DNA from: Ylistrum balloti
Taxonomy: Eukaryota
Direction: 5' to 3'
Assembly: GCF_031769215.1 (NCBI RefSeq)
Contig: NW_026782072.1
Location: forward strand, 1,116,001 to 1,180,000
DNA length: 64,000 bases
Shown here: in pieces, positions 1-64,000 of the stretch
Layout: every line of letters starts with the position of its first letter
Position numbering within the stretch: position 1 is the first letter of the stretch
Position numbers and translations under genes: made by a program
The notes under the pieces: generated by a model
The model's database searches: none
What the model saw: the letters and a program-made list of their open reading frames with translations, nothing else
What the model was told of the DNA's origin: nothing

Positions 1-544
1 TCGTATACCAACCAAGTCTGTCAGATTAGTCAATATTACTCGGCTATCTGTATAACTGAAACATATCGTTATAACAGGTAAACATGTTCAAAGCGATAGA
101 TGACCGGCATTTGGATGGTAGATTAATTACTAGAGGTTCTGAGAGAATAAATTTACACATACTGACTAAGTATAAGTTTAAGTAAATAGGTATATATATA
201 TATATATATTATACTGCCCATGTCAACTGAAAGACTCACTTGTAAATCATAGCCTTCATGAAAGAGTGTACAAAAGATACAAAGAAACAGTTGAACCTAT
301 CAATTAATTCAACTGCATCCTGCTGCTGTTTTGTCCTTCTAGGACTCGTCATTGATGCTAGGCACCTAGGATGAATGAGGAAGCTTCAATGTGATCAAAG
401 GATATATAAAAACAATTGTCATATGTTTGCTAATTTTAGAATTATGTGTGTATATTCTGAACTACGCCACTATCCGAATGAGTTGGAACGTTTTAGCAAG
501 TTACGGGAATTCTGGTGAGAACTATCAAGTACCTAGAGCATGCC

Positions 545-695
545 TCTCAACGCATTGGAAGTCATCATCAAATATATACATGATTTCGAACCAAATTGGA
601 AGTCATCAAGAAACAAACACGATTTCGAACCGTATTGGAGGTCATCATCAAACACAGACACGATTTCGAACCGTATTGCATCAAGAACAACAATG
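545..695. repeat. Short degenerate tandem repeat, ~39-41 bp unit, ~4 copies
   Basis: GATTTCGAACC recurs at 582, 621 and 662 with similar intervening sequence. The ORFs at 391-725 are by-products of this repeat. Confidence 0.8.
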
Positions 696-744
696 ATCCC
701 CTTAGTTAAACACACATTATTTTAACAAAGTAATAATTATTTGT

Positions 745-1470
745 TTGTATCCCCCTTATTTATACATTGTACTATAAATCCTAGATTATCACAGGATTGT
801 AACGATATTTATACATTGTACTATAAATCCTAGATTATCACAGGATTGTACCCATATTTATACATTGTACTATAAATCCTAGATTATCACAGGATTGTAC
901 CCATATTTATACATTGTACTATAAATCCTAGATTATCACAGGACTGTACCCATATTTATACATTGTACTATAAATCCTAGATTATCACAGGATTGTAACC
1001 ATATTTATACATTGTACTATAAATCCTAAATTATCACAAGATTGTACCCATATTTATACATTGTACTATAAATCCTAGATTATCACAAGATTGTACCCTT
1101 ATTTATACATTGTACTATAAATCCTAGATTATCACAGGATTGTACCCATATTTATACATTGTACTATAAATCCTAGATTATCACGGGATTGTACCCATAT
1201 TTATACATTGTACTATAAATCCTAGATTATCACGGGATTGTAACCATATTTATACATTGTACTATAAATCCTAGATTATCACGGGATTGTATCCTTATCT
1301 ATACATTGTACTATAAATCCTAGATTATCACAGGATTGTATCCTTATTTATACATTGTACTATAAATTCTAGATTATCACGGGATTGTACCCATATTTAT
1401 ATATTGTACTATAAATCCTAGATTATCACGGGATTGTATCCTTATTTATACATTGTACTATAAATCCTAG
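745..1470. repeat. 49-bp minisatellite, ~15 copies
   Basis: Unit TTTATACATTGTACTATAAATCCTAGATTATCACAGGATTGTACCCATA; TATACATTGT at 761 and 810 gives the period. Confidence 0.97.
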
Positions 1471-1587
1471 AGATAAGATCCAGAATATGTTTCTAGCTTT
1501 AGACAACGGTTTCGATTCATTTTCTTATGTTTTTCGGAACACATGCGGTATATATATATAAATGATTTTTGACAAAAGAAGAAAGAC

Positions 1588-1641
1588 GTTACATTTTGCA
1601 CTAGCGCTTTCACTGTATTAGATCTTCAGGTGCATAGTAAC
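1588..1641 (-). ncRNA. Minimal (Penelope-type) hammerhead ribozyme motif, left arm
   Basis: Exact reverse complement of the motif at 1990-2043. Confidence 0.65.
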
Positions 1642-1989
1642 TGTACATAATGGTGTGGCGTCACAACATGTTATTCGATTGGTTTCAGATGAAAAAGTAT
1701 ACAGGGGGAAGATTTGGAAAAAGCCGTCGTTGCATCCTGCTATGTGTCGGCTGATTGGTAGATGTCTATATCTTTCGTGGGATATTTGTTCGCGATGTAA
1801 TGTTACGCGTTTGCGGAGGTTTTCTGTTTCAAAGAGAAGCCAAGGAGTCAGAAATTATAAACATTTTAAAACCAGACTTGAATATTAATGTTTAACCGCA
1901 TTGTAAAGTTTGCAAATTATAATTATGCCCCTTTTATATTATGACGTCATCAACAGATAACATGTTGTGACGCCACATCATTATGTACA

Positions 1990-2043
1990 GTTACTATGCA
2001 CCTGAAGATCTAATACAGTGAAAGCGCTAGTGCAAAATGTAAC
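1990..2043 (+). ncRNA. Minimal (Penelope-type) hammerhead ribozyme motif, right arm
   Basis: UGCAC-CUGAAGA-ucuaauacagu-GAAA-gcgc-UA|GUGCA. Stem I is 5 bp plus a GUUAC/GUAAC extension, stem III is the palindrome AGCGCU, and predicted cleavage is after A2029. Stem II is weak (2 bp with a U-U closing pair). Confidence 0.65.
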
Positions 2044-2096
2044 GTCTTTCTTCTTTTGTCAAAAATCATTTTTATTTATAATTTACTCGCATCTCG

Positions 2097-2132
<36 letters not shown>

Positions 2133-2257
2133 AAAACTTGATTTGACGAGATGCGAGTATATATATATATATATAGTCATTTCCATTTACATACCACTTA
2201 CCAAATTAATGTCATATTACAAGTACATAGTGGTACACGATTGTTCAGCGAAAAATA

Positions 2258-2271
2258 ATTTCCATAGCAAC
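2258..2271 (+). promoter_or_regulatory. RFX X-box-like motif upstream of the GPCR
   Basis: ATTTCCATAGCAAC matches GTTNCCATRGCAAC at 13 of 14 positions and lies ~1 kb upstream of the ATG. Confidence 0.4.
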
Positions 2272-2542
2272 AACGAAATTTGATAGAAAATCACTCGCGG
2301 TCCTTATAAAATAGCTATCATGTTTCGTATTTACCGACAGCATAGCGGCTTTCTAGTTTCAGTTCCATACCAGTTTGTCATTTCCGCTCAAATTGTTATT
2401 TCGTTCTCTTGATGATAACGGGATCTTGTTTATTGAGTTGAATCTTCACCACAAAAAATACAATGTTGTATCATATTGTAAGGTATCGTTTGTTTTATAC
2501 TGTTTATATAAGTAATCGTCAAACTGAAAATAAAAACCTTCA

Positions 2543-2944
2543 CAATATGTGTCTAAGCTATGTATAACACAGAAACTGTTACAAATACCAGCAGTATTGT
2601 ATCTGTTAGAACTGATATATATAACATAGAACAGATACCTAACAATATGTGTCTGAGCTATGTATAACACAGAAACTGTTACAAATACCAGCAGTATTGT
2701 ATCTGTTAGAACTGATATATAACATAGAACAGATACCTAACAATATGTGTCTGAGCTATGTATAACACAGAAACTGTTACAAATACCAGCAGTATTGTAT
2801 CTGTTAGAACTGATATATATAACATAGAACAGATACCTAACAATATGTGTCTAAGCTATGTATAACACAGAAACTGTTACAAATACCAGCAGTATTGTAT
2901 CTGTTAGAACTGATATATATAACATAAAACAGATACCTAACAAT
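2543..2944. repeat. ~100-bp tandem repeat, 4 copies
   Basis: CAATATGTGTCT starts at 2543, 2643, 2741 and 2841; the copies are near-identical. Confidence 0.95.
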
Positions 2945-3263
2945 AAACACGGTTTAGTTTTTTGCTTGTAATTACTATTTTAGCGGGAGGGGGTTTGAGG
3001 GCCGAGTGGGATGGAGAGGGACATACCTGCTACGAAAAAAAAATGAAACATACTTACAGCTTATCGAATTTAGACAACAGTATGGGAAAGGGTATGTATT
3101 TTATTCTCATTTACATTTCTCGTTTATTGTTCCTATTTAATGGTCATATCTAATAATTTTAACTAATGGTAAAGTAATACAGACGCACATTATGATTTCA
3201 GCAAACATTTGATCTCACGGTGTTTTATTTGTTTTACAGTGAGCCACGTTAAACCACACGCCA

Positions 3264-4769
3264 ATGGGAGATGAGATGTTTCCTGTGTCCTTCTCTGTAA
3301 TATTCGCGGTATTGATAGCAGCACAATTTCTCCTTGGACTTGTTCTTAATCTTGGAATTCAGATAAGTGCATTATCACAACAAATCTTCCAGGTGAAGAG
3401 TGGCAACTTGTTTGTTCGGACACTAGGCTGGATCGACGCCCTGATATGCTTAACATTGATGCCCTGTACGTTTGTAATAATTGTACTTTTTCCCAGAGTA
3501 AATATCGTACTGTGTGCCGTTCATGAGGGTGTGATATCAATGTCTATATCGGCAACGACGACATGTGTTTTGTTTATATCTCTGGATCGTTACGGGGCCA
3601 TTGTTACTCCAACTTCTCAACGACTTACACACAGAAATGTCCTCTATATTAACATACTAATTGGCGTGGCCTCGGTTTTGGGGTTTTTGTTCCCTTTGGT
3701 GTGTCTCTGCTTCGTCACTTCCATAGACGTTCTGACACAAATGACATCATCGGGAATGTTTTGTCGTGACCTTTTATTGAACGCAAATTCGGTTTACATC
3801 TACGAAGTGTATTTTATCAGTCTGGCGTCAGTCTCTACCATTACAACTGCGATATGCTACGTGAAAATCTACAGAACCGCTAAAAAGCGGATGAAGGCAA
3901 GACAAACGACTGTAATGAATAACGAGGGTGAAAGGACGGGTGGGCTTAGAATTTTGTTTAAGTTTCATGAACGGAAAACGGTTTGGCTTTCACTGGCAAT
4001 TGTTTTCACATTTTTCCTTTCATGGGGACCTTATATTCTCATCGCTATATTACAGATATTGATGCACATAACACTTCCATTAGAGATGTCTAAAATGGGT
4101 CTTCTATCACTTGGGATGATTTCAACAGTTCTACATCCGATATTCTACACATTTCTCAATAGAAGGGAAAGTCGGCGTGATCAAATGAAACGAATAATGA
4201 TAGACGCTGGTAGTGGAGGTCGATTACGTGAATATCGAAGCCAACAGGAAACGACCTCGGCAGTACAAAGCCTTGTACATAAGACGATTTCACAGAGCAT
4301 CTCGATCGGTGTGGGCAATAAACACGACATGGAAATATTTACAACATGCCAAGAACCGCCAAAAACAAGTTCAAGCGAAACTGATGACGAGGTGTTTGAA
4401 CATGAACACAGCCATTTAAGTGTATCACGGAAATTATTTTCAGGAAGAAAAGACAGACACACCTCCTTTACAGATCATAGCGGACGAGAGTCGTCCATAT
4501 CGGAAGCCAGTGGTAAAAAGCTTCCTTTGTCTTTCCGATTGTCTATTGATCTGGATTACGTGAAATTTCAAAGTGAAACTATTGAAACAGAGAACTGTGC
4601 TCCTGAACCCAGCACAACATCACTTAGCGCCGATAGATGTCAAACTAATTCAACACTTGTCGAAACAGCTGACAGTGTAAGTGTTAATATAGAGTCAGAT
4701 GGAAGACGGAAAGCACGGAATAGCCAGGCCAGTGTAGGACAGTATACAAATGCAGCATTCGAACCTTGA
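3264..4769 (+). CDS. GPR22: Class A orphan GPCR, GPR22-like, intronless CDS, 501 aa
   Basis: Seven hydrophobic segments with LDRY, SWGPY and LHPIFY motifs. IDALICLTLMPCTFVI, CAVHEG and LDRYGAIVTPTSQRLT closely resemble vertebrate GPR22 (LDVIICVGCIPLTIVI, CCFHEA, LDRYDISVKPANRILT, FHPLLY) as I recall it. A splice acceptor GTTTTACAG at 3231-3239 implies a 5' UTR intron. Orthology is from memory, not from a search. Confidence 0.85.
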   Translation: MGDEMFPVSFSVIFAVLIAAQFLLGLVLNLGIQISALSQQIFQVKSGNLFVRTLGWIDALICLTLMPCTFVIIVLFPRVNIVLCAVHEGVISMSISATTTCVLFISLDRYGAIVTPTSQRLTHRNVLYINILIGVASVLGFLFPLVCLCFVTSIDVLTQMTSSGMFCRDLLLNANSVYIYEVYFISLASVSTITTAICYVKIYRTAKKRMKARQTTVMNNEGERTGGLRILFKFHERKTVWLSLAIVFTFFLSWGPYILIAILQILMHITLPLEMSKMGLLSLGMISTVLHPIFYTFLNRRESRRDQMKRIMIDAGSGGRLREYRSQQETTSAVQSLVHKTISQSISIGVGNKHDMEIFTTCQEPPKTSSSETDDEVFEHEHSHLSVSRKLFSGRKDRHTSFTDHSGRESSISEASGKKLPLSFRLSIDLDYVKFQSETIETENCAPEPSTTSLSADRCQTNSTLVETADSVSVNIESDGRRKARNSQASVGQYTNAAFEP

Positions 4770-5289
4770 TAAAGCAGTGCATAATTGAAGAAATTTATTT
4801 CATATTAGCTACACGTACCAATGGCAAGTTTTCTGTGAAAATATCATTTTCCATCCAAAGTTTCCATAGATCTGAAAATAACGTTCAATTATGTTTTAGT
4901 TTTGATAAGAATATCCTACCACCTAGTGATAACGTACAAGGAAGTTCCAATTTGGATATGTGATGTCGTTCCCGCACGTTTGATCTATTGATTTTTAAGA
5001 GCCAAAGGAGATGTGAAAAAGGACGTCAAACCAAACAAGCCACGCAATACCTTTAAATAAGTAATGTCTTCAGAGGAGTAGACAAGGAAAGCCAGTGGCT
5101 GAACATCCTCTTGCAAGAATATGAAAGACATTCTCTTAAAACGCGTGTTATCGTAGTGACAACGTTGGCTAAATTGGACTACCAACTACATCATCTTTCT
5201 TTACTGTACGACCCAATCTAGTAGCCACAGAAAAGTCCAGTTTTCGAAATGTCTACCTGGACGCTAAAGTGTCAAAATCCACTCTTAGG

Positions 5290-5700
5290 TTGCCTGAATC
5301 TTTTTCATTTCTGGACGTTCCCGGTAAAAATCGCCTCTTTTTGTCACTTACTGCTCAAATGTTCCCGATGAGAATATACACTTTTGGGTAGTTAAGATCT
5401 AGTCATGTCCTAGTCGGATGTTCCCGGTGAAAACATCCACTTTTGGGAAGTTTAGATTTTGTCACTTCCTGCTTGGAGGTTCCCGGTGGAAATATAAATT
5501 TTTTGGGAAGTTTAAATTTTGTCAATTACTGCTCGGAGGTTCCCGGTGAATATATCCATTTTTTGGGAAGTTTAGATTTTGTCAATTACTGCTCGGAGGT
5601 TCCCGGTCGAAATATCCATTTATATCAACTTTTGGGAAGTTTAGATTTTGTCACTGACTGCTCGGAGGTTCTCGGTGGAAATATCCACATTTGGGTAGCC
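5290..5700. repeat. 60-bp degenerate tandem repeat, ~6-7 copies
   Basis: TTTTGGGAAG at 5441, 5501 and 5561; each unit contains GTTCCCGGT. Confidence 0.9.
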
Positions 5701-5719
5701 TGGATCTTGCCCTGATCCC

Positions 5720-6508
5720 AGATTACATAGCGATAGCTTCTACACATTAGGCAGTTGGTGTGAAGCTATCTTGCCATATGTTCATTGTAATACACGCATT
5801 GAGGTTGCTCTAATCTGTTAATATTCTCTTGGTGACAGCGTAAGTGTCTTCCGCTTTGATGTTACTTGCCTATCCAACAAAGTATATGTTCTTTGTCGAG
5901 CAACATTGGATGTTACTTTATTTATGATACTTTATAGATATAGAAAATTGAATAAGAGGGAAATTGAATACTGTACATTAGTAAACACGTGTATTCTCTA
6001 TAAGAGATTACGATAGAGCGAAAACCAGGTAATTGTCTTTCAAATAGATTCAAATTTTGAAAATATTTCCACATATTTGCTTAGATGAGAGTATATTATA
6101 TACGTTTGTTTAAAGCCAACTTGACCTACATGTCCATTTATTCAGAATCTCCAGCAGACGTGCATTGGGCTTAATAGCTTAATGTGTTTTATGGGGCAAC
6201 ATCGCGGTTAGTGATGCTTATATAAAGGAGTTGAAGAGATACAAATTAATCAATAGTTGATGATACACGTTTTCTCGTCTAAAACAAATATGACGGCTTT
6301 AGTCATGTGGCTTTTGTTATATAGCCAGGACTTGCAGAAATCTATTTATCAGTTAATGGTTCCAGGTACGTATATTTCTGTGGCTGCGTCGGAAGTATAG
6401 AAAGAGAATATGGTTGCCATTCCGAAAAGTAGACCTTTTCTATGGCCACTTGATTAGGTGTTACATTAAAGATAGATAATGCAGCTGGTTGCCCAATTTA
6501 GCTAGCAT
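5720..6508 (-). pseudogene. Polinton major capsid protein N-terminal relic
   Basis: AALSIFNVTPNQVAIEKVYFSEWQP (6413-6492), then after a frameshift SDAATEIYVPGTIN**IDFCKSWLY (6318-6395) and DVAP*N. These resemble the recalled Maverick capsid pattern SELxLFxVPPTQxxIE...SDxxxIEFxIPG...YIDLxxSxLY...VAPVN. Confidence 0.62.
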
Positions 6509-6949
6509 TATCACTAAGATAACACGTTTCGTCCTTCTTGTTTTGACTTTCCTTATCTGACTGGCATTCTTTAGAGGCGACCTACTAGGTGTGTGTGTCA
6601 CTTTTTTAACGCCCTTTTCACATCTAATTTGGCTCTTTCCAACACGACATCCATTGGTATGCTTCTTTTCCCAAGGAAGTCCTTGGTTCCGTTGCTTGGT
6701 TTTGGGAATAACTGGAATCACGTATGGTTTATTTCTGTACATAACACCTCCGTTAGACGTTCTCCATATCGACATGGATGTACCTCCCCACCAAGTTTTT
6801 TAAAACCTGCACCAATATTTTAGGGTTCGATACGTACAGAGATCCAGTTATGATTGGTACAAATGACACAATAGTTCCTACTTCAAATGAGACGGGTTTG
6901 CTTTTGGAATACTTTATATAGACATAAACGTCCTAAAACTGACCGAGTC

Positions 6950-7360
6950 TAACAGGCCAGTTTTAATCTAATTTAATGAAACTTAAGTTTATAATATATA
7001 ATTTCATCAATATTACAATTAAAATTCATTATCGTGTTCATTAACAACTGAATGATATTACCTACCATTATCTAATTCGTTTCGTTGATTCTTAATTCGG
7101 ACTTTTTTCTCTTTATTCGATGACTTTCACCAGACGAAGCAATATAAAATGTCTATCAACTTTTAGACTTGGCTTACAGGTGTAATATTGGCATAGCTGA
7201 TGTGTAACACAGGCCAGGCTTGTGTAACATAGGCAAAACTGATGTAACATAGGCCAGACTGATGTAACATAGCAAAACTTATGTAACATAGGCCAGACTG
7301 GTGTAACAGGCCAGTTTTAATGAATTTAATCTAATTTTATGAAACTTAAGTTTATAATTG
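6950..7360. repeat. Interspersed non-autonomous repeat with internal tandem subrepeats, copy 1
   Basis: ATTTCATCAATATTACAA...CCAGACGAAGCAAT...ATCAACTTTTAGACT...GCTGATGTGTAACACAGGCCAG is shared with 10215-10705. It is flanked by a direct repeat (AACAGGCCAGTTTTAAT...GAAACTTAAGTTTATAAT). Confidence 0.8.
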
Positions 7361-8421
7361 CTATCTTTCGATACTTTCTGTAAGCATTACTCGTTCAATA
7401 ACTAAGGCTGAAATATATTAGTATCAATTTATAGACCAAGTCTCCCTTCAAGCCGTTGATAGTCATCAACAGGAAAGGTATTTACATTTATTTGTGAATT
7501 TTCCATTTCTGGAAAGTAACACTCCTGGTGTTAGAATGGTTCATTTAATTCAATATTCTGGACTTGTTTCCATCATAACGATTTCCGTGAAGGATGATGA
7601 GATCGTACTGAATAACAAGAATTAACATCTCGGGGTGTTGAGGAGTACAGATGAAGACTAAGTCATTTTATTATCCTTCGGTTTGGCCAACCTGGAGCTA
7701 CATTGCTAATTCCCCAGCTTTCATTTTGAGACAATCAACCAATTTGGATTTATTTAAACTTACAGCCAGGATGTTATCTTTTCAGCAGAACACATTCTCT
7801 CCTTCAGGATTTCTCGTTCAATTCTTGCACTTTTTCAAAGTTTTCGTGAAAATATTTCACGTGTGCATGATTTGTATTCTTTAATCGATTCGAATTAGAA
7901 TTACAACTTAAGGTTGACCTCTGACCTTGAATGTGCACTGCCTGAGATTTTTTGTAGTTCAGTGCCATTTTTCAATTGAAAGGGACATTATTCTAATCAG
8001 GGCACACTAGTCAGACGATTGCTTGTTGGGGAGAAGTGGATGTATGTTTTTCAGGTTGGACCGGACAAAGAATTACAGAAGAAATAAACTAGTACATGTG
8101 TTGAACTCATTTATCTCCTGAAAATCTCAACATTTGAAAAAAATGTCACAATTATAGAAAAGTAAAACAAAATAACGGATGGTGGTTATGAAATTTAACA
8201 AAAGACTAGCACATAGATGTAATGGAATAAACTTCCAAATATTACTGAAATCTCCAGGCAAAACACAACATAATCATAAACATATATCTGTCTCCATGTA
8301 ACGGCACGGAGAAAAACACACTATAAACACAATCTGTAGCATTTACATGTAAAATGTAATAAAATAAATTATACATGTATGTGATAAAGTCGGACGGTAT
8401 AAATCATACAAATTAACCAAC

Positions 8422-9507
8422 AGAGAAGACTTCCTACAGCTTTCATCTCTTGTGATATTCTATATGGGACTGTTTATCAAGCTTTGACCTCTTGTGATAT
8501 TCTACTAGGGACTGTTTATCAAGCTTTGACCTCTTGTGATATTCTATAAGGGACTGTTAATCAAGCTTTGACCTCTTGTGATATTCTACAAGGGACTGTT
8601 TATCAAGCTTTGACCTCTTGTGATATTCTATATGGGACTGTTTATCAAGCTTTGACCTCTTGTGATATTCTATATGGGACTGTTTATCAAGCTTTGACCT
8701 CTTGTGATATTCTACTAGGGACTGTTTATCAAGCTTTGACCTCTTGTGATATTCTATAAGGGACTGTTTATCAAGCTTTGACCTCTTGTGATATTCTATA
8801 TGGGACTGTTTATCAAGCTTTGACCTCTTGTGATATTCTATATGGGACTGTTTATCAAGCTTTGACCTCTTGTGATATTCTATATGGGACTGTTTATCAA
8901 GCTTTGACCTCTTGTGATATTCTACTAGGTACTGTTTATCAAGCTTTGACCTCTTGTGATATTCTATAAGGGACTGTTTATCAAGCTTTGACCTCTTGTG
9001 ATATTCTATATGGGACTGTTTATCAAGCTTTGACCTCTTGTGATATTCTATATGGGACTGTTTATCAAGCTTTGACCTCTTGTGATATTCTATATGGGAC
9101 TGTTTATCAAGCTTTGACCTCTTGTGATATTCTACTAGGGACTGTTTATCAAGCTTTGACCTCTTGTGATATTCTATAAGGGACTGTTTATCAAGCTTTG
9201 ACCTCTTGTGATATTCTACAAGGGACTGTTTATCAAGCTTTGACCTCTTGTGATATTCTATATGGGACTGTTTATCAAGCTTTGACCTCTTGTGATATTC
9301 TATAAGGGACTGTTTATCAAGCTTTGACCTCTTGTGATATTCTACAAGGGACTGTTTATCAAGCTTTGACCTCTTGTGATATTCTATATGGGACTGTTTA
9401 TCAAGCTTTGACCTCTTGTGATATTCTATAAGGGACTGTTTATCATGATTTGACCACTTGTGATATTCTATAAGGGACTGTTTATCAAGCGCTATGAAGT
9501 CTTCTCT
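8422..9507. repeat. 42-bp satellite (~25 copies, 5-unit/210-bp higher-order period) bounded by 12-bp inverted repeats
   Basis: Unit TTGTGATATTCTATATGGGACTGTTTATCAAGCTTTGACCTC. Variant blocks recur at 8568, 8778 and 8988. AGAGAAGACTTC at 8422-8433 and GAAGTCTTCTCT at 9496-9507 form the inverted pair. Confidence 0.95.
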
Positions 9508-10214
9508 ATGTGATTATGTTCATTGCATATATATTCACGACATCACAATATCCATCTCATTACGAGACAAATAGCCCTGTTACGTCTGTGTCTATTATCA
9601 CGATTGGGTCTATTAATGGTGCAACAAAATTTTCTCTATTATCGCAACGTTATATTTAACAGCCAATGTACTGTCCACTGTCCAAAATACATTATATCCT
9701 ATGTGATCTGTTACAATAAACAAATACCTATTAAATATCTACAGCAACCCTACACATACGAATAACGTGTACTGATATAGTTTCTCCTTTGTAGCGGTAT
9801 TTTGTTTATTCAAGCACCATATTACACCACCCTGATTACTAACAAGTCGACACTTAATTCTTAAGGTCATGGCCTATCACAACCTCGGACCGGTATCACA
9901 AATTTTGACATCATACAACTAATCTATAAATATTGCATGTATATCTCATCCTGACAAATGACATGAAATAAATTGTGCTATTACGCTATCAAACATTCGA
10001 AGATCTTTGGATTGTATAAAAAGCATCAAGAAAATACCAACATGTCAAAATAAATCATAATCCAAACTCAAACTCCATAAAACTAGAGCTAAATATGAAC
10101 AAAAGAAAGATTTACATGGAAGCTCCTGAAAAAATATAAGGAGAATAAGACCAGAAGTTCCGGAAGTGTAAGGGTCTTCTGCTTCATCGAAGACACACGC
10201 GATCTTAATCTTAA

Positions 10215-10705
10215 TATATAATTTCATCAATATTACAAATAAAATTTGTTATCGTGTTGATTAACACTTGAATGATATAACCTACCATTTAGTCTATGAT
10301 TATTCATTAGGACCGTTATGTTTTCCTTTTATTCGATTACTTTCCCCAGACGAAGCAATGTAAAATGTCTATCAACTTTTAGACTAGGCTTACTGGTGTA
10401 ATATAGGTATAGCTGATGTGTAACACAGGCCAGACTGACGTAACATAGGAAAAACTTGTGTCACATAGGTAAAATTGATGTAACGCGGGCCAAACTGACG
10501 AAACATAGGCAAAAATAATGTCACATAGGCAAAATTGATGTAACGCGGGCCAGACTGACGGAACATTGGCAAAACTTATGTCACATAGGCAAAATTGATG
10601 TAACGCGGGCCAAACTGACGGAACATAGGCAAAACTTATGTCACATAGGCAAAATTGATGTAACGCGGGCCAAACTGACGGAACATAGGCAAAACTTATG
10701 TTCAT
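10215..10705. repeat. Interspersed non-autonomous repeat, copy 2, with an expanded internal 60-bp array
   Basis: Homologous to 6995-7310. The unit CATAGGCAAAACTTATGTCACATAGGCAAAATTGATGTAACGCGGGCCAAACTGACGGAA is repeated ~4 times. Confidence 0.8.
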
Positions 10706-11049
10706 TAGACATTAGAAAATTCTGTGATGCATTCCTTTCTAACGTTACAATGCAAAAAATGATTTTGTAGGATTATGACCGGTTTTAGTATTCGCAATAC
10801 AAGAGTATTATAGCTGGTGAAATCAAACTAGTAGACAAAAAATTAAACCTTTAAAAATAAAACAGAGAGACATATATCTGGTGGACTTTGCATACCACTA
10901 CACATCCTCGATACTCCATGGGTAACGCCCACTATATCGCTCTCTGCACCCCTAGAACATGACATACTGTCCCTGGCATTCAGCCCAGCAAGTAAGATAG
11001 ATAAGATATATCACATCGCTACAGAGGTCACTGATAAGACTGATAAGCG

Positions 11050-12250
11050 TCATCCTCGTCAACATAACAATGTTTTGGACACCATAAACATTGATTATCA
11101 ACAAAACTTTGTTTCTGGACACCGCTAGCAATGATTGTCAACATAACTTTGTTTCTGGATACCCAAAACAACGATTTTCAATAAAATGTTTTTAGCCACC
11201 GCAAACAATTATTGTCAACAAAGTCATGTTTCTAGATACGGCAAACAACAATTTTAAACATAATATTATTTCTTTACACCACAAACAATGACTGTACCCA
11301 AAACCTTGTTTCGGGGAACTAAAATTATTCTTGTCAAAAATCGTTGTTTCATGACACCATTGAACAATGATTGTCAACATTACGTTGCATCTGGACACCA
11401 CAAATAACGATTGTCAACATCACGTTGTTTCTAGTAACTAAAGCAACGTTTGTCTACAACACGTTGTTTCTGGACGCGATCAAACAATGATTATCAACAA
11501 ATCGTTGTTTCTGTACAACTGCAAACAATGATAACCAGCATAACATTGTTTCTGGACACCATTCACAATGCCTGTCGGCATAGCGCTGTTTCTGGACACC
11601 ATTCACAATGCCTGTCGACATAGCGCTGTTTCTGGACACCATTCACAATGCCTGGCGACATAACATTGTTTCTGGACACCATTCACAATGTCTGTCGACA
11701 TAGCACTGTTTTTGGACACCATTCACAATGCCTGTCGACATAACATTGTTTCTGGACACCATTCACAATGTCTGTCGACAGAGCGCTGTTTCTGGTCTCC
11801 ATTCACAATGCCTGTCGACAGAGCGCTTCATTGTTTCTGGACACCATTCACAAAGCCTGTCGACAGAGCGCTGTTTCTAGGCACTAAAACAACTATTTTC
11901 AACATAACGTTTCTGGGCACCATCAACAATGCCTGTCAACATAACGTTGAACAATGATTGTCAAAATAAAACGTGGCATCTGTACAACACAAACACCGAG
12001 TGTCAACAAAACGTTGTTTCTGGACAACATAAACACCGAGTGTCAACAAAACATTGTTTCTGGACAAAACAAACACCGAGTGTCAACAAAACATTGTTTC
12101 TGAACAACACAAACACCGAGTGTCTACAAAACATTGTTTCTGGACAACACAAACACCGAGTGTCAACAAAACAATGTTTCTGGACAACACAAATACCGAG
12201 TGTCTACAAAACATTGTTTCTGGACAACATAAACAAAGTTTGTCAACATA
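11050..12250. repeat. ~40-bp tandem array with a divergence gradient
   Basis: The core GTTTCTGGACA is kept throughout. The left units are degenerate, 11540-11880 is a homogeneous CCATTCACAATGCCTGTCGACA type, and 11990-12240 is a homogeneous ACACAAACACCGAGTGTCAAC type. Confidence 0.9.
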
Positions 12251-12629
12251 ATTTTTAACGATCATTCATAGATTATGTTGGAACCTCGATGTTTTCAGTA
12301 TAGTTCCCCAGATTTCTTCTGATGTAAAATTGAATTAATGATTCTGGAATTAAAGTCCAAAGGTAGTGATTAAAATATGAGAAAGTAACCAAGAACTAAT
12401 ACCAGTTTGTCAATCAGATTGATTTACAATAGTCTGTTGTATATGTTTTATCTTAAAAGTTTATACAACTTCAACCAGCATCGGATCAAAATTAGTACAT
12501 GCTTGTGTATTAGAACTGAGTGAATATGACATGTATTTTATGGTGGAGAGCTGTATATCTTACTTTGGTATGACACCGACTCAGTACAAACATAAGAGAC
12601 CCATTTGCTTTACCAAGATTATTAATGTT

Positions 12630-15600
12630 TTATGTTTTTGGTGGTGGTTTGCTGTGAGGTGTAGTCCTCTTTCCTACTGTTCTAGAAGCTGGAAGTGCCT
12701 TGGCCCGACCTCTTCCTCGCTCAGCTTTTTGCTAAAACAAAAACAAAAAAATGATATATCTCAATATTTGAAAGAAAACAGTAAAAAGTTAAAGTAAACA
12801 AACAAAATTTTAACATCAAGAAAATAACAAAAATGGAAACCAAATACCATAGTTTAAATTCTTCATCAATAAGAGGTCATGGTATAGAGACTGATCACAA
12901 ATACATACCAATTGTGTAACTGTACAACACAATCATGATTGGATATCAATGGTGTTATTTAGTGCAGTCATGCCTGAACATCAATGGTGTTATTTTAGTG
13001 CACTCATGCCTGAACGTCAATGGTGTAATTTAGTGCACTCATGCCTGAACGTCAATGGTGTCATTTAGTGCACTCATGCCTGAACGTCAATGGTGTCATT
13101 TAATGCACTCATGCCTGAACGCCAATGGTGTCATTTAGTGCACTCATGCCTGAACGTCAATGGTGTAATTTAGTGCACTCATGCCTGAACGTCAATGGTG
13201 TCATTTAGTGCACTCATGCCTGAACGTCAATGGTGTCATTTAGTGCATTCATGCCTAAACGTCAATGGTGTTATTTAGTGCACTCATGCCTGGACGTCAG
13301 TGGTGTTATTTAGTGCACTCATGCCTGAACGTCAGTGGTGTTATTTAGTGCACTGATGCCTGAACGTCAATGGTGTTATTTAGTACAATCATGTCTGAAC
13401 GTCAATGACGTTATTTAGTGCACTCATGCCTGAATATCAATGTTATTTAGTGCACTCATGCCTGAAAGTCAATGGTGTTATTTAGTGCACTCATGCCTGT
13501 ACGTCAATGGTGTTATTTAGTGCACTCATGCCTGAATGTCCATGGTGTTATTTAGTGCTCTCATGCCTCTACGTCAATGGTGTTATTTAGTGCACTCATG
13601 CCTGAATATCAATGGTGTTATTCAATAAACTCATAAAATTTCAAACATGTCATTTCTCAATACACTTGTGACTAAATATGATGTACCAATACACTCATTA
13701 ATAAATATCAACTGTCTTTACGTGTTCGATTCACTTCCTCACAAATACCATAGACTGACTTATCACTATACTTTATTTCACAACAAAAGAAAGCAATATT
13801 GAAGAACCAACACACTATATGTCTAAGATTGTGGCTAGGTTCGTGAACGGATACCAGAGGTATTCTGTAGAGCTCCTTACAATGTGGTCAACATAAAGTG
13901 AAAATAAAGGATTCTCAACATCCAGGAACACTTGGCAAATTTACAGAATATAAAGACGCAATCACACAAATTATCTGGAATCTTTTAATCTACTTCATAA
14001 ACTTTCTCCTAAAAATTTCACAAGAACTGTAAAATTTACATCAAAATAAGAACTGTTATATCTGTCCATTATTACGTCACAATTATCTTTATAACCGCAA
14101 AGTTATACTTTATACGTCTTTATATTTTGTAAATTTGTCCTGATGACGGCAACATAGCGGTCGAAACATGTCGACGAATTAGTCCGTAAATAAAACTACA
14201 ACAAGTATTCCTAGATGTTGAGAATCCTGTATTTTCACTTTATATAGTCACAACAGAAATTATAACTCTCATCTAATTTATATGTTCAATAAGCCAAGGC
14301 TACTCCACTATAGTCACAACAGAACTATAATTCTCACTTAAAAATTTTTACAAAAAAATGTTCATTTTAAGCCTGCTTTACCTGTCTGTAGTTGTAGCAA
14401 AACTTACCCTTTCCTGATATCTCCTTTCAAAGTACTCCATGTCTGTCTCCCCTGGTCGTCGCATTGCGGACATTCTCTCAGCTAGGTCAGCATCAGTCTC
14501 ATCTGAATGGCCCGCACCTCCTGATACACAACAAATACTACCATGTGATATCCTCCGCAAAAATTTTTACCAAACACCATTCTAATTGGATGAGTGTTTT
14601 CAGAATAAAAAAATGAAGAAGTTTTACTGATGAAACAATACCTGCTATAGCTCGTTGTTTCATTTGATGATGTTTTATAGACTGGACATTTCCTCGCAAG
14701 AATGGATGGTCTGACGAGGTGATAGGCTGGTCCAAAAACTCCAGCGGAGGTGCACCTTCAACAAACATAAAATACTCAAGTTTTCAGGAAAAATAATGAC
14801 TTTATAGATAATCATACAGTAGAAAATGTACACAATAAAGCACAATATCTTACCTGCAAGTGTTTAAATCTGATCAATTCTTAAAAAAACACAAGTTAAT
14901 GATTTTGGTCAGTTTTTAACAATCAAACTGAGTAATTTCTTTTTCAGTTTCAATGTTTGATTATTTTCTATAACCACCTACCTTCATTATCTAGTACACA
15001 TATTCAACAAATGTAAAGTTCTGCTGGACTAACCTGCACCACTTGGATCTAGTCTCATGTATCCTTCCATAAGTGAGGAGAAGCCGGTCAGTCCACCCAT
15101 GGCCTGGTAGGGTACACCATCTTGACCGACAGGATGACCTCTGGCTAATCTCTCCTCTTTAGTTTCCACGATCATGTGGTGTACATTGTATGGTTCTCCA
15201 CAGCCACAAGTATAGGAGCTCTTAAATCCAACACATTTACAGCCACCTTTATTAAAAAAAAAAAAATCACAGGTCCTACATATTTACTGTCATCATTAAA
15301 AAAATCACAGGTCCTACACATTTACAGTCATCCTTAAAAAAAATCACAGGTCCTACATATTTACTGTCATCCTTAAAAAATCACAGGTCCTACACCGTCA
15401 TCCTTAAAAGAAATCACAGGTTCTACACATTTACAGTCATCCTTAAAAAAGAAAAATCTCATGCAAGCATCTGAATTCCATACATTTACAGACAACCCAA
15501 ACAATAAAACATAGACATACCATTAAGGTTATATGCCATAAAAAAAGGCACAAATCATAAATTTATGTATAAATTAACATGGAAAGCATTGTCTTCATTG

Positions 15601-18600
15601 AAAAAGCAGTTGTATATGACACTAGATATTTTCCTGTGTAGGATTATTTGTCGTATAGCCACAAAAGATCGATTGTAGAAGAATGCTGATGCAAAATATT
15701 AAATTTAGATCATACTGTTTGGGTAAATAACATGTATAAAATCACTATAGATATGTAAATCACATAAGGATGAAAAAAAGTACATGTGATGAATGTAATA
15801 TACCACATCTGGTTATAAAGAATTAAACATACTCTATCAAACTTGAGTTGTAGTTGTTTTGTGGAGCTATCAAACCTGATTCTGTTTTACACTTGTACAG
15901 TTGTGTGTTGAGTTATCAAACATGATCTGTTTTACACCTGAAAAGTTGTTGTGTGGAACTATTAAACCCGATCTATTTTACACTTGTTCAGCTTTTTTGT
16001 TGTGTTGTAATTTCTCACCTGTCTTACACTTGTATGGCTGTGTTTGTGGAGTTATAAATCCTCACCTGTCTTACACTTGTATGGCTGTGTTTGTGGAGTT
16101 ATAAATCCTCACCTGTCTTACACTTGTATGGCTGTGTTTGTAGAGTTATAAATCCTCACCTGTCTTACACTTGTATGACTGTGTTTGTGGAGTTATAAAT
16201 CCTCACCTGTCTTACACTTGTATGGCTGTGTTTGTGGAGTTATAAATCCTCACCTGTCTTACACTTGTGTGGCTGTGTTTGTGGAGTTATAAATCCTCAC
16301 CTGTCTTACACTTGTGTGGCTGTGTTTGTGGAGTTATAAATCCTCACCTGTCTTACACGTGTGTGGCTGTGTTTGTGGAGTTATAAATCCTCACCTGTCT
16401 TACACTTGTATGGCTGTGTTTGTGGAGTTATAAATCCTCACCTGTCTTACACTTGTATGGCTGTGTTTGTGGAGTTATAAATCCTCACCTGTCTTACACT
16501 TGTATGGCTGTGTTTGTGGAGTTATAAATCCTCACCTGTCTTACACTTGTATGGCTGTGTTTGTGGAGTTATAAATCCTCACCAGTCTTACACTGATATG
16601 GCTGTGTTTGTGGAGTTATAAATCTTCACCTGTCTTACACTTGTATGGCTGTGTTTGTGGAGTTATAAATCCTCACCTGTCTTACACTTGTATGGCTGTG
16701 TTTGTGGAGTTATAAATCCTCACCTGTCTTACACTTGTATGGCTGTGTTTGTGGAGTTATAAATCCTCACCTGTCTTACACTTGTATGGCTGTGTTTGTG
16801 GAGTTATAAATCCTCACCTGTCTTACACTTGTATGGCTGTGTTTGTGGAGTTATAAATCCTCACCTGTCTTACACTTTTATGGCTGTGTTTGTGGAGTTA
16901 TAAATCCTCACCTGTCTTACACTTGTATGGCTGTGTTTGTGGAGTTATAAATCCTCACCTGTATTACACTTGTATGGCTGTTTTGTGGAGTTATAAATCC
17001 TCACCTGTCTTACACTTGTATGGCTGTTTTGTGGAGTTATAAATCCTCACCTGTCTTACACTTGTATGGCTGTGTTTGTGGAGTTATAAATTCTCCCCTG
17101 TCTTACACTGATATGGCTGTTTTGTGAAGTTATAAATCTTCACCTGTCTTACACTTGTATGGCTGTGTTTGTGGAGTTATAAATTCTCACCTGTCTTACA
17201 CTTGTATGGCTGTGTTTGTGGAGTTATAAATCCTCACCTGTCATACACTTGTATGGCTGTGTTTGTGGAGTTATAAATCCTCACCTGTCTTACACTTGTA
17301 TGGCTGTGTTTGTGGAGTTATAAATTCTCACCTGTCTTACACTAATATGGCTATTTTGTGGAGTTATAAATCCTCACCTGTCTTACACTTGTATGGCTGT
17401 GTTTGTGGAGTTATAAATCCTCACCTGTCTTACACTTGTATGGCTGTGTTTGTGGAGTTATAAATCCTCACCTGTCTTACACTTGTATGGCTGTGTTTGT
17501 GGAGTTATAAATTCTCACCTGTCTTACACTAATATGGCTATTTTGTGGAGTTATAAATCCTCACCTGTCTTACACTTGTATGGCTGTGTTTGTGGAGTTA
17601 TAAATCCTCACCTGTCTTACACTTGTATGGCTGTGTTTGTGGAGTTATAAATCCTCACCTGTCTTACACTTGTATGGCTGTGTTTGTGGAGTTATAAATC
17701 CTCATCTGTCTTACACTTGTATGGCTGTGTTTGTGGAGTTATAAATCCTCACCTGTCTTACACTTGTATGGCTGTGTTTGTGGAGTTATAAATCCTCACC
17801 TGTATTACACTTGTATGGCTGTTTTGTGGAGTTATAAATCCTCACCTGTCTTACACTTGTATGGCTGTGTTTGTGGAGTTATAAATTCTCACCTGTCATA
17901 CACTTGTATGGCTGTTTTGTGGAGTTATAAATCCTCACCTGTCTTACACTTGTATGGCTGTGTTTGTGGGGTTATAAATTCTCCCCTGTCTTACACTGAT
18001 ATGGCTGTTTTGTGAAGTTATAAATCTTCACCTGTCTTACACTTGTATGGCTGTGTTTGTGGAGTTATAAATTCTCACCTGTCTTACACTTGTATGGCTG
18101 TGTTTGTGGAGTTATAAATCTTCACCTGTCATACACTTGTATGGCTGTGTTTGTGGAGTTATAAATCCTCACCTGTCTTACACTTGTATGGCTGTGTTTG
18201 TGGAGTTATAAATTCTCACCTGTCTTACACTTGTATGGCTGTGTTTGTGGAGTTATAAATTCTCACCTGTCTTACACTTGTATGGCTGTGTTTGTGGAGT
18301 TATAAATTCTCCCCTGTCTTACACTGATATGGCTGTTTTGTGAAGTTATAAATCTTCACCTGTCTTACACTTGTATGGCTGTGTTTGTGGAGTTATAAAT
18401 TCTCACCTGTCTTACACTTGTATGGCTGTGTTTGTGGAGTTATAAATCTTCACCTGTCATACACTTGTATGGCTGTGTTTGTGGAGTTATAAATCTTCAC
18501 CTGTCTTACACTTGTATGGCTGTTTTGTAAAGTTATAAATCCTCACCTGTCTTACACTTGTATGACTGTGTTTGTGGAGTTGTAAATTCTCACCTGTCTT

Positions 18601-21581
18601 ACACTAATATGGCTGTTTTGTGAAGTTATAAATCTTCACCTGTCTTACACTTGTATGACTGTGTTGGTGGAGTTATAAATTCTCACCTGTCTTACACTGA
18701 TATGGCTGTTTTGTGAAGTTATAAATCCTCACCAGTCTTATACTGATATGGCTGTGTTTGTGAAGTTATAAATCTTCACCTGTCTTACACTTGTATGGCT
18801 GTGTTTGTGGAGTTATAAATTCTCACCTGTCTTACACTTGTATGGCTGTTTTGTGGCGTGATCATCTGAAAAGTGTTTACATGTACATCTCAGAGCCTGA
18901 CTTCCATTGCGAGGTACATAATGGTAGGTAACACAGCCACAACCTTTCACTTTACATGGCAGTAGTAATGGTCGGTCATCAGGTATATTCTCAAAGTCTG
19001 TCTTGTGACTTGAATATCTACATGAAAATGATATGGATTAAGTATGGTAACACTTTCCATGTTTGTCCTGCAGTAAGCCCAGGAGCTAGCATTTAATCAC
19101 TGACACAAACATGGGGAGTAAGATTATTGCTGGACAATGAAATAACATTTATTGGCATTTTTGAAGAACTGAATTGGATACATATGGATTAATAAATTCT
19201 GAAAAAATTTCAAAAGTATAGACTTCTTTTGTGCTGATACTTTAAAAAGATTTAAACTTTGTTTATTATGATAAATACCAGTTCCCAATTCAAACCTACA
19301 TGTCTGTAAATAAACACATACAAAAATCAATTAAGATATTGTAAAGGAGCTTGATTAAATCATGCTAATCATGAGTGACTAAAAACTTACTTGTGAGTAC
19401 AAAAGCACTTTGTTTCTGGACCTACAAGTTTGCAGTCCATGCCACTCGGTGCTGCCCATGCTGTGAATATTCTGTTTTTAAGTCGCTGTATAATAATGAG
19501 AATGATAAGATATTAAGATTAAAAAACAAATACATGTGTCAACAAAGTTTCTGTCAACATAGAAATAGTATTTAGTAGTAAACAAGAAAAATGAGTCTAC
19601 TGCAGACTGAGCAACTATGTTTAACATAATCTGCCTTTTTATTTACAGATTCAATAGCACTTACCATTGGCAGCACTTTTTTTTTGTAAGCTTCATATTG
19701 CTCTGGTGTAAACATGACACCACCATCATCATCACCAACTATCCTGGAATACAAGTGTGTCACTAATATAATATAAACCTACTTTCTGAATATCTTATAC
19801 AGTATATTGTAAGTATATATGAAGATATAGAGCCAACCCTGTAGTCTTTAGTAGCGGATTACAGTATCTTCGCCGCCCGCCTGGATACCCGAAGGTATGC
19901 AGTGGATTAAGGAGAAAGGGAAAACTTAGAGTAAAGATAACTCAATCCAACAGGTCGGGGGGCAGGTTCCTTAAGATTTATTAAGGTAGTTGGTCTACCG
20001 GTTTCAGGACCTGATGAAGCCCAACTAAGTGGGCGAAACCGGTAAACCGACTACCTTAATAAATCTTGTAAGTATATAGATATGCCGCCATCACCTACAG
20101 CTATCCTGGAATACTTATATATCATTAATTACATACAACAAATGTCAGTTTCAATACGGTCTTATTCCTATAAGTTACATAAGATTGCACACACATGAAG
20201 AACTGGGTGCACAACTGTATGTACATGATGCATATCCTATATGCCTGTCCAGTTATGATTAATACATTGTATCTACATGTTCACATTACAATACAAATCA
20301 ATAGATACTTAGTCCAAAGGGTTCTGACTATCTATTCACCATTTTTAGTTTTGTCTTGTTTGATATCAACTGCACCAAAGACAAAAGTAAAATTGTGACT
20401 TGATCTATTCAGACCTCTTGGACATCCATGTAGAAACACATAGCAATGAATGTATATATAAATTGTATTTCCAGATCTACATAATGTACAAACAAAATTT
20501 ATGTGTAGTCAGACAAAAATAACGTACAAACAAAATTTATGTGTAGTCAGACAAGATCATAGGTAAATATATGTAACATGGAATTTGAGCCTAATTATTG
20601 TAAAATTGCAGTACATGTACAATAAACACATATACGAGGATCATGCCATGCATGTACCAGAAGGTTTGGGAGGTGCGTGTGCATATACTTATGTAGGGGG
20701 CATGACCTCACATAATAGAGCTATGCCCAGGTTCTAGTGTGGGGTTCCACTTGGCTATGTAGTAATTAATGATCAGTCACATAACACATTTAACATATTT
20801 TATCAAGAGAACAAAAGTAACAAATACAATACATGTGATGAGACCCCTTACCTAAGGCCATTGCTAGGACACACACAACATAAGGGTCAGCTCCTGGCTT
20901 GTCCCTGGACACAACACTGTCAACACATAGGACATACATATTCAACCACCCTCCTAAAGAGCGACAGTGACCAACACGGTGACAGATGAAGACAAAGAGT
21001 TGGACAACCGAGGGCTACTGACTATCTGCCAAATACATGATGATGATGGTTTTTTGTCTCCATGACTTTGCCCGCTGCAGGGCATTGTCCAATCGACTAG
21101 AGTCAATTCTCTGGCAACGTGCAATGCCAAATATGTGTGCACTACCATATCTGATAAATACCGACAGCCAATGACAAACATAATTAGACAACAAAGCCAG
21201 TTGCCAATCAGCTTACAGCTTCCTAGCTATTCCTGACACAACATGGACAACAAAAATGACAGTTTCACAACTAGCACTAAAGACCTATACTCATATACCT
21301 CATTTTTTACACTTGTACATGTGTGTATAACTTCAAGGTTATCTTCCACATCATCACATTCATAATACAGAGTTTCCCCTGGCTCTTACACCGGAATTAA
21401 ACATTTTGACGGACAGATTAAATACATATCAACAGTCATCTGGTCATATATACATTTGTATGCACGTGTACATCTGTGAACATGGGTAATCATCTGGTAA
21501 TTACCGTTTATATTCCAGGTAAGCATCAACCGATGCGCCGGCGTTTCCACCAAACTTCAAGTGGTACTGCCTTTCTGCCAT
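12630..21581 (-). CDS. FAM221A: FAM221A homolog, 8 coding exons, 327 aa
   Basis: Exons (minus): 21581-21505, 19743-19665, 19485-19391, 19017-18827, 15246-15034, 14755-14642, 14520-14408, 12731-12630. All junctions are GT-AG with consistent phases, giving 984 nt. The peptides VDAYLEYKRIVGDDDGGVMFTPEQYEAYKKKVLPM, GMDCKLVGPETKCFCTH, AMGGLTGFSSLMEGYMRLDPSG and YFERRYQER match human FAM221A as I recall it. Confidence 0.95.
12945..13625. repeat. 35-bp minisatellite (~19 copies) in the last FAM221A intron
   Basis: Unit CAATGGTGTTATTTAGTGCACTCATGCCTGAACGT. Confidence 0.96.
13894..14260 (+). mobile_element. Penelope-like 3' end with an inverted tail copy
   Basis: A 41-bp inverted repeat at 13894-13934/14202-14242 (3 mismatches), a hammerhead at 14132-14180 followed by AATAAA (14189-14194), and a weak GIY-YIG-end-like peptide YLESFNLLHKLSPKNF upstream. 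Confidence 0.72.
14132..14180 (+). ncRNA. Minimal hammerhead ribozyme motif (antisense to FAM221A)
   Basis: AAUUUGUC-CUGAUGA-cggcaacauagcgguc-GAAA-caug-UC|GACGAAUU. Stem I is 8 bp (one G-U), stem III is the palindrome ACAUGU, and GUC cleavage is predicted after 14172. Confidence 0.78.
15254..15456 (-). repeat. ~39-bp tandem repeat (5 units) derived from the FAM221A intron 4/exon 5 acceptor junction
   Basis: Unit on the minus strand: TTTTTTAAG|GATGACTGTAAATGTGTAGGA. True junction: TTTTTAATAAAG|GTGGCTGTAAATGTGTTGGA. Confidence 0.85.
16005..18856 (-). repeat. 47-bp minisatellite (~60 copies) spanning the FAM221A exon 4/intron 4 donor junction
   Basis: Unit on the minus strand: CACAAACACAGCCATACAAGTGTAAGACAG|GTGAGGATTTATAACTC. 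The terminal unit supplies the last exon-4 codons and the real donor (18827|18826). Degenerate units continue to ~15850. Confidence 0.97.
19807..20078. mobile_element. Solo inverted pseudo-LTR of a Penelope-like element in FAM221A intron 1
   Basis: A 13-bp direct repeat TTGTAAGTATATA at 19807-19819 and 20066-20078 (TSD-like); 33-bp inverted arms at 19973-20005/20035-20067 (2 mismatches); hammerhead core followed by AATAAA. Confidence 0.72.
20011..20044 (+). ncRNA. Hammerhead core lacking a usable stem I (probably inactive in cis)
   Basis: CUGAUGA-a-GCCCA(acuaag)UGGGC-GAAA-ccgg-UA has a perfect 5-bp stem II and the stem III palindrome ACCGGU. The upstream CAGGAC does not pair with the downstream AACCG. 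Confidence 0.6.
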
Positions 21582-22689
21582 CTTGAAATATTAACAAAAG
21601 TAACAAAAAAAAATCGATTATAGCTACAATTTAACAGATAGATTGTCTAGAGTTTCAGAAGGCCTACAAATTGTGCGTTGGACAGAAATTTAAACAATGT
21701 ATGCTGGGACGTATCGGCTGTTAGTTGTGTCTGTTGTATTCTCCTAGTAATGGAGGGCATGTACATAAACAAAATGTAACTATGAGGTTCTGTGTATCCT
21801 TTGCTGAAAAAATACAGTATACTGCAAGATCCCTTTCTATCTCATACTGAAGCGTTCACTGTTCAGCTAGCAACATATAAACAGGAAGTCAGAGGGAGGT
21901 AACTCTATATGTAGTTTCGATTCGCAACAAACACGCAAGGCGCCTTTTAAATACTGAATTACCTGCCTTAGCATGGTTACAACTTTTTCTTTGATATATC
22001 GTTAACAAATAAAATGTGTGTCACGGAATTTATGTTACTAATTCGAGTTACTGATAACATTGCTTCAGATTGCGACATTATCATGAAATGGTGACCTCTC
22101 ATTATCAAATATCCTAAGTGAGTCAACAAAATATTGCCGACTTTATGGCAAACCCAAGTTGTTATTTGTTTAACAAAATGATATATCGTTATACAATTCA
22201 TCGTCAAATGTATACGATACATACTCATATAAGATATCTAAAATAGCTTCTTGAAGAACAGGATCAAAATCTCTTTTTGAACTTGCATTTCAATTTAACT
22301 TTATTTTCATAAGCAAATCACAATACGACGTACAATGTTTAACAAGAAACATTGAGATTTTGTCACTTAGAAACTGTTTATAGAGTACCATTCAGATAAA
22401 TACACAGTACTCACGAGACCTTATTTCCTTCTTTGTTTATAAAACAAAGGAAAGCAGTAAAGAAGAAAGAAAAAAAAAGCTAGGAGAAATGTAGTGACTT
22501 AGACGTCCTTTATGTCAAAGTCTCCGGAAGACTAATCATTCATTGATAATCAGTGACAAAAACCTGAAACCTTCTATCGTCTCTAGTTATCATGTACCTG
22601 GATAAACGATACTAGATAACGGGGAGTAAATGATATCAATGGAATATATTGATTTTAACATTTTCATTAGTAAATTTGGTTTATATTAT

Positions 22690-23660
22690 GTCCGTCCGTC
22701 CGTCGTCCATCCAGAAACATTTTTTTTGTTATCGCTATCTCTGGAGAAGCACTGAACGGATGATTCTCAGTACGTTTCTCTTTAGTTGTAAATCCTCCAT
22801 TTTTGGATGGATCGGGATAACAGCATGGTCGGCAGGTGGCCATCTTGAATTTCGACAGTCAAAGTTCCCATCACTTTTTCTGGAGAAGTGTGTAATGGAT
22901 CATTGTCAAATTTTATAAATAAGTTAAGTTTTGTCCTTTGTTGTGCATAGTCAGTATTTGAAGACACACCCATGCACACAAACAAAATGATGCAGTCTGG
23001 GTGTTTGAGAGTCATAGTTGGTAATAAGTATTTCTTTAGAAGTACTAGATGGATCATTATCAATTTCAGATGCAGCTTTCCCTTAGAGTCTTACCAGTTT
23101 GGGAATAGGTCGGCAAAAACAAAATGACTGATAAGCGGCCAACTTGGATTTTGACTATGGAAGTTTAAACCGCTATTTCTTGAGATATACTAGATCAATG
23201 TTATATATGCGTAGATTTACCTTGGTCTCTAGAGGTGTTCTAGTGATTTTGGGACTGATCAGAAAAAAAAACAACATGGATGAAAGGAAGCAATATTTGA
23301 TCAGGACTATAAATATATTTTCCAAATTTCATAAGCAGATTTCCTTTGGTCCCTATTTGTGCCAATTTGATTTTGGGACGGACCAAGAAATGTCAATGAC
23401 GAACAAGCGGCCATCTTGGATTTTGACAATGGAAGTTTATCATTACTATTTCTTGGACGGATCTTTCTCAAATTTCTCACGTAGTGTGCCATTACTATCT
23501 AGTTGTGTACTTTTTATTTTGGGACCGACAAAGCCAAACAAAAGGTAAATGTTTGTTATTGATTTTTCTTGAAAAAGTAAAAAGACGGACGTTAAAAGAA
23601 AAAAAGAAAAAAAGGGGGATGAACGGAAAAGAAGGAAAAGATTAAACCCTTTTAAGAATT
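22690..23660 (+). mobile_element. Pearl-like / Helentron-type non-autonomous element with internal ~150-bp core repeats
   Basis: A (GTCC)n tract at ~22690 and repeated GGCGGCCATCTTG(G/A)ATTTT boxes. The end region is similar to the reverse complement of 56490-56620. Confidence 0.6.
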
Positions 23661-24096
23661 AAATAAAAATCAAGTTATAGCAGGCGCCATAATCTCTGTG
23701 TGATTCCTTGTTTTTAAACGGATGTTTACATATTTTGGTACATATAAAATTCATCGTAAGGAAATAATCAAGCTGGAAAAGGGAATGGAAGAAACAAGAC
23801 ATATCTTTATCCTCTTCTGTGTTAACCTCAAATATGCTCAGTCATTAATGATGATACAAGAATAACGACATCGAAGGTTATCATGATAAGATATGATTTT
23901 ATACATCTACTTGATCTGGATTAAAATACGTATATCATCAATTTATAACAACATCAAACCTGTACCTATTACAACGATAACTGAGATTTAGTTCATTATG
24001 ACGTGACTTACAGATAATTTATGATAGCATATACATAGAGATATGTTAGAATGTATATAGATAACAACACATCACGAGTGTGCTATGTCATGCACA

Positions 24097-25926
24097 AGAT
24101 ACGTCTACCCAATCTGTGGATATTTAAAGATACGAGTACCCAATCTGTGGATATTTAAAGAGACGTCTACCAAATCTGTGGATATTTAAAATTACGTCTA
24201 CCCAATCTGTGAATATTTAAAGATACGTCTTTCCAATCTGTGGATATTAAAAGAGACGTCTACCCAATCTGTGGATATTAAAAGATACGCCTACCCAATC
24301 TGTAGATATTTAAAGATACGCCTACCCAATCTGTAGATATTTATAGATACGCCTACCCAATCTGTAGATATTTAAAGATACGCCTACCCAATCTGTGAAT
24401 ATTTAAAATTACGTCTACCCAATCTGTGGATATCAAAAGATACGTCTTCCCAATCTGTAGATATTTATAGATACGCCTACCCAATCTGTAGATATTAAAA
24501 GATACGCCTACCCAATCTGTAGATATTTATAGATACGCCTACCCAATCTGTAGATATTTAAAGATACGCCTACCCAATCTGTAGATATTTATAGATACGC
24601 CTACCCAATCTGTAGATATTTAAAGATACGCCTACCCAATCTGTAGATATTTAAAGATACGCCTACCAAATCTGTGAATATTTAAAATTACGTCTACCCA
24701 ATCTGTGGATATCAAAAGATACGTCTTCCCAATCTGTAGATATTTATAGATACGCCTACCCAATCTGTAGATATTAAAAGATACGCCTACCCAATCTGTG
24801 GATATCTAAAATAACGTATACCCCATCTGTGAATATTTAAAATTACGTCTACCCAATCTGTGAATATTTAAAGAGACGTCTACCCAATCTGTAGATATTT
24901 AAAGATACGTCTACCCAATCTGTAGATATTTAAAGATACGTCTACCCCATCTGTGAATATTTAAAATTACGTCTACCCAGTCTGTGAATATTTAAAGAGA
25001 CGTCTACCCAATTTGTGGATATTTAAAGACACGTCTACCCAATCTGTGGATATTAAAAGAGACGTCTACCCCATCTGTGAATATTAAAAGATACGCCTAC
25101 CCAATCTGTAGATATTTAAAGACACGTCTACTCAATCTGTGGATATTTAAAGATACGTCTACCCAATCTGTAGATATTTAAAGATACGTCTACCCCATCT
25201 GTGAATATTTAAAATTACGTCTACCCAGTCTGTGAATATTTAAAGAGACGTCTACCCAATTTGTGGATATTTAAAGATAAGTCTACCCAATCTGTGGATA
25301 TTTAAAGACACGTCTACCCAGTCTGTAGATATTTAAAGACACGTCTACCCAGTCTGTGAATATTTAAAGAGACGTCTACCCAATCTGTAGATATTTAAAG
25401 ACACGTCTACCCAGTCTGTGAATATTTAAAGAGACGTCTACCCAATTTGTGGATATTTAAAGACACGTCTACCCAATCTGTGGATATTAAAAGATAAGTC
25501 TACCCAATCTGTAGATATTTAACGATACGTCTACTCAATCTGTGGATATTTAAAGATACGTCTACCCAATCTGTAGATATTTAAAGATACGTCTACTCAA
25601 TCTGTGGATATTTAAAGATAAGTCTACCCAATCTGTAGATATTTAACGATACGTCTACTCAATCTGTGGATATTTAAAGATACGTCTACCCAATCTGTAG
25701 ATATTTAAAGATAAGTCTACCCAATCTGTAGATATTTAAAGATAAGTCTACCCAATCTGTGGATATTTAAAGATACGTCTACCCAATCTGTGGATATTTA
25801 ACGATACGTCTACCCAATCTGTGGATATTTAAAGAGACGTCTACCCAATCTGTGGATATTTAAAGAGACGTCTACCCAATCTGTGGATATTTAAAGATAC
25901 GTCTACCCAATCTGTGAATATTTAAA
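24097..25926. repeat. 31-bp minisatellite (~59 copies)
   Basis: Unit AGATACGTCTACCCAATCTGTGGATATTTAA with patterned variants. Confidence 0.97.
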
Positions 25927-26237
25927 CTATCAATAACAAAGCAAAATTTTTTCTATCCCGTACTTTCCACTGTGTTGTTAAGCGTGTTTCTAATTCGCCA
26001 TCTGATATTTGGATTTGAATAACTAAAAAAGCTTCATCCCAAAATTCAAACCGAAGGTACCTACAAGAAATTCGCTTAAATTTTGTCATTAATAGAATTC
26101 TTTTAAATAAACGCATTGTTAGCAAGCTTTAACGGCGCTAGGAATGAGATGACTTAATTCATAAAATTCTTTGTTATAAGAACCATTATATCCTTTAAAC
26201 AACTAGTTGTTTCTACGTGTTTGTACTAATTTTGGCC

Positions 26238-27938
26238 CTAAAGTTACTCTAAAAGGTTACAAAAGTTACTCTACAAGTTACTCTACAAGTTTACAAAAGT
26301 TACTATACAAGTTACTCTACAAGTTACTCTACAAGGTTACAAAAGTTACTATACAAGTTACTCTACAAGTTACTCTACAAGGTTACAAAAGTTACTCTAC
26401 AAGTTACTATATAAGTTACTCTACAAGGTTACAAAAGTTACTATACAAGTTACTCTACAAGTTACTCTACAAGGTTACAAAAGTTACTCTACAAGGTTAC
26501 AAAAGTTACTCTACAAGTTACTATATAAGTTACTCTACAAGGTTACAAAAGTTACTATACAAGTTACTCTACAAGTTACTCTACAAGGTTACAAAAGTTA
26601 CTCTACAAGGTTACAAAAGTTACTCTACAAGTTACTATATAAGTTACTCTTCAAGCTATTCTACAAGGTTACAAAAGTTACTCTACAAGTTACTCTACAA
26701 GTTACTCTACAAGGTTACAAAAGTTACTCTACAAGTTACTATATAAGTTACTCTACAAGGTTACAAAAGTTACTATACAAGTTACTCTACAAGTTACTCT
26801 TCAAGTTACTCTACAAGTTACTCTTCAAGTTACTCTTGAAGTTACTCTTCAAGTTACTCTACAAGGTTTCAAAAGTTACTCTTCAAGTTACTCTACAAGT
26901 TTACAAAAGTTACTCTACAAGTTACTCTACAAGGTTACAAAAGTTACTATATAAGTTACTCTACAAGTTACTCTACAATGTTACAAAAGTTACTATATAA
27001 GTTACTCTACAAGTTACTCTACAAGTTACTCTTCAAGTTATTCTACAAGGTTACAAAAGTTACTATATAAGTTACTCTACAAGTTACTCTACAAGTTACG
27101 CTTCAAGGTATTCTACAAGGTTACAAAAGTTACTCTACAAGTTACTCTACAAGTTACTCTACAAGTTACTCTTCAAGTTATTCTACAAGGTTACAAAAGT
27201 TACTCTACAAGTTACTATATAAGTTACTCTACATGTTACTCTTCAAGTTACTCTACAAGTTACTCTTCAAGTTACTCTTCAAGTTACTCTACAAGTTACT
27301 CTTCAAGTTACTCTTCAAGTTACTCTACAAGGTTTCAAAAGTTACTCTACAAGTTACTCTACAAGTTTACAAAAGTTACTCTACAAGTTCCTTTACAAGT
27401 TACTCTACAAGTTACTCTTCAAGTTATTCTACAAGGTTACAAAAGTTACTCTACAAGTTACTCTACAAGGTTACAAAAGTTACTCTACAAGTTACTATAT
27501 AAGTTACTCTACAAGGTTACAAAAGTTACTCTACAAGTTACTCTTCAAGTTACCCTACAAGTTACTCTACAAGTTACTCTTCAAGTTACTCTACAAGTTT
27601 ACAAAAGTTACTATACAAGTTACTCTACAAGTTACTCTTCAAGTTACTCTACAAGTTACTCTTCAAGTTACTCTTCAAGTTACTCTACAAGGTTACAAAA
27701 GTTACTATACAAGTTACTCTACAAGTTACTATACAAGTTACTCTACAAGTTACTCTTCAAGTTACTCTACAAGTTACTCTTCAAGTTACTCTACAAGGTT
27801 ACAAAAGTTACTATACAGGTTACTCTACAAGTTACTCTTCAAGTTACTCTACAAGTTACTCTACAAGTTACTCTTCAAGTTACTCTTCAAGTTACTCTAC
27901 AAGGTTACAAAAGTTACTCTACAAGTTACTCTACAAGT
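26238..27938. repeat. Compound 12-bp/10-bp simple satellite
   Basis: CAAGTTACTCTA units irregularly interspersed with CAAGGTTACAA. The ORFs at 26207 and 27233 are artefacts of the repeat. Confidence 0.96.
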
Positions 27939-28479
27939 GCAAATAAAAAAAATCAATTTTAAAGCAATATATCAAACCGGTTGTAATACTTGACGTATAC
28001 ATTGACTACTTGTATATATAACTTTATATTGTTGAAGGATTTTTGTGTTTGTTGTTTTGTATCTACATGTATTTGTAAGATATATTCAGAACATTTTCAG
28101 GTCACTTACTAGTATCAATTAAATGTGTCATTTTCGACTCAGTATTTTAATTCCTACCTTGTCTTAATCAATGGTTACACCTAAGATAAGATCATACGAT
28201 TCACAATAAATGCCATCCCACTAAGTGAGGCCTACTAAATTCCTTTGTGCGATATGAAGTCGACTGTATTTGATACTCATTAATATGTCTGGTAGTTTTG
28301 CTGTTATTAATCTGATTTTCATTGGAAAACGTGACATTACTAATTCAGATTGACCTAAGAGTAGAGAAAAGCTTTAGCCTATTTTGAATACGTTTCTTCA
28401 GATCAGTTTGATGTTCCTGGAATCCTCGGAAGGAACTATGATGTGCACGATTTGATGCCTACAGTCATTTTTTCAAGAG

Positions 28480-31400
28480 CAAGAAGCAACTACGATATTT
28501 AATTCCAACATTTTCTGTTTGCAGGATACTCATTTTACCGAACAGCAGGAAAATATTATAAGAAATGAATGGGGTTTCCAGTGCTATTTTAATTCCTACA
28601 GGTCAAATGCAAGAGGGGTTGCTGTTCTCTTTAAAAATGACTTTGAATTCAAAGTGCTTAAAGAAAAGAAAGATGGTAGTGGGAATTTTTTTAGGTTTAG
28701 ATATTGAAATTGAGTCTTCTAGAATAACTCTTATTAATATCTATGGTCCAAATAAGGATGACCCTGGTTTTTATGATGTTTTGTCAGAGACTGTTGAAGA
28801 GTTTGATAATAAATATACAATTATTTGTGGAGATTTCAACCTAGTTTTGAATCCAGACTTAGATTATAATAAGAATTACAAAAGGCTTAATAATCCCAAA
28901 GCTAGAGATAGGGTTTTACAAATTATTGATAATCTGGCATTAGTAGACTTTTTTCAGGGACCAGCATGGAGATATAAGAAGGTAAAAGTAATCCCTTAAG
29001 ACAAGCACGGTTAGATTTTTTGTCTTGTATCTGATAATCTTATTTCAAGTATTAACAAGTCAAGTATAGAATCTGGATATTGTTCCGATCATTCATTTCC
29101 TACAATATCATTCAAATTTCATAAATTTGTAGCTGGTAAAGGGGTATGGAAATTTAACAATAGTTTACTACAGGATATGGAGTATTTAGATATAGTAAAA
29201 CAATGTATTACTGAGACAAAAATTCAATACTGTCTTCCAGTCTATAATTTATCAAATATAGGTAGTATTTCTGTTAACGATATTTTGTTCACAATAGATA
29301 ATCAACTGTTTCTTGAAACTTTACTTATGCAAATCAGAGGGAAAACAATATCATACTCATCCTATAAGAAAAAAACAGCAGAATATTAGGGAAGACAATC
29401 TCAAGACAATGATAAAAACACTTGAAGAACAAGAGAATATAGATATTATTGATTTGGAATTAAAGAAGAAAGAATTACAGTCAATAAAAGAAAGGAAAGT
29501 AAGAGGTAGTGTAATAAGATCTCGTTCTAAATGGATCCAAGTAGGGGAAAAACCACGAGAAATCATAAAAGTCCTGGTATTGTTGGTTTTACAGTTGAGT
29601 TCTTCTAGTGTTTTTAGAAGTATTTAGGTAATTTTGTTGTTCGGTCTATAAATTTGGGTTATCATGCTGGTAGTTTATCAATTTTTCAAAGACTAGGTAT
29701 TATTACATGTATCCCTAAGGGAGAAAAACCCAGACATTTTATAAAAAATTGGAGGCCAATTTCTCTGTTAAGTGTAATCTATAAAATAGCATCAGGTACT
29801 ATAGCTGGTCGACTTAAAACCGTTCTAGATAGACTAATAGACAGAGATCAGACAGGATTTTTAGCGGGACGGTATATAGGAGAAACTTGACTTGTTTATG
29901 ATGTTATGCAATATGCAGAAGAAAAGGATATTCCAGGCATGTTTTTAATGATAGACTTTGAAAAAGCGTTTGATTCGGTCTCTTGGATTTTTATTGAAAA
30001 AGTATTACATTTTCTGGGTTTTGGAAACTGTATAATTAATTGGTTTAAAGTTTTACATAATAATGTTAGTGCTACCATTAATCAGGAAGGGAACTTATCT
30101 TCATTTTTTCCTATAAAAAGAGGTTGTCGTCAAGGTGATCCAATTGCGCCATATATTTTCATTCTCTGTGCAGAAATTTTAGCCATTAGAGTAAGACACA
30201 ACCATAAAATCAAAGGTATTAATAACTGTCCCATTCTTCTGTCGCAGTATGCCGATGATGCATCACTTGCACTCCATGGTAACGAATTATCACTGCAAGA
30301 ATCAATCAAAGAGCATAATTCCTATGCAAGAATGTCAGGAAATAAATATTTCAAAAACTCAGATAGTTTGGATAGGTAGTAAGAAATATAGCACTGAGAA
30401 ATTTCTTCCAGAACTAAATTTACAATGGGGTAAAAATCACTTTACACTTTTTGGGATTGAATTCAATGTCAACTTGCGCAAGATACCCAAATTAAACTTT
30501 GATAAGAAACTAACAAAACTCAAATCACTTATTACTACACGGAAAAGAAGAATTTTAACACCGATAGGTAAAATGAACATAATCAGATCAACACTAATTT
30601 CACAACTTAATTACTTATTCATTGCACTGCCAAATCCAGATGACAAATTCCTTTCAGAACTTAACTCCATGTTATATGAGTTTTTGTGATAGTAAAAGAG
30701 ACAAAATTAGAAGGGATATTGTAATTCAGGATTACATTACTGGTTGGATCAAAATGGTAAATGTTAAAGCATTTATAGATTCACTTAAATTAAGTTGGAT
30801 CAGAAGGGTTTTTCAAAGTTCGTCAAAATGGCAAGCTATTTTTAAAACATATGTAAATATAGATTTATTAGCTAACTGTGGCACAGACTATATTCAGTTT
30901 TTTTAAAAATAAATGTAAAAATAAATTTTGGATTGATGTTTTAAAAGCCTGTCAAAATTTGCATGCTGCTAGTGATGGAAATATAGATAACAATGAAGTT
31001 TACTTGAAAACCCCTTTATGGTACAACAATAAAATAACTATAGACAGAAAATCTGTATTCATCAAAGACTGGTATGACAGAGGAGTTATGATAACAGATG
31101 ATCTGATAAAAGATCATCATTCTGGTGGATTTTATACTTTCCATGAATTCACTCAAGTATATCAGGTACAGGCTAATTTTCTTCAATATCATAGTGTTCT
31201 TTCTGCAATCAAGAAATATAACTTTCCATGTTCAAAAATTTTACTTCCAACTATTCCTTTACACTTAGAATTATTTTTAAGAATGTCTAAGGGTTCTAAA
31301 CACTATTATAAGATTCTTATAAAAAAAACAATGTAGTACCTTCAGGTCAGAAAAAATGGAATAACACTTTTAATATAAGTAATTCCACTTGGCATCAGAT

Positions 31401-32039
31401 ATTCAAACTTCCTTTTCTGGTCACTAAAAATACTAAACTTCAATGGTTTCAGTGTAGAATTAATCATCATATTCTGACTGCAAATTCCTTCCTGTTCAAA
31501 GCACGTCTAGTGGTATCTCCTTTGTGTATCCTTTGTAATTCTGAAACTGAAACAACTATTGTCAGGAGGTCCAAAATCTTGGTTGTTAGATATTCTTACT
31601 ATTCCTTTTAATTTTAACAAAGAATCTTATCTCTTTGGATTTCTTACGCAAAATTTGAATAACAGTAAGATTGTTAATGAAATACTTCTTATTATTAAAC
31701 ATTACATTTACAAAATGCGATGTCTTCATAAATCTTTGAATATAAATGCATTAGTAAACACAATTAAGGATAACCATAATGCTCAGAAGTATACAGCGGT
31801 AAGTAAAGGTGATGCTGTTAAAGAATGGAAAAAAAAGGGAAAACTTGTTAGTCTATAATTTGTATATGTTCTATGATTATGATTAAATATAGATAGCGCT
31901 TGACATTCATTTTTATCTTATCTATTTTTCTCTCAATTCCCCTGGCCTTGGGAAATGTTGATGATGATGTACATGGCATGCATAATAATGATGATAATGA
32001 TAATGATGTACATGGCATGCATAATAATGGTAATGATGG

Positions 32040-32083
<44 letters not shown>

Positions 32084-32359
32084 TATGGCATGCATGATGA
32101 TGTATATGGCATGGATGATGACGATGAAATTGATGATGATAATGATGTACATGGCATGGATGATAATGATGATGTACATGACATGCATGATGATAATGAT
32201 GAAGAGGGAGATGATGTACATGGCACGCATGATGAGGAGAAGGAGCGTGATGATGATGATGATGATGATGATGGTGATGATGGTGATGTACATGGCATTG
32301 ATGTTGATGAGGATGATAATGATGTACATGGCATGGACGACGACGACGACGACGACGAC

Positions 32360-32414
<55 letters not shown>

Positions 32415-32523
32415 TATCAGCAACTGTTATTCTATAATATATATGAATGTGTGTGAAAGTTTTGTGTGGTGATGTATTGTTGTTATGTTTCTGTAATTTT
32501 AAAAAAATCTGAGGAAAAAAAAC
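28480..32523 (+). mobile_element. Degenerate L1/Tx1-clade LINE: ORF2 (APE + RT + Cys-rich end) and 3' UTR
   Basis: APE motifs FCLQDTHF, INIYGPN and ICGDFN. RT motifs KSPG, NWRPISLL, IDFEKAFDSV, RGCRQGDP and QYADD. CILCNSETE near 31525. Many frameshifts and stops; an internal deletion joins WIQVGEKP to NHKSPG at ~29555. A-rich tail at ~32500-32523. Confidence 0.92.
31873..32437 (+). other. (GAT)n/GATGTACATGGCATG compound repeat readable as signal peptide + Asp-rich DVHGM-repeat protein (interrupted)
   Basis: Reads MIMIKYR*RLTFIFILSIFLSIPLALG-NVDDDVHGMH... with one in-frame TAG (31894-31896) and a 2-nt loss (GATGTA[CA]TGG) near 32086. The repeat is certain; coding status is not. Confidence 0.35.
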
Positions 32524-33938
32524 CGATATTTAATTCTGGATCCTGTTAATAATCCATTATATTCTTTCTGTGCTTTTAGTTCACATTCTAAAATCACACA
32601 TTTAAAAAATCATCACCAGAACAGAGGTTTGATTTCAGAAATGTTGACCTCCTGACCTTCATATATCGTTTATCTAATCACAACGTAATACACAGACAAA
32701 ACATCTACAAACTGACATATTGAGTATCCCACATAACTTTGTAAGGTCAGTTAAAGACTACAATACATTGGCATTAGTTTACATTGACTATGTCCAATCC
32801 AGTCAACAATGACTTTCAGACATCCTCAATGTAAATTCTTTGTTATTGTGCACGGCGTTGATTATGTGTGTTTCAATAATCTAATGTAAGGTGTGATTTG
32901 TACAGACTACAGTTTTTCTGCTTTGTGTCTGTGTGTCTGACAAATCCTTGAACTAAGGTTAACATTCAACTCCCATTGTTATCAGTATATATATATATAT
33001 ATATATTTACATACAACAATGGCCTTGTGCCGTAATATGTCGGCTACGTATCTGTTTATCACTTCCGTGGCTTTAATGGACTTAAACACGAGATAATATT
33101 TTGTTATCTTGTCAGTGACGAGATACCAGGTCATCATCTACATGTACATACCAAGCTTAACTTCACAAAAGGCAGTAGCTCTCAAAATACATATAAAAGG
33201 TGAAAACTTGATATTCCATCAGGGACTGATCCAAGACATTTCAGAGAAAAACATAAAGAACCCATCAAATTATTTGCATATCGTTTTCTTGGTATATCAA
33301 ATATTCCAAAACAAGAATTCATAAACTGTTGCATCCTGATTAATCAACAATAAAAAAATCACACCTTATCAAAGAATTTGAGTTTCTAAATGAATTTTAT
33401 CAAGTCTACAGTATAGAAACTTGTCCTATCTTGTAATAGGGAACAAGGTAATACAGCTTCCGATATATAATAGTGTGACCAAGAGCCTTACAAAATTGTT
33501 GCCAATGAAATAATTTACATCCTCAGTTCCTACAATGATATTTTGTCTATAACTTGCTGAGTTTGTACCAATCAGAACCAAGTTTTCTATTTACAGCTTT
33601 GAAATTTGCAGATTTCGGTGTTCGTAGGCAAATGAAGCAGATGTTTGATAACTGTCGATTTCTTTAATGTTTGGCTGTGAACAATGCGTATTTCGTTTAA
33701 ATCAATATTTTGTATAAACTTGGTTAGGGTAATTAGCTATGGATAACATAAACAGATATAGAACTACATACAGATGTCAGCTATCATTTACTTGTTACAA
33801 ACCTAGTAAATAAAGATGGAAGACATTGCAGGTAGTCTTTTAGTCCCCGAGGTTTATCGTAACCTGCTACCACAGCTTATTACATTCAGACGCATTGTTC
33901 AGAATAAACGCATGCACTTGACGGTCTTTCGAAATTAT

Positions 33939-33979
<41 letters not shown>

Positions 33980-34842
33980 TTGTGTCCCTTTCAACCAGAT
34001 TTTGACTTTTATTCGATCAAAATCCTCCAAAGTTTCAAAGTTGTATGATGAGGTTTAATAGAATGGTTGACTATACTGTATCGAAATCTAAATTTGTAAT
34101 GAATTGTACGACTAGTATGTCTGATGTACATTTTTGTGTACTTTTCCCTTTAACATCATATATATATATAAGCAGTATCCATGTTTTTTCGCGAGTTACG
34201 TGTGAGAAGCGCCATGCTGTAGAAAAATATTGGGAAAACGTTAAATATCTTACATCGTTTATAAATATGTGTAGACTCGTTGTAACAAGTTTATAACTCC
34301 GCCTATTATAAAGTACACAAATTATTCAGAATTGTAAATAAGTTTTTAATCTGAATTTCTAAACAAGGAAGCATGCCAAAGGAGTTTAACAGAGATTGGT
34401 ATCTTAATAAGCCACACTTCCAAGTGTTGTATTCGCTTAAAAAATAAAAAGAAATATCTATAGCTTATATGCACTGGATGGCCTAGCTCATATTACTTGG
34501 TACCTGTATAGTTCTGTGTTATGTTGTTACATGCCCACTGTTTGTAAGAGGCGCCTTCATTTTACTCCAATGATTCTTTCCTGATCAACAAGTCTTCTGA
34601 ACGACTTAACCTAACGCTGCGAAGTTCTTCATTATTATATCATTAAGTTAGAGGAAACACTTTTATTACTGTTTGAAAATACAATCACAATATGATACAT
34701 ACATATACAATAAGTATTACCTGTGCCGGTAATACACCATAATTACTTTATTTGTTAGATATAACTGACAGATCAAACATTGTCTTTCTTGTTACATAAA
34801 GTTCCATAAATATATATATACACACACGATATGAGACACCAG

Positions 34843-37800
34843 TTACCACAATCCCGGAAAGAACCTGCCATGGTAGTTGAATGGAATCGTAGTGGGCAGA
34901 TATGCCTTGTTGATCAATGTCATTGTCTTCGGATCTACAATTCCAAGATAGGACAACTCTCGCTCACCATCCAAAACTACTAAAAGCAGCACGCCATCAT
35001 CTTCCGATTTCGCTTCAGGCGCAGGCAGAAACCATACTTCAGTCGGGTAATGATGAGGAATTTGGAACATTTTGGTTTCAGTCTTCCCGCATACGTCCTT
35101 TTTTACGATTCCCGTGTGGCTAAAACCTTCACCATTCCAGTTGAATATGACACCGTATACAAAGCAATACGGCCTTGATCTGTAGTTTTCGTTGATGCTT
35201 GGAAGTTCCATATTCATCGCGTCCGGGTAATCGTAATGTGTAATGGTTTTGTTATCCATGTTTATTGTATATCTTCTTAGTTTGGATATGAGAGTCATTG
35301 ACTTCCTCTCGGTTGCGTTTAATACAGATGGGAAGTTTAATTTCTTAAAGAAATACGGATTAGGTTGAACGGGAATATCGACCGTTAATTTACTGCCTAC
35401 TTCATAAGCATTGGCATGATGCAAAGCGAAAACTGTGTCAGTCTCAAAGGTTTCTACCTTTCCAGTCGGAATATTAACAACGTAGACTTTTGCCTTTTCT
35501 TCAGCCTTCCATTCCATCCCAGCTGCAGCATATCCATTTTCCGCCATTGTCATGAAATTTTGATAGTAGGGATGCCCGATGAATATCACATGATTTTCCG
35601 TTACTGCAAACGAATGCATGTACGGTGCAGAATCTAGACGCCATTCAGCAATAACCTCGTGATCCTCGGCGCCTTTGGTCCTGATAACGGTAATTTTGTC
35701 CTGGACGACGCCCGGAATCATTCCAGCTCCACCTAGATAATCAATATACACTCCTGGCTTTCCATATTCCTGAAGTGGGTGGGCAGACGACAATAGACTT
35801 ATGACATCGTCAGTTTTGGAATGATTTGAGGTCGGAATCTTCGCGTTAATCAGCCTTACTGTGTCCAGTGTCGGGAGGTCAATTTCATAGCACTTCCATA
35901 AATCTGTCACTGCGACAAATGTATTGGAATAATTGTAAAAGTTCACGTTCATGTTATCCATCGCATTGACCATGGCTTCTACTTTTTGTTCGTCATCATA
36001 CGGAGGGATGGTTACACCAAAGTTAAGATAAGGGGCAATGTCATTCAGCTCCACTGAGGTTTTGTAGAAAGAAGACTGGATAAATTTTGTGGAAAATAGA
36101 CACGAACCGTCTCCCGGAAACTTCCAACTCATTAACTTGGCGTAACCATCAAGAGCCTGTGTGAAATTACGTTTTCCCATCTCAAACTGTCCTGGACCAT
36201 TTCGTACCTGAAGAGAAAATACAATATGTCAAACAAAGTATAAAATGGTGTTAACTGTATCTAACACATTAGTAGTCAGTTAACGTAATGAAAAGCTGAG
36301 ATACACGATACGTTATGTTAATTAATAAACAGAGACCAAATAAAGTTTGTCATAAAAAAACGCATATGAATTATCTAATATAAAAACAAAAACTTATATT
36401 TAAGTACGATCAAAACATTTCAGGTTCAATAATAGCGCTAAATCTGTTTGTTAAGAGTGAAGTATGGACATTGTGTTTTCTCCATACGTTCTTACAATTG
36501 AAAAATAAAATGATGTAACGGTAATTTAAGAAGCATCGTCAAGAAACGAAATCCACGCTTTGACGTCATTCAGTATTGAAATGTGTGTAATGTCTTTGAT
36601 ATTGGTGCCAGCATATCTCATTATCTAGATTTCAATATTGATTTCGACCAATTTTGATTTCCTCTGTCGCCACCGAGCTTTCAGCAATTACGGCCCTTAG
36701 TATAATTGATGAGTTCTAGAAGTAGAAAACAGCTTTATGGTGGATTTCTTTTATTTGACACCACTGTAGATGTAGACTAACGTTAGATTTAAAGGTGCTA
36801 TTCACTTGTTTGTCTTATGTATAACCTGAGAATTGTAAGTATATAACACTGACGAAAACTTATAATTTGACATGTATTAGATCATCATGGTAGACTTTTA
36901 TGCATGTCTTTGTCCCAAAGACACACAACACGTGTGTGCATCTCTTGAAAAACAAATTTAGTGATGCTTAGACCTAAGATTTGAAGCTTAGGAGATGACA
37001 GGAAAATTCCAATTGATCGAAAGACCAAATCTAGAAGGGGATATGCACAAGTCTCAAAATTAAATAGATTGTGTTAAAAGGACACAGCCTGTGACATTTT
37101 GTTAGATCAGATTTCCACAACTACAAATAACTGATAAAAACACAAAACAACACCATAAAAACGAATGAAGGTTAAAATCTGATATTTTTGCAAACATTTA
37201 TAGTTCTAAGGAAAATTTTACAGATACATGTTTTCAGTTATGAAATTAAACACGCTGAGGATTTGAATTTAACTAAAATTTAATTAAAAATAAATTGTAC
37301 AGAAATACAAAAGTAGCCTTAACAGATTGGTTGATGGTATTAGTTGCAAGTTAAATGCATATATACTTAGTGTTTATACTAACATGTGTATAATATAAAT
37401 GATAAATTACATATCGTGATTTTTCGGTCAGTGCCCATGATGGAATATATTCAATAGCTGTCAAAATACAATCAATCAGATAAACTTTTGATTCAATTAT
37501 TTAATTTTTGCAACCTGATTCACATTATTTTCTAACAACACGTATCACTTACAAGATGAAGTTAACATATCATTAAAACGATGTTGATAAACCTGAATCC
37601 CTCGAGAAGAAATAGTCCTGGCCATCCATACATTTATTTTTCAACAAGTAAGGCTATATGGTTGTGCAAAATAGACAAGTTAATATCTGCTCAAGTTGGA
37701 CTTAATATCTGCTTGTGTGAATGTTGTCGTCTGCTAAATAATTGTTTAATGACTGAAAATTAAATCTGCAACAAGACGAAGAACTGCTTCTTGACAATGT

Positions 37801-39307
37801 TTTGACGCCATGGATACCAGGACAACTGAGAAAGGTTACAAAACAATGACAATTTAAAGATGGCTGCCTCTCAGTTCGGAGGGAAGCGGAAGACGACCGT
37901 AGAACACAGTATAAACGTTATTCTTCCGCTAGGCTGTCGAAGAATTTTCATAATTTGTAAACTGTATTGTCAAAATTATTTTTACAGCTTTTACAAACTG
38001 TTTTGTATATTTGTGTATCGCATAATCGTATTTTGCCTCAGTTATACTGTTTTATCCTCTTATTAAAAATGCCGGACAATATTTTTAATTCATTAGACCT
38101 GCACAAATTCTGGTTACTGCAGACTCGGATTTGTTCAAATATTAAAAACAAATGATTTTGAATGAAATATACTGTTGCTCTTGGGGCAAATTTAATGAAC
38201 TGCGAAGCATTTTATGTTGAATTTATTTCAACAGCAAATCAATTCATCATCCCATGAAATTAATAAAAACCAGATTAAATTCTTAAATATCAAATTTAAC
38301 ACAAATTTTGAATTAGATAGAACAGAGCCAAATGAATTAAACTGCATTATCCATGAAATCAATAAAAACAAGATTAAATTCTTAAATATCTAATTTAATA
38401 CAAATTTTGAATTAGGTAGAAAAGAGCCAAATAATGAATTAAACTGCATTATAAAGCTTTGTTTTCCTTCTATAACTTGTCAGTGCCCAGGACATAAAAT
38501 TTTCTAACCTATGAGGTGACATAGAAACATTAGAGGTTATCTTAAAGATATTTCGAAATCAAGTTGTGGAGATGTACCAGCTATGTAATTAAATAAGTTT
38601 CGTTATTTTCATATTATGATAATTTCTCCTGTTCATCGTTCACAAACTATCATTCCTTTATACCTGTTTAGTGGAACTAGACCGGAATCAGTTCCTGTGT
38701 TTAAGTAGAATAGTGTTTACAAGTGTTGACGGTAAAATCTTCAATTTTTGTGGGAGATTTATTTTGGAGGATTTCATTTGTAATTAACAAATTCATATGA
38801 CCATGCAATGTTGAATTAGCATAAGTGGATTTATCAAGTTATGTTTATCCATAAAAGCAAGACTTTACAGTAAATGAATCAAAGTTTAACTTTTTTATTT
38901 TTGATTTTAATTTGTTTTTATTTGAACACGTAAACGTTTTCCTAATTTTAATTACATATTTGCAATTCATGATAGTAATAATTATTATTATTAATTTCCT
39001 GAACGTAAATGTATGTTTAAGTGTATCATGTGTCTGAATAGTTCATATATAAATATGGTTATCTATTTACTACTATTTACCATGATTTTGACAGGGAAAA
39101 ATAATCAAACAAAACTCTTACCAGAGTCCCGTAAATCCAGCTAGGTAGAGGTTTTTCGAACTTTATTGGATAATCCTCAAATATTTTCGTGTTTGTCTTC
39201 CACCAGTATTGGAAACCTGGGGCGTCATCATCGCCTGACCCGCCTCTTGTGAGGGGGGCTACTGTCACCACTAGTAGCAGGGTGAAGGAGAGAAGCATGT
39301 TCCTCAT
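34843..39307 (-). CDS. Carotenoid cleavage oxygenase (RPE65/BCO superfamily, BCO-like), 2 exons, 516 aa, N-terminal signal-peptide-like segment
   Basis: Exon 1 39307-39122 (ends WIYGTL|gtaaga) and exon 2 36207-34843 (ttcag|VRNGPG), phase 0. All four Fe-ligand His contexts are present: SAHP, YMHSF, LHHANAYE and YHGRF. Second-shell acidic residues occur in MELPSIN, YPTEVWF and AVTDLW. Confidence 0.93.
38252..38450. repeat. ~98-bp tandem duplication in the oxygenase intron
   Basis: CCATGAAAT..AATAAAAAC..GATTAAATTCTTAAATATC...ATGAATTAAACTGCATTAT occurs twice. Confidence 0.85.
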
Positions 39308-41459
39308 TGTGTGGTCGCGGTAATAATGATAAGTTATTTGGTAGCAATCAACCTCAGTATCATCTCAGATAGCAGTCACATGTTCAGTCATCGTATTTTG
39401 ACCCTTTTATCGAATTAAATTTTTGTTTGGATATAGAAGTGTATACATGTATATAGCCGTACTTATCATGATTTTTAAAAATGAAACTAGCATGATATAA
39501 TTAATATTTTGTGACTTTTATTTGTTCAAGTAAAACATCATTCAAAGACATCCATTCGTCATCACGACTGTTCCATCCGTCGAATACTGGACAGTGAGCC
39601 TAATATTGTATACTAAGGAGTCGGCCGAGGTAATTCAAACACGATCTAAATGGGGAGGCGCACTTGTTCCACAATTCAATCAATTATATAATTTTCTAAC
39701 AATTTCAGAAAAAAAACGTAAAGTACAGTACGTATGGATAGTCGGAACGGTGCCAATATTAGAATAAATGAAACGTGAAATGCAGGTTACAACAATCATT
39801 CGGGATTAAAGTTCACCATCAGAACCCACCACTTGCAATTTCGAAGATAAAAAAATAACATGATACTATAAAACAGTTATAACACCATCATATACTTTGG
39901 TTACCAACAACGTTTTCACCTTTATTGGATAATAACAGTCAAGGTGGGATTTTGCTGAATCAGAAATTAATATTACAATTTAAAGTTTCCTAAATCTATG
40001 ATTCACAAAATATTTACATGTTTTCATACATAGCCCGTTTTCATTTGTTTTTTCCTATTATAAGTGTCTTTATTCTTTCCTCAACTGGTTATGATGTTTG
40101 AAATATAAATAAGTAGATATATTCGATAAAATAATTCTAAATCAATTCATACAATTCTTTATGACTAATTATATCTAACATGTAGGTTTCTCACTACGAT
40201 TTTGTTTGAAACACTTTTACACCCATGACAACGTAACACCTCATATCTATTTATAGGTAAATCATTTCTGATGATAACTGTCTATGAAACGTGAAATAAA
40301 TTAAATATATTTATCATATTAAACAAAACGACACAACAAAATAATGAAATTTTATGTTTCAATAATGAATATTCATCTAACGCATACTTGAATGCTCCGG
40401 TGTGAGAAGGGGCATAAATATACGATATAAAGACTACAACATATTACACTCTCGCCATTGTATAGGAGATAAGTTATGGGTGGTAGTGGACAACCTATAT
40501 AGCTACCTATGTCTATCCTATCCCGTCCTGAATCAATCACTGACACTGCTCTAACTACTTATTTCTCATAGGGACTTGTAAACAATCTAGATATGGGTAA
40601 ATTATTTACACTTATATGACCTGGATAAGCTCGACCCTACTTCGGATAAACTCCTGTTTCAAGTACCAAAAGTCATTCGGTCATCATTACTATTTATGGA
40701 AAATCATTGTTCTCCATTGCTTAATGCAAATTATATTGTGAACATACCTCCTATAAGACTATTTAACATAGGTACAATGTAAACATCTAGTTAACCTCTT
40801 CAAATAGAAGCACCAATTAGGGACACCAGTTAAGTAAGAATGTTGATTTTAATGGATTTCTAATTAAATGTATCACGGGAAATAACGCATACAGTTTTAT
40901 TCTTCAAGGTTCAAATGTTAAGGTAAGTGTATCCACCTATTTTACTTCTTCATTTCTTACAGAATGTTTATTATCCACTATACCTTGAATGAATGCATGT
41001 GTCGTGGTTTTAAGCTTATGATTAAAATTGTATTTAACAAATTCATATGATTACATTACACTTAGAGACCTTATCAATATGATGATACCATTTTGCTTTA
41101 GCCCTGACTTAATACTCGTTGAACTTTCCCCAGCCGTATATACGCTTTGATATGTCGAGTGATAATCTCTTTATGACCTCTGAAGGCAGCTGTTTTTCAG
41201 GGAATTTGCCATGTTGGGTAACATAAAAATGTATGAATTTGATCTTAACCGAATTTTCTTTCATATGATAAAATTCTCAGAAATGTTCAGTTGAAATAAA
41301 AACTACAAGACAAGTTCCATAAAATTTCATATGAAATGAAGCAAATTGAAGATAGCGAGGAGTAAAATTACACTGCTGTTACCAATCAATTGTAGCGTGG
41401 AACGTCTTACGGAGAAAAGGTGTCCTTTAGTAAATGACCCTCTAGGTAGCGCTAGGCTA

Positions 41460-42130
41460 AATAAAGTTAATGTTAGTCCTTGAGAAAAACTACAATTCAA
41501 CACTTATTCCCCTTTGGGTCCCGCCTCTAAGGCCCCTAGGAACCGAAAACCAATCCTTACAGAAACCTTGTTCCCCTCCACACCTTCTGGCCAAATTTGG
41601 CAAAATTCTATCATTCCTACATTCTATTACTCCTTCGTTGACCTGCCCATCCCGCATGAGGTCGCCGAAACTCAACATTTATGCAAAATTGATTCCCATT
41701 CATCAAACAATGCTTCAAACGAAATGTGGGTAAAATCCAATAATTCCTACAGGAGGAGATTTTTTTTTTTTAATTTGATCTATTACCCATATTATACTGA
41801 ATCCCACCCCTCACGCAACAGACGGCTGATTCCTACTATTTATACCAGATTGATTCCCCTTCCTAAAACAATGCCTCAGACCAAATTTGGGTAAAATCCA
41901 ATCAATCTTAAAGGGGAAGTAGGATTTAAAACTTTTCCCTTTTGCGTCCCGCCCTATAGGCCTCCGGGTGCCAAGGCCCACCATTTAAACAAAATGTATA
42001 TCACTTTTTATAAGGATTCTTCTGACCAATTTTTATCAAAATCCTCAAATTCGTATATGACTAGTATCGATTTGTATGAAAACGTTGACGGACGGACGCA
42101 ACGTTGTCATAAGTTTACTTGGCTGACCTA
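41460..42130. mobile_element. Non-autonomous pearl/Helentron-like element with internal subrepeats
   Basis: Recurrent CCAAATTTGG(G/C)AAAAT(C/T)C and ATTCCC motifs; ends in GACGGACGGACG...CATAAGTTTACTTGGC. Confidence 0.5.
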
Positions 42131-42930
42131 ACATTTAGCGGTGAGTTACTGATGCCCCTGTTTTATGCAGATAGAGACAACGTAAATACAAACAGTGTCA
42201 CGGACACGTAACCATGGATCAAGGTAATTTATTCACGATAAGATAATGTGTATTACAGGCGCCCCTACAACACAATGCTGATAATATATAGAAACAATTC
42301 TGCAATACTTTTCATCACACTACTATAAAAAAGTTACATTTAACAGGTAAGTAAAAGGACAAAATCAGAATTGCCTGTACCATAAAGTAACGCCATTGTC
42401 AATCATTGCGACTTTAGAGTAGATTTCTGAGTGATGCAGTCAATACAAAATGTCCAATGATATATATTACAGGAGTGACACTTAAGCAAAGCTATACATG
42501 AGCGAAGTCAATGGGTAATAGTCGGATAATGTAGTAAATATGTTTGTGTTAGCATGGTAACCCAGCTCAGAGACTGCAGCTTGTGATTTGTTGTACATAT
42601 CTTATAAACAAAAAACAACAAAGAAATGTTGTCAAATGGTCATTTATTAAATGACAGTAACATTTCAAATACACCCATTATATCAATCAATGTTGTTATA
42701 TAATATATAGATCTGAATGACATTAACTTCAGTTTATGTGTACAACAGAAAGATGGGGTACAAATTATCCGCATACAAACATAAGTTTAAATAACACAAA
42801 AACATGGATAGATAAGCTGGCTCAAGACAAAATGTGGTAGTGTGGTAAGGGTGGGACTTCGAAAGCAGCATAAAAAAATGATGAAGATATGACGCTGTCA
42901 AAATCACGAAGAGGTGCGCGCCACGCTGAT

Positions 42931-43136
42931 TGGTCAATCCAGGCCCTGACCGCACAGCATTGCGACTACTGCCGCTGATCACGTGAAAAGCCCCTGCTGA
43001 CTGGTCAAGCTAAAACCGTGACCGCATAGCGAGTTGACCAACACAGCCCTCGCTAAGACGTGCACACATAACATCCAAACAACAAGAGATATAAATTAAA
43101 TAGGGTAACAGATGGTCACCAGGTGGTCAGAGTTCA
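42931..43136. promoter_or_regulatory. Cluster of nuclear-receptor half-sites (DR5 + DR1 composite), E-box and CCAAT
   Basis: TGGTCA-ccagg-TGGTCA-g-AGTTCA at 43113-43136; further GGTCA/TGACC sites at 42931, 42947, 43002, 43019 and 43035; CACGTG at 42980. Confidence 0.3.
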
Positions 43137-43897
43137 AGATCTTAATCCAACTAACAAAATCATGCAAGAGCCAACTTACATAACATTATAATGTGAAGAA
43201 AATCTGCAGGATTATGATAAATATACATATATATATATACAGGAATATATAAAGTAACCATCTAACACAATTGTATTTATTTTATGATATAAATTTTATT
43301 TATCATACAACGGATAACATGAATAAGGAATACAAGGATCACTTGAATATCAAAGAAATGCATCTGTTGAATGTAGTCTGAGTGGACAGTTCCAGCATCA
43401 TACACTATCTACTCTATCAAAAATATTTGGTAATGTTCCCAAAGTCAATAAGAAATTTAAACATATTACTCTTGTCAATCAGCTAGTATAATATGATCTT
43501 CTTGTTATTTCAGAGTTACTTATTTAGCTAAAAAGACATTCGACATGAGTTTTTCAATATGAACAGTTGATGCAATATTCTAAGCAAATAAACACTGAAA
43601 ACAGCATCCTGAACCGGGGTCACAAAAATTAACGCCTTAAATTGTTAAGATCAAAACTGGCCATTGTAACCTTTTAATATTTACTGCATCAACACCTTGA
43701 GTTTTCGCAAGTTTACACGATTGAAGATTACTGACCAGGAATAATGTTGGTGTATATATAACACTTTCGTATCTGAAGGGAAATATTGTGAACAATTAGG
43801 TAATTTGATACCTTATTTTTCAGGATATGTTAGTCATTTTCACACATTTGGATTTATGATGGCGTCCTCATGGTTTTATTTACTTTGTGTGGAATTT

Positions 43898-46499
43898 TCA
43901 CTCAAATACTATATCTACATCGTATCCTTGCATTTTTTCTTTATAAATAAGATCAAAATGTTGGCTTTGTTCTGGCGTAAACCATCTCTTCCAGTCCCCT
44001 ATCTCACCTAAAGAAGAAAATAGATAACAAGAACAAACGTCGATGGATAAATAGTAAAATAGGTTCGACTATGGGGATTAGAAAAATCAAATGATTAGTT
44101 TGATACTCAAATAATTATTACGAAAAGATGGGTCACTATTTATAAAAGGACTTCATATGGGTTTATTACCAAGTCGAAATCTCCCTCGACGATTTTGAGG
44201 AGGAATATCAAGGAAAAATACCTTTCTGTGAAATTACTTTATATCTTGATAATTAATTCGTAAAAACGTTTCTATGTAAAATTATGTAACTTTGAAATCG
44301 ATCACAATATACTCATAGGTAAGATGAAACTGGTCAATACTTACTTCAAAATGTTTACCGATCTTTTAAATCATATTTTGAAATCTTTCTCGCATATTAG
44401 CTTATTAGCACTCACGTTATACTTCTTACTTGAAACAATATATATTTATGATAGATCTATACATGATACTGACCTTTCCTGTACACAGGAAGAACCCCGT
44501 CTTCACTAAAATCTTTGAATTCCTGTATGCTTTTTGATTCTTCCTTGTGCTTTTGTTTCATTGTTGTGAAGTCCGTGCAAGCCATCACCTTTTTGCAGAA
44601 ATCCTTATCGCTAGTAATTCCAAGAAATTCCTGAACTCTTTCCAGATTTGAAAGTGTATTCTGCAACATTGATTAGTAATGTGAAACTGTACTCTATCAA
44701 TCGCTCTGAATACATGTTCGATGCAGATATATCTATAGTGATGAATGAAAAATGTCAGTATTCAAGAACCTATAAGAAGTGTCTGTATAGCTATAATGAT
44801 AAATGAAAGTAAAAGCAAACATTCTATGTGTATTGCTAGCTAATCAGATAAAAAGAAACAGGCCATGCATCTTAGTAGACGTGACCAATAGACTAGTTAT
44901 ACTGTTGTAAGTATGGCACATATAACTTTTTTACAACACCACGTGGAAATATTGTTACAAGGAAAATTGTACAAATTACACACAAGTGAATATCACCTTT
45001 AAATACAACCTTTTAATCCAAAAGAAATTAAAAAAATTGATAACTTAGAAAAATAGATATCAAGAGATTTTTTTATGCATCTCATATTCCGTTAATCTTA
45101 TTTGAGTAGTAATATCTATATTGATTATTTACCTACTATGGATATCACAGGTCTACTTACATGGTCTTATCTTTGTCTTCCTACTTACCCTTTTCAGATC
45201 TTCATAGTAAAGCATAAGAGTCCTCATCTTTGGGTACTTCTTTTTAATATCCAGCCAGTCTTTGATGACAGCAAACCAATTTCCAAAGAAAACTACAATA
45301 TAATGTAAATAGTTCTTTATCAATTTAATGGCATTTGATATTGTTATACCCGTATGCCCGTTAGTTTATGTATATAGTGCACATTACAAAATCTTAAATG
45401 GACATTATCAAAAAAGTGTCATTGTTCAGATAACATAATATCTTACGAGTAAATATCAGTTGCCCATGTTTTACGTATAATATTATATTTGTTGTGTGTC
45501 AGTTGCCTGTACTCTTAATGACATACTTTCATAGCAAGAAGTTTGTCATACATTCTGATAATGCAGGAATGTATTATAATGTGCTTGACATAATCGTGCA
45601 TTGACTATTATAAAGCGTTATGATAATGGAATAACATACATTCATCCTTTAGAAAGAAATTTAGAAATCCATCGAAGCCCCCAGTGAATCCAACATTCTT
45701 TAAAGAGGTCAAAAAGCAATAGTAAGAGACAGCAGCGTCTTTAGGATTCCGGATTATGTTGACAACCGTGCCAATGCCGTTCTTCATGTCATCAGGAAGC
45801 AAATCTAACTCTAGATGAGTTGCAAACAGCCTTGGAGATTGCATATTGTTTATGACATCAATATCGAAAAACTCCAGATACACCGGAGTACCGGCATATG
45901 TGAGGTTTCCGGTGAGAAACATACGTAATATGTTGTACATCCAGTGTGTTCCTAGAAGATACAAGATATTTAATAATGCATTTTACATAAAGCTTTCCTG
46001 ACAGAATTGTTATAGATCAAATGCTATGTTTTAGAAAAAAGAACGTTGGATGTTTAAGAATTTCAAAAATATATTATCAAATAAAACAGTTATAGGTAAT
46101 ATTTTTAAGTCAAATTGTTTCTGCTAATCAAACATTCCTATTTTTGAAACTATTCAACATGTGGCAAATGGCGTGATGGACAACTCAATCATATGGTGGT
46201 GATTAAAGTGGTAAAGAGTTTTCCGTTCAATTCTGTGCTGTGAATATACACAATGTGTAACAATAGAGTGATCATATTAGCTTCAGGATGCGCCAGCATA
46301 AATACTAAAGGTTCATACCGCATTTGGGGTAAGTATACAGCAACACATCATCCTGTCGACATTTAAGTTGGGCAGTGTTGATTACCAAGTCCCGGATGTT
46401 ACTCGAGATAACGGGAGGAAATACAAAGCCCTTGTATAGTGAATACTGGATGGTATTGCCACGCTCATCCTTTCTTTCTACCTTCTCAATCACATCCAT
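43898..46499 (-). CDS. Cytosolic sulfotransferase (SULT family), 5 coding exons, 297 aa
   Basis: Exons 46499-46319, 45951-45640, 45292-45189, 44660-44474 and 44007-43898; GT-AG with consistent phases (894 nt). Motifs: TYPKCGTHW (5'-PSB loop), ATHL (catalytic His), RNPKDAAVSYY (3'-PB), YYEDLK and RKGEIGDWK. Confidence 0.95.
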
Positions 46500-47921
46500 T
46501 TTATGATTCCTCTTTGCTAGATATAAAAATAGTGTTTCAGGTACAATCTAGACATTAATTTTGTCAGTATCATATTTAAGCATTGAACAGTTACCAAATG
46601 GTAGTATACAGTCGATATGACAACAATTTGGGATGTATACTTACATTCTGTGTTGTATTTGCCTACAAGTCGTTAGTGCATCAAATTGTAGTATATGAGT
46701 CTATATACTACGATCTACAGTGATGAGGCCAATGTATCAATACATCTGATAGTGTCATATATACACATATACCCTTCAGTTCAGGTTTCTGATGGGTTGG
46801 GAAAACATATAGAAGTTATAAGAATACATGGATGTCGACACAGTAGTTTTATTGTCTAAATAAGATTTTCACAATGTACAAACACCATTACCATATATAG
46901 TTACTTACGTATACTCACACGTACATTGAAAGGTGAATGTAATGGAGCATTTCTTATTTTAAGAAATGATTCGTTATAAAAGTGATAAGCAGAGCACCGA
47001 TCATAGCGAAGGTAACTAAACGCGGATTTCAGTCTCCATACGTTTGAGATGTAATAAAGCCTCACCAATCACCGTAGTGTGTCTGTACGTTAGAGCGACC
47101 TTTTCTCTTCATGTATTATATACATCGTGTGAATTAAACTTATCAATATGATACAATGTCAGAAAATTACTTCCTTTAGAATTAAGCAACCAATGTCCCT
47201 TTACCTATACGATTCGACAGACGTATAGGTTACCAGCTTATTTTTGAGAACTAACAATATTCTATCCAGATTTATGCGTTTGTAATTTAGCTCGCACAAC
47301 CTGGTAACAAACTAGCAAGCATCTTCTCCTTGTTACAAAACACTTTAACCAGAGTGATAACGTATTATCTCGTCATGATTAACTGGACTTACCTATGTAG
47401 TATTTTGTTGTAGGTCTTAATCGCTGACAATGACGACCAATGCTGTCCTGCATAACATCAAACACTCTCTTACATTGTAACACATACACCGAATTACGTC
47501 ATACACGTTCGTTATAAAATTTAGAGCACGGACAGGACAATAAGAAATGTAAATAAGATCGGAATCAGTTGAATCTTAAATATCCCCATGCATAAGCAAA
47601 CGTGGTACACCACGTGGTCGCTTCGGGTTACAGTCACGATTGATCTTTCCCTTGGTTCAGATTAAGACAATTTCAATTATTCGTATTTCTTTTACTGAAG
47701 GGTCGTATTAATGATAATTATATTGTTAATCAAACATGATAGAACTTGGACTAAATACTTAACCATGAACTGCCTAGATGACATAAGAATGTGTTAGTGT
47801 GGTCTGTTTACACTGATTAGACTGTTAATCCGCGGAACACAGGCTATTCACAACAGTTTAAGAATATGTGCACAAACTCCCAAATAAAACATGCATAAAT
47901 ATATATATATATATTATATAT

Positions 47922-48623
47922 TGTAACGTGTGCGGGGTCTGCCCTAGTTGGTAGCGCTGGCAGAACGGGCCCCGAAACACGCCACGTTTCCGTGCCCTAC
48001 TATGGACACTAGTGGGTGGGATCTTTTAGGAATGATGGCCCGGCCGAGCCAAAGATGACCAGGAGACAGTTATCAGTTTATTGAGCAAGGAACAGCACCC
48101 CAGGTACAATTGCCCCTACCGGCGGCGATACGCTAAGTTTGGAAAAGGCTATTGGCTGACAGTCACAGCCCGGAAAGCAGGATATCGACTGCCTGGGCGC
48201 AGCCCCTCTCTAGATACCGGCAGGGTATGGCAGTCCAAGGCTCCAGCTTACAGCTGTGTAAAGTGGATCAGCCGATCCACGTACTACACAGAGTAGCCGT
48301 GCTTCCAACACGTGACCTGGTTGCCAGAGTTGAAGCCCACAGACCACCATACGGCCGCCGTCTTATACAGCAATACGACGATTACTCTAACTTTATTAAC
48401 TTTACAGCCCTGTCCAAACTTGTACAAAAAGACCTAACATTAACCGAATGCTTAATTATGTAAGAGGTGCATACGCTTATCATTCTGAAATAACTACACC
48501 TAAATTATACCAAAAGATTATCCAGTAATTAACAATTAACTATCTAAATGACAACATAACAATGGAAATAACTCTTACCTATTATTAAAACAGAGACAAT
48601 GTGTACAGAGGCATAACGTTACA
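47922..48623 (-). mobile_element. Solo LTR (702 bp), probably Gypsy-type
   Basis: TGTAACG...CGTTACA termini, flanking ATAT duplication within (TA)n, GC-rich body, minus-strand AATAAA near 48078-48083, no internal domain. Confidence 0.82.
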
Positions 48624-48689
48624 ATATATATATTTTACAGTTAAAAAAAAATTCAAATCAACACGACAAATGTATTCCGCTAACGTTTT

Positions 48690-49120
48690 CAGGCCTAACG
48701 GCCAACTCAAGCAGCAAAGGACGCTATTCCTTTACTTCAAAAATGCGAAAAAATGCGGAATTTGATTCAAGCATCGGTAATTCTACAGAGTAAACGGCAA
48801 CCAGCCAATCTCAAAAGGGTTCTTACTAGAGCCAAATTTGATAATTCCGGACAACAAAGTTTTACTGTTTCCAAATGTGAAGACTTAAGATGTGGAACAT
48901 GCAATTACATACGTGTCGGCAATCATCTGACTCTACAAAATGGAAAAACAATAAAATCAAACAATAATATAAACTGCAAAAGTAAGAATTTAAACATATG
49001 TAATAGTCTGTTCAACCTGCAAGGAACACTACATCGGCCAAACAGGAAATGCACTTAGTGAGAGAGTGCGGTCCACAAACAACAAAGACGCACACTAGAG
49101 ACACGGAAAATACCACTTAA
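48690..49120 (+). mobile_element. Penelope-like GIY-YIG endonuclease fragment
   Basis: RQPANLKRVLTRAKF...KCEDLRCGTC...NCKSKN, then after a frameshift YVIVCSTCKEHYIGQTGNALSERVR and HKQQ...TRKIPL. Truncated by the repeat starting at 49121. Confidence 0.88.
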
Positions 49121-49860
49121 ATGTTAGATATAGATACACATACATATTTGTCTGTCTCTAAAAATAAGAATCTTGTGATTTACATAATGCCGGTAATACC
49201 TACACATACCTATTTGTCTGTCTCTAAAAATAAGAATCTTGTGATTTACATAATGCCGGTAATACCTACACATACCTATTTGTCTGTCTTTAAAAATAAC
49301 AGACTATTGAATCCCATAATACCAGTATGTATTTTCAAAACGTAGGCCATTGGTAAAGTGTAACTTGTGATTACTTCGAATCACAAAGAAATCACAAAGA
49401 AATCACAAAGGTAAGTAATATCTATCTAGATGTGCTTTATAACTAAACTTTGGTCCTCTGGTTACTTTGGCGGAGCGTTGAACATACCAAATTTGCTTTG
49501 TTGATAGGGTCGACTGTGTTTCTGTTAAGCTTTATTTGTTGTTCTATATGACGGTTGTACATGAAGAATATCGATTAAATGTTAAATCAATGTTAAACTG
49601 TAACTACGATATAGTATGTAATTAAACTGAAGGAAACGTTATACCAATGCGGACATAACATACTGTGTGAAGCTACACACGGAAGGGGAGGGGTTCACAT
49701 ATAATTGATGGCATTGAATCACTGTGGTTCATGACTATATTATCAACCATAACATAATTACCAATGGATTGCGTGTACGTTGGGAACCAAATAAAAGATA
49801 GAAATCTGGCGTGGCAGAGTCTAGATTGCGTTTATAAATCAAATGTCAACTGGCAGAGGT
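49121..49860. repeat. ~740-bp duplicated segment, copy 1 (extra internal ~70-bp unit)
   Basis: Near-identical to 54240-55080, including the triple GAAATCACAAA. Confidence 0.9.
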
Positions 49861-50344
49861 TGTTCTTACAATCTTTATAAAGGAAATGAAAATCTACTTA
49901 TTTCTTCTGTCGTATAAATTTCACAAATAATCTATTTACGTAATAAACATATTTATTTTGCTTGATTTATACCGAGTCTATCTTAAATACTGAAAAATTG
50001 GTCATTTGCAGAGTGTAACATGTCTATATCATTGTTGTTCTATTACTGAAAGGATGTATCTAATTTGTCTTGCACTTTTTCAATATTGATGTTTCTTACA
50101 GAGTATGTAGTAGATTATAATTACATTACAACAAACTTAATCGAAGTTACTAAAGCAATACGACACACTGTATGCAGTGTAAATGATATATTTATCATAA
50201 AGGGATTTCAATATGAGTTATCCATATTAATAGAACACATATGTAATAATCCGAAATGCGTCAACAACACAATGTCTACTGTTTGAGGTATATCGTTGAC
50301 ACTATGTGACAATACTATATACGTTAAAGGTGAATAACCAAGAT

Positions 50345-50955
50345 AATGAAAGTCAGCACGAGGTCAAATGACCCCATCCAGCTTGATTCACTAACATAGA
50401 TGAGGTGAGAGACTTGGAAGCAAGATAGCCTCAGATGGTAACTCCGAGTTAGAGGTGAAAACCCGTATTGCAAAGACCAGAGGAGTGTTTGCATATTAAA
50501 CACCACCAATCTGAAGATATCGGGGTCCATCTCTATTGTGCAGAATCACGGAGCATAACCTACAGCATCACTGACCAGCTGGATGTCTTCTTAACAAGAT
50601 TTCAACATAGAATCTTGAGAATATCCTGGCCTCATACTAATTCCAATGCAGAATTATATAGGGGAACCAACACTGTACTCCGTCACAGGAAATAAAGCAC
50701 AGAAGATGGCGGTGAATTGGATATGTCTACAAGATGCACCCAGAATTCCATCACAAGGGAAACAATGAGATGGACATCATCTGGCAAGGTGGAAGAGAGG
50801 AAGACCCCAGGAAACATGGAGGCGGTCAAGCGAGAAGGAAATCAAAGCAACAGGATGGACGTGGGGACAACTTAAACGATGGTCGCAGGACAGAATATAC
50901 TGGACGTATCTAGTGATGGCATTTTGTGCGACACCACACGAAGAAGAGTAATCGA
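50345..50955 (+). mobile_element. RTE-clade LINE 3' fragment
   Basis: IDEVRD.LGSKIASDGNSELEVKTRIAK, LDVFLTRFQHRILRISWP, HRRWR.IG, GRPQETWRRS and GWTWGQLKRWSQDR...FCATPHEEE*, with frameshifts. Confidence 0.88.
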
Positions 50956-53039
50956 ATCGATTGTTTGATACAGTCAGATTCTGAACATATTCAGGAGAAA
51001 ATCTGTCTCACACATCTTATTGTTGCAAAGATATATATATATATCAGTCTCTTTTATTGTGAAAATAAATCCAAAAGGTTGTTAATATGACTAAAGGAAG
51101 ATGATGATTGATTATGTTTATTTTTTATTTACCAACCTTTCACAATAAATATGAAATTCCTGTTAACCTTCAGGGCTTGAGGATTGAGGATATATTGGAA
51201 GCATCAGTGTTGTCATTAAAATACTTTTTGATAATCTTATACGGAAAGGCACCTCATTATCAAATATATTGGAAGGAAATCCCCCTTTTTTCTGGCCAGC
51301 TGCTTCCTGTTAAGTAGTTAAATAGTAGTGTTCCACAGCGCCATTTCCCAAACTATAGGCCTTCTGCGCTTAGATCAGCAGATCATGAGAAAGTCAGACA
51401 AATGCCTTATTCAGTTTGGCGGAGACATTTTCATAGTTGCCGATTATCGACAGTGCTACCTGTGTCATGCAAATTATGGTCGCAAGGCTGATAGAATTTA
51501 AAATGTTGTTAAATATTTACCCGGCTGATCACTAGGAGCTCTCTCGAATGCTTTGGATATAAAAGCACAACACGGAAATACCAATGAGCGAACATAACCA
51601 CAATCCAAATTTGAATTTAATAACGCCAAGGGCAAAATATGAACAAAAGTTTTATACACGCAGACTCCAGAAAAAGTTCATGAAGAACAAAAGACTAGGT
51701 GTTCCGGAAGAGCATCTTCTGCTTTATCGACGGCTCTAACCAAGTGAACATTGGTCAGTCAAAGTAATGTCATGTTCTCAAACAACGATAAACAACAACG
51801 AAACCAACAGGCAAACTAACAAGCATCAAACACTCTCTTTGGGATCACTGCGAGGAACGACTTCCCAATACAAGGTAAGGTACATAATGACGTACGATTC
51901 AGTTCTGAATTCCACATACTAATGAGGATCGTACATGTCCAGCTTCATATTGTAAAAAGAAAAAGAATCTTTCAATGAGACTACTATGACGACCGACTTC
52001 CCAATACAAGGTAAGATACTTACTGGGCTAGAGTTCTGAAAGCAGTTTTTTCTTTAACACTGGAAAAAACACCTGAGTCTCTTTAATCCTACTTGGAAAT
52101 GAATTTCCCCTCTTGCAATGAAGATAAGATTACACAAAGTGAACTTCACTTGATCATAGCATGTTCTTAGTTGTTTAGAATAAATCCCATCTATACCTTT
52201 TGCTTTCTTGCAGAAGAATTTCTCAATAAATATAGATGTTACAGATTGAAATTCAAATTGTGCATTATTTGGTGTGTTATGTCTAATATCGGCAAGAATC
52301 AGTTCTTTAAAACACTATTTATCATTGTCAATAGTTCAGGTACATTTATATTCAAACCTTTAAAATGATTACTGGCTGTCACATTAAATTTATTTAATTC
52401 TTAAGGAATAAGTTGCTGTGCTCAGTCTAAAATTTATGTGTTATTCTGATCTTTGAAACCTATCAAAGAATGTTTTGCAAGCATATTCATGATAAGCTTG
52501 CAAAAAGGTAATTCTTTCATAACAGCATGGAACTAAAAATAGTCCTGTCAAATCTTAGTTGATTTATTTTTAATTAATACTGAGGACCCTTTGGCGGATT
52601 GGCCTAGTAGACAAGAATGGACAACTAAAATATTGAAAATAAGAAAGTTCACAACAGATAACAAACGCAAAAAACGATAGAAGAGTTTGGGAGAAAGGAG
52701 GAATACAAAATTATTTCATTAGCTGCTTTTACCGTTTCCCAATTTTTAACATCTTTAAATGTTGTATTGTGCTTTGACTACCAGATAATGAGTCAAACAT
52801 CATGAATTAATCACATATTTATTATGCTACATATAGATACTAGCGGAACTAAAGCAACTGAACATAGGTATACTATACTATAACTTAGAAGGTATATAAG
52901 AAATCACCAAAACATTGTCAACATGGTTTTATCTTCCCTTTATTAACACCAGTTCAGTTGATATGGTTATTGCATTAGCAGCGTCATGAATAGAGATCAG
53001 TTTTCACAGATGTTCTCTAAACAAAATTCAGATCATCAA

Positions 53040-53880
53040 TACCGTATACGTCCCCCATTGGAATGATAGATGCTTAACAACGACGCCTCATTGCTGCGAT
53101 AAGTATGCTGAAAATGCCTTTAGAATATCATTCCATAATATCACAAGCACACTTGATTGGTCAAGTAAAGTCAATGACTGATTTTGGAGGCGACGCAGGC
53201 TGCATCTCATTCTAAACGTGTTCTATAGACGACATATTTAGAGACGGGAGAGCGTTATCCTGTTGTAGCGTGTCGTTACGTTGCATCACAAATGGAAGGA
53301 TGAGAGGCCGGATGATTTTGTCACGGTATCTGATGCCTGTAAGTGTACCGTCCACAACCATAAGAGCTGTTCTGCCATCCCACACCAAGACACTACCATC
53401 ACACAACTGTCATGAAAAAGTTCAGCAACACTAAGATACACTATAGAACGACTGTCGAGAGGAAACCTGGACTCATCCGTGAAAAGAGCACGTGACCAGT
53501 CCTGCCGCGTTAAGAGTATGTGTCGTTTACACCAGGCTAAACGTCCTACACGATGGCGTTGCTGACGGTACATGATCGATTGCTTGAACGAGGCATACTT
53601 CCACAACGTCGGGAACTTTTTTTTTGAAGGTCAGGAATATTTATCGCCGTAAAAGAATCAGTTCTGAGTCGTTCACGGTGATATACGTATCCTGGCGATA
53701 CGACGTTACGCGTGTACGTCCTGACCGAGGCAGGTCTCTTGTTGCCCAATACTGTTGGTACCGTCTTTATAACATTTCGGTACACATCAAATTGTCTGAC
53801 AACGTCAGTATGACGTACACCAGCTTCGATCATGTATACAGCGAGTCATCTGCCACTTTTTATTCAATTTTGGTATGACG
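53040..53880 (-). mobile_element. Degenerate Tc1/mariner (DD34E-type) transposase
   Basis: MIEAGVRHTDVVRQF (HTH), DWSRALFTDESRF, GSVLVW, LQQDNA, LNMSSIEHV and AMRRRC. Frameshifted; TIRs were not resolved. Confidence 0.88.
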
Positions 53881-54239
53881 TATCAAGGACTGATTTTACA
53901 AAGTTATGCTAGTTTTGTGTGTTACAGGTATTTACACTATGTTTTTACAAAGTGTTTACGATTGAATGCTGGCCGAAACGTCAAAACAAAGACATGTAGA
54001 AAATCTTAAGTTTTAAGAAGATAGTTTAAGAATGGTCTTATCTTGTACATATTCAAAAGGAATTCTGTTTACAATCTTTAAAAACCTAACAAGCCATATA
54101 TATAGTCGTATTTTTAATTTTAAAAAAAACTGGCCAAAAAAGAAAGTAAAAACGAAGACGTGAAAAAATCGTGTAGATTTATGGCACTGAATCACATTTT
54201 TTCAAAGGCTATAACGAGTTATTAATTACATACTCAATT

Positions 54240-55080
54240 ATGTTAAATATAGATACACATACTTATTTGCCTGTCTCTAAAAATAAGAATCTTGTGAATT
54301 ACATTATGTCGGTAATAAATACACATACCTATTTGTCTGTCTTTAAAAATAACAGACTATTGAATTCCATAATACCAGTATGTATTTTCAAAACGTAGGC
54401 CATTGGTAAAGTGTAACTTGTGATTACTTCGAATCACAAAGAAATCACAAAGAAATCACAAAGGTAAGTAATATCTATCTAGATGTGCTTTATAACTAAA
54501 CTTTGGTCCTCTGGTTACTTTGGCGGAGCGTTGAACATACCAAATTTGCTTTGTTGATAGGGTCGACTGTGTTTCTGTTAAGCTTTATTTGTTGTTCTAT
54601 ATGACGGTTGTACATGAAGAATATCGATTAAATGTTAAATCAATGCTAAACTGTAACTACGATATAGTATGTAATTAAACTGAAAGAAACATTATACCAA
54701 TGAGGACTTAACATACTGTGTGAAGCTTAACAAGGGAACGGGTTCAGTTTACGATTGATGGCATTGAATCACTGTGGTTCATGACTATATTATCAACCAT
54801 AACATAATTACCAATGGATTGCGTATGCGTTGGGAGGAAAATAAAACATAGAAAGCTGTCCTGGCATAGAAGTATCGTCTATTTTGTGGTCTTACGTTGA
54901 TACTTAGCAGCCGTTGTTAGGTGAGATTTAATTCAACGAAAATAATGTTAACAATGGTCACCATTGGCTGTCTATATAAGTTTTCTTACGTCAATTGCTA
55001 TATTGGGTATTCCTCTTTATACGATAAGCAATGAAATGGGCATAGTCAAGATTGCATTTAGAAATCAAATGTCTACATGT
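54240..55080. repeat. Duplicated segment, copy 2 (extra ~190-bp insert at ~54860-55045)
   Basis: Homologous to 49121-49860 in the same orientation. Confidence 0.88.
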
Positions 55081-55449
55081 TTCGTTCAAAAATAATTTTT
55101 AATATTGGCTTTATACTTCTGTAAGTCATAGCAATCTTTCATATTGTTGATTAAAGCATTTACATTTAAAGCCATGTTAAGACATCTGTTTCTTGAAAAA
55201 TATTTTGTTTAATGATAAGAATGTTTATATTATCAACAGTTAAATTAAGACTTCGTTCATGAATACACCCGAATATGAGGATTGTATTTGATAATGTTTT
55301 TAAAAACACATCCATATTGATTTTGTCTTCCAAAATTATTTTCCATTTCGATTCGCTGCTGTACAGTCTCCTAACACATCAGGTTCAGAGCGTTAATCCA
55401 CTATCTCTATATTTTTGAACAACAACACTTCTTTTAATTTCATCTGTTT

Positions 55450-56490
55450 TACTGTTAAATAGAAAATTTAGAAAAAGTATGGAATTAATTTCTTTAATCA
55501 CCTTTTCACTGGGGTTTTGGAAAGGATATAAACAAATGATTGAAGTGGGATATCAATAATGATTTAATAATATGAATTTTACCAATAGGAGTTAATTTTC
55601 TTTGTGTTCCAATATTGGTTTTTTTTTTTTTTTTTTTATTTCACAATTTTAATCTTTTTAATCAAAATTCGGTTCGAGAATATTGTTTTAGTTTACATGA
55701 AATTCTCAACCATGTATTGTAAATTTATTTTTCCCTATTGCAGATTAAACTCTGGAAGCATTTAATCTTTATTGTACGTCTTGCTACCAATCCAAATTAT
55801 TTCAGTTTTATCAGCATTTATTTTTAAACCGGATATATTTGCAAAACTGTTTAATACAATGAGAGCTTCATGAAGTGATGTCTCTGATCCATATAGCGCA
55901 TATTGAGATATTAGGTTGTCGAAATTAATATGACTATTTTTCCTCGAATGTATAGCTATAATCACTGCACACATAATAAAGATATATTCACCTGGAGGAC
56001 TTGGTCTTTTAATTTCCAAAAAAAACGGATAAGTTCCCTCCCTGATTAATTATAGATGAAACATTTTATTTAATGTAATAACCACCTTAAAATATCTTTT
56101 CCAAAACCATAAAAATTCAAAACTTTTCTAATGTAATTTAATAAATAATATAGAGAGTCGAATGGGTTTTTTTCAAAATCTATCATCAAAATCATACCAG
56201 GTATATCATTTTCTTCCGTAAATTTCATAATATTATATAACAAACGTGTATGCTTCCAGTATACCTTGCAGATAAAAACTGATCGTAACTTATGATTGTA
56301 TTAAGAACTTTTTAATTCTGTATAACCCCTGAGATAACCCCTGATGTTTTATGTGATATATTCAGTAATAATATTGGACGCCAGTTCTTTTAGATAATGT
56401 ATTGGTTTATCACTTTTTGGAATGCATGCCATAACTCCTTGCTGTTGAGCTACTGAAAAAGGGATGTTGGCGCCCACCATTGTTCGATCT
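55450..56490 (-). mobile_element. L1/Tx1-clade RT fragment related to the 28.5-32.5 kb LINE
   Basis: QQGVMACIPKSDKP, MKFTEENDIPGMILMIDFEK and LISQYA...SGLKINADKTEIIWIGSK on the minus strand. Confidence 0.85.
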
Positions 56491-57250
56491 TTATATGCTA
56501 TTTAAGCGTTTGATCTTTTCCCTTTTTCCCTTCTTTTCTCTTCTCTGTTTTTGCTCTTAATGATGAGACATTGATCATTACTTTTCAGAAATAGCGATGA
56601 TAATATTTACCTGCAAAATTCAAAATGGCCGTCTGGAAGCCATTTTGTTTCTTCTGATCAGTCCCAAAATCAAAGGAGAAACCAAAGAGAACAAACGTAT
56701 GAAAATTTTAGAGATATCTATTCAATACTTCTTAAGAAATAGCAATAACAATGTTTATTAGGCAAAATCCAAGATGGTCGCATGTGGACCATATTGTTTT
56801 GCTTATCAGTACTAAAATCAAACAGGCATAAGTAGGGATCAAAGAAAGCATACACATGAACTTTGAGAAAGATCTATGCTGTCGTTCTCAAGAAATAGCC
56901 ACAATAAACTTTCAAAGTCAAAATCTAAGATGAGCGTCTGTCGGTCAATTTGTTTTTCTGATCAGTCCCAAAATAAGTGGGCACAACTAGGGACCAAAAG
57001 GACCCTTAAATGAATTTGAGAAAAATCTATGCAGAAGTTCTTACGAAATAGCGATAACAAACTTTCAAAGTCAAAGCCCAAGATGGCGCCTGTCAGCCAT
57101 TGTATTGTATTGTGCAATTGCTCCTTCACTATCCAAAGTTCAGTATGGATATCTTCCTGTGATGATGCTGCATCTTTACTCAGGTTTGGGTCCTTGGTGG
57201 TAGTACATATACTGGCTCTCTGAGAGGGCCTCCTAGGGGTGTATTTTGCT
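56490..57250 (-). mobile_element. Pearl-like non-autonomous element, second copy, opposite orientation
   Basis: Repeated CAAAATGGCCG / CAAGATGGTCG / TAAGATGAGCG / CAAGATGGCG boxes with ATCAGTCCCAAAAT, ~150 bp apart. These are the reverse complement of motifs in 22690-23660. Confidence 0.6.
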
Positions 57251-59842
57251 GGTACCACTCATTTTAGTCAATATTGCTACGACTCTTGTTATATATAAAT
57301 TCCTGTAACCCCGATGTACCTCAAAAAAGTCAGTGCCAGGTTACAAAGGAAATACTGTAAAAAACACTGTAAAGTTCTGCAAACATGTTACAGCCAATGC
57401 AAGGAAAACACTAAGCTGAACATTACAATAAATCTTAGTGCATTTCCTAATGAAACATGCTAAACTAACATCAAGATCGTCAGAGACAAAAACCTACACT
57501 CCACACCGGTGGGCAGTCATCTTAATCATCCAATGATGGGTATACTTATACTTGAAATATTTGATAAATAGCATGTTTTGTCTTTGGAATTTCTCCATCT
57601 GAGAACCACATCAGTGTCAATAGAATTGAAGCCATGATAACGATGCTGTTATAAGACATTCACACTTAGAGAGAAATACGTGTAATTTGAACCTGTTTTC
57701 GACTTTTTTCGTGTTCTTCGTCATTATTAGGATCACTATGATACTATTAGTATTTCATTGATTATCTCAAATTCGAACAGATCACTTCAAGTAGCGATTA
57801 TATATCGTAAGCCTTAAACACATAGCTTTAACCGTATAATGATCACAAGTAAACTGGACTCTAATAAAAAGCGTAAAGGTTTTTTTATCCTATGATGACA
57901 CTTAAAATTATCTGAATTATTACGTTGATATTACTTGGTTACATGGAATATATAAACGCTTTACATCAGTCAACAGATTCTGCGGTCACTCAGCCTATGT
58001 ATGGCTGCACATATTATGCCATTCAAAAACATTAGGTTTTATATGGGTTCATAGGACGATTTGTGGGTCATTGAGGAAGAGAACTCAATGTCAGAAGTCC
58101 ATACAAACTCAAAAAACTTCGCCTGACACTGTCACTTAACCAAATTCAAAGATTCAAAGTTATCCTCTATGATTTGATTTTGTTTATTCAATATCCTCAC
58201 GTTCAAAATAAAAATTGTATTTAATGATAACCGTCTGTTAAACAAATATTATTGACAGGAGATCGAATTGGCATAAAATTGAACCAATGCTTATTAAACA
58301 TAATCATAGATAAATATCATGCTATGTCTCATGTAAATATCTTAGTTGTGCATAAAAACAACAAACTTAATTCCCCCATACCTCTAATTAATGTAACTGG
58401 CGGGGTTTCCTCTTTTAGTCTTTATTTCGTTTTCCTCCCAGCGTCTTTTCCCGGGCGACGAAGCGAAATGTCAGGTATACGCCAACATACAAATATGTCA
58501 ATTGCAATAGTTGTAGAAGGACAGGTGACAATATTGGATTGGTGATTTTTTATCATATAGAATTATAGCATAGTCACTTCATTTTTCTTCTAAGAAACAT
58601 TTAAACAGTTGATATGTTGGATTAGCAAACCAGTCTACTAGTGTCTGTGTTTAAATAATAACAAATCCAAAGAAAATGACGCTCACGCGGATATGAGAAA
58701 TTCATTGCGACTTTTTAAAACAAACCACTAAATTATCATTGGTGAAAAATCATGCCAATGACCAGATTTTTTTCAACTCCAACAAACAGCGTTTGATTCA
58801 GTGACGGAAGAGAATGCAGACATATCTTGCACGATATGTATACCTCTAAATGATTTTTATAACCTGATCATGAAATAATATGTGAATACAATAAAAAAAA
58901 TCTTCAGTCATTGAAAATATGTCAAAATAAAGTTGATTAAAAACGATAAAGGTTTGACTTTGTTTCTCCTCTCGAGATATGGAGCTGAACAGACATATGC
59001 TATTTACTTCTTATAAATTACACCATTGACAAATATCACGGATTCTTTGTTAATATCATGAATTTCAATGGCGGTCATCTTGTACTAATACTTAATTTTG
59101 CTACAAGAGTGATATGTTGACTTTCGATGGATAATGTCAACTAAACACTACTTTTTCTTGTGTTTGCGGCTTTCATGGATATTTTATTTAATTTGTCTTT
59201 TATATTATTAAAGCTTCAGTTTCTTAAAGTTTCATTTATCTCTGTATGTTAAGGAAATACTCATATAGCATTGTTGAGCTGAAAAATTACTATACTTAAC
59301 AAATTATAAAACAAGGCTTTCAAGATTTGTTGCGAAATATGTTTAATGAGGGGCCAATTAGTTGAGTAGGGTGTCTGCTTATGGACATTTCAATGCCGAC
59401 CAAACCGTTATCGTTCAGTGAATTTACGTGACGTATAAGACATGCACATGATATCTGTATTATCAACCCATGTTTGATGTGTAGTACGGTAATTAATAAT
59501 ACCATTTGTAACTGAAAACGAGGTGAGCAATGCGACTTTCATATATGGCTTGTGTAAATATGCTTACTTCATAGCGTTGCTATTTTAACACATGGACTTA
59601 GAACTGCGACGAGTTTAGCCCTGCTTTTTATCATGATGTATAATATAAATAGAATGAGAGTTAGTGTAAGACAAAAAAGATATGACTTAATGATACGAAT
59701 TTTACAAGAGCTTGCGTGAAGCAGAAGATATCGATGGAAATTTTATGTATCATCGATTCAGGTCATTCTTTTCCGTTTTAACGAAGGTCTTTGTTTAACT
59801 TTCAATTTGCAGTTTAAAATCTGATTTGCAATTGTCAACTAC

Positions 59843-59891
59843 ATGGCGAAAACGAAACCGAAACAAAGCAGGAAACGTAAAGATAAAACAG
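59843..59891 (+). CDS. Probable first coding exon of an unidentified gene (MAKTKPKQSRKRKDKT...)
   Basis: AACTAC-ATGGCG start context, a basic NLS-like peptide and a consensus donor CAG|GTAAGT. No downstream exon was identified. Confidence 0.45.
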
Positions 59892-62800
59892 GTAAGTGTT
59901 CGGCTTTCAGGTCAGATGAAGCATTGGGGGAATTTACGGAATGGAAGAAGTAGTTGCTATCGAAAGTATTGAAAAGATATTATGTTAAAGGTAATTTCCG
60001 GTTTTCGGTAGGGATCAAAGTTTAAAAGTGCTGTTTTGGGTAACAATCTGTTAAAGTCTTCTTCCCAAGTTCAACTAGTTCTACAGTCTTTCTATTTGAT
60101 ATCTAAGATGCGAAGATAATTAGCTATCAAAGTTGCGAAAATGAAATACCTTGAGCAAGTTTCAAGGTCAAAGGCATAAGTCAATAGTATTTGGTCAGTA
60201 ATATACTACGATCAGATAGTATCAAATGAAGTAATGAAATAAAAAATAATGGGTCAAATGTTAATTTCTGATTTTTGGTGGTTGTCAAATCTACAAAGTG
60301 CTTTTTCCGGAAAACACAAATAAAAAATTGCAATGTGTAGGGCCTTAATATGTAATAAATGAAGTGTTCCGAATATTTGCTATCAAGTTTGTGGAAATTA
60401 TTAAACTTTTTTCTACGCGGTGTAATATAGGGGAAAGCTCGTCAAATTGTCAGCCAACTATTTCTAGTTATCCTTGTACTTTTTTCATGAGTCTCCGTGT
60501 AAACTTTTTTTCTTCTTTTTTTATTTTGCTCCTATTTTTTACCTAGTTTTATTGAGTTTAAGTCTGAATTTCGATTATGTCCACGTGATGTTCTTTTCTT
60601 ATAGTTATCTTATCTTAATATAGAGACAAGACCTTGCAGAAACCTACCAGGGGATACTCATCATACATAATTGGTCTTTCCTTTGATCTTACTTCCAAGA
60701 CAGCCTCTGTGAAATCTGATTGGACGAAATGATATCTAATAACAACTAGCTCTATTTGATAATATATTATGAAACCCAGCAGAAGGAATGATACCCCTTG
60801 TTGTCAGTTATTCGTGTTGCAGTGAATGTTTGATACATGTAGATCGTTTTGTGTCATTATTATCCTAGGGAATGGTCTTATATTGTCATCAGAATGTTGC
60901 CCAATAACTATTGATTTTTTTCAATACAATATGGTAAATAAAAGAAGTAAACTTTTCTTCCAAAATGACCGTCAAAAGCAGACTTCTAATTGATCGAAAT
61001 TTCAATATCGTCCGGATTCCATCAAATTGGTAAGCAAGTCTATCATATGGCACCGATCACTATCGTAGCCTGAATATCACTGTCCAACAAAATTGTAATC
61101 GGTTGCTTGCCTCTGATTGGTAGAAATATAAATATTATTAACACAGTTAATCGCAGAAACTACCCATGTGAGTCTTAATATACTTTGCATATATAATCAG
61201 TATGACATGTAGTTGTGCACCTTACATTTCTAACTTTCAAGGTAGTCACCGCCATCTCCGCTTGGCAGACATTTTATACAAGATTGAGAAAACTTTTTTG
61301 TATGACGAATATATGGAAACAGTGAACATGAGCTCGAAAGAGCTTACATTTCTGCAAACCTGATATAAAAACACAGACATACAAGTTATAACTTCAGATT
61401 AAAGACATCAATAGATAATGGTGTAAGATATCACAGCATAGCTAAGCATTACAGATAAGTAGTTAAAATATGAACACTAGCATGGCATTACTGATTAGGA
61501 AATTAAAACAATATTAAGTGTAATGTACATACATGCTAATACAACAAATTGACAAAATAAACACCAATATAGTTCGAGTTAACACTGTTGATGACAGCAA
61601 TATGAATAAGCAAGTATGAAAAGCAGGATTTAAAACCAAATATAAGAAAGAAAACAAAAGTACATATCACATATCATTGCAAACAACAAAACAGGGGTAT
61701 ACCACAAGATGGGAGAAAAACTTGAGTATAAAAATCAATGTACATTATACAGTCACATACGGAGCAAAAGTAATGAAACTTGGCACAATGACAGTACTTG
61801 TTTCTAATCTTAAAAAGTCGGCTTGTTTTCCAAAAAGGCAAGGTTTTAAATGGCAACTTTTGAATATTGGTCGAATTTATCTCACACCGACCTCAGTTTC
61901 ACATTTCAACCAAATTGCCGCCTATTTCTGGCATCTATTTCGTTAAAATTTAAATGTCGTTCAATTTCAGTGAAATTATACAGGCTTGATATGGAACACT
62001 TTTAATCATTTTTGTCTCTGTATCACATTTCAACCAAATACCAGCCATTACCTGGCCTCTTATTAGGTGTACGGGACGGGTTAGCGGGTGGTTGGGGTTG
62101 GGGTGACTTCTGCTTTTGTTTGCACTTGCAGTTTTAGTTTTGTTATTTCCTTTATCGATATGAGATATGCAAAAATACGTTGCATTTGAAAAGGGCTTGA
62201 TTTTCATTATATATATATATATATATATACTCCAACAAACAGCGTTTGATTCAGTGACGGAAGAGAATGCAGACATATCTTGCACGATATGTATACCTCT
62301 AAATGATTTTTATAACCTGATCATGAAATAATATGTGAATACAATAAAAAAAATCTTCAGTCATTGAAAATATGTCAAAATAAAGTTGATTAAAAACGAT
62401 AAAGGTTTGACTTTGTTTCTCCTCTCGAGATATGGAGCTGAACAGACATATGCTATTTACTTCTTATAAATTACACCATTGACAAATATCACGGATTCTT
62501 TGTTAATATCATGAATTTCAATGGCGGTCATCTTGTACTAATACTTAATTTTGCTACAAGAGTGATATGTTGACTTTCGATGGATAATGTCAACTAAACA
62601 CTACTTTTTCTTGTGTTTGCGGCTTTCATGGATATTTTATTTAATTTGTCTTTTATATTATTAAAGCTTCAGTTTCTTAAAGTTTCATTTATCTCTGTAT
62701 GTTAAGGAAATACTCATATAGCATTGTTGAGCTGAAAAATTACTATACTTAACAAATTATAAAACAAGGCTTTCAAGATTTGTTGCGAAATATGTTTAAT

Positions 62801-63295
62801 GAGGGGCCAATTAGTTGAGTAGGGTGTCTGCTTATGGACATTTCAATGCCGACCAAACCGTTATCGTTCAGTGAATTTACGTGACGTATAAGACATGCAC
62901 ATGATATCTGTATTATCAACCCATGTTTGATGTGTAGTACGGTAATTAATAATACCATTTGTAACTGAAAACGAGGTGAGCAATGCGACTTTCATATATG
63001 GCTTGTGTAAATATGCTTACTTCATAGCGTTGCTATTTTAACACATGGACTTAGAACTGCGACGAGTTTAGCCCTGCTTTTTATCATGATGTATAATATA
63101 AATAGAATGAGAGTTAGTGTAAGACAAAAAAGATATGACTTAATGATACGAATTTTACAAGAGCTTGCGTGAAGCAGAAGATATCGATGGAAATTTTATG
63201 TATCATCGATTCAGGTCATTCTTTTCCGTTTTAACGAAGGTCTTTGTTTAACTTTCAATTTGCAGTTTAAAATCTGATTTGCAATTGTCAACTAC

Positions 63296-63344
63296 ATGGC
63301 GAAAACGAAACCGAAACAAAGCAGGAAACGTAAAGATAAAACAG
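63296..63344 (+). CDS. Duplicate copy of the probable first coding exon
   Basis: Identical to 59843-59891 at offset 3453. Confidence 0.4.
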
Positions 63345-64000
63345 GTAAGTGTTCGGCTTTCAGGTCAGATGAAGCATTGGGGGAATTTACGGAATGGAAG
63401 AAGTAGTTGCTATCGAAAGTATTGAAAAGATATTATGTTAAAGGTAATTTCCGGTTTTCGGTAGGGATCAAAGTTTAAAAGTGCTGTTTTGGGTAACAAT
63501 CTGTTAAAGTCTTCTTCCCAAGTTCAACTAGTTCTACAGTCTTTCTATTTGATATCTAAGATGCGAAGATAATTAGCTATCAAAGTTGCGAAAATGAAAT
63601 ACCTTGAGCAAGTTTCAAGGTCAAAGGCATAAGTCAATAGTATTTGGTCAGTAATATACTACGATCAGATAGTATCAAATGAAGTAATGAAATAAAAAAT
63701 AATGGGTCAAATGTTAATTTCTGATTTTTGGTGGTTGTCAAATCTACAAAGTGCTTTTTCCGGAAAACACAAATAAAAAATTGCAATGTGTAGGGCCTTA
63801 ATATGTAATAAATGAAGTGTTCCGAATATTTGCTATCAAGTTTGTGGAAATTATTAAACTTTTTTCTACGCGGTGTAATATAGGGGAAAGCTCGTCAAAT
63901 TGTCAGCCAACTATTTCTAGTTATCCTTGTACTTTTTTCATGAGTCTCCGTGTAAACTTTTTTTCTTCTTTTTTTATTTTGCTCCTATTTTTTACCTAGT

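What the first reader, a model, noticed from the sequence alone, without database searches (positions are those of the whole stretch)
1549..2175. Fold-back Penelope mini-insert with twin hammerheads and an inverted but complete GIY-YIG C-terminus
Seen: this looks like a 510-bp MITE with 114-bp TIRs, but each arm contains a hammerhead motif. The interior holds two abutting halves of one stop-free GIY-YIG C-terminus on opposite strands: 52 aa on minus (1830-1675) and 22 aa on plus (1827-1895), overlapping at a 4-bp TTTC microhomology. A third tiny inverted tail lies at 2084-2159, and all ends sit in (TA)n. Known: Penelope-like elements carry minimal type I hammerheads with palindromic stem III that are thought to act as dimers, and they often insert with inverted pLTRs. 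Inference: this is a young snapshot of the inversion mechanism, and a transcript from either strand would carry a ribozyme about 1.2 kb upstream of the GPCR.
Basis: partly seen in the sequence, partly recalled or inferred. Interest (0 to 1): 0.72.

Follow-up and report, generated by a model that had tools for sequence, protein, structure and literature searches.

The report
Rearranged Penelope-like retrotransposon fragment in (TA)n
This is a one-off, scrambled 3'-end fragment of a young Penelope-like retrotransposon inserted in a TA microsatellite about 1.2 kb upstream of a receptor gene; it shows how these elements insert, but it is an ordinary product of a known element class.

Summary
Window 1551-2080 is a fold-back with 124-nt arms at 98% (114 nt once TA-rich ends are discounted), two stop-free peptide pieces on opposite strands, a small inverted tail, and (TA)n at every end.

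The predicted parent exists. More than 20 copies in the genome read ...SSETNR-I-QREAKE... on one strand. The longest copy encodes a reverse transcriptase plus a C-terminal GIY-YIG endonuclease with a CX4CxxC linker, so it is a Neptune/Nematis-type Penelope-like element (PLE).

Both window junctions are unique in the genome, so this is not a MITE. The first junction has 3 nt of microhomology (TAT). The second is blunt, not "TTTC". About half of 38 sampled insertions carry head-to-head inverted arms. The 3' ends fall at two discrete sites 33 nt apart (the PLE "tail") and nearly all sit in (TA)n. All of this is published PLE behaviour.

The hammerhead motif is real at motif level and covaries with a better-formed motif in a sister family. 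Its helix II has only 2 bp, and Rfam finds neither version. In a read-through transcript of this fold-back the motif would sit inside a 124-bp hairpin with no sense partner, so cleavage here is unlikely.

Verdict: a new member of a known kind, of modest interest. I could not check the assembly against reads.

The parts
1549..1560 (.). Left block of the target (TA)n microsatellite
   Evidence: Sequence. Family 3' ends are almost always followed by (TA)n.
1561..1674 (-). Inverted arm: reverse complement of the element's 3' UTR segment T (reference copy positions ~2345-2458). It starts near the 'short' RT start site and carries the hammerhead-like motif in sense on the minus strand (about 1641-1588; core 1629-1599).
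1672..1674 (.). Junction 1: TAT, a 3-nt microhomology where the inverted arm skips 127 nt of the parent (positions 2218-2344) and lands at parent position 2217
   Evidence: Overlapping BLAST segments; sequence comparison. The junction is unique in the genome.
1672..1829 (-). Inverted 158-bp ORF piece (parent 2060-2217). It encodes ...TENLRKRVTLHREQISHERYRHLPISRHIAGCNDGFFQIFPLYTFSSETNR(I), the GIY-YIG domain downstream of the YIG motif.
   Evidence: 100% identical to several parental copies
1829..1830 (.). Junction 2: blunt join of parent position 2060 (inverted) to parent position 2218 (direct), with no microhomology. The inverted landing point (2217) and the 5' end of the direct arm (2218) abut exactly.
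   Evidence: unique in the genome
1830..1895 (+). Direct arm, end of the ORF: QREAKESEIINILKPDLNINV plus stop codon (1893-1895). It contains the conserved Glu and Asn region of the GIY-YIG domain.
1896..1956 (+). Direct arm, first 61 nt of the 3' UTR. This stretch is absent from the inverted arm.
1957..2080 (+). Direct arm, segment T (parent 2345-2468) with the hammerhead-like motif at 1990-2043. Stem I is GUUAC..UGCAC / GUGCA..GUAAC; core CUGAAGA 2002-2008; helix II U-CU-AAUAC-AG-U 2009-2019; GAAA 2020-2023; palindrome AGCGCU 2023-2028; predicted cut after A2029.
2081..2098 (+). Partial 'tail' (parent 2469-2490 of 2469-2501), an unusual 3' end 11 nt short of the usual tailed end
2099..2129 (.). 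Middle (TA)15.5 block
2130..2160 (-). Inverted tail-only piece (parent 2471-2501). It spans almost exactly the interval between the two RT start sites. Its boundary is unique in the genome.
2160..2175 (.). Right (TA)8 block of the microsatellite

Best explanation
Window 1549-2175 is a single, dead, non-amplified insertion of 3'-terminal pieces of a young Penelope-like element (PLE) family into a (TA)n microsatellite. The family has a reverse transcriptase, a C-terminal GIY-YIG endonuclease and a CX4CxxC linker, so it is of Neptune/Nematis type. In coordinates of a natural long copy (2501 nt), the insert reads rc(2345-2468) | rc(2060-2217) | 2218-2490 | (TA)15.5 | rc(2471-2501) | (TA)8.

Shown: the anatomy, the contiguous parental arrangement, the uniqueness of both junctions, a 3-nt microhomology at one junction and a blunt join at the other, and the family-wide habits. 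Those habits are head-to-head arms, two discrete 3' ends 33 nt apart, and (TA)n targets.

Inferred mechanism: the element's endonuclease nicked both strands of the self-complementary TA repeat, and reverse transcription was primed from both nicks. This matches what has been shown in vitro for another PLE. The top-strand cDNA started at the short start site and copied 114-124 nt of the 3' UTR. It then switched by TAT/AUA pairing to position 2217 of the RNA and copied back to 2060. The bottom-strand cDNA started in the tail and stopped at 2218, exactly where it would meet the other cDNA on the same template. A blunt end-to-end template jump then joined the two.

The hammerhead-like motif in each arm is the family's normal pLTR motif, inherited passively. 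In this fold-back it is not expected to cleave.
For: Parent contiguity: 20 or more copies read ...FPLYTFSSETNRIQREAKESEIINILKPDLNINV* on one strand. Element class: the longest copy (L032) has a 622-aa frame with RVT_1 (E 5.6e-8), then after one in-frame stop a 137-aa frame with GIY-YIG just under Pfam's cutoff (E 1.9e-4, 22.1 vs 22.6 bits). A second copy scores GIY-YIG at E 5e-7, above the cutoff. The CX4CxxC linker and the CPKC...H...H motif are visible in the translations, which are the diagnostic features listed in PMC8557442. Uniqueness: only the window itself spans either 71-nt junction probe. Family habits: 20 of 38 sampled insertion complexes hold pieces in both orientations. Of 51 distinct 3' ends, 24 are at 2497-2501 and 27 at 2466-2474. 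23 of 24 tailed ends are followed by (TA)>=3, and the short ends merge into TA runs. In 16 of 16 two-armed insertions one arm is tailed and the other short. Independent analogue: contig C846 has a 14-nt short-site start, then a TG-microhomology jump to 2219 and back to 2130, next to a direct arm 2186-2501. The 34-nt overlap in both orientations cannot come from simple DNA inversion. Literature: a purified PLE protein cleaves and extends both strands, initiates at two internal sites that define the tail, and prefers AT-rich DNA (PMC11167929). Inverted 5'-truncated copies, a tail at one end, and (TA)n targeting linked to the CX2-5CxxC linker are described in PMC8557442.
Against: The order of events and the use of one RNA by both reverse transcriptases are inferred from end points only. 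The origin of the partial tail (end at 2490) and of the inverted tail-only piece is not resolved; they may come from the same event or from an earlier abortive one. Clade assignment rests on motifs, not on an RT phylogeny. No intact master copy was found; the longest copy has an in-frame stop and an inverted arm at its 5' end.
Confidence: 0.75

Rival explanations
1. The locus first received an ordinary PLE insertion: a short inverted arm plus a direct 5'-truncated copy, rc(2345-2468) + 2060-2490. The 158-bp segment was inverted later by DNA breakage and repair.
For: The ordinary architecture is common in the family, for example C579, C85 and C95. An inversion keeps neighbouring coordinates abutting by definition, which would also explain 2217|2218.
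Against: One breakpoint would have to coincide exactly with the pre-existing arm-to-arm junction, and the TAT microhomology would be chance. The analogous C846 insertion has a 34-nt overlap in both orientations, which inversion cannot produce. There are no inverted repeats flanking the 158-bp segment to mediate an inversion.
Confidence: 0.13
2. The fold-back is an assembly artefact: a chimeric or palindromic read consensus in a repeat-rich, TA-rich region.
For: Complex PLE insertions are known to trouble assemblies (PMC8557442). The junctions are unique. Reads could not be examined.
Against: Junction 1 shows the same type of jump, to nearly the same landing site, as an independent locus (C846). 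The two arms differ at a few positions, as two real sequences would. The structure obeys the family rule of one short and one tailed arm.
Confidence: 0.06
3. It is a MITE or other non-autonomous DNA transposon with 114-bp terminal inverted repeats.
For: It has terminal inverted repeats and is small; the TA flanks could hide a TA target-site duplication.
Against: No second copy has this architecture. Every part is a piece of a retrotransposon's ORF and 3' UTR. Other copies show variable 5' truncation, typical of reverse transcription.
Confidence: 0.01
4. The insert has been co-opted. It would act either as an active ribozyme pair or as a hairpin source of small RNAs regulating the GPCR 1.2 kb downstream or the PLE family.
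For: The motif shows structure-preserving differences from a sister family. A 124-bp perfect hairpin is a plausible Dicer substrate. The direct arm points towards the GPCR.
Against: There is no evidence of transcription. The copy is 98-100% identical to dead paralogues, so there is no sign of selection. The hairpin would block ribozyme folding, and there is no sense partner for a dimer.
Confidence: 0.05

Closest known systems
Canonical C-terminal-endonuclease Penelope-like elements of the Neptune/Nematis type (Arkhipova 2006; Craig et al. 2021, PMC8557442)
   Same: [quoted passage not shown] CX2-5CxxC linker (here CX4CxxC). Two Cys inside the GIY-YIG core. Heavy 5' truncation. An inverted 5'-truncated copy next to the direct copy. 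An optional 30-40-nt tail (here 33 nt), on one arm only. (TA)n target preference. A hammerhead-type motif in the pLTR/3' UTR.
   Different: No RT phylogeny was done, so Neptune versus Nematis is open. No intact full-length or tandem (direct pLTR) copy was seen in this assembly. The window copy additionally has an internal template jump that places an ORF piece on the inverted arm.
Poseidon PLE of Anolis carolinensis (PAc) in vitro system (Frangieh et al. 2024, PMC11167929)
   Same: Cleavage and extension of both DNA strands. Two adjacent internal RT start sites that define the tail. AT-rich targets. A hammerhead not needed for insertion. The scallop family's genomic footprints match all four.
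   Different: It is a different clade and host. In vitro no difference between strands in start-site use was seen, whereas here two-armed insertions always pair one short with one tailed end (16/16). That asymmetry is not explained by the in vitro data.
L1 'twin priming' inversions (Ostertag and Kazazian 2001; from my own knowledge, not read here)
   Same: An inverted upstream segment is joined to a direct downstream segment of the same RNA. The break points abut or overlap slightly, and microhomology is used for internal priming.
   Different: Here the internal primer is not bare target DNA. It is a cDNA already extended by 14-124 nt from the element's own start site. The element class and endonuclease also differ.
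Minimal type I hammerheads of PLEs (Cervera and de la Pena 2014, PMC4209133; Lunse et al. 2017, not held in the library)
   Same: Type I topology, core CUGANGA...GAAA...UH, a 4-nt palindrome forming helix III only in a dimer, an extra nucleotide after A9, and a location in the PLE terminal repeat.
   Different: Published min-HHRs have a long helix II (6-8 bp) with a conserved G10.1-C11.1 pair. The window's variant has 2 bp flanked by U...U. The sister family in this genome has 4 bp plus a GNRA loop, also flanked by U...U.

Membership tests
Penelope-like element (EN+ with C-terminal GIY-YIG) | Single ORF with a reverse transcriptase followed by a GIY-YIG endonuclease in the parental element | tested here: met
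   L032: RVT_1 E 5.6e-8 in a 622-aa frame, then GIY-YIG E 1.9e-4 in the next 137 aa (22.1 bits, just under the 22.6 cutoff). L024 ORF: GIY-YIG E 5.1e-7, above the cutoff.
Penelope-like element (EN+ with C-terminal GIY-YIG) | CCHH-type motif with two Cys inside the GIY-YIG core, and a CX2-5CxxC linker (Neptune/Nematis) | tested here: met
   The translations show ...CREKRCGTCQH... upstream and VIYLILCPKCGSFYIGQT...LHREQISH within the core. Criteria are taken from PMC8557442. Checked by inspection only.
Penelope-like element (EN+ with C-terminal GIY-YIG) | Insertion anatomy: 5' truncation, an adjacent inverted 5'-truncated copy, an optional 30-40-nt tail | tested here: met
   20 of 38 complexes have both orientations. 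3' ends are bimodal at 2466-2474 and 2497-2501, giving a 33-nt tail.
Penelope-like element (EN+ with C-terminal GIY-YIG) | RT groups with PLE/telomerase-like RTs in a phylogeny | not tested
   No tree was built; the costly protein searches were not used because the domains were already clear.
MITE / non-autonomous DNA transposon | Many copies with the same TIR-bounded architecture | tested here: not met
   Only the window spans either junction probe.
MITE / non-autonomous DNA transposon | Fixed-length target-site duplication | tested here: inconclusive
   Both flanks are (TA)n, so no duplication can be read.
Hammerhead ribozyme, type I (PLE min-HHR) | Conserved core CUGANGA / GAAA / UH in type I order, with stem I closing the motif | tested here: met
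   2002-2008, 2020-2023, U2028-A2029. Stem I forms in the MFE fold.
Hammerhead ribozyme, type I (PLE min-HHR) | Helix II of several base pairs with G10.1-C11.1 | tested here: not met
   Only C2010-G2018 and U2011-A2017, flanked by U2009 and U2019. The fold z-score is 0.0. The sister family has GGCC/GGCC plus a GCGA loop.
Hammerhead ribozyme, type I (PLE min-HHR) | Palindromic helix III allowing a dimer | tested here: met
   AGCGCU (self-duplex -8.3 kcal/mol). The sister family has AACGUU, so the palindrome is kept through a double change.
Hammerhead ribozyme, type I (PLE min-HHR) | Match to a curated covariance model | tested here: not met
   No Rfam hammerhead family matches at E<=10 in 161 nt or at E<=1 in 6 kb. 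The well-formed sister motif is missed as well, so the models are blind to this min-HHR type.
Hammerhead ribozyme, type I (PLE min-HHR) | Structure-preserving variation between relatives | tested here: met
   32 sequences: 86.7% of cells paired vs 73.0 +/- 1.4 in shuffles (0/500); covariation score 0.349 vs 0.153; slid controls 23-34% paired. This reflects essentially two lineages, so few independent events.
Hammerhead ribozyme, type I (PLE min-HHR) | Self-cleavage after H17 | not testable with these tools
   Needs in vitro transcription of monomer and dimer.

The most novel reading that the evidence does not exclude
Two things are not excluded. (1) The family's hammerhead variant with only a 2-bp helix II flanked by U...U could be catalytically competent as a protein-assisted dimer, which would make it one of the most reduced natural hammerheads. 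(2) The genomic footprints could record an obligate asymmetric dual-strand priming step in PLE integration. These footprints are 16 of 16 two-armed insertions pairing one 'short' with one 'tailed' start, a recurrent landing site at parent positions 2217-2219, and exact abutment of the two cDNAs. Under this reading the two reverse transcriptases of a dimer use the two start sites of one RNA and collide. That would go beyond what the in vitro system has shown.
Probability: 0.2. Interest if true: 0.55.

Novelty: new member of a known kind. Interest (0 to 1): 0.3.

Why it matters
PLE integration is the least understood of the major retrotransposon mechanisms, and only one in vitro system exists (PMC11167929). 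Young, barely mutated insertions such as this one, and the roughly 40 relatives sampled here, preserve break points at single-nucleotide resolution. They show in vivo that both strands of a palindromic (TA)n target are used as primers, that two start sites 33 nt apart are used, and that template jumps occur with 0-3 nt of homology. These are useful constraints for anyone modelling PLE integration. For the host the locus is most likely neutral junk in a repeat-rich stretch upstream of a GPCR gene. The observation adds detail to a known picture rather than changing it.

Tried and rejected
1. Rfam scans gave no hammerhead hit for the window motif, the longest copies or the sister family. I rejected this as evidence against the motif because the clearly structured sister motif is also missed. 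The miRNA-like hits at 2083-2160 are only the TA-rich palindrome of tail and inverted tail.

2. RF00163 over the whole genome finds other hammerheads in 45-nt tandem arrays. Only 73 of about 100,000 candidates were scored, so it says nothing about this family.

3. Dimer folding with RNAcofold prefers pairing through the AGAUCU palindrome, which overlaps G8 and A9, rather than through helix III. It therefore gives no support for an active dimer. Energy models cannot decide this.

4. A search for a full-length intact parent found only three copies reaching beyond about 1.5 kb. The longest has an in-frame stop and an inverted arm at its 5' end, so the true 5' end and any direct pLTR remain undefined.

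5. I tested whether every 'single' copy hides a tiny inverted arm. It does not: no remnants were found upstream of 16 single copies.

6. The hit at C645:878315 that seemed to cross junction 1 is a parental arrangement with a chance 6-nt extension.

7. A search for other tail-only pieces with the same boundary found none.

I did not attempt it by another route.

A natural copy (L032) served as the coordinate reference.

Full report
**What is in the sequence.** Window 1551-1674 and 1957-2080 are inverted repeats of 124 nt at 98%. Between the arms, 1830-1675 on the minus strand translates without stops to 52 aa ending ...FPLYTFSSETNR. On the plus strand, 1827-1895 translates to FQREAKESEIINILKPDLNINV*. 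To the right, 2081-2098 is followed by (TA)15.5 at 2099-2129. Then comes a 31-nt piece (2130-2160) whose 5' half is the reverse complement of 2084-2098, and then (TA)8. A (TA)6 run lies at 1549-1560.

**The parent exists, and the window copy is a rearranged derivative.** A search of the window's own genome (648 Mb; earlier notes on this window call it a scallop, which I did not test) returned 137 matches. In nearly all copies, window 1672-1829 lies on the opposite strand, directly adjacent to window 1830-2080. Read on one strand, these copies give ...GCNDGFFQIFPLYTFSSETNRIQREAKESEIINILKPDLNINV*.
- The longest copy (L032, contig C70) has a 622-aa open frame with RVT_1 (E 5.6e-8). After one in-frame stop there is a 137-aa frame with GIY-YIG.
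- Another copy scores GIY-YIG at E 5e-7.
- The translations show a CX4CxxC motif (CREKRCGTC) upstream of the endonuclease and CPKC...H...H inside its core.
- According to Craig et al. 2021 (PMC8557442), this combination marks canonical C-terminal-EN Penelope-like elements (PLEs) of the Neptune/Nematis type and excludes Hydra, Naiad and Penelope/Poseidon. I did not build an RT tree.

**Coordinates and junctions.** I used the natural copy L032 as a ruler of 2501 nt, with no consensus built. The window reads rc(2345-2468) | rc(2060-2217) | 2218-2490 | (TA)15.5 | rc(2471-2501) | (TA)8.
- Junction 1 (window 1672-1674) is a 3-nt overlap, TAT, shared by both parental sequences.
- Junction 2 (1829|1830) is blunt.
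- Neither junction occurs anywhere else in the genome. The insert has therefore not been copied as a unit, and the MITE reading fails.

**The family's habits.** I sampled 38 insertion complexes, and 20 contain pieces in both orientations, tails outward.
- Of 51 distinct 3' ends, 27 stop at 2466-2474 ('short') and 24 at 2497-2501 ('tailed'). These are two discrete sites 33 nt apart.
- 23 of 24 tailed ends are followed by at least three TA units, and the short ends run straight into TA.
- Many 5' junctions of single copies also abut (TA)n.
- These are the published hallmarks of PLE insertions: heavy 5' truncation, an adjacent inverted 5'-truncated copy, a 30-40-bp tail often at one end only, and (TA)n targeting associated with the CX2-5CxxC linker (PMC8557442).
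- Frangieh et al. 2024 (PMC11167929) showed in vitro that a PLE protein cleaves and extends both DNA strands. It initiates reverse transcription at two adjacent internal RNA sites that define the tail, and it prefers AT-rich DNA.
- One regularity stands out. In all 16 two-armed insertions, one arm is short-ended and the other tailed. If end types were independent this would have a chance of about 1e-5. The literature mentions 'a tail at one end' only qualitatively.

**How the window copy most likely arose (inference).** A TA repeat is its own reverse complement, so the endonuclease sees the same site on both strands.
- I propose that both strands were nicked and both 3' ends primed cDNA synthesis.
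- The top-strand cDNA began near the short site and copied the 3' UTR segment back to 2345. Its ...TAT-3' end then re-paired with AUA at 2215-2217 of the RNA, skipping 127 nt, and copied on to 2060.
- The bottom-strand cDNA began in the tail and stopped at 2218. That is exactly the nucleotide before the other cDNA's landing point, which is what a collision on one RNA template would give.
- A blunt end-to-end template jump then joined the two cDNAs.
- An independent insertion on contig C846 supports a replicative origin. There, 14 nt from the short site are followed by a jump with TG microhomology to 2219 and back to 2130, next to a direct arm 2186-2501. The 34 nt present in both orientations cannot result from inverting finished DNA.
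- A third locus (C365) also has inverted internal pieces from 2120-2214 next to a direct arm starting at 2211. Break points therefore cluster around 2206-2219, but I did not test that cluster statistically.
- The rival, a later DNA inversion of the 158-bp piece inside an ordinary two-armed insertion, needs a breakpoint to coincide with the old arm junction. I give it about 13%.
- The partial tail (end at 2490, unique among 51 ends) and the inverted tail-only piece are unresolved. The tail-only piece spans the interval between the two start sites, and its boundary is unique. They may belong to the same event or to an earlier abortive one in the same microsatellite.

**The hammerhead question.** Each arm carries, in sense on its own strand:
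- a stem I of 5 + 5 bp (GUUAC..UGCAC / GUGCA..GUAAC);
- the core CUGAAGA, then GAAA;
- the 6-nt palindrome AGCGCU;
- UA, with the predicted cut after A2029.

Helix II is only C-G and U-A around a 5-nt loop, flanked by U and U. The 62-nt RNA is no more stable than its shuffles (z = 0.0). No Rfam hammerhead model matches, even at E<=10 in a 161-nt search.

That silence is not informative. A sister PLE family in the same genome (about 40% amino-acid identity in the ORF end) carries at the same place a well-formed version that Rfam also misses. It has stem I AUCAC/GUGAU, then U, GGCC-GCGA-GGCC, U, then GAAA, the palindrome AACGUU and UA.

The extended pattern occurs 197 times in the genome, against 0-3 for the reversed control. 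That count includes 41-nt tandem arrays of the sister type. Across 32 distinct instances the proposed pairs hold in 86.7% of cells, against 73.0 +/- 1.4 for shuffles. The covariation score is 0.349 against 0.153 (0 of 500 shuffles reach it), and slid controls give 23-34% paired. The two lineages differ by double, pair-preserving changes in stem I, helix II and the helix III palindrome. This amounts to few independent events, but it shows the window motif is a homologue of a genuine PLE minimal hammerhead (Cervera and de la Pena 2014, PMC4209133) with a strongly reduced helix II. More diverged relatives (76-86% identity) keep the reduced form. Whether it cleaves cannot be decided computationally.

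In this particular insert cleavage is unlikely. Either transcript contains one sense motif plus its perfect complement and folds into a 124-bp hairpin (-265.7 kcal/mol). There is no second sense copy to form the dimeric helix III. Published work also shows the hammerhead is dispensable for insertion in vitro (PMC11167929).

**Context.** The ORF at 3264-4769 is a rhodopsin-family receptor (7tm_1, E 1.3e-21), 1184 nt downstream of the right arm. The interval and the upstream region are full of minisatellites. Nothing suggests that the insert has a function for this gene.

**Limits.** I did not try another route. Genome searches score only the best candidates, so copy numbers are lower bounds. 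Clade assignment is by motif.

**Verdict.** Three points fail: the claimed microhomology, the 'complete GIY-YIG' wording, and the functional reading of twin ribozymes. It is a new member of a known kind, and its value is as a clean in vivo footprint of PLE dual-strand priming and template switching.

Noticed in passing
G000:C101:2307403-2308010 (locus L079 covers part): Tandem array, period 41 nt, of the sister-family minimal hammerhead (CTGAAGAT-GGCCGCGAGGCC-TGAAA-ACGT-TA-GTGATAAAAC). It resembles the 'non-LTR retrozyme' arrays now proposed to derive from PLE ends (bioRxiv 10.64898/2026.07.22.740005).
   Followed up: partly
G000, e.g. C874:485752-486065, C348:515462-516041, C36:1273684-1274456: Rfam Hammerhead_1 hits above the gathering score in 45-nt tandem arrays. 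This is a different, canonical type I hammerhead satellite in the same genome.
   Followed up: no
family-wide: In all 16 two-armed insertions of this PLE family, one arm ends at the 'short' site (parent 2466-2474) and the other at the 'tailed' site (2497-2501). Single copies are about 50/50. No explanation was tested.
   Followed up: partly
window 753-1471: 49-bp minisatellite, 14.7 copies, 95% matches, directly upstream of the insert. There is also a 41-bp repeat x3.1 at 554-678.
   Followed up: no
window 2542-2945: 100-bp (or 198-bp) tandem repeat, 4.1 copies, 97% matches, between the insert and the GPCR start.
   Followed up: no
window 3264-4769 (+): Intronless 501-aa rhodopsin-family GPCR ORF (7tm_1, E 1.3e-21) with a long Ser/Thr-rich C-terminal tail.
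   Followed up: partly
L011 (G000:C14:106260-106345): Another mosaic copy. A short inverted piece of the ORF end (reverse complement of ...DLNINV*) and a duplicated GCCAAGGAGTCAGA lie upstream of a direct arm starting at parent position 2215. This suggests template switching is frequent in this family.
   Followed up: no
L028 (G000:C179), 5' junction: A 5'-truncated copy abuts a long (CA)n/(TH)n-coding run rather than (TA)n, an exception to the TA target rule on the 5' side.
   Followed up: no

What the first reader, a model, noticed from the sequence alone, without database searches (positions are those of the whole stretch)
34843..39307. Carotenoid cleavage oxygenase apparently targeted to the secretory pathway
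Seen: exon 1 encodes MRNMLLSFTLLLVVTVAPLTRG-GSGDDD, which looks like a signal peptide. The mature part has five N-x-S/T sequons (NFT, NYS, NHS, NAT, NKT) and all four Fe-binding His. The PDPCK motif is replaced by IPPYDDEQK, and the RPE65 E148-equivalent appears to be Asp (AVTDLW). Known: vertebrate BCO1, BCO2 and RPE65 are cytosolic, mitochondrial or ER-peripheral without signal peptides; BCO-like proteins lacking PDPCK occur in invertebrates, and one controls muscle carotenoid colour in Yesso scallop. Inference: extracellular or luminal (gut, lysosome, haemolymph) carotenoid cleavage would be unusual chemistry for a Fe(II) enzyme. The 1365-bp uninterrupted exon also differs from the many-exon vertebrate genes.
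Basis: partly seen in the sequence, partly recalled or inferred. Interest (0 to 1): 0.72.

Follow-up and report, generated by a model that had tools for sequence, protein, structure and literature searches.

The report
Scallop secreted-type carotenoid oxygenase (BCOL)
This is an intact two-exon scallop gene for a carotenoid-cleaving iron enzyme that carries a secretion signal, but it belongs to the BCO-like (BCOL) subfamily whose signal peptides, secretion, glycosylation and altered iron-site residues have already been published, so it is a new member of a known kind.

Summary
The minus-strand gene has exon 1 at 39307-39122 and exon 2 at 36207-34843, joined by a GT-AG, phase-0 intron, and encodes 516 aa. 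The N-terminus is a signal-peptide-like stretch, MRNMLLSFTLLLVVTVAPLTRG. The four Fe-binding His, Asp164 at the RPE65-E148 position, IPPYDDEQK in place of PDPCK, and five sequons are all there.

The secretory reading is supported, but it is not new. Poliakov et al. 2017 predicted signal peptides across the BCOL clade, molluscs included. Uppal et al. 2020 and 2026 showed that lancelet BCOLg is secreted, N-glycosylated, disulfide-bonded, Glu-to-Asp substituted and lacks PDPCK. BCOLg (9PLV) is this protein's best solved relative (E 2.4e-76), and both disulfide cysteines are conserved.

The signal-peptide exon, the intron position and the long catalytic exon recur in all eight BCOL paralogs of this genome (Ylistrum balloti by inference) and in Argopecten irradians.

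A second individual shows only synonymous changes in the coding exons. No RNA data were available for this species. The sequon count is no higher than chance. This protein keeps Glu where BCOLg has its second Asp.

Verdict: a real, functional gene and a new member of a known kind.

The parts
39122..39307 (-). Exon 1 coding part (62 codons): start codon, signal peptide, acidic DDD-PGF stretch and the first conserved segment ending ...PLPSWIYGTL
   Evidence: The same exon, ending GTL/GIL|GT, is found upstream of all 7 other paralogs and in both A. irradians genes.
39242..39307 (-). Predicted signal peptide, residues 1-22 (MRNMLLSFTLLLVVTVAPLTRG); likely cleavage after G22 or S24
   Evidence: Heuristic hydrophobicity, charge and -3/-1 analysis. 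No SignalP was available. Relatives scored as secretory by TargetP in PMC5643517.
36208..39121 (-). Single intron (2914 bp), GT...AG, phase 0, at a position conserved across mollusc BCOL genes
   Evidence: ORF-called homologs from other molluscs begin with the read-through acceptor '..FQ|IRNG'. Intron SNP density is 11.2/kb against 2.9/kb in exon 2.
34843..36207 (-). Exon 2: uninterrupted 454 codons plus stop, holding almost the whole seven-bladed CCO propeller
   Evidence: Pfam RPE65 E 4e-70. AF2 mean pLDDT 89, TM 0.85 to archaeal NdCCD 6VCF. Best PDB sequence hit is 9PLV BCOLg, E 2.4e-76.
35983..36009 (-). IPPYDDEQK (residues 129-137), in place of the PDPCK palmitoylation motif; no Cys
   Evidence: The region is partly helical in the AF2 model (helix at exon-2 residues 72-81), as reported for BCOLg VDPPF (PMC13734108).
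35902..35904 (-). Asp164, the second-shell residue at the RPE65 Glu148 position
   Evidence: Asp in 105 of 105 aligned homologs. Asp in BCOLg, Glu in NdCCD and NinaB at the same column.
35206..35208 (-). Glu396, at the RPE65 Glu417 position; Glu is kept here, whereas BCOLg has Asp408
   Evidence: alignment. Across homologs Asp 77, Glu 27.
35164..35166 (-). Cys410, equivalent to BCOLg Cys422 (one half of the disulfide)
   Evidence: Aligned; Cys in 104 of 105 homologs.
35089..35091 (-). Cys435, equivalent to BCOLg Cys449 (the other half of the disulfide)
   Evidence: Aligned; Cys in 103 of 105 homologs.
35779..35781 (-). His205, Fe ligand 1. The other three are His260 at 35614-35616, His325 at 35419-35421 and His508 at 34870-34872.
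   Evidence: His205, His260 and His325 are His in all 105 aligned homologs; His508 in 104, the other row having a gap. Codons checked.
35317..35319 (-). Asn359 (NAT), the best-conserved of the five sequons. The others are N76 at 36166-36168, N154 at 35932-35934, N190 at 35824-35826 and N381 at 35251-35253.
   Evidence: The N359 sequon is shared by 40 of 105 homologs, N76 by 20 of 101, the rest by 12 or fewer.

Best explanation
The gene encodes a member of the BCO-like (BCOL) subfamily of carotenoid cleavage oxygenases.

Inferred steps:
- The product enters the ER through a cleavable N-terminal signal peptide encoded by its own small exon.
- It is probably N-glycosylated and forms a Cys410-Cys435 disulfide.
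- It is released as a soluble extracellular or luminal enzyme.
- There a 4-His Fe(II) centre, braced by Asp164, Glu396 and Glu452, cleaves dietary algal carotenoids oxidatively. The most likely place is the digestive tract or digestive gland lumen; haemolymph is less likely.

Shown here: an intact, constrained gene; the family assignment; conservation of the signal-peptide exon, the His ligands, the Asp and the Cys pair.

Inferred from the lancelet homolog: actual secretion, glycosylation, disulfide formation and carotenoid cleavage.

Unknown: tissue, substrate and cleavage position.
For: - Fold and family: Pfam RPE65. The best solved relative is BCOLg 9PLV at E 2.4e-76, against NdCCD 3.9e-49, NinaB 2e-28 and RPE65 1e-17. 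AF2 pLDDT 89 with a CCO fold.
- BCOL hallmarks: no PDPCK, Asp at the E148 position in 105 of 105 homologs, the Cys pair in 103-104 of 105, and an H325-E396 spacing of 71 residues against 80 in BCOLg and 104 in RPE65, so there is no 'metazoan loop'.
- Signal peptide: the sequence itself. SP-like N-termini occur in 34 of 41 exon-1-bearing homologs from molluscs, with further ones seen by eye in an annelid and a nemertean. All 8 paralogs of this genome have the same exon 1.
- Spliced transcript contigs of a related scallop-type paralog carry the signal peptide and catalytic ORF in one frame.
- Gene integrity: a second individual's DNA shows 4 exon-2 SNPs, all synonymous, none in exon 1 and no coding indels. 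dN to the A. irradians orthologs is 0.09-0.10 with dS saturated; omega between the A. irradians tandem copies is 0.135.
- Literature: TargetP signal peptides for mollusc BCOLs (PMC5643517); BCOLg secreted from HEK293F cells and not palmitoylated (PMC7221588); BCOLg crystal structure with 4 N-glycans, a C422-C449 disulfide, beta-carotene cleaved to retinal, and gut transcripts (PMC13734108).
Against: - No RNA run for this species could be found, so the junction, the first exon and the tissue of expression are unverified here.
- No trained signal-peptide predictor was available; only a heuristic was used.
- This protein lacks the two best-conserved family sequons (columns at Q95 and Q111), and its sequon count is at chance level.
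- It keeps Glu at the E417 position, unlike BCOLg.
- The experimental evidence comes from a lancelet protein only about 36-38% identical.
- Some annotated homologs lack an SP-like start (7 of 41). One of these was shown here to be a mis-chosen start codon; two more are listed in Noticed in passing as possible non-secreted members.
Confidence: 0.8

Rival explanations
1. The hydrophobic N-terminus is an uncleaved signal anchor. The enzyme would then be a type II membrane protein, with its propeller in the ER/Golgi/lysosomal lumen or on the cell surface, rather than a soluble secreted protein.
For: No cleavage-site predictor could be run. Poliakov 2017 itself first read the peptides as possibly indicating trafficking to ER membranes. 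The substrates are lipophilic, so staying at a membrane would make sense.
Against: The uncharged stretch is 18 residues (3-20) with a hydrophobic core of about 15 that ends in a Pro. It is followed by T-R-G, which fits the -3/-1 rule, and then by an acidic stretch, as in classic cleaved signal peptides. BCOLg, with a similar N-terminus, is recovered as a soluble monomer from culture medium (PMC13734108). There is no KDEL-type C-terminus and no other hydrophobic segment.
Confidence: 0.1
2. The gene model is wrong at its 5' end. Exon 1 as read would not be used, or would be used only in a minor isoform, and the main product would be a cytosolic CCO starting at Met72 (MGKRNFT...) or from another upstream exon.
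For: There is no RNA evidence in this species. The longest simple ORF starts at an internal ATG within exon 2 (34843-36180).
Against: Starting at Met72 would delete the conserved first strand (PLPSWIYGTLVRNGPGQFE), which is present in all full-length relatives and in Pfam positions before 30. Exon 1 and its splice site are conserved in position and phase in 8 paralogs and in RefSeq models of A. irradians. Exon 1 has no SNP in a second individual. Transcript contigs of a relative join the two exons.
Confidence: 0.05
3. The gene is an inactive or decaying duplicate in an expanded family: intact by chance and without a physiological role.
For: The family is expanded, with 8 BCOL loci in this genome. 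This orthogroup was found only in Ylistrum and Argopecten among the named scallops in the hit list. One paralog (L011) lacks an in-frame ATG in exon 1.
Against: The 516-codon frame is open. All catalytic residues are invariant. All 4 coding SNPs are synonymous, and exon SNP density is a quarter of the intron's (Fisher P 0.006). dN is 0.09 with saturated dS over the Ylistrum-Argopecten split.
Confidence: 0.05

Closest known systems
Lancelet BCOLg (Branchiostoma floridae; PDB 9PLV; Uppal et al. 2026 preprint PMC13734108; Uppal et al. 2020 PMC7221588)
   Same: It is the best solved-structure relative (E 2.4e-76, aligned over 452 of 454 exon-2 residues). Shared features: an N-terminal signal peptide of about 22 residues, no PDPCK and no Cys in that loop, Asp at the RPE65-E148 position, both disulfide cysteines (C422/C449 = C410/C435), Glu at the E469 position, and a short blade-IV loop.
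   Different: It is only about 36-38% identical. BCOLg has Asp at the E417 position, while the scallop protein keeps Glu396. None of BCOLg's four glycosylated Asn is matched exactly: N383 lies 3 residues from the scallop N381 sequon, and the N98, N110 and N438 columns carry no sequon here. The lancelet gene has at least 3 exons; the scallop gene has 2. Activity, secretion and tissue are untested for the scallop protein.
Mollusc BCOL proteins (Poliakov et al. 2017, PMC5643517) and scallop 'BCO-like' genes such as PyBCO-like 1 of Yesso scallop
   Same: Same clade. It is 40-49% identical to BCO-like proteins of Pecten, Mizuhopecten, Argopecten, Pinctada, Lottia and others, and 84-87% identical to two tandem A. 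irradians genes. It shares the signal-peptide exon, the acidic 'DDD-PGF' start of the mature protein, the intron position and the long catalytic exon.
   Different: It belongs to an orthogroup seen here only in Ylistrum (one copy) and Argopecten (two copies). It lacks the commonest family sequon (the GNGS column, 72 of 105 homologs). It is in the minority (27 of 105) that keep Glu at the E417 position. Which orthogroup holds PyBCO-like 1 was not determined.
Canonical metazoan CCOs (BCO1, BCO2, RPE65, NinaB)
   Same: Seven-bladed propeller, 4-His Fe(II) centre, acidic second shell, EDDG motif.
   Different: The canonical enzymes have no signal peptide, being cytosolic, mitochondrial or ER-peripheral. 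They carry the PDPCK palmitoylation motif, Glu at all three second-shell sites and a roughly 30-residue 'metazoan loop'. Their genes have many exons: 12 in scallop PyBCO2 (PMC11012205), and the two canonical loci of this genome match only exon by exon. Their PDB E-values are 1e-17 to 2e-28, against 2.4e-76 for BCOLg.
Archaeal NdCCD (Nitrosotalea devanaterra, PDB 6VCF)
   Same: It is the second-best sequence hit (E 3.9e-49) and the best structural match in the Foldseek library (TM 0.85). It has a compact propeller without the metazoan loop.
   Different: It is a cytoplasmic prokaryotic enzyme with no signal peptide, Glu at the E148 position and a DPC motif, and it lacks the Cys pair.

Membership tests
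BCOL (BCO-like) subfamily of carotenoid cleavage oxygenases | RPE65/CCO seven-bladed propeller with four Fe-binding His | tested here: met
   Pfam PF03055 E 4e-70. His205/260/325 are His in all 105 homologs and His508 in 104, the other row having a gap. AF2 pLDDT 89; Foldseek TM 0.80-0.85 to CCO structures.
BCOL (BCO-like) subfamily of carotenoid cleavage oxygenases | Closer to BCOL members than to canonical BCO/RPE65/NinaB | tested here: met
   phmmer against PDB: BCOLg 2.4e-76, NinaB 2.1e-28, C. elegans BCMO 3.7e-22, RPE65 1.3e-17. The protein nests within mollusc BCO-like sequences in a tree rooted on a Branchiostoma homolog. No canonical outgroup sequences were available for a full superfamily tree.
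BCOL (BCO-like) subfamily of carotenoid cleavage oxygenases | N-terminal secretory signal peptide | tested here: met
   Heuristic only: one Arg, an 18-residue uncharged stretch (residues 3-20) with a hydrophobic core, and T-R-G|G. The feature is conserved in orthologs and in all paralogs. SignalP/TargetP were not available.
BCOL (BCO-like) subfamily of carotenoid cleavage oxygenases | Absence of the PDPCK palmitoylation motif | tested here: met
   IPPYDDEQK at 129-137, with no Cys. Relatives have V(D/S)PPF-type sequences.
BCOL (BCO-like) subfamily of carotenoid cleavage oxygenases | Asp in place of the second-shell Glu equivalent to RPE65 E148 | tested here: met
   Asp164; Asp in 105 of 105 homologs and in BCOLg; Glu in NdCCD and NinaB at that column.
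BCOL (BCO-like) subfamily of carotenoid cleavage oxygenases | Asp in place of the second-shell Glu equivalent to RPE65 E417 (reported for BCOLg and several BCOLs; not universal) | tested here: not met
   Glu396 is retained. Across homologs Asp 77, Glu 27, so this is a variable trait and not a defining one.
BCOL (BCO-like) subfamily of carotenoid cleavage oxygenases | Conserved Cys pair that forms the BCOLg C422-C449 disulfide | tested here: met
   Cys410 and Cys435 align to C422 and C449 and are conserved in 104 and 103 of 105 homologs. Disulfide formation itself cannot be tested with these tools.
BCOL (BCO-like) subfamily of carotenoid cleavage oxygenases | Lacks the roughly 30-residue 'metazoan loop' (RPE65 371-400) | tested here: met
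   The spacing from the third His to the E417-equivalent is 71 residues here, 80 in BCOLg and 104 in RPE65 (RPE65 numbering from PMC13734108).
BCOL (BCO-like) subfamily of carotenoid cleavage oxygenases | Actual secretion and N-glycosylation | not testable with these tools
   Five sequons are present, but the count is at chance level. Only N359 is moderately conserved (40 of 105).
BCOL (BCO-like) subfamily of carotenoid cleavage oxygenases | Carotenoid cleavage activity | not testable with these tools
   Shown for lancelet BCOLs only (PMC5643517, PMC13734108).
Canonical metazoan BCO1/BCO2/RPE65/NinaB | PDPCK motif with palmitoylatable Cys, and three second-shell Glu | tested here: not met
   No PDPCK; Asp164 at the first Glu position.

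The most novel reading that the evidence does not exclude
This Ylistrum/Argopecten-specific BCOL orthogroup may not be a gut digestive enzyme. It could be a circulating (haemolymph or tissue-fluid) carotenoid-clearing enzyme with its own substrate preference. That would help set which tissues of scallops stay white or turn orange, extending the PyBCO-like 1 colour story to an extracellular mechanism. A lesser new point is gene architecture: a 'signal-peptide exon plus one long catalytic exon' structure is conserved across mollusc BCOL genes, and I found it described in neither of the two BCOL papers I searched for it (PMC5643517, PMC13734108).
Probability: 0.15. Interest if true: 0.5.

Novelty: new member of a known kind. 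Interest (0 to 1): 0.25.

Why it matters
It shows that a tool-less reader recovered, from raw DNA, every hallmark that defines the published secreted BCOL subfamily.

It also adds some small facts:
- An apparently unlisted eighth BCOL gene in this scallop.
- A conserved two-exon layout, in which the signal peptide has its own exon.
- Clade-wide invariance of the Asp at the E148 position and of the disulfide cysteines across 105 lophotrochozoan and lancelet homologs.
- A minority state (Glu kept at the E417 position) that could serve as a natural control for the Glu/Asp second-shell question raised by the BCOLg structure.

For aquaculture, scallop BCOL genes are candidate colour genes. Knowing that they are extracellular enzymes bears on where carotenoids are degraded.

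Tried and rejected
- RNA evidence. Two run searches, one with the whole gene and one with exon 2 alone, found only a single run. Laying it showed a DNA run of another individual, with a contig continuous through the intron. The junction and the tissue therefore could not be checked.
- Sequon enrichment as evidence for secretion. Rejected for this protein (5 observed against 3.4 expected, P 0.25). The family as a whole shows only a modest excess (4.8 against 3.9).
- Disulfide geometry in the AF2 model. The tool returns no coordinates, so only sequence-level conservation could be used.
- Foldseek against PDB. That library copy predates 9PLV, so the structural top hit is NdCCD and not BCOLg. The sequence search of the newer PDB copy finds 9PLV.
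- Literature on PyBCO-like 1 localisation and tissue. Two searches found only papers that cite it. The original paper is not in the library.
- A mitochondrial presequence reading. Rejected: there are only two Arg, no amphipathic pattern and a long uncharged hydrophobic core.
- Horizontal origin from an NdCCD-like prokaryotic gene. I considered this because of the single long exon and the high NdCCD score. I did not pursue it, because NdCCD is known to resemble metazoan CCOs in general and published trees place BCOL as an old animal clade. I did not test this reading.
- The large protein-representatives search was not used, because the family was not in doubt.
Full report
**What is there.** On the minus strand a two-exon gene spans 39307-34843.
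- Exon 1 (39307-39122) starts at the first ATG after an in-frame stop and holds 62 codons. It ends ...GGG ACT CTG | GTAAGA.
- Exon 2 starts after ...TTCTCTTCAG at 36207 and runs 454 codons to a stop at 34843-34845.
- The splice is phase 0 and restores the family motif ...PLPSWIYGTL|VRNGPGQFEMG.
- The product is 516 aa. Exon 2 alone matches Pfam RPE65 over profile positions 30-469 at E 4e-70.

[quoted passage not shown] Five proteins labelled Ylistrum balloti match paralogous loci of the window's own assembly at 100%, on contigs of exactly the lengths recorded for those proteins. The window is therefore, by inference, from the saucer scallop Ylistrum balloti. No 100% match to the window's own protein was in the hit list, so this gene may be missing from the public protein set.

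**Is the N-terminus a signal peptide?** No trained predictor was available, so I used a simple test.
- There is one basic residue (R2), then an 18-residue uncharged stretch whose best 8-residue window has a mean Kyte-Doolittle value of 3.1. A helix-breaking Pro follows, then T-R-G (small residues at -3 and -1), then an acidic stretch.
- It is the only 19-residue window in the protein above 1.6, and there is no KDEL-type end.
- A laxer version of this pattern arises in about 2% of shuffles of the protein, so the single sequence is only suggestive.

The weight comes from recurrence:
- Among homologs whose models include exon 1, 34 of 41 have an SP-like start. Further ones missed by my regular expression do too, including an annelid and a nemertean.
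- All seven other BCOL loci in this genome have an upstream exon 1. It ends at the same codon (GTL, GTI or GIL | GTRAGT or GTATGT) and begins with a hydrophobic N-terminus.
- For one paralog (P0032), the annotated non-SP start is simply the second ATG. The upstream in-frame ATG gives MEHQIFTNFVVIIFVT....
- The two A. irradians orthologs have divergent but equally hydrophobic N-termini followed by the same DDD-APGF stretch, which is the usual way signal peptides evolve.

**Is the gene model right and the gene alive?** No RNA run for this species was found. The one holder is a DNA run of another individual, with a 5.7-kb contig continuous from the 3' flank through exon 2 into the intron.
- That run is still informative. 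It shows 4 differences in exon 2, all synonymous (F505, E246, T194, N117), none in exon 1 and no coding indels. Against that are 24 SNPs and several indels in 2.1 kb of intron: 2.9 against 11.2 per kb, Fisher P 0.006.
- Against the A. irradians orthologs, dN is 0.09-0.10 with dS saturated. Between the two A. irradians tandem copies omega is 0.135.
- Both A. irradians genes have the same two-exon structure with GT-AG introns of about 3.2 and 4.1 kb.
- The neighbourhood is syntenic. Sulfotransferase genes lie upstream of the CCO gene(s) in A. irradians, and a Sulfotransfer_1 exon lies at 45608-45964 (minus strand) in the window.
- Many ORF-called homologs from other molluscs begin with a read-through acceptor ('...FQ|IRNGLG'), which shows that the intron position is conserved across the phylum.
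- Two Logan contigs of 2.3-2.5 kb from RNA-type assemblies of a relative carry the signal peptide and the catalytic domain in one 517-codon frame. They are spliced transcripts of a paralogous gene.

**What family.** Among solved structures the best sequence match by far is 9PLV, 'Beta-carotene oxygenase like g (BCOLg)' of the lancelet (E 2.4e-76). It is followed by archaeal NdCCD (3.9e-49), NinaB (2.1e-28), Synechocystis ACO (about 2e-22), C. elegans BCMO (3.7e-22) and RPE65 (1.3e-17). The alignments and a 105-sequence alignment show the following:

| Feature | This protein | Across 105 homologs | Reference proteins |
|---|---|---|---|
| Four Fe-binding His | His205, 260, 325, 508 | His in 105, 105, 105 and 104 (one gap) | - |
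| RPE65-E148 position | Asp164 | Asp in 105 | Asp in BCOLg; Glu in NdCCD and NinaB |
| RPE65-E417 position | Glu396 | Asp in 77, Glu in 27 | Asp in BCOLg |
| RPE65-E469 position | Glu452 | Glu in 104 | Glu in BCOLg and NdCCD |
| Disulfide pair | Cys410, Cys435 | Cys in 104 and 103 | BCOLg Cys422, Cys449 |
| Other Cys | Cys98, Cys168 | not conserved | - |
| PDPCK motif | IPPYDDEQK | V/I-x-P-P-F/Y type | PDPCK in canonical metazoan CCOs |
| Third His to E417-equivalent | 71 residues | - | 80 in BCOLg, 104 in RPE65 |

- The short His-to-Glu spacing means the 'metazoan loop' is absent.
- An AF2 model of exon 2 is confident (pLDDT 89, pTM 0.89) and matches CCO structures at TM 0.80-0.85.
- In a quick ML tree the protein groups with the two A. 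irradians proteins (100). It is sister to two unnamed ENA sequences, inside a pectinid expansion with at least five orthogroups.

**What the literature already says.**
- Poliakov et al. 2017 (PMC5643517) defined the BCOL clade (lancelet, mollusc, nematode). Their Table 1 gives TargetP secretory predictions for Crassostrea, Aplysia, Octopus, Lottia, Capitella and lancelet members.
- Uppal et al. 2020 (PMC7221588) showed that BCOLg is not palmitoylated and is partly secreted from HEK293F cells. They speak of 'the secreted BCOL subfamily'.
- The preprint of 30 Oct 2026 (PMC13734108) gives the 2.4 A structure. It reports signal peptide 1-22, four resolved N-glycans, a Cys422-Cys449 disulfide, Asp at two of the three second-shell Glu positions ('a general feature of BCOL proteins'), VDPPF for PDPCK, no metazoan loop, symmetric beta-carotene cleavage and gut transcripts. 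It proposes that BCOLs are secreted into the gut to cleave algal carotenoids.

**What is slightly new here.**
- (a) The sequon count is not evidence: 5 observed against 3.4 +/- 1.7 in shuffles. This protein lacks the two commonest family sequon columns (at Q95, 72 of 105; at Q111, 31 of 105, the column of BCOLg N110). It shares the N359 column with 40 of 105 homologs.
- (b) It belongs to the minority that keep Glu at the E417 position.
- (c) The long uninterrupted exon is a BCOL family trait in this genome. Eight loci match Pfam positions 30-468 in a single open frame. The two canonical CCO loci match only in small exon pieces, and scallop BCO2 is reported to have 12 exons (PMC11012205).
- (d) The two BCOL papers I searched for it (PMC5643517, PMC13734108) say nothing about introns or gene structure. 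The conserved 'signal-peptide exon plus catalytic exon' layout may therefore be undescribed.

**Mechanism, with its status.**
- Shown: an intact, constrained BCOL gene with all catalytic and family-specific residues.
- Inferred from homology with BCOLg: co-translational ER entry, signal-peptide cleavage near residue 22-24, N-glycosylation at some of the five sequons, a Cys410-Cys435 disulfide, release as a soluble enzyme, and Fe(II)/O2-dependent cleavage of carotenoid double bonds.
- Not known: tissue, substrate and cleavage position. I favour the digestive tract or digestive gland lumen by analogy. Haemolymph is an open alternative, given the role of a scallop BCO-like gene in muscle colour; that role is cited in PMC11012205, and the original paper was not available.

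**Verdict.** This is a new member of a known kind, of low to moderate interest.

Noticed in passing
window 34843-39307 versus the public protein set: No protein identical to this gene's product appeared among the hits (best 87%, A. irradians), although five other Ylistrum balloti BCO-like proteins match the same assembly at 100%. The gene may be unannotated, or absent from the collection.
   Followed up: partly
L011 (G000:C167:1063566-1073565), exon 1 at about 2886-3047: This paralog's exon 1 is hydrophobic (..CFVSLCLLIILAVPFLILYHVCASVKVAQSDNDAPGF..) but has no in-frame ATG after the preceding stop. It may have another upstream exon, a non-ATG start, or be a decaying copy.
   Followed up: no
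L014 (G000:C85:2977454-2987453), about 4987-5180: The annotated protein P0032 starts at a second ATG (MKILTAEITADPDPGF). An upstream in-frame ATG gives MEHQIFTNFVVIIFVTMKIL..., which restores a signal-peptide-like start, so the annotated start codon is likely mis-chosen.
   Followed up: partly
G000:C167:991728-1087491: Four BCOL paralogs sit within about 96 kb on one contig, all on the minus strand: a tandem cluster. Two are only 4.7 kb apart with nearly identical signal peptides.
   Followed up: partly
window 45608-45964 (-) and L016:1-8541: A Sulfotransfer_1 exon lies upstream of the BCOL gene. In A. irradians two sulfotransferase genes sit in the same relative position, so the synteny is conserved. 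A. irradians has a tandem duplicate of the BCOL gene, which this window lacks.
   Followed up: partly
window 3264-4769 (+): An intronless 501-aa ORF with a rhodopsin-family 7TM domain (Pfam 7tm_1, E 1e-21).
   Followed up: no
window 28565-31336 (+): A run of ORFs, one of which (29906-30379) holds a reverse-transcriptase domain (RVT_1, E 1e-15); the first ORF (28565-28999) has no Pfam match. This is a degraded non-LTR retroelement downstream of the BCOL gene.
   Followed up: no
window 31848-32456 and 26207-26746: Low-complexity and tandem-repeat tracts that produce long spurious ORFs on both strands (His/Ser/Ile/Met/Asp runs; an LQKLLYKLLYK repeat).
   Followed up: no
window 38264-38631 and 36792-36975: Inside the intron the DNA run's contig depth jumps from about 10 to 48-240, and the contigs break with loose ends. 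These are interspersed repeat copies within the intron.
   Followed up: no
P0040, P0050 (pectinid 'retinoid isomerohydrolase-like' orthogroup): Some members of one pectinid BCOL orthogroup start with hydrophilic N-termini (for example MAQPSYEKEVGAVRSQETGK...), while their orthologs P0041, P0042 and P0045 have SP-like starts. These are either start-codon mis-annotations or real non-secreted isoforms.
   Followed up: no
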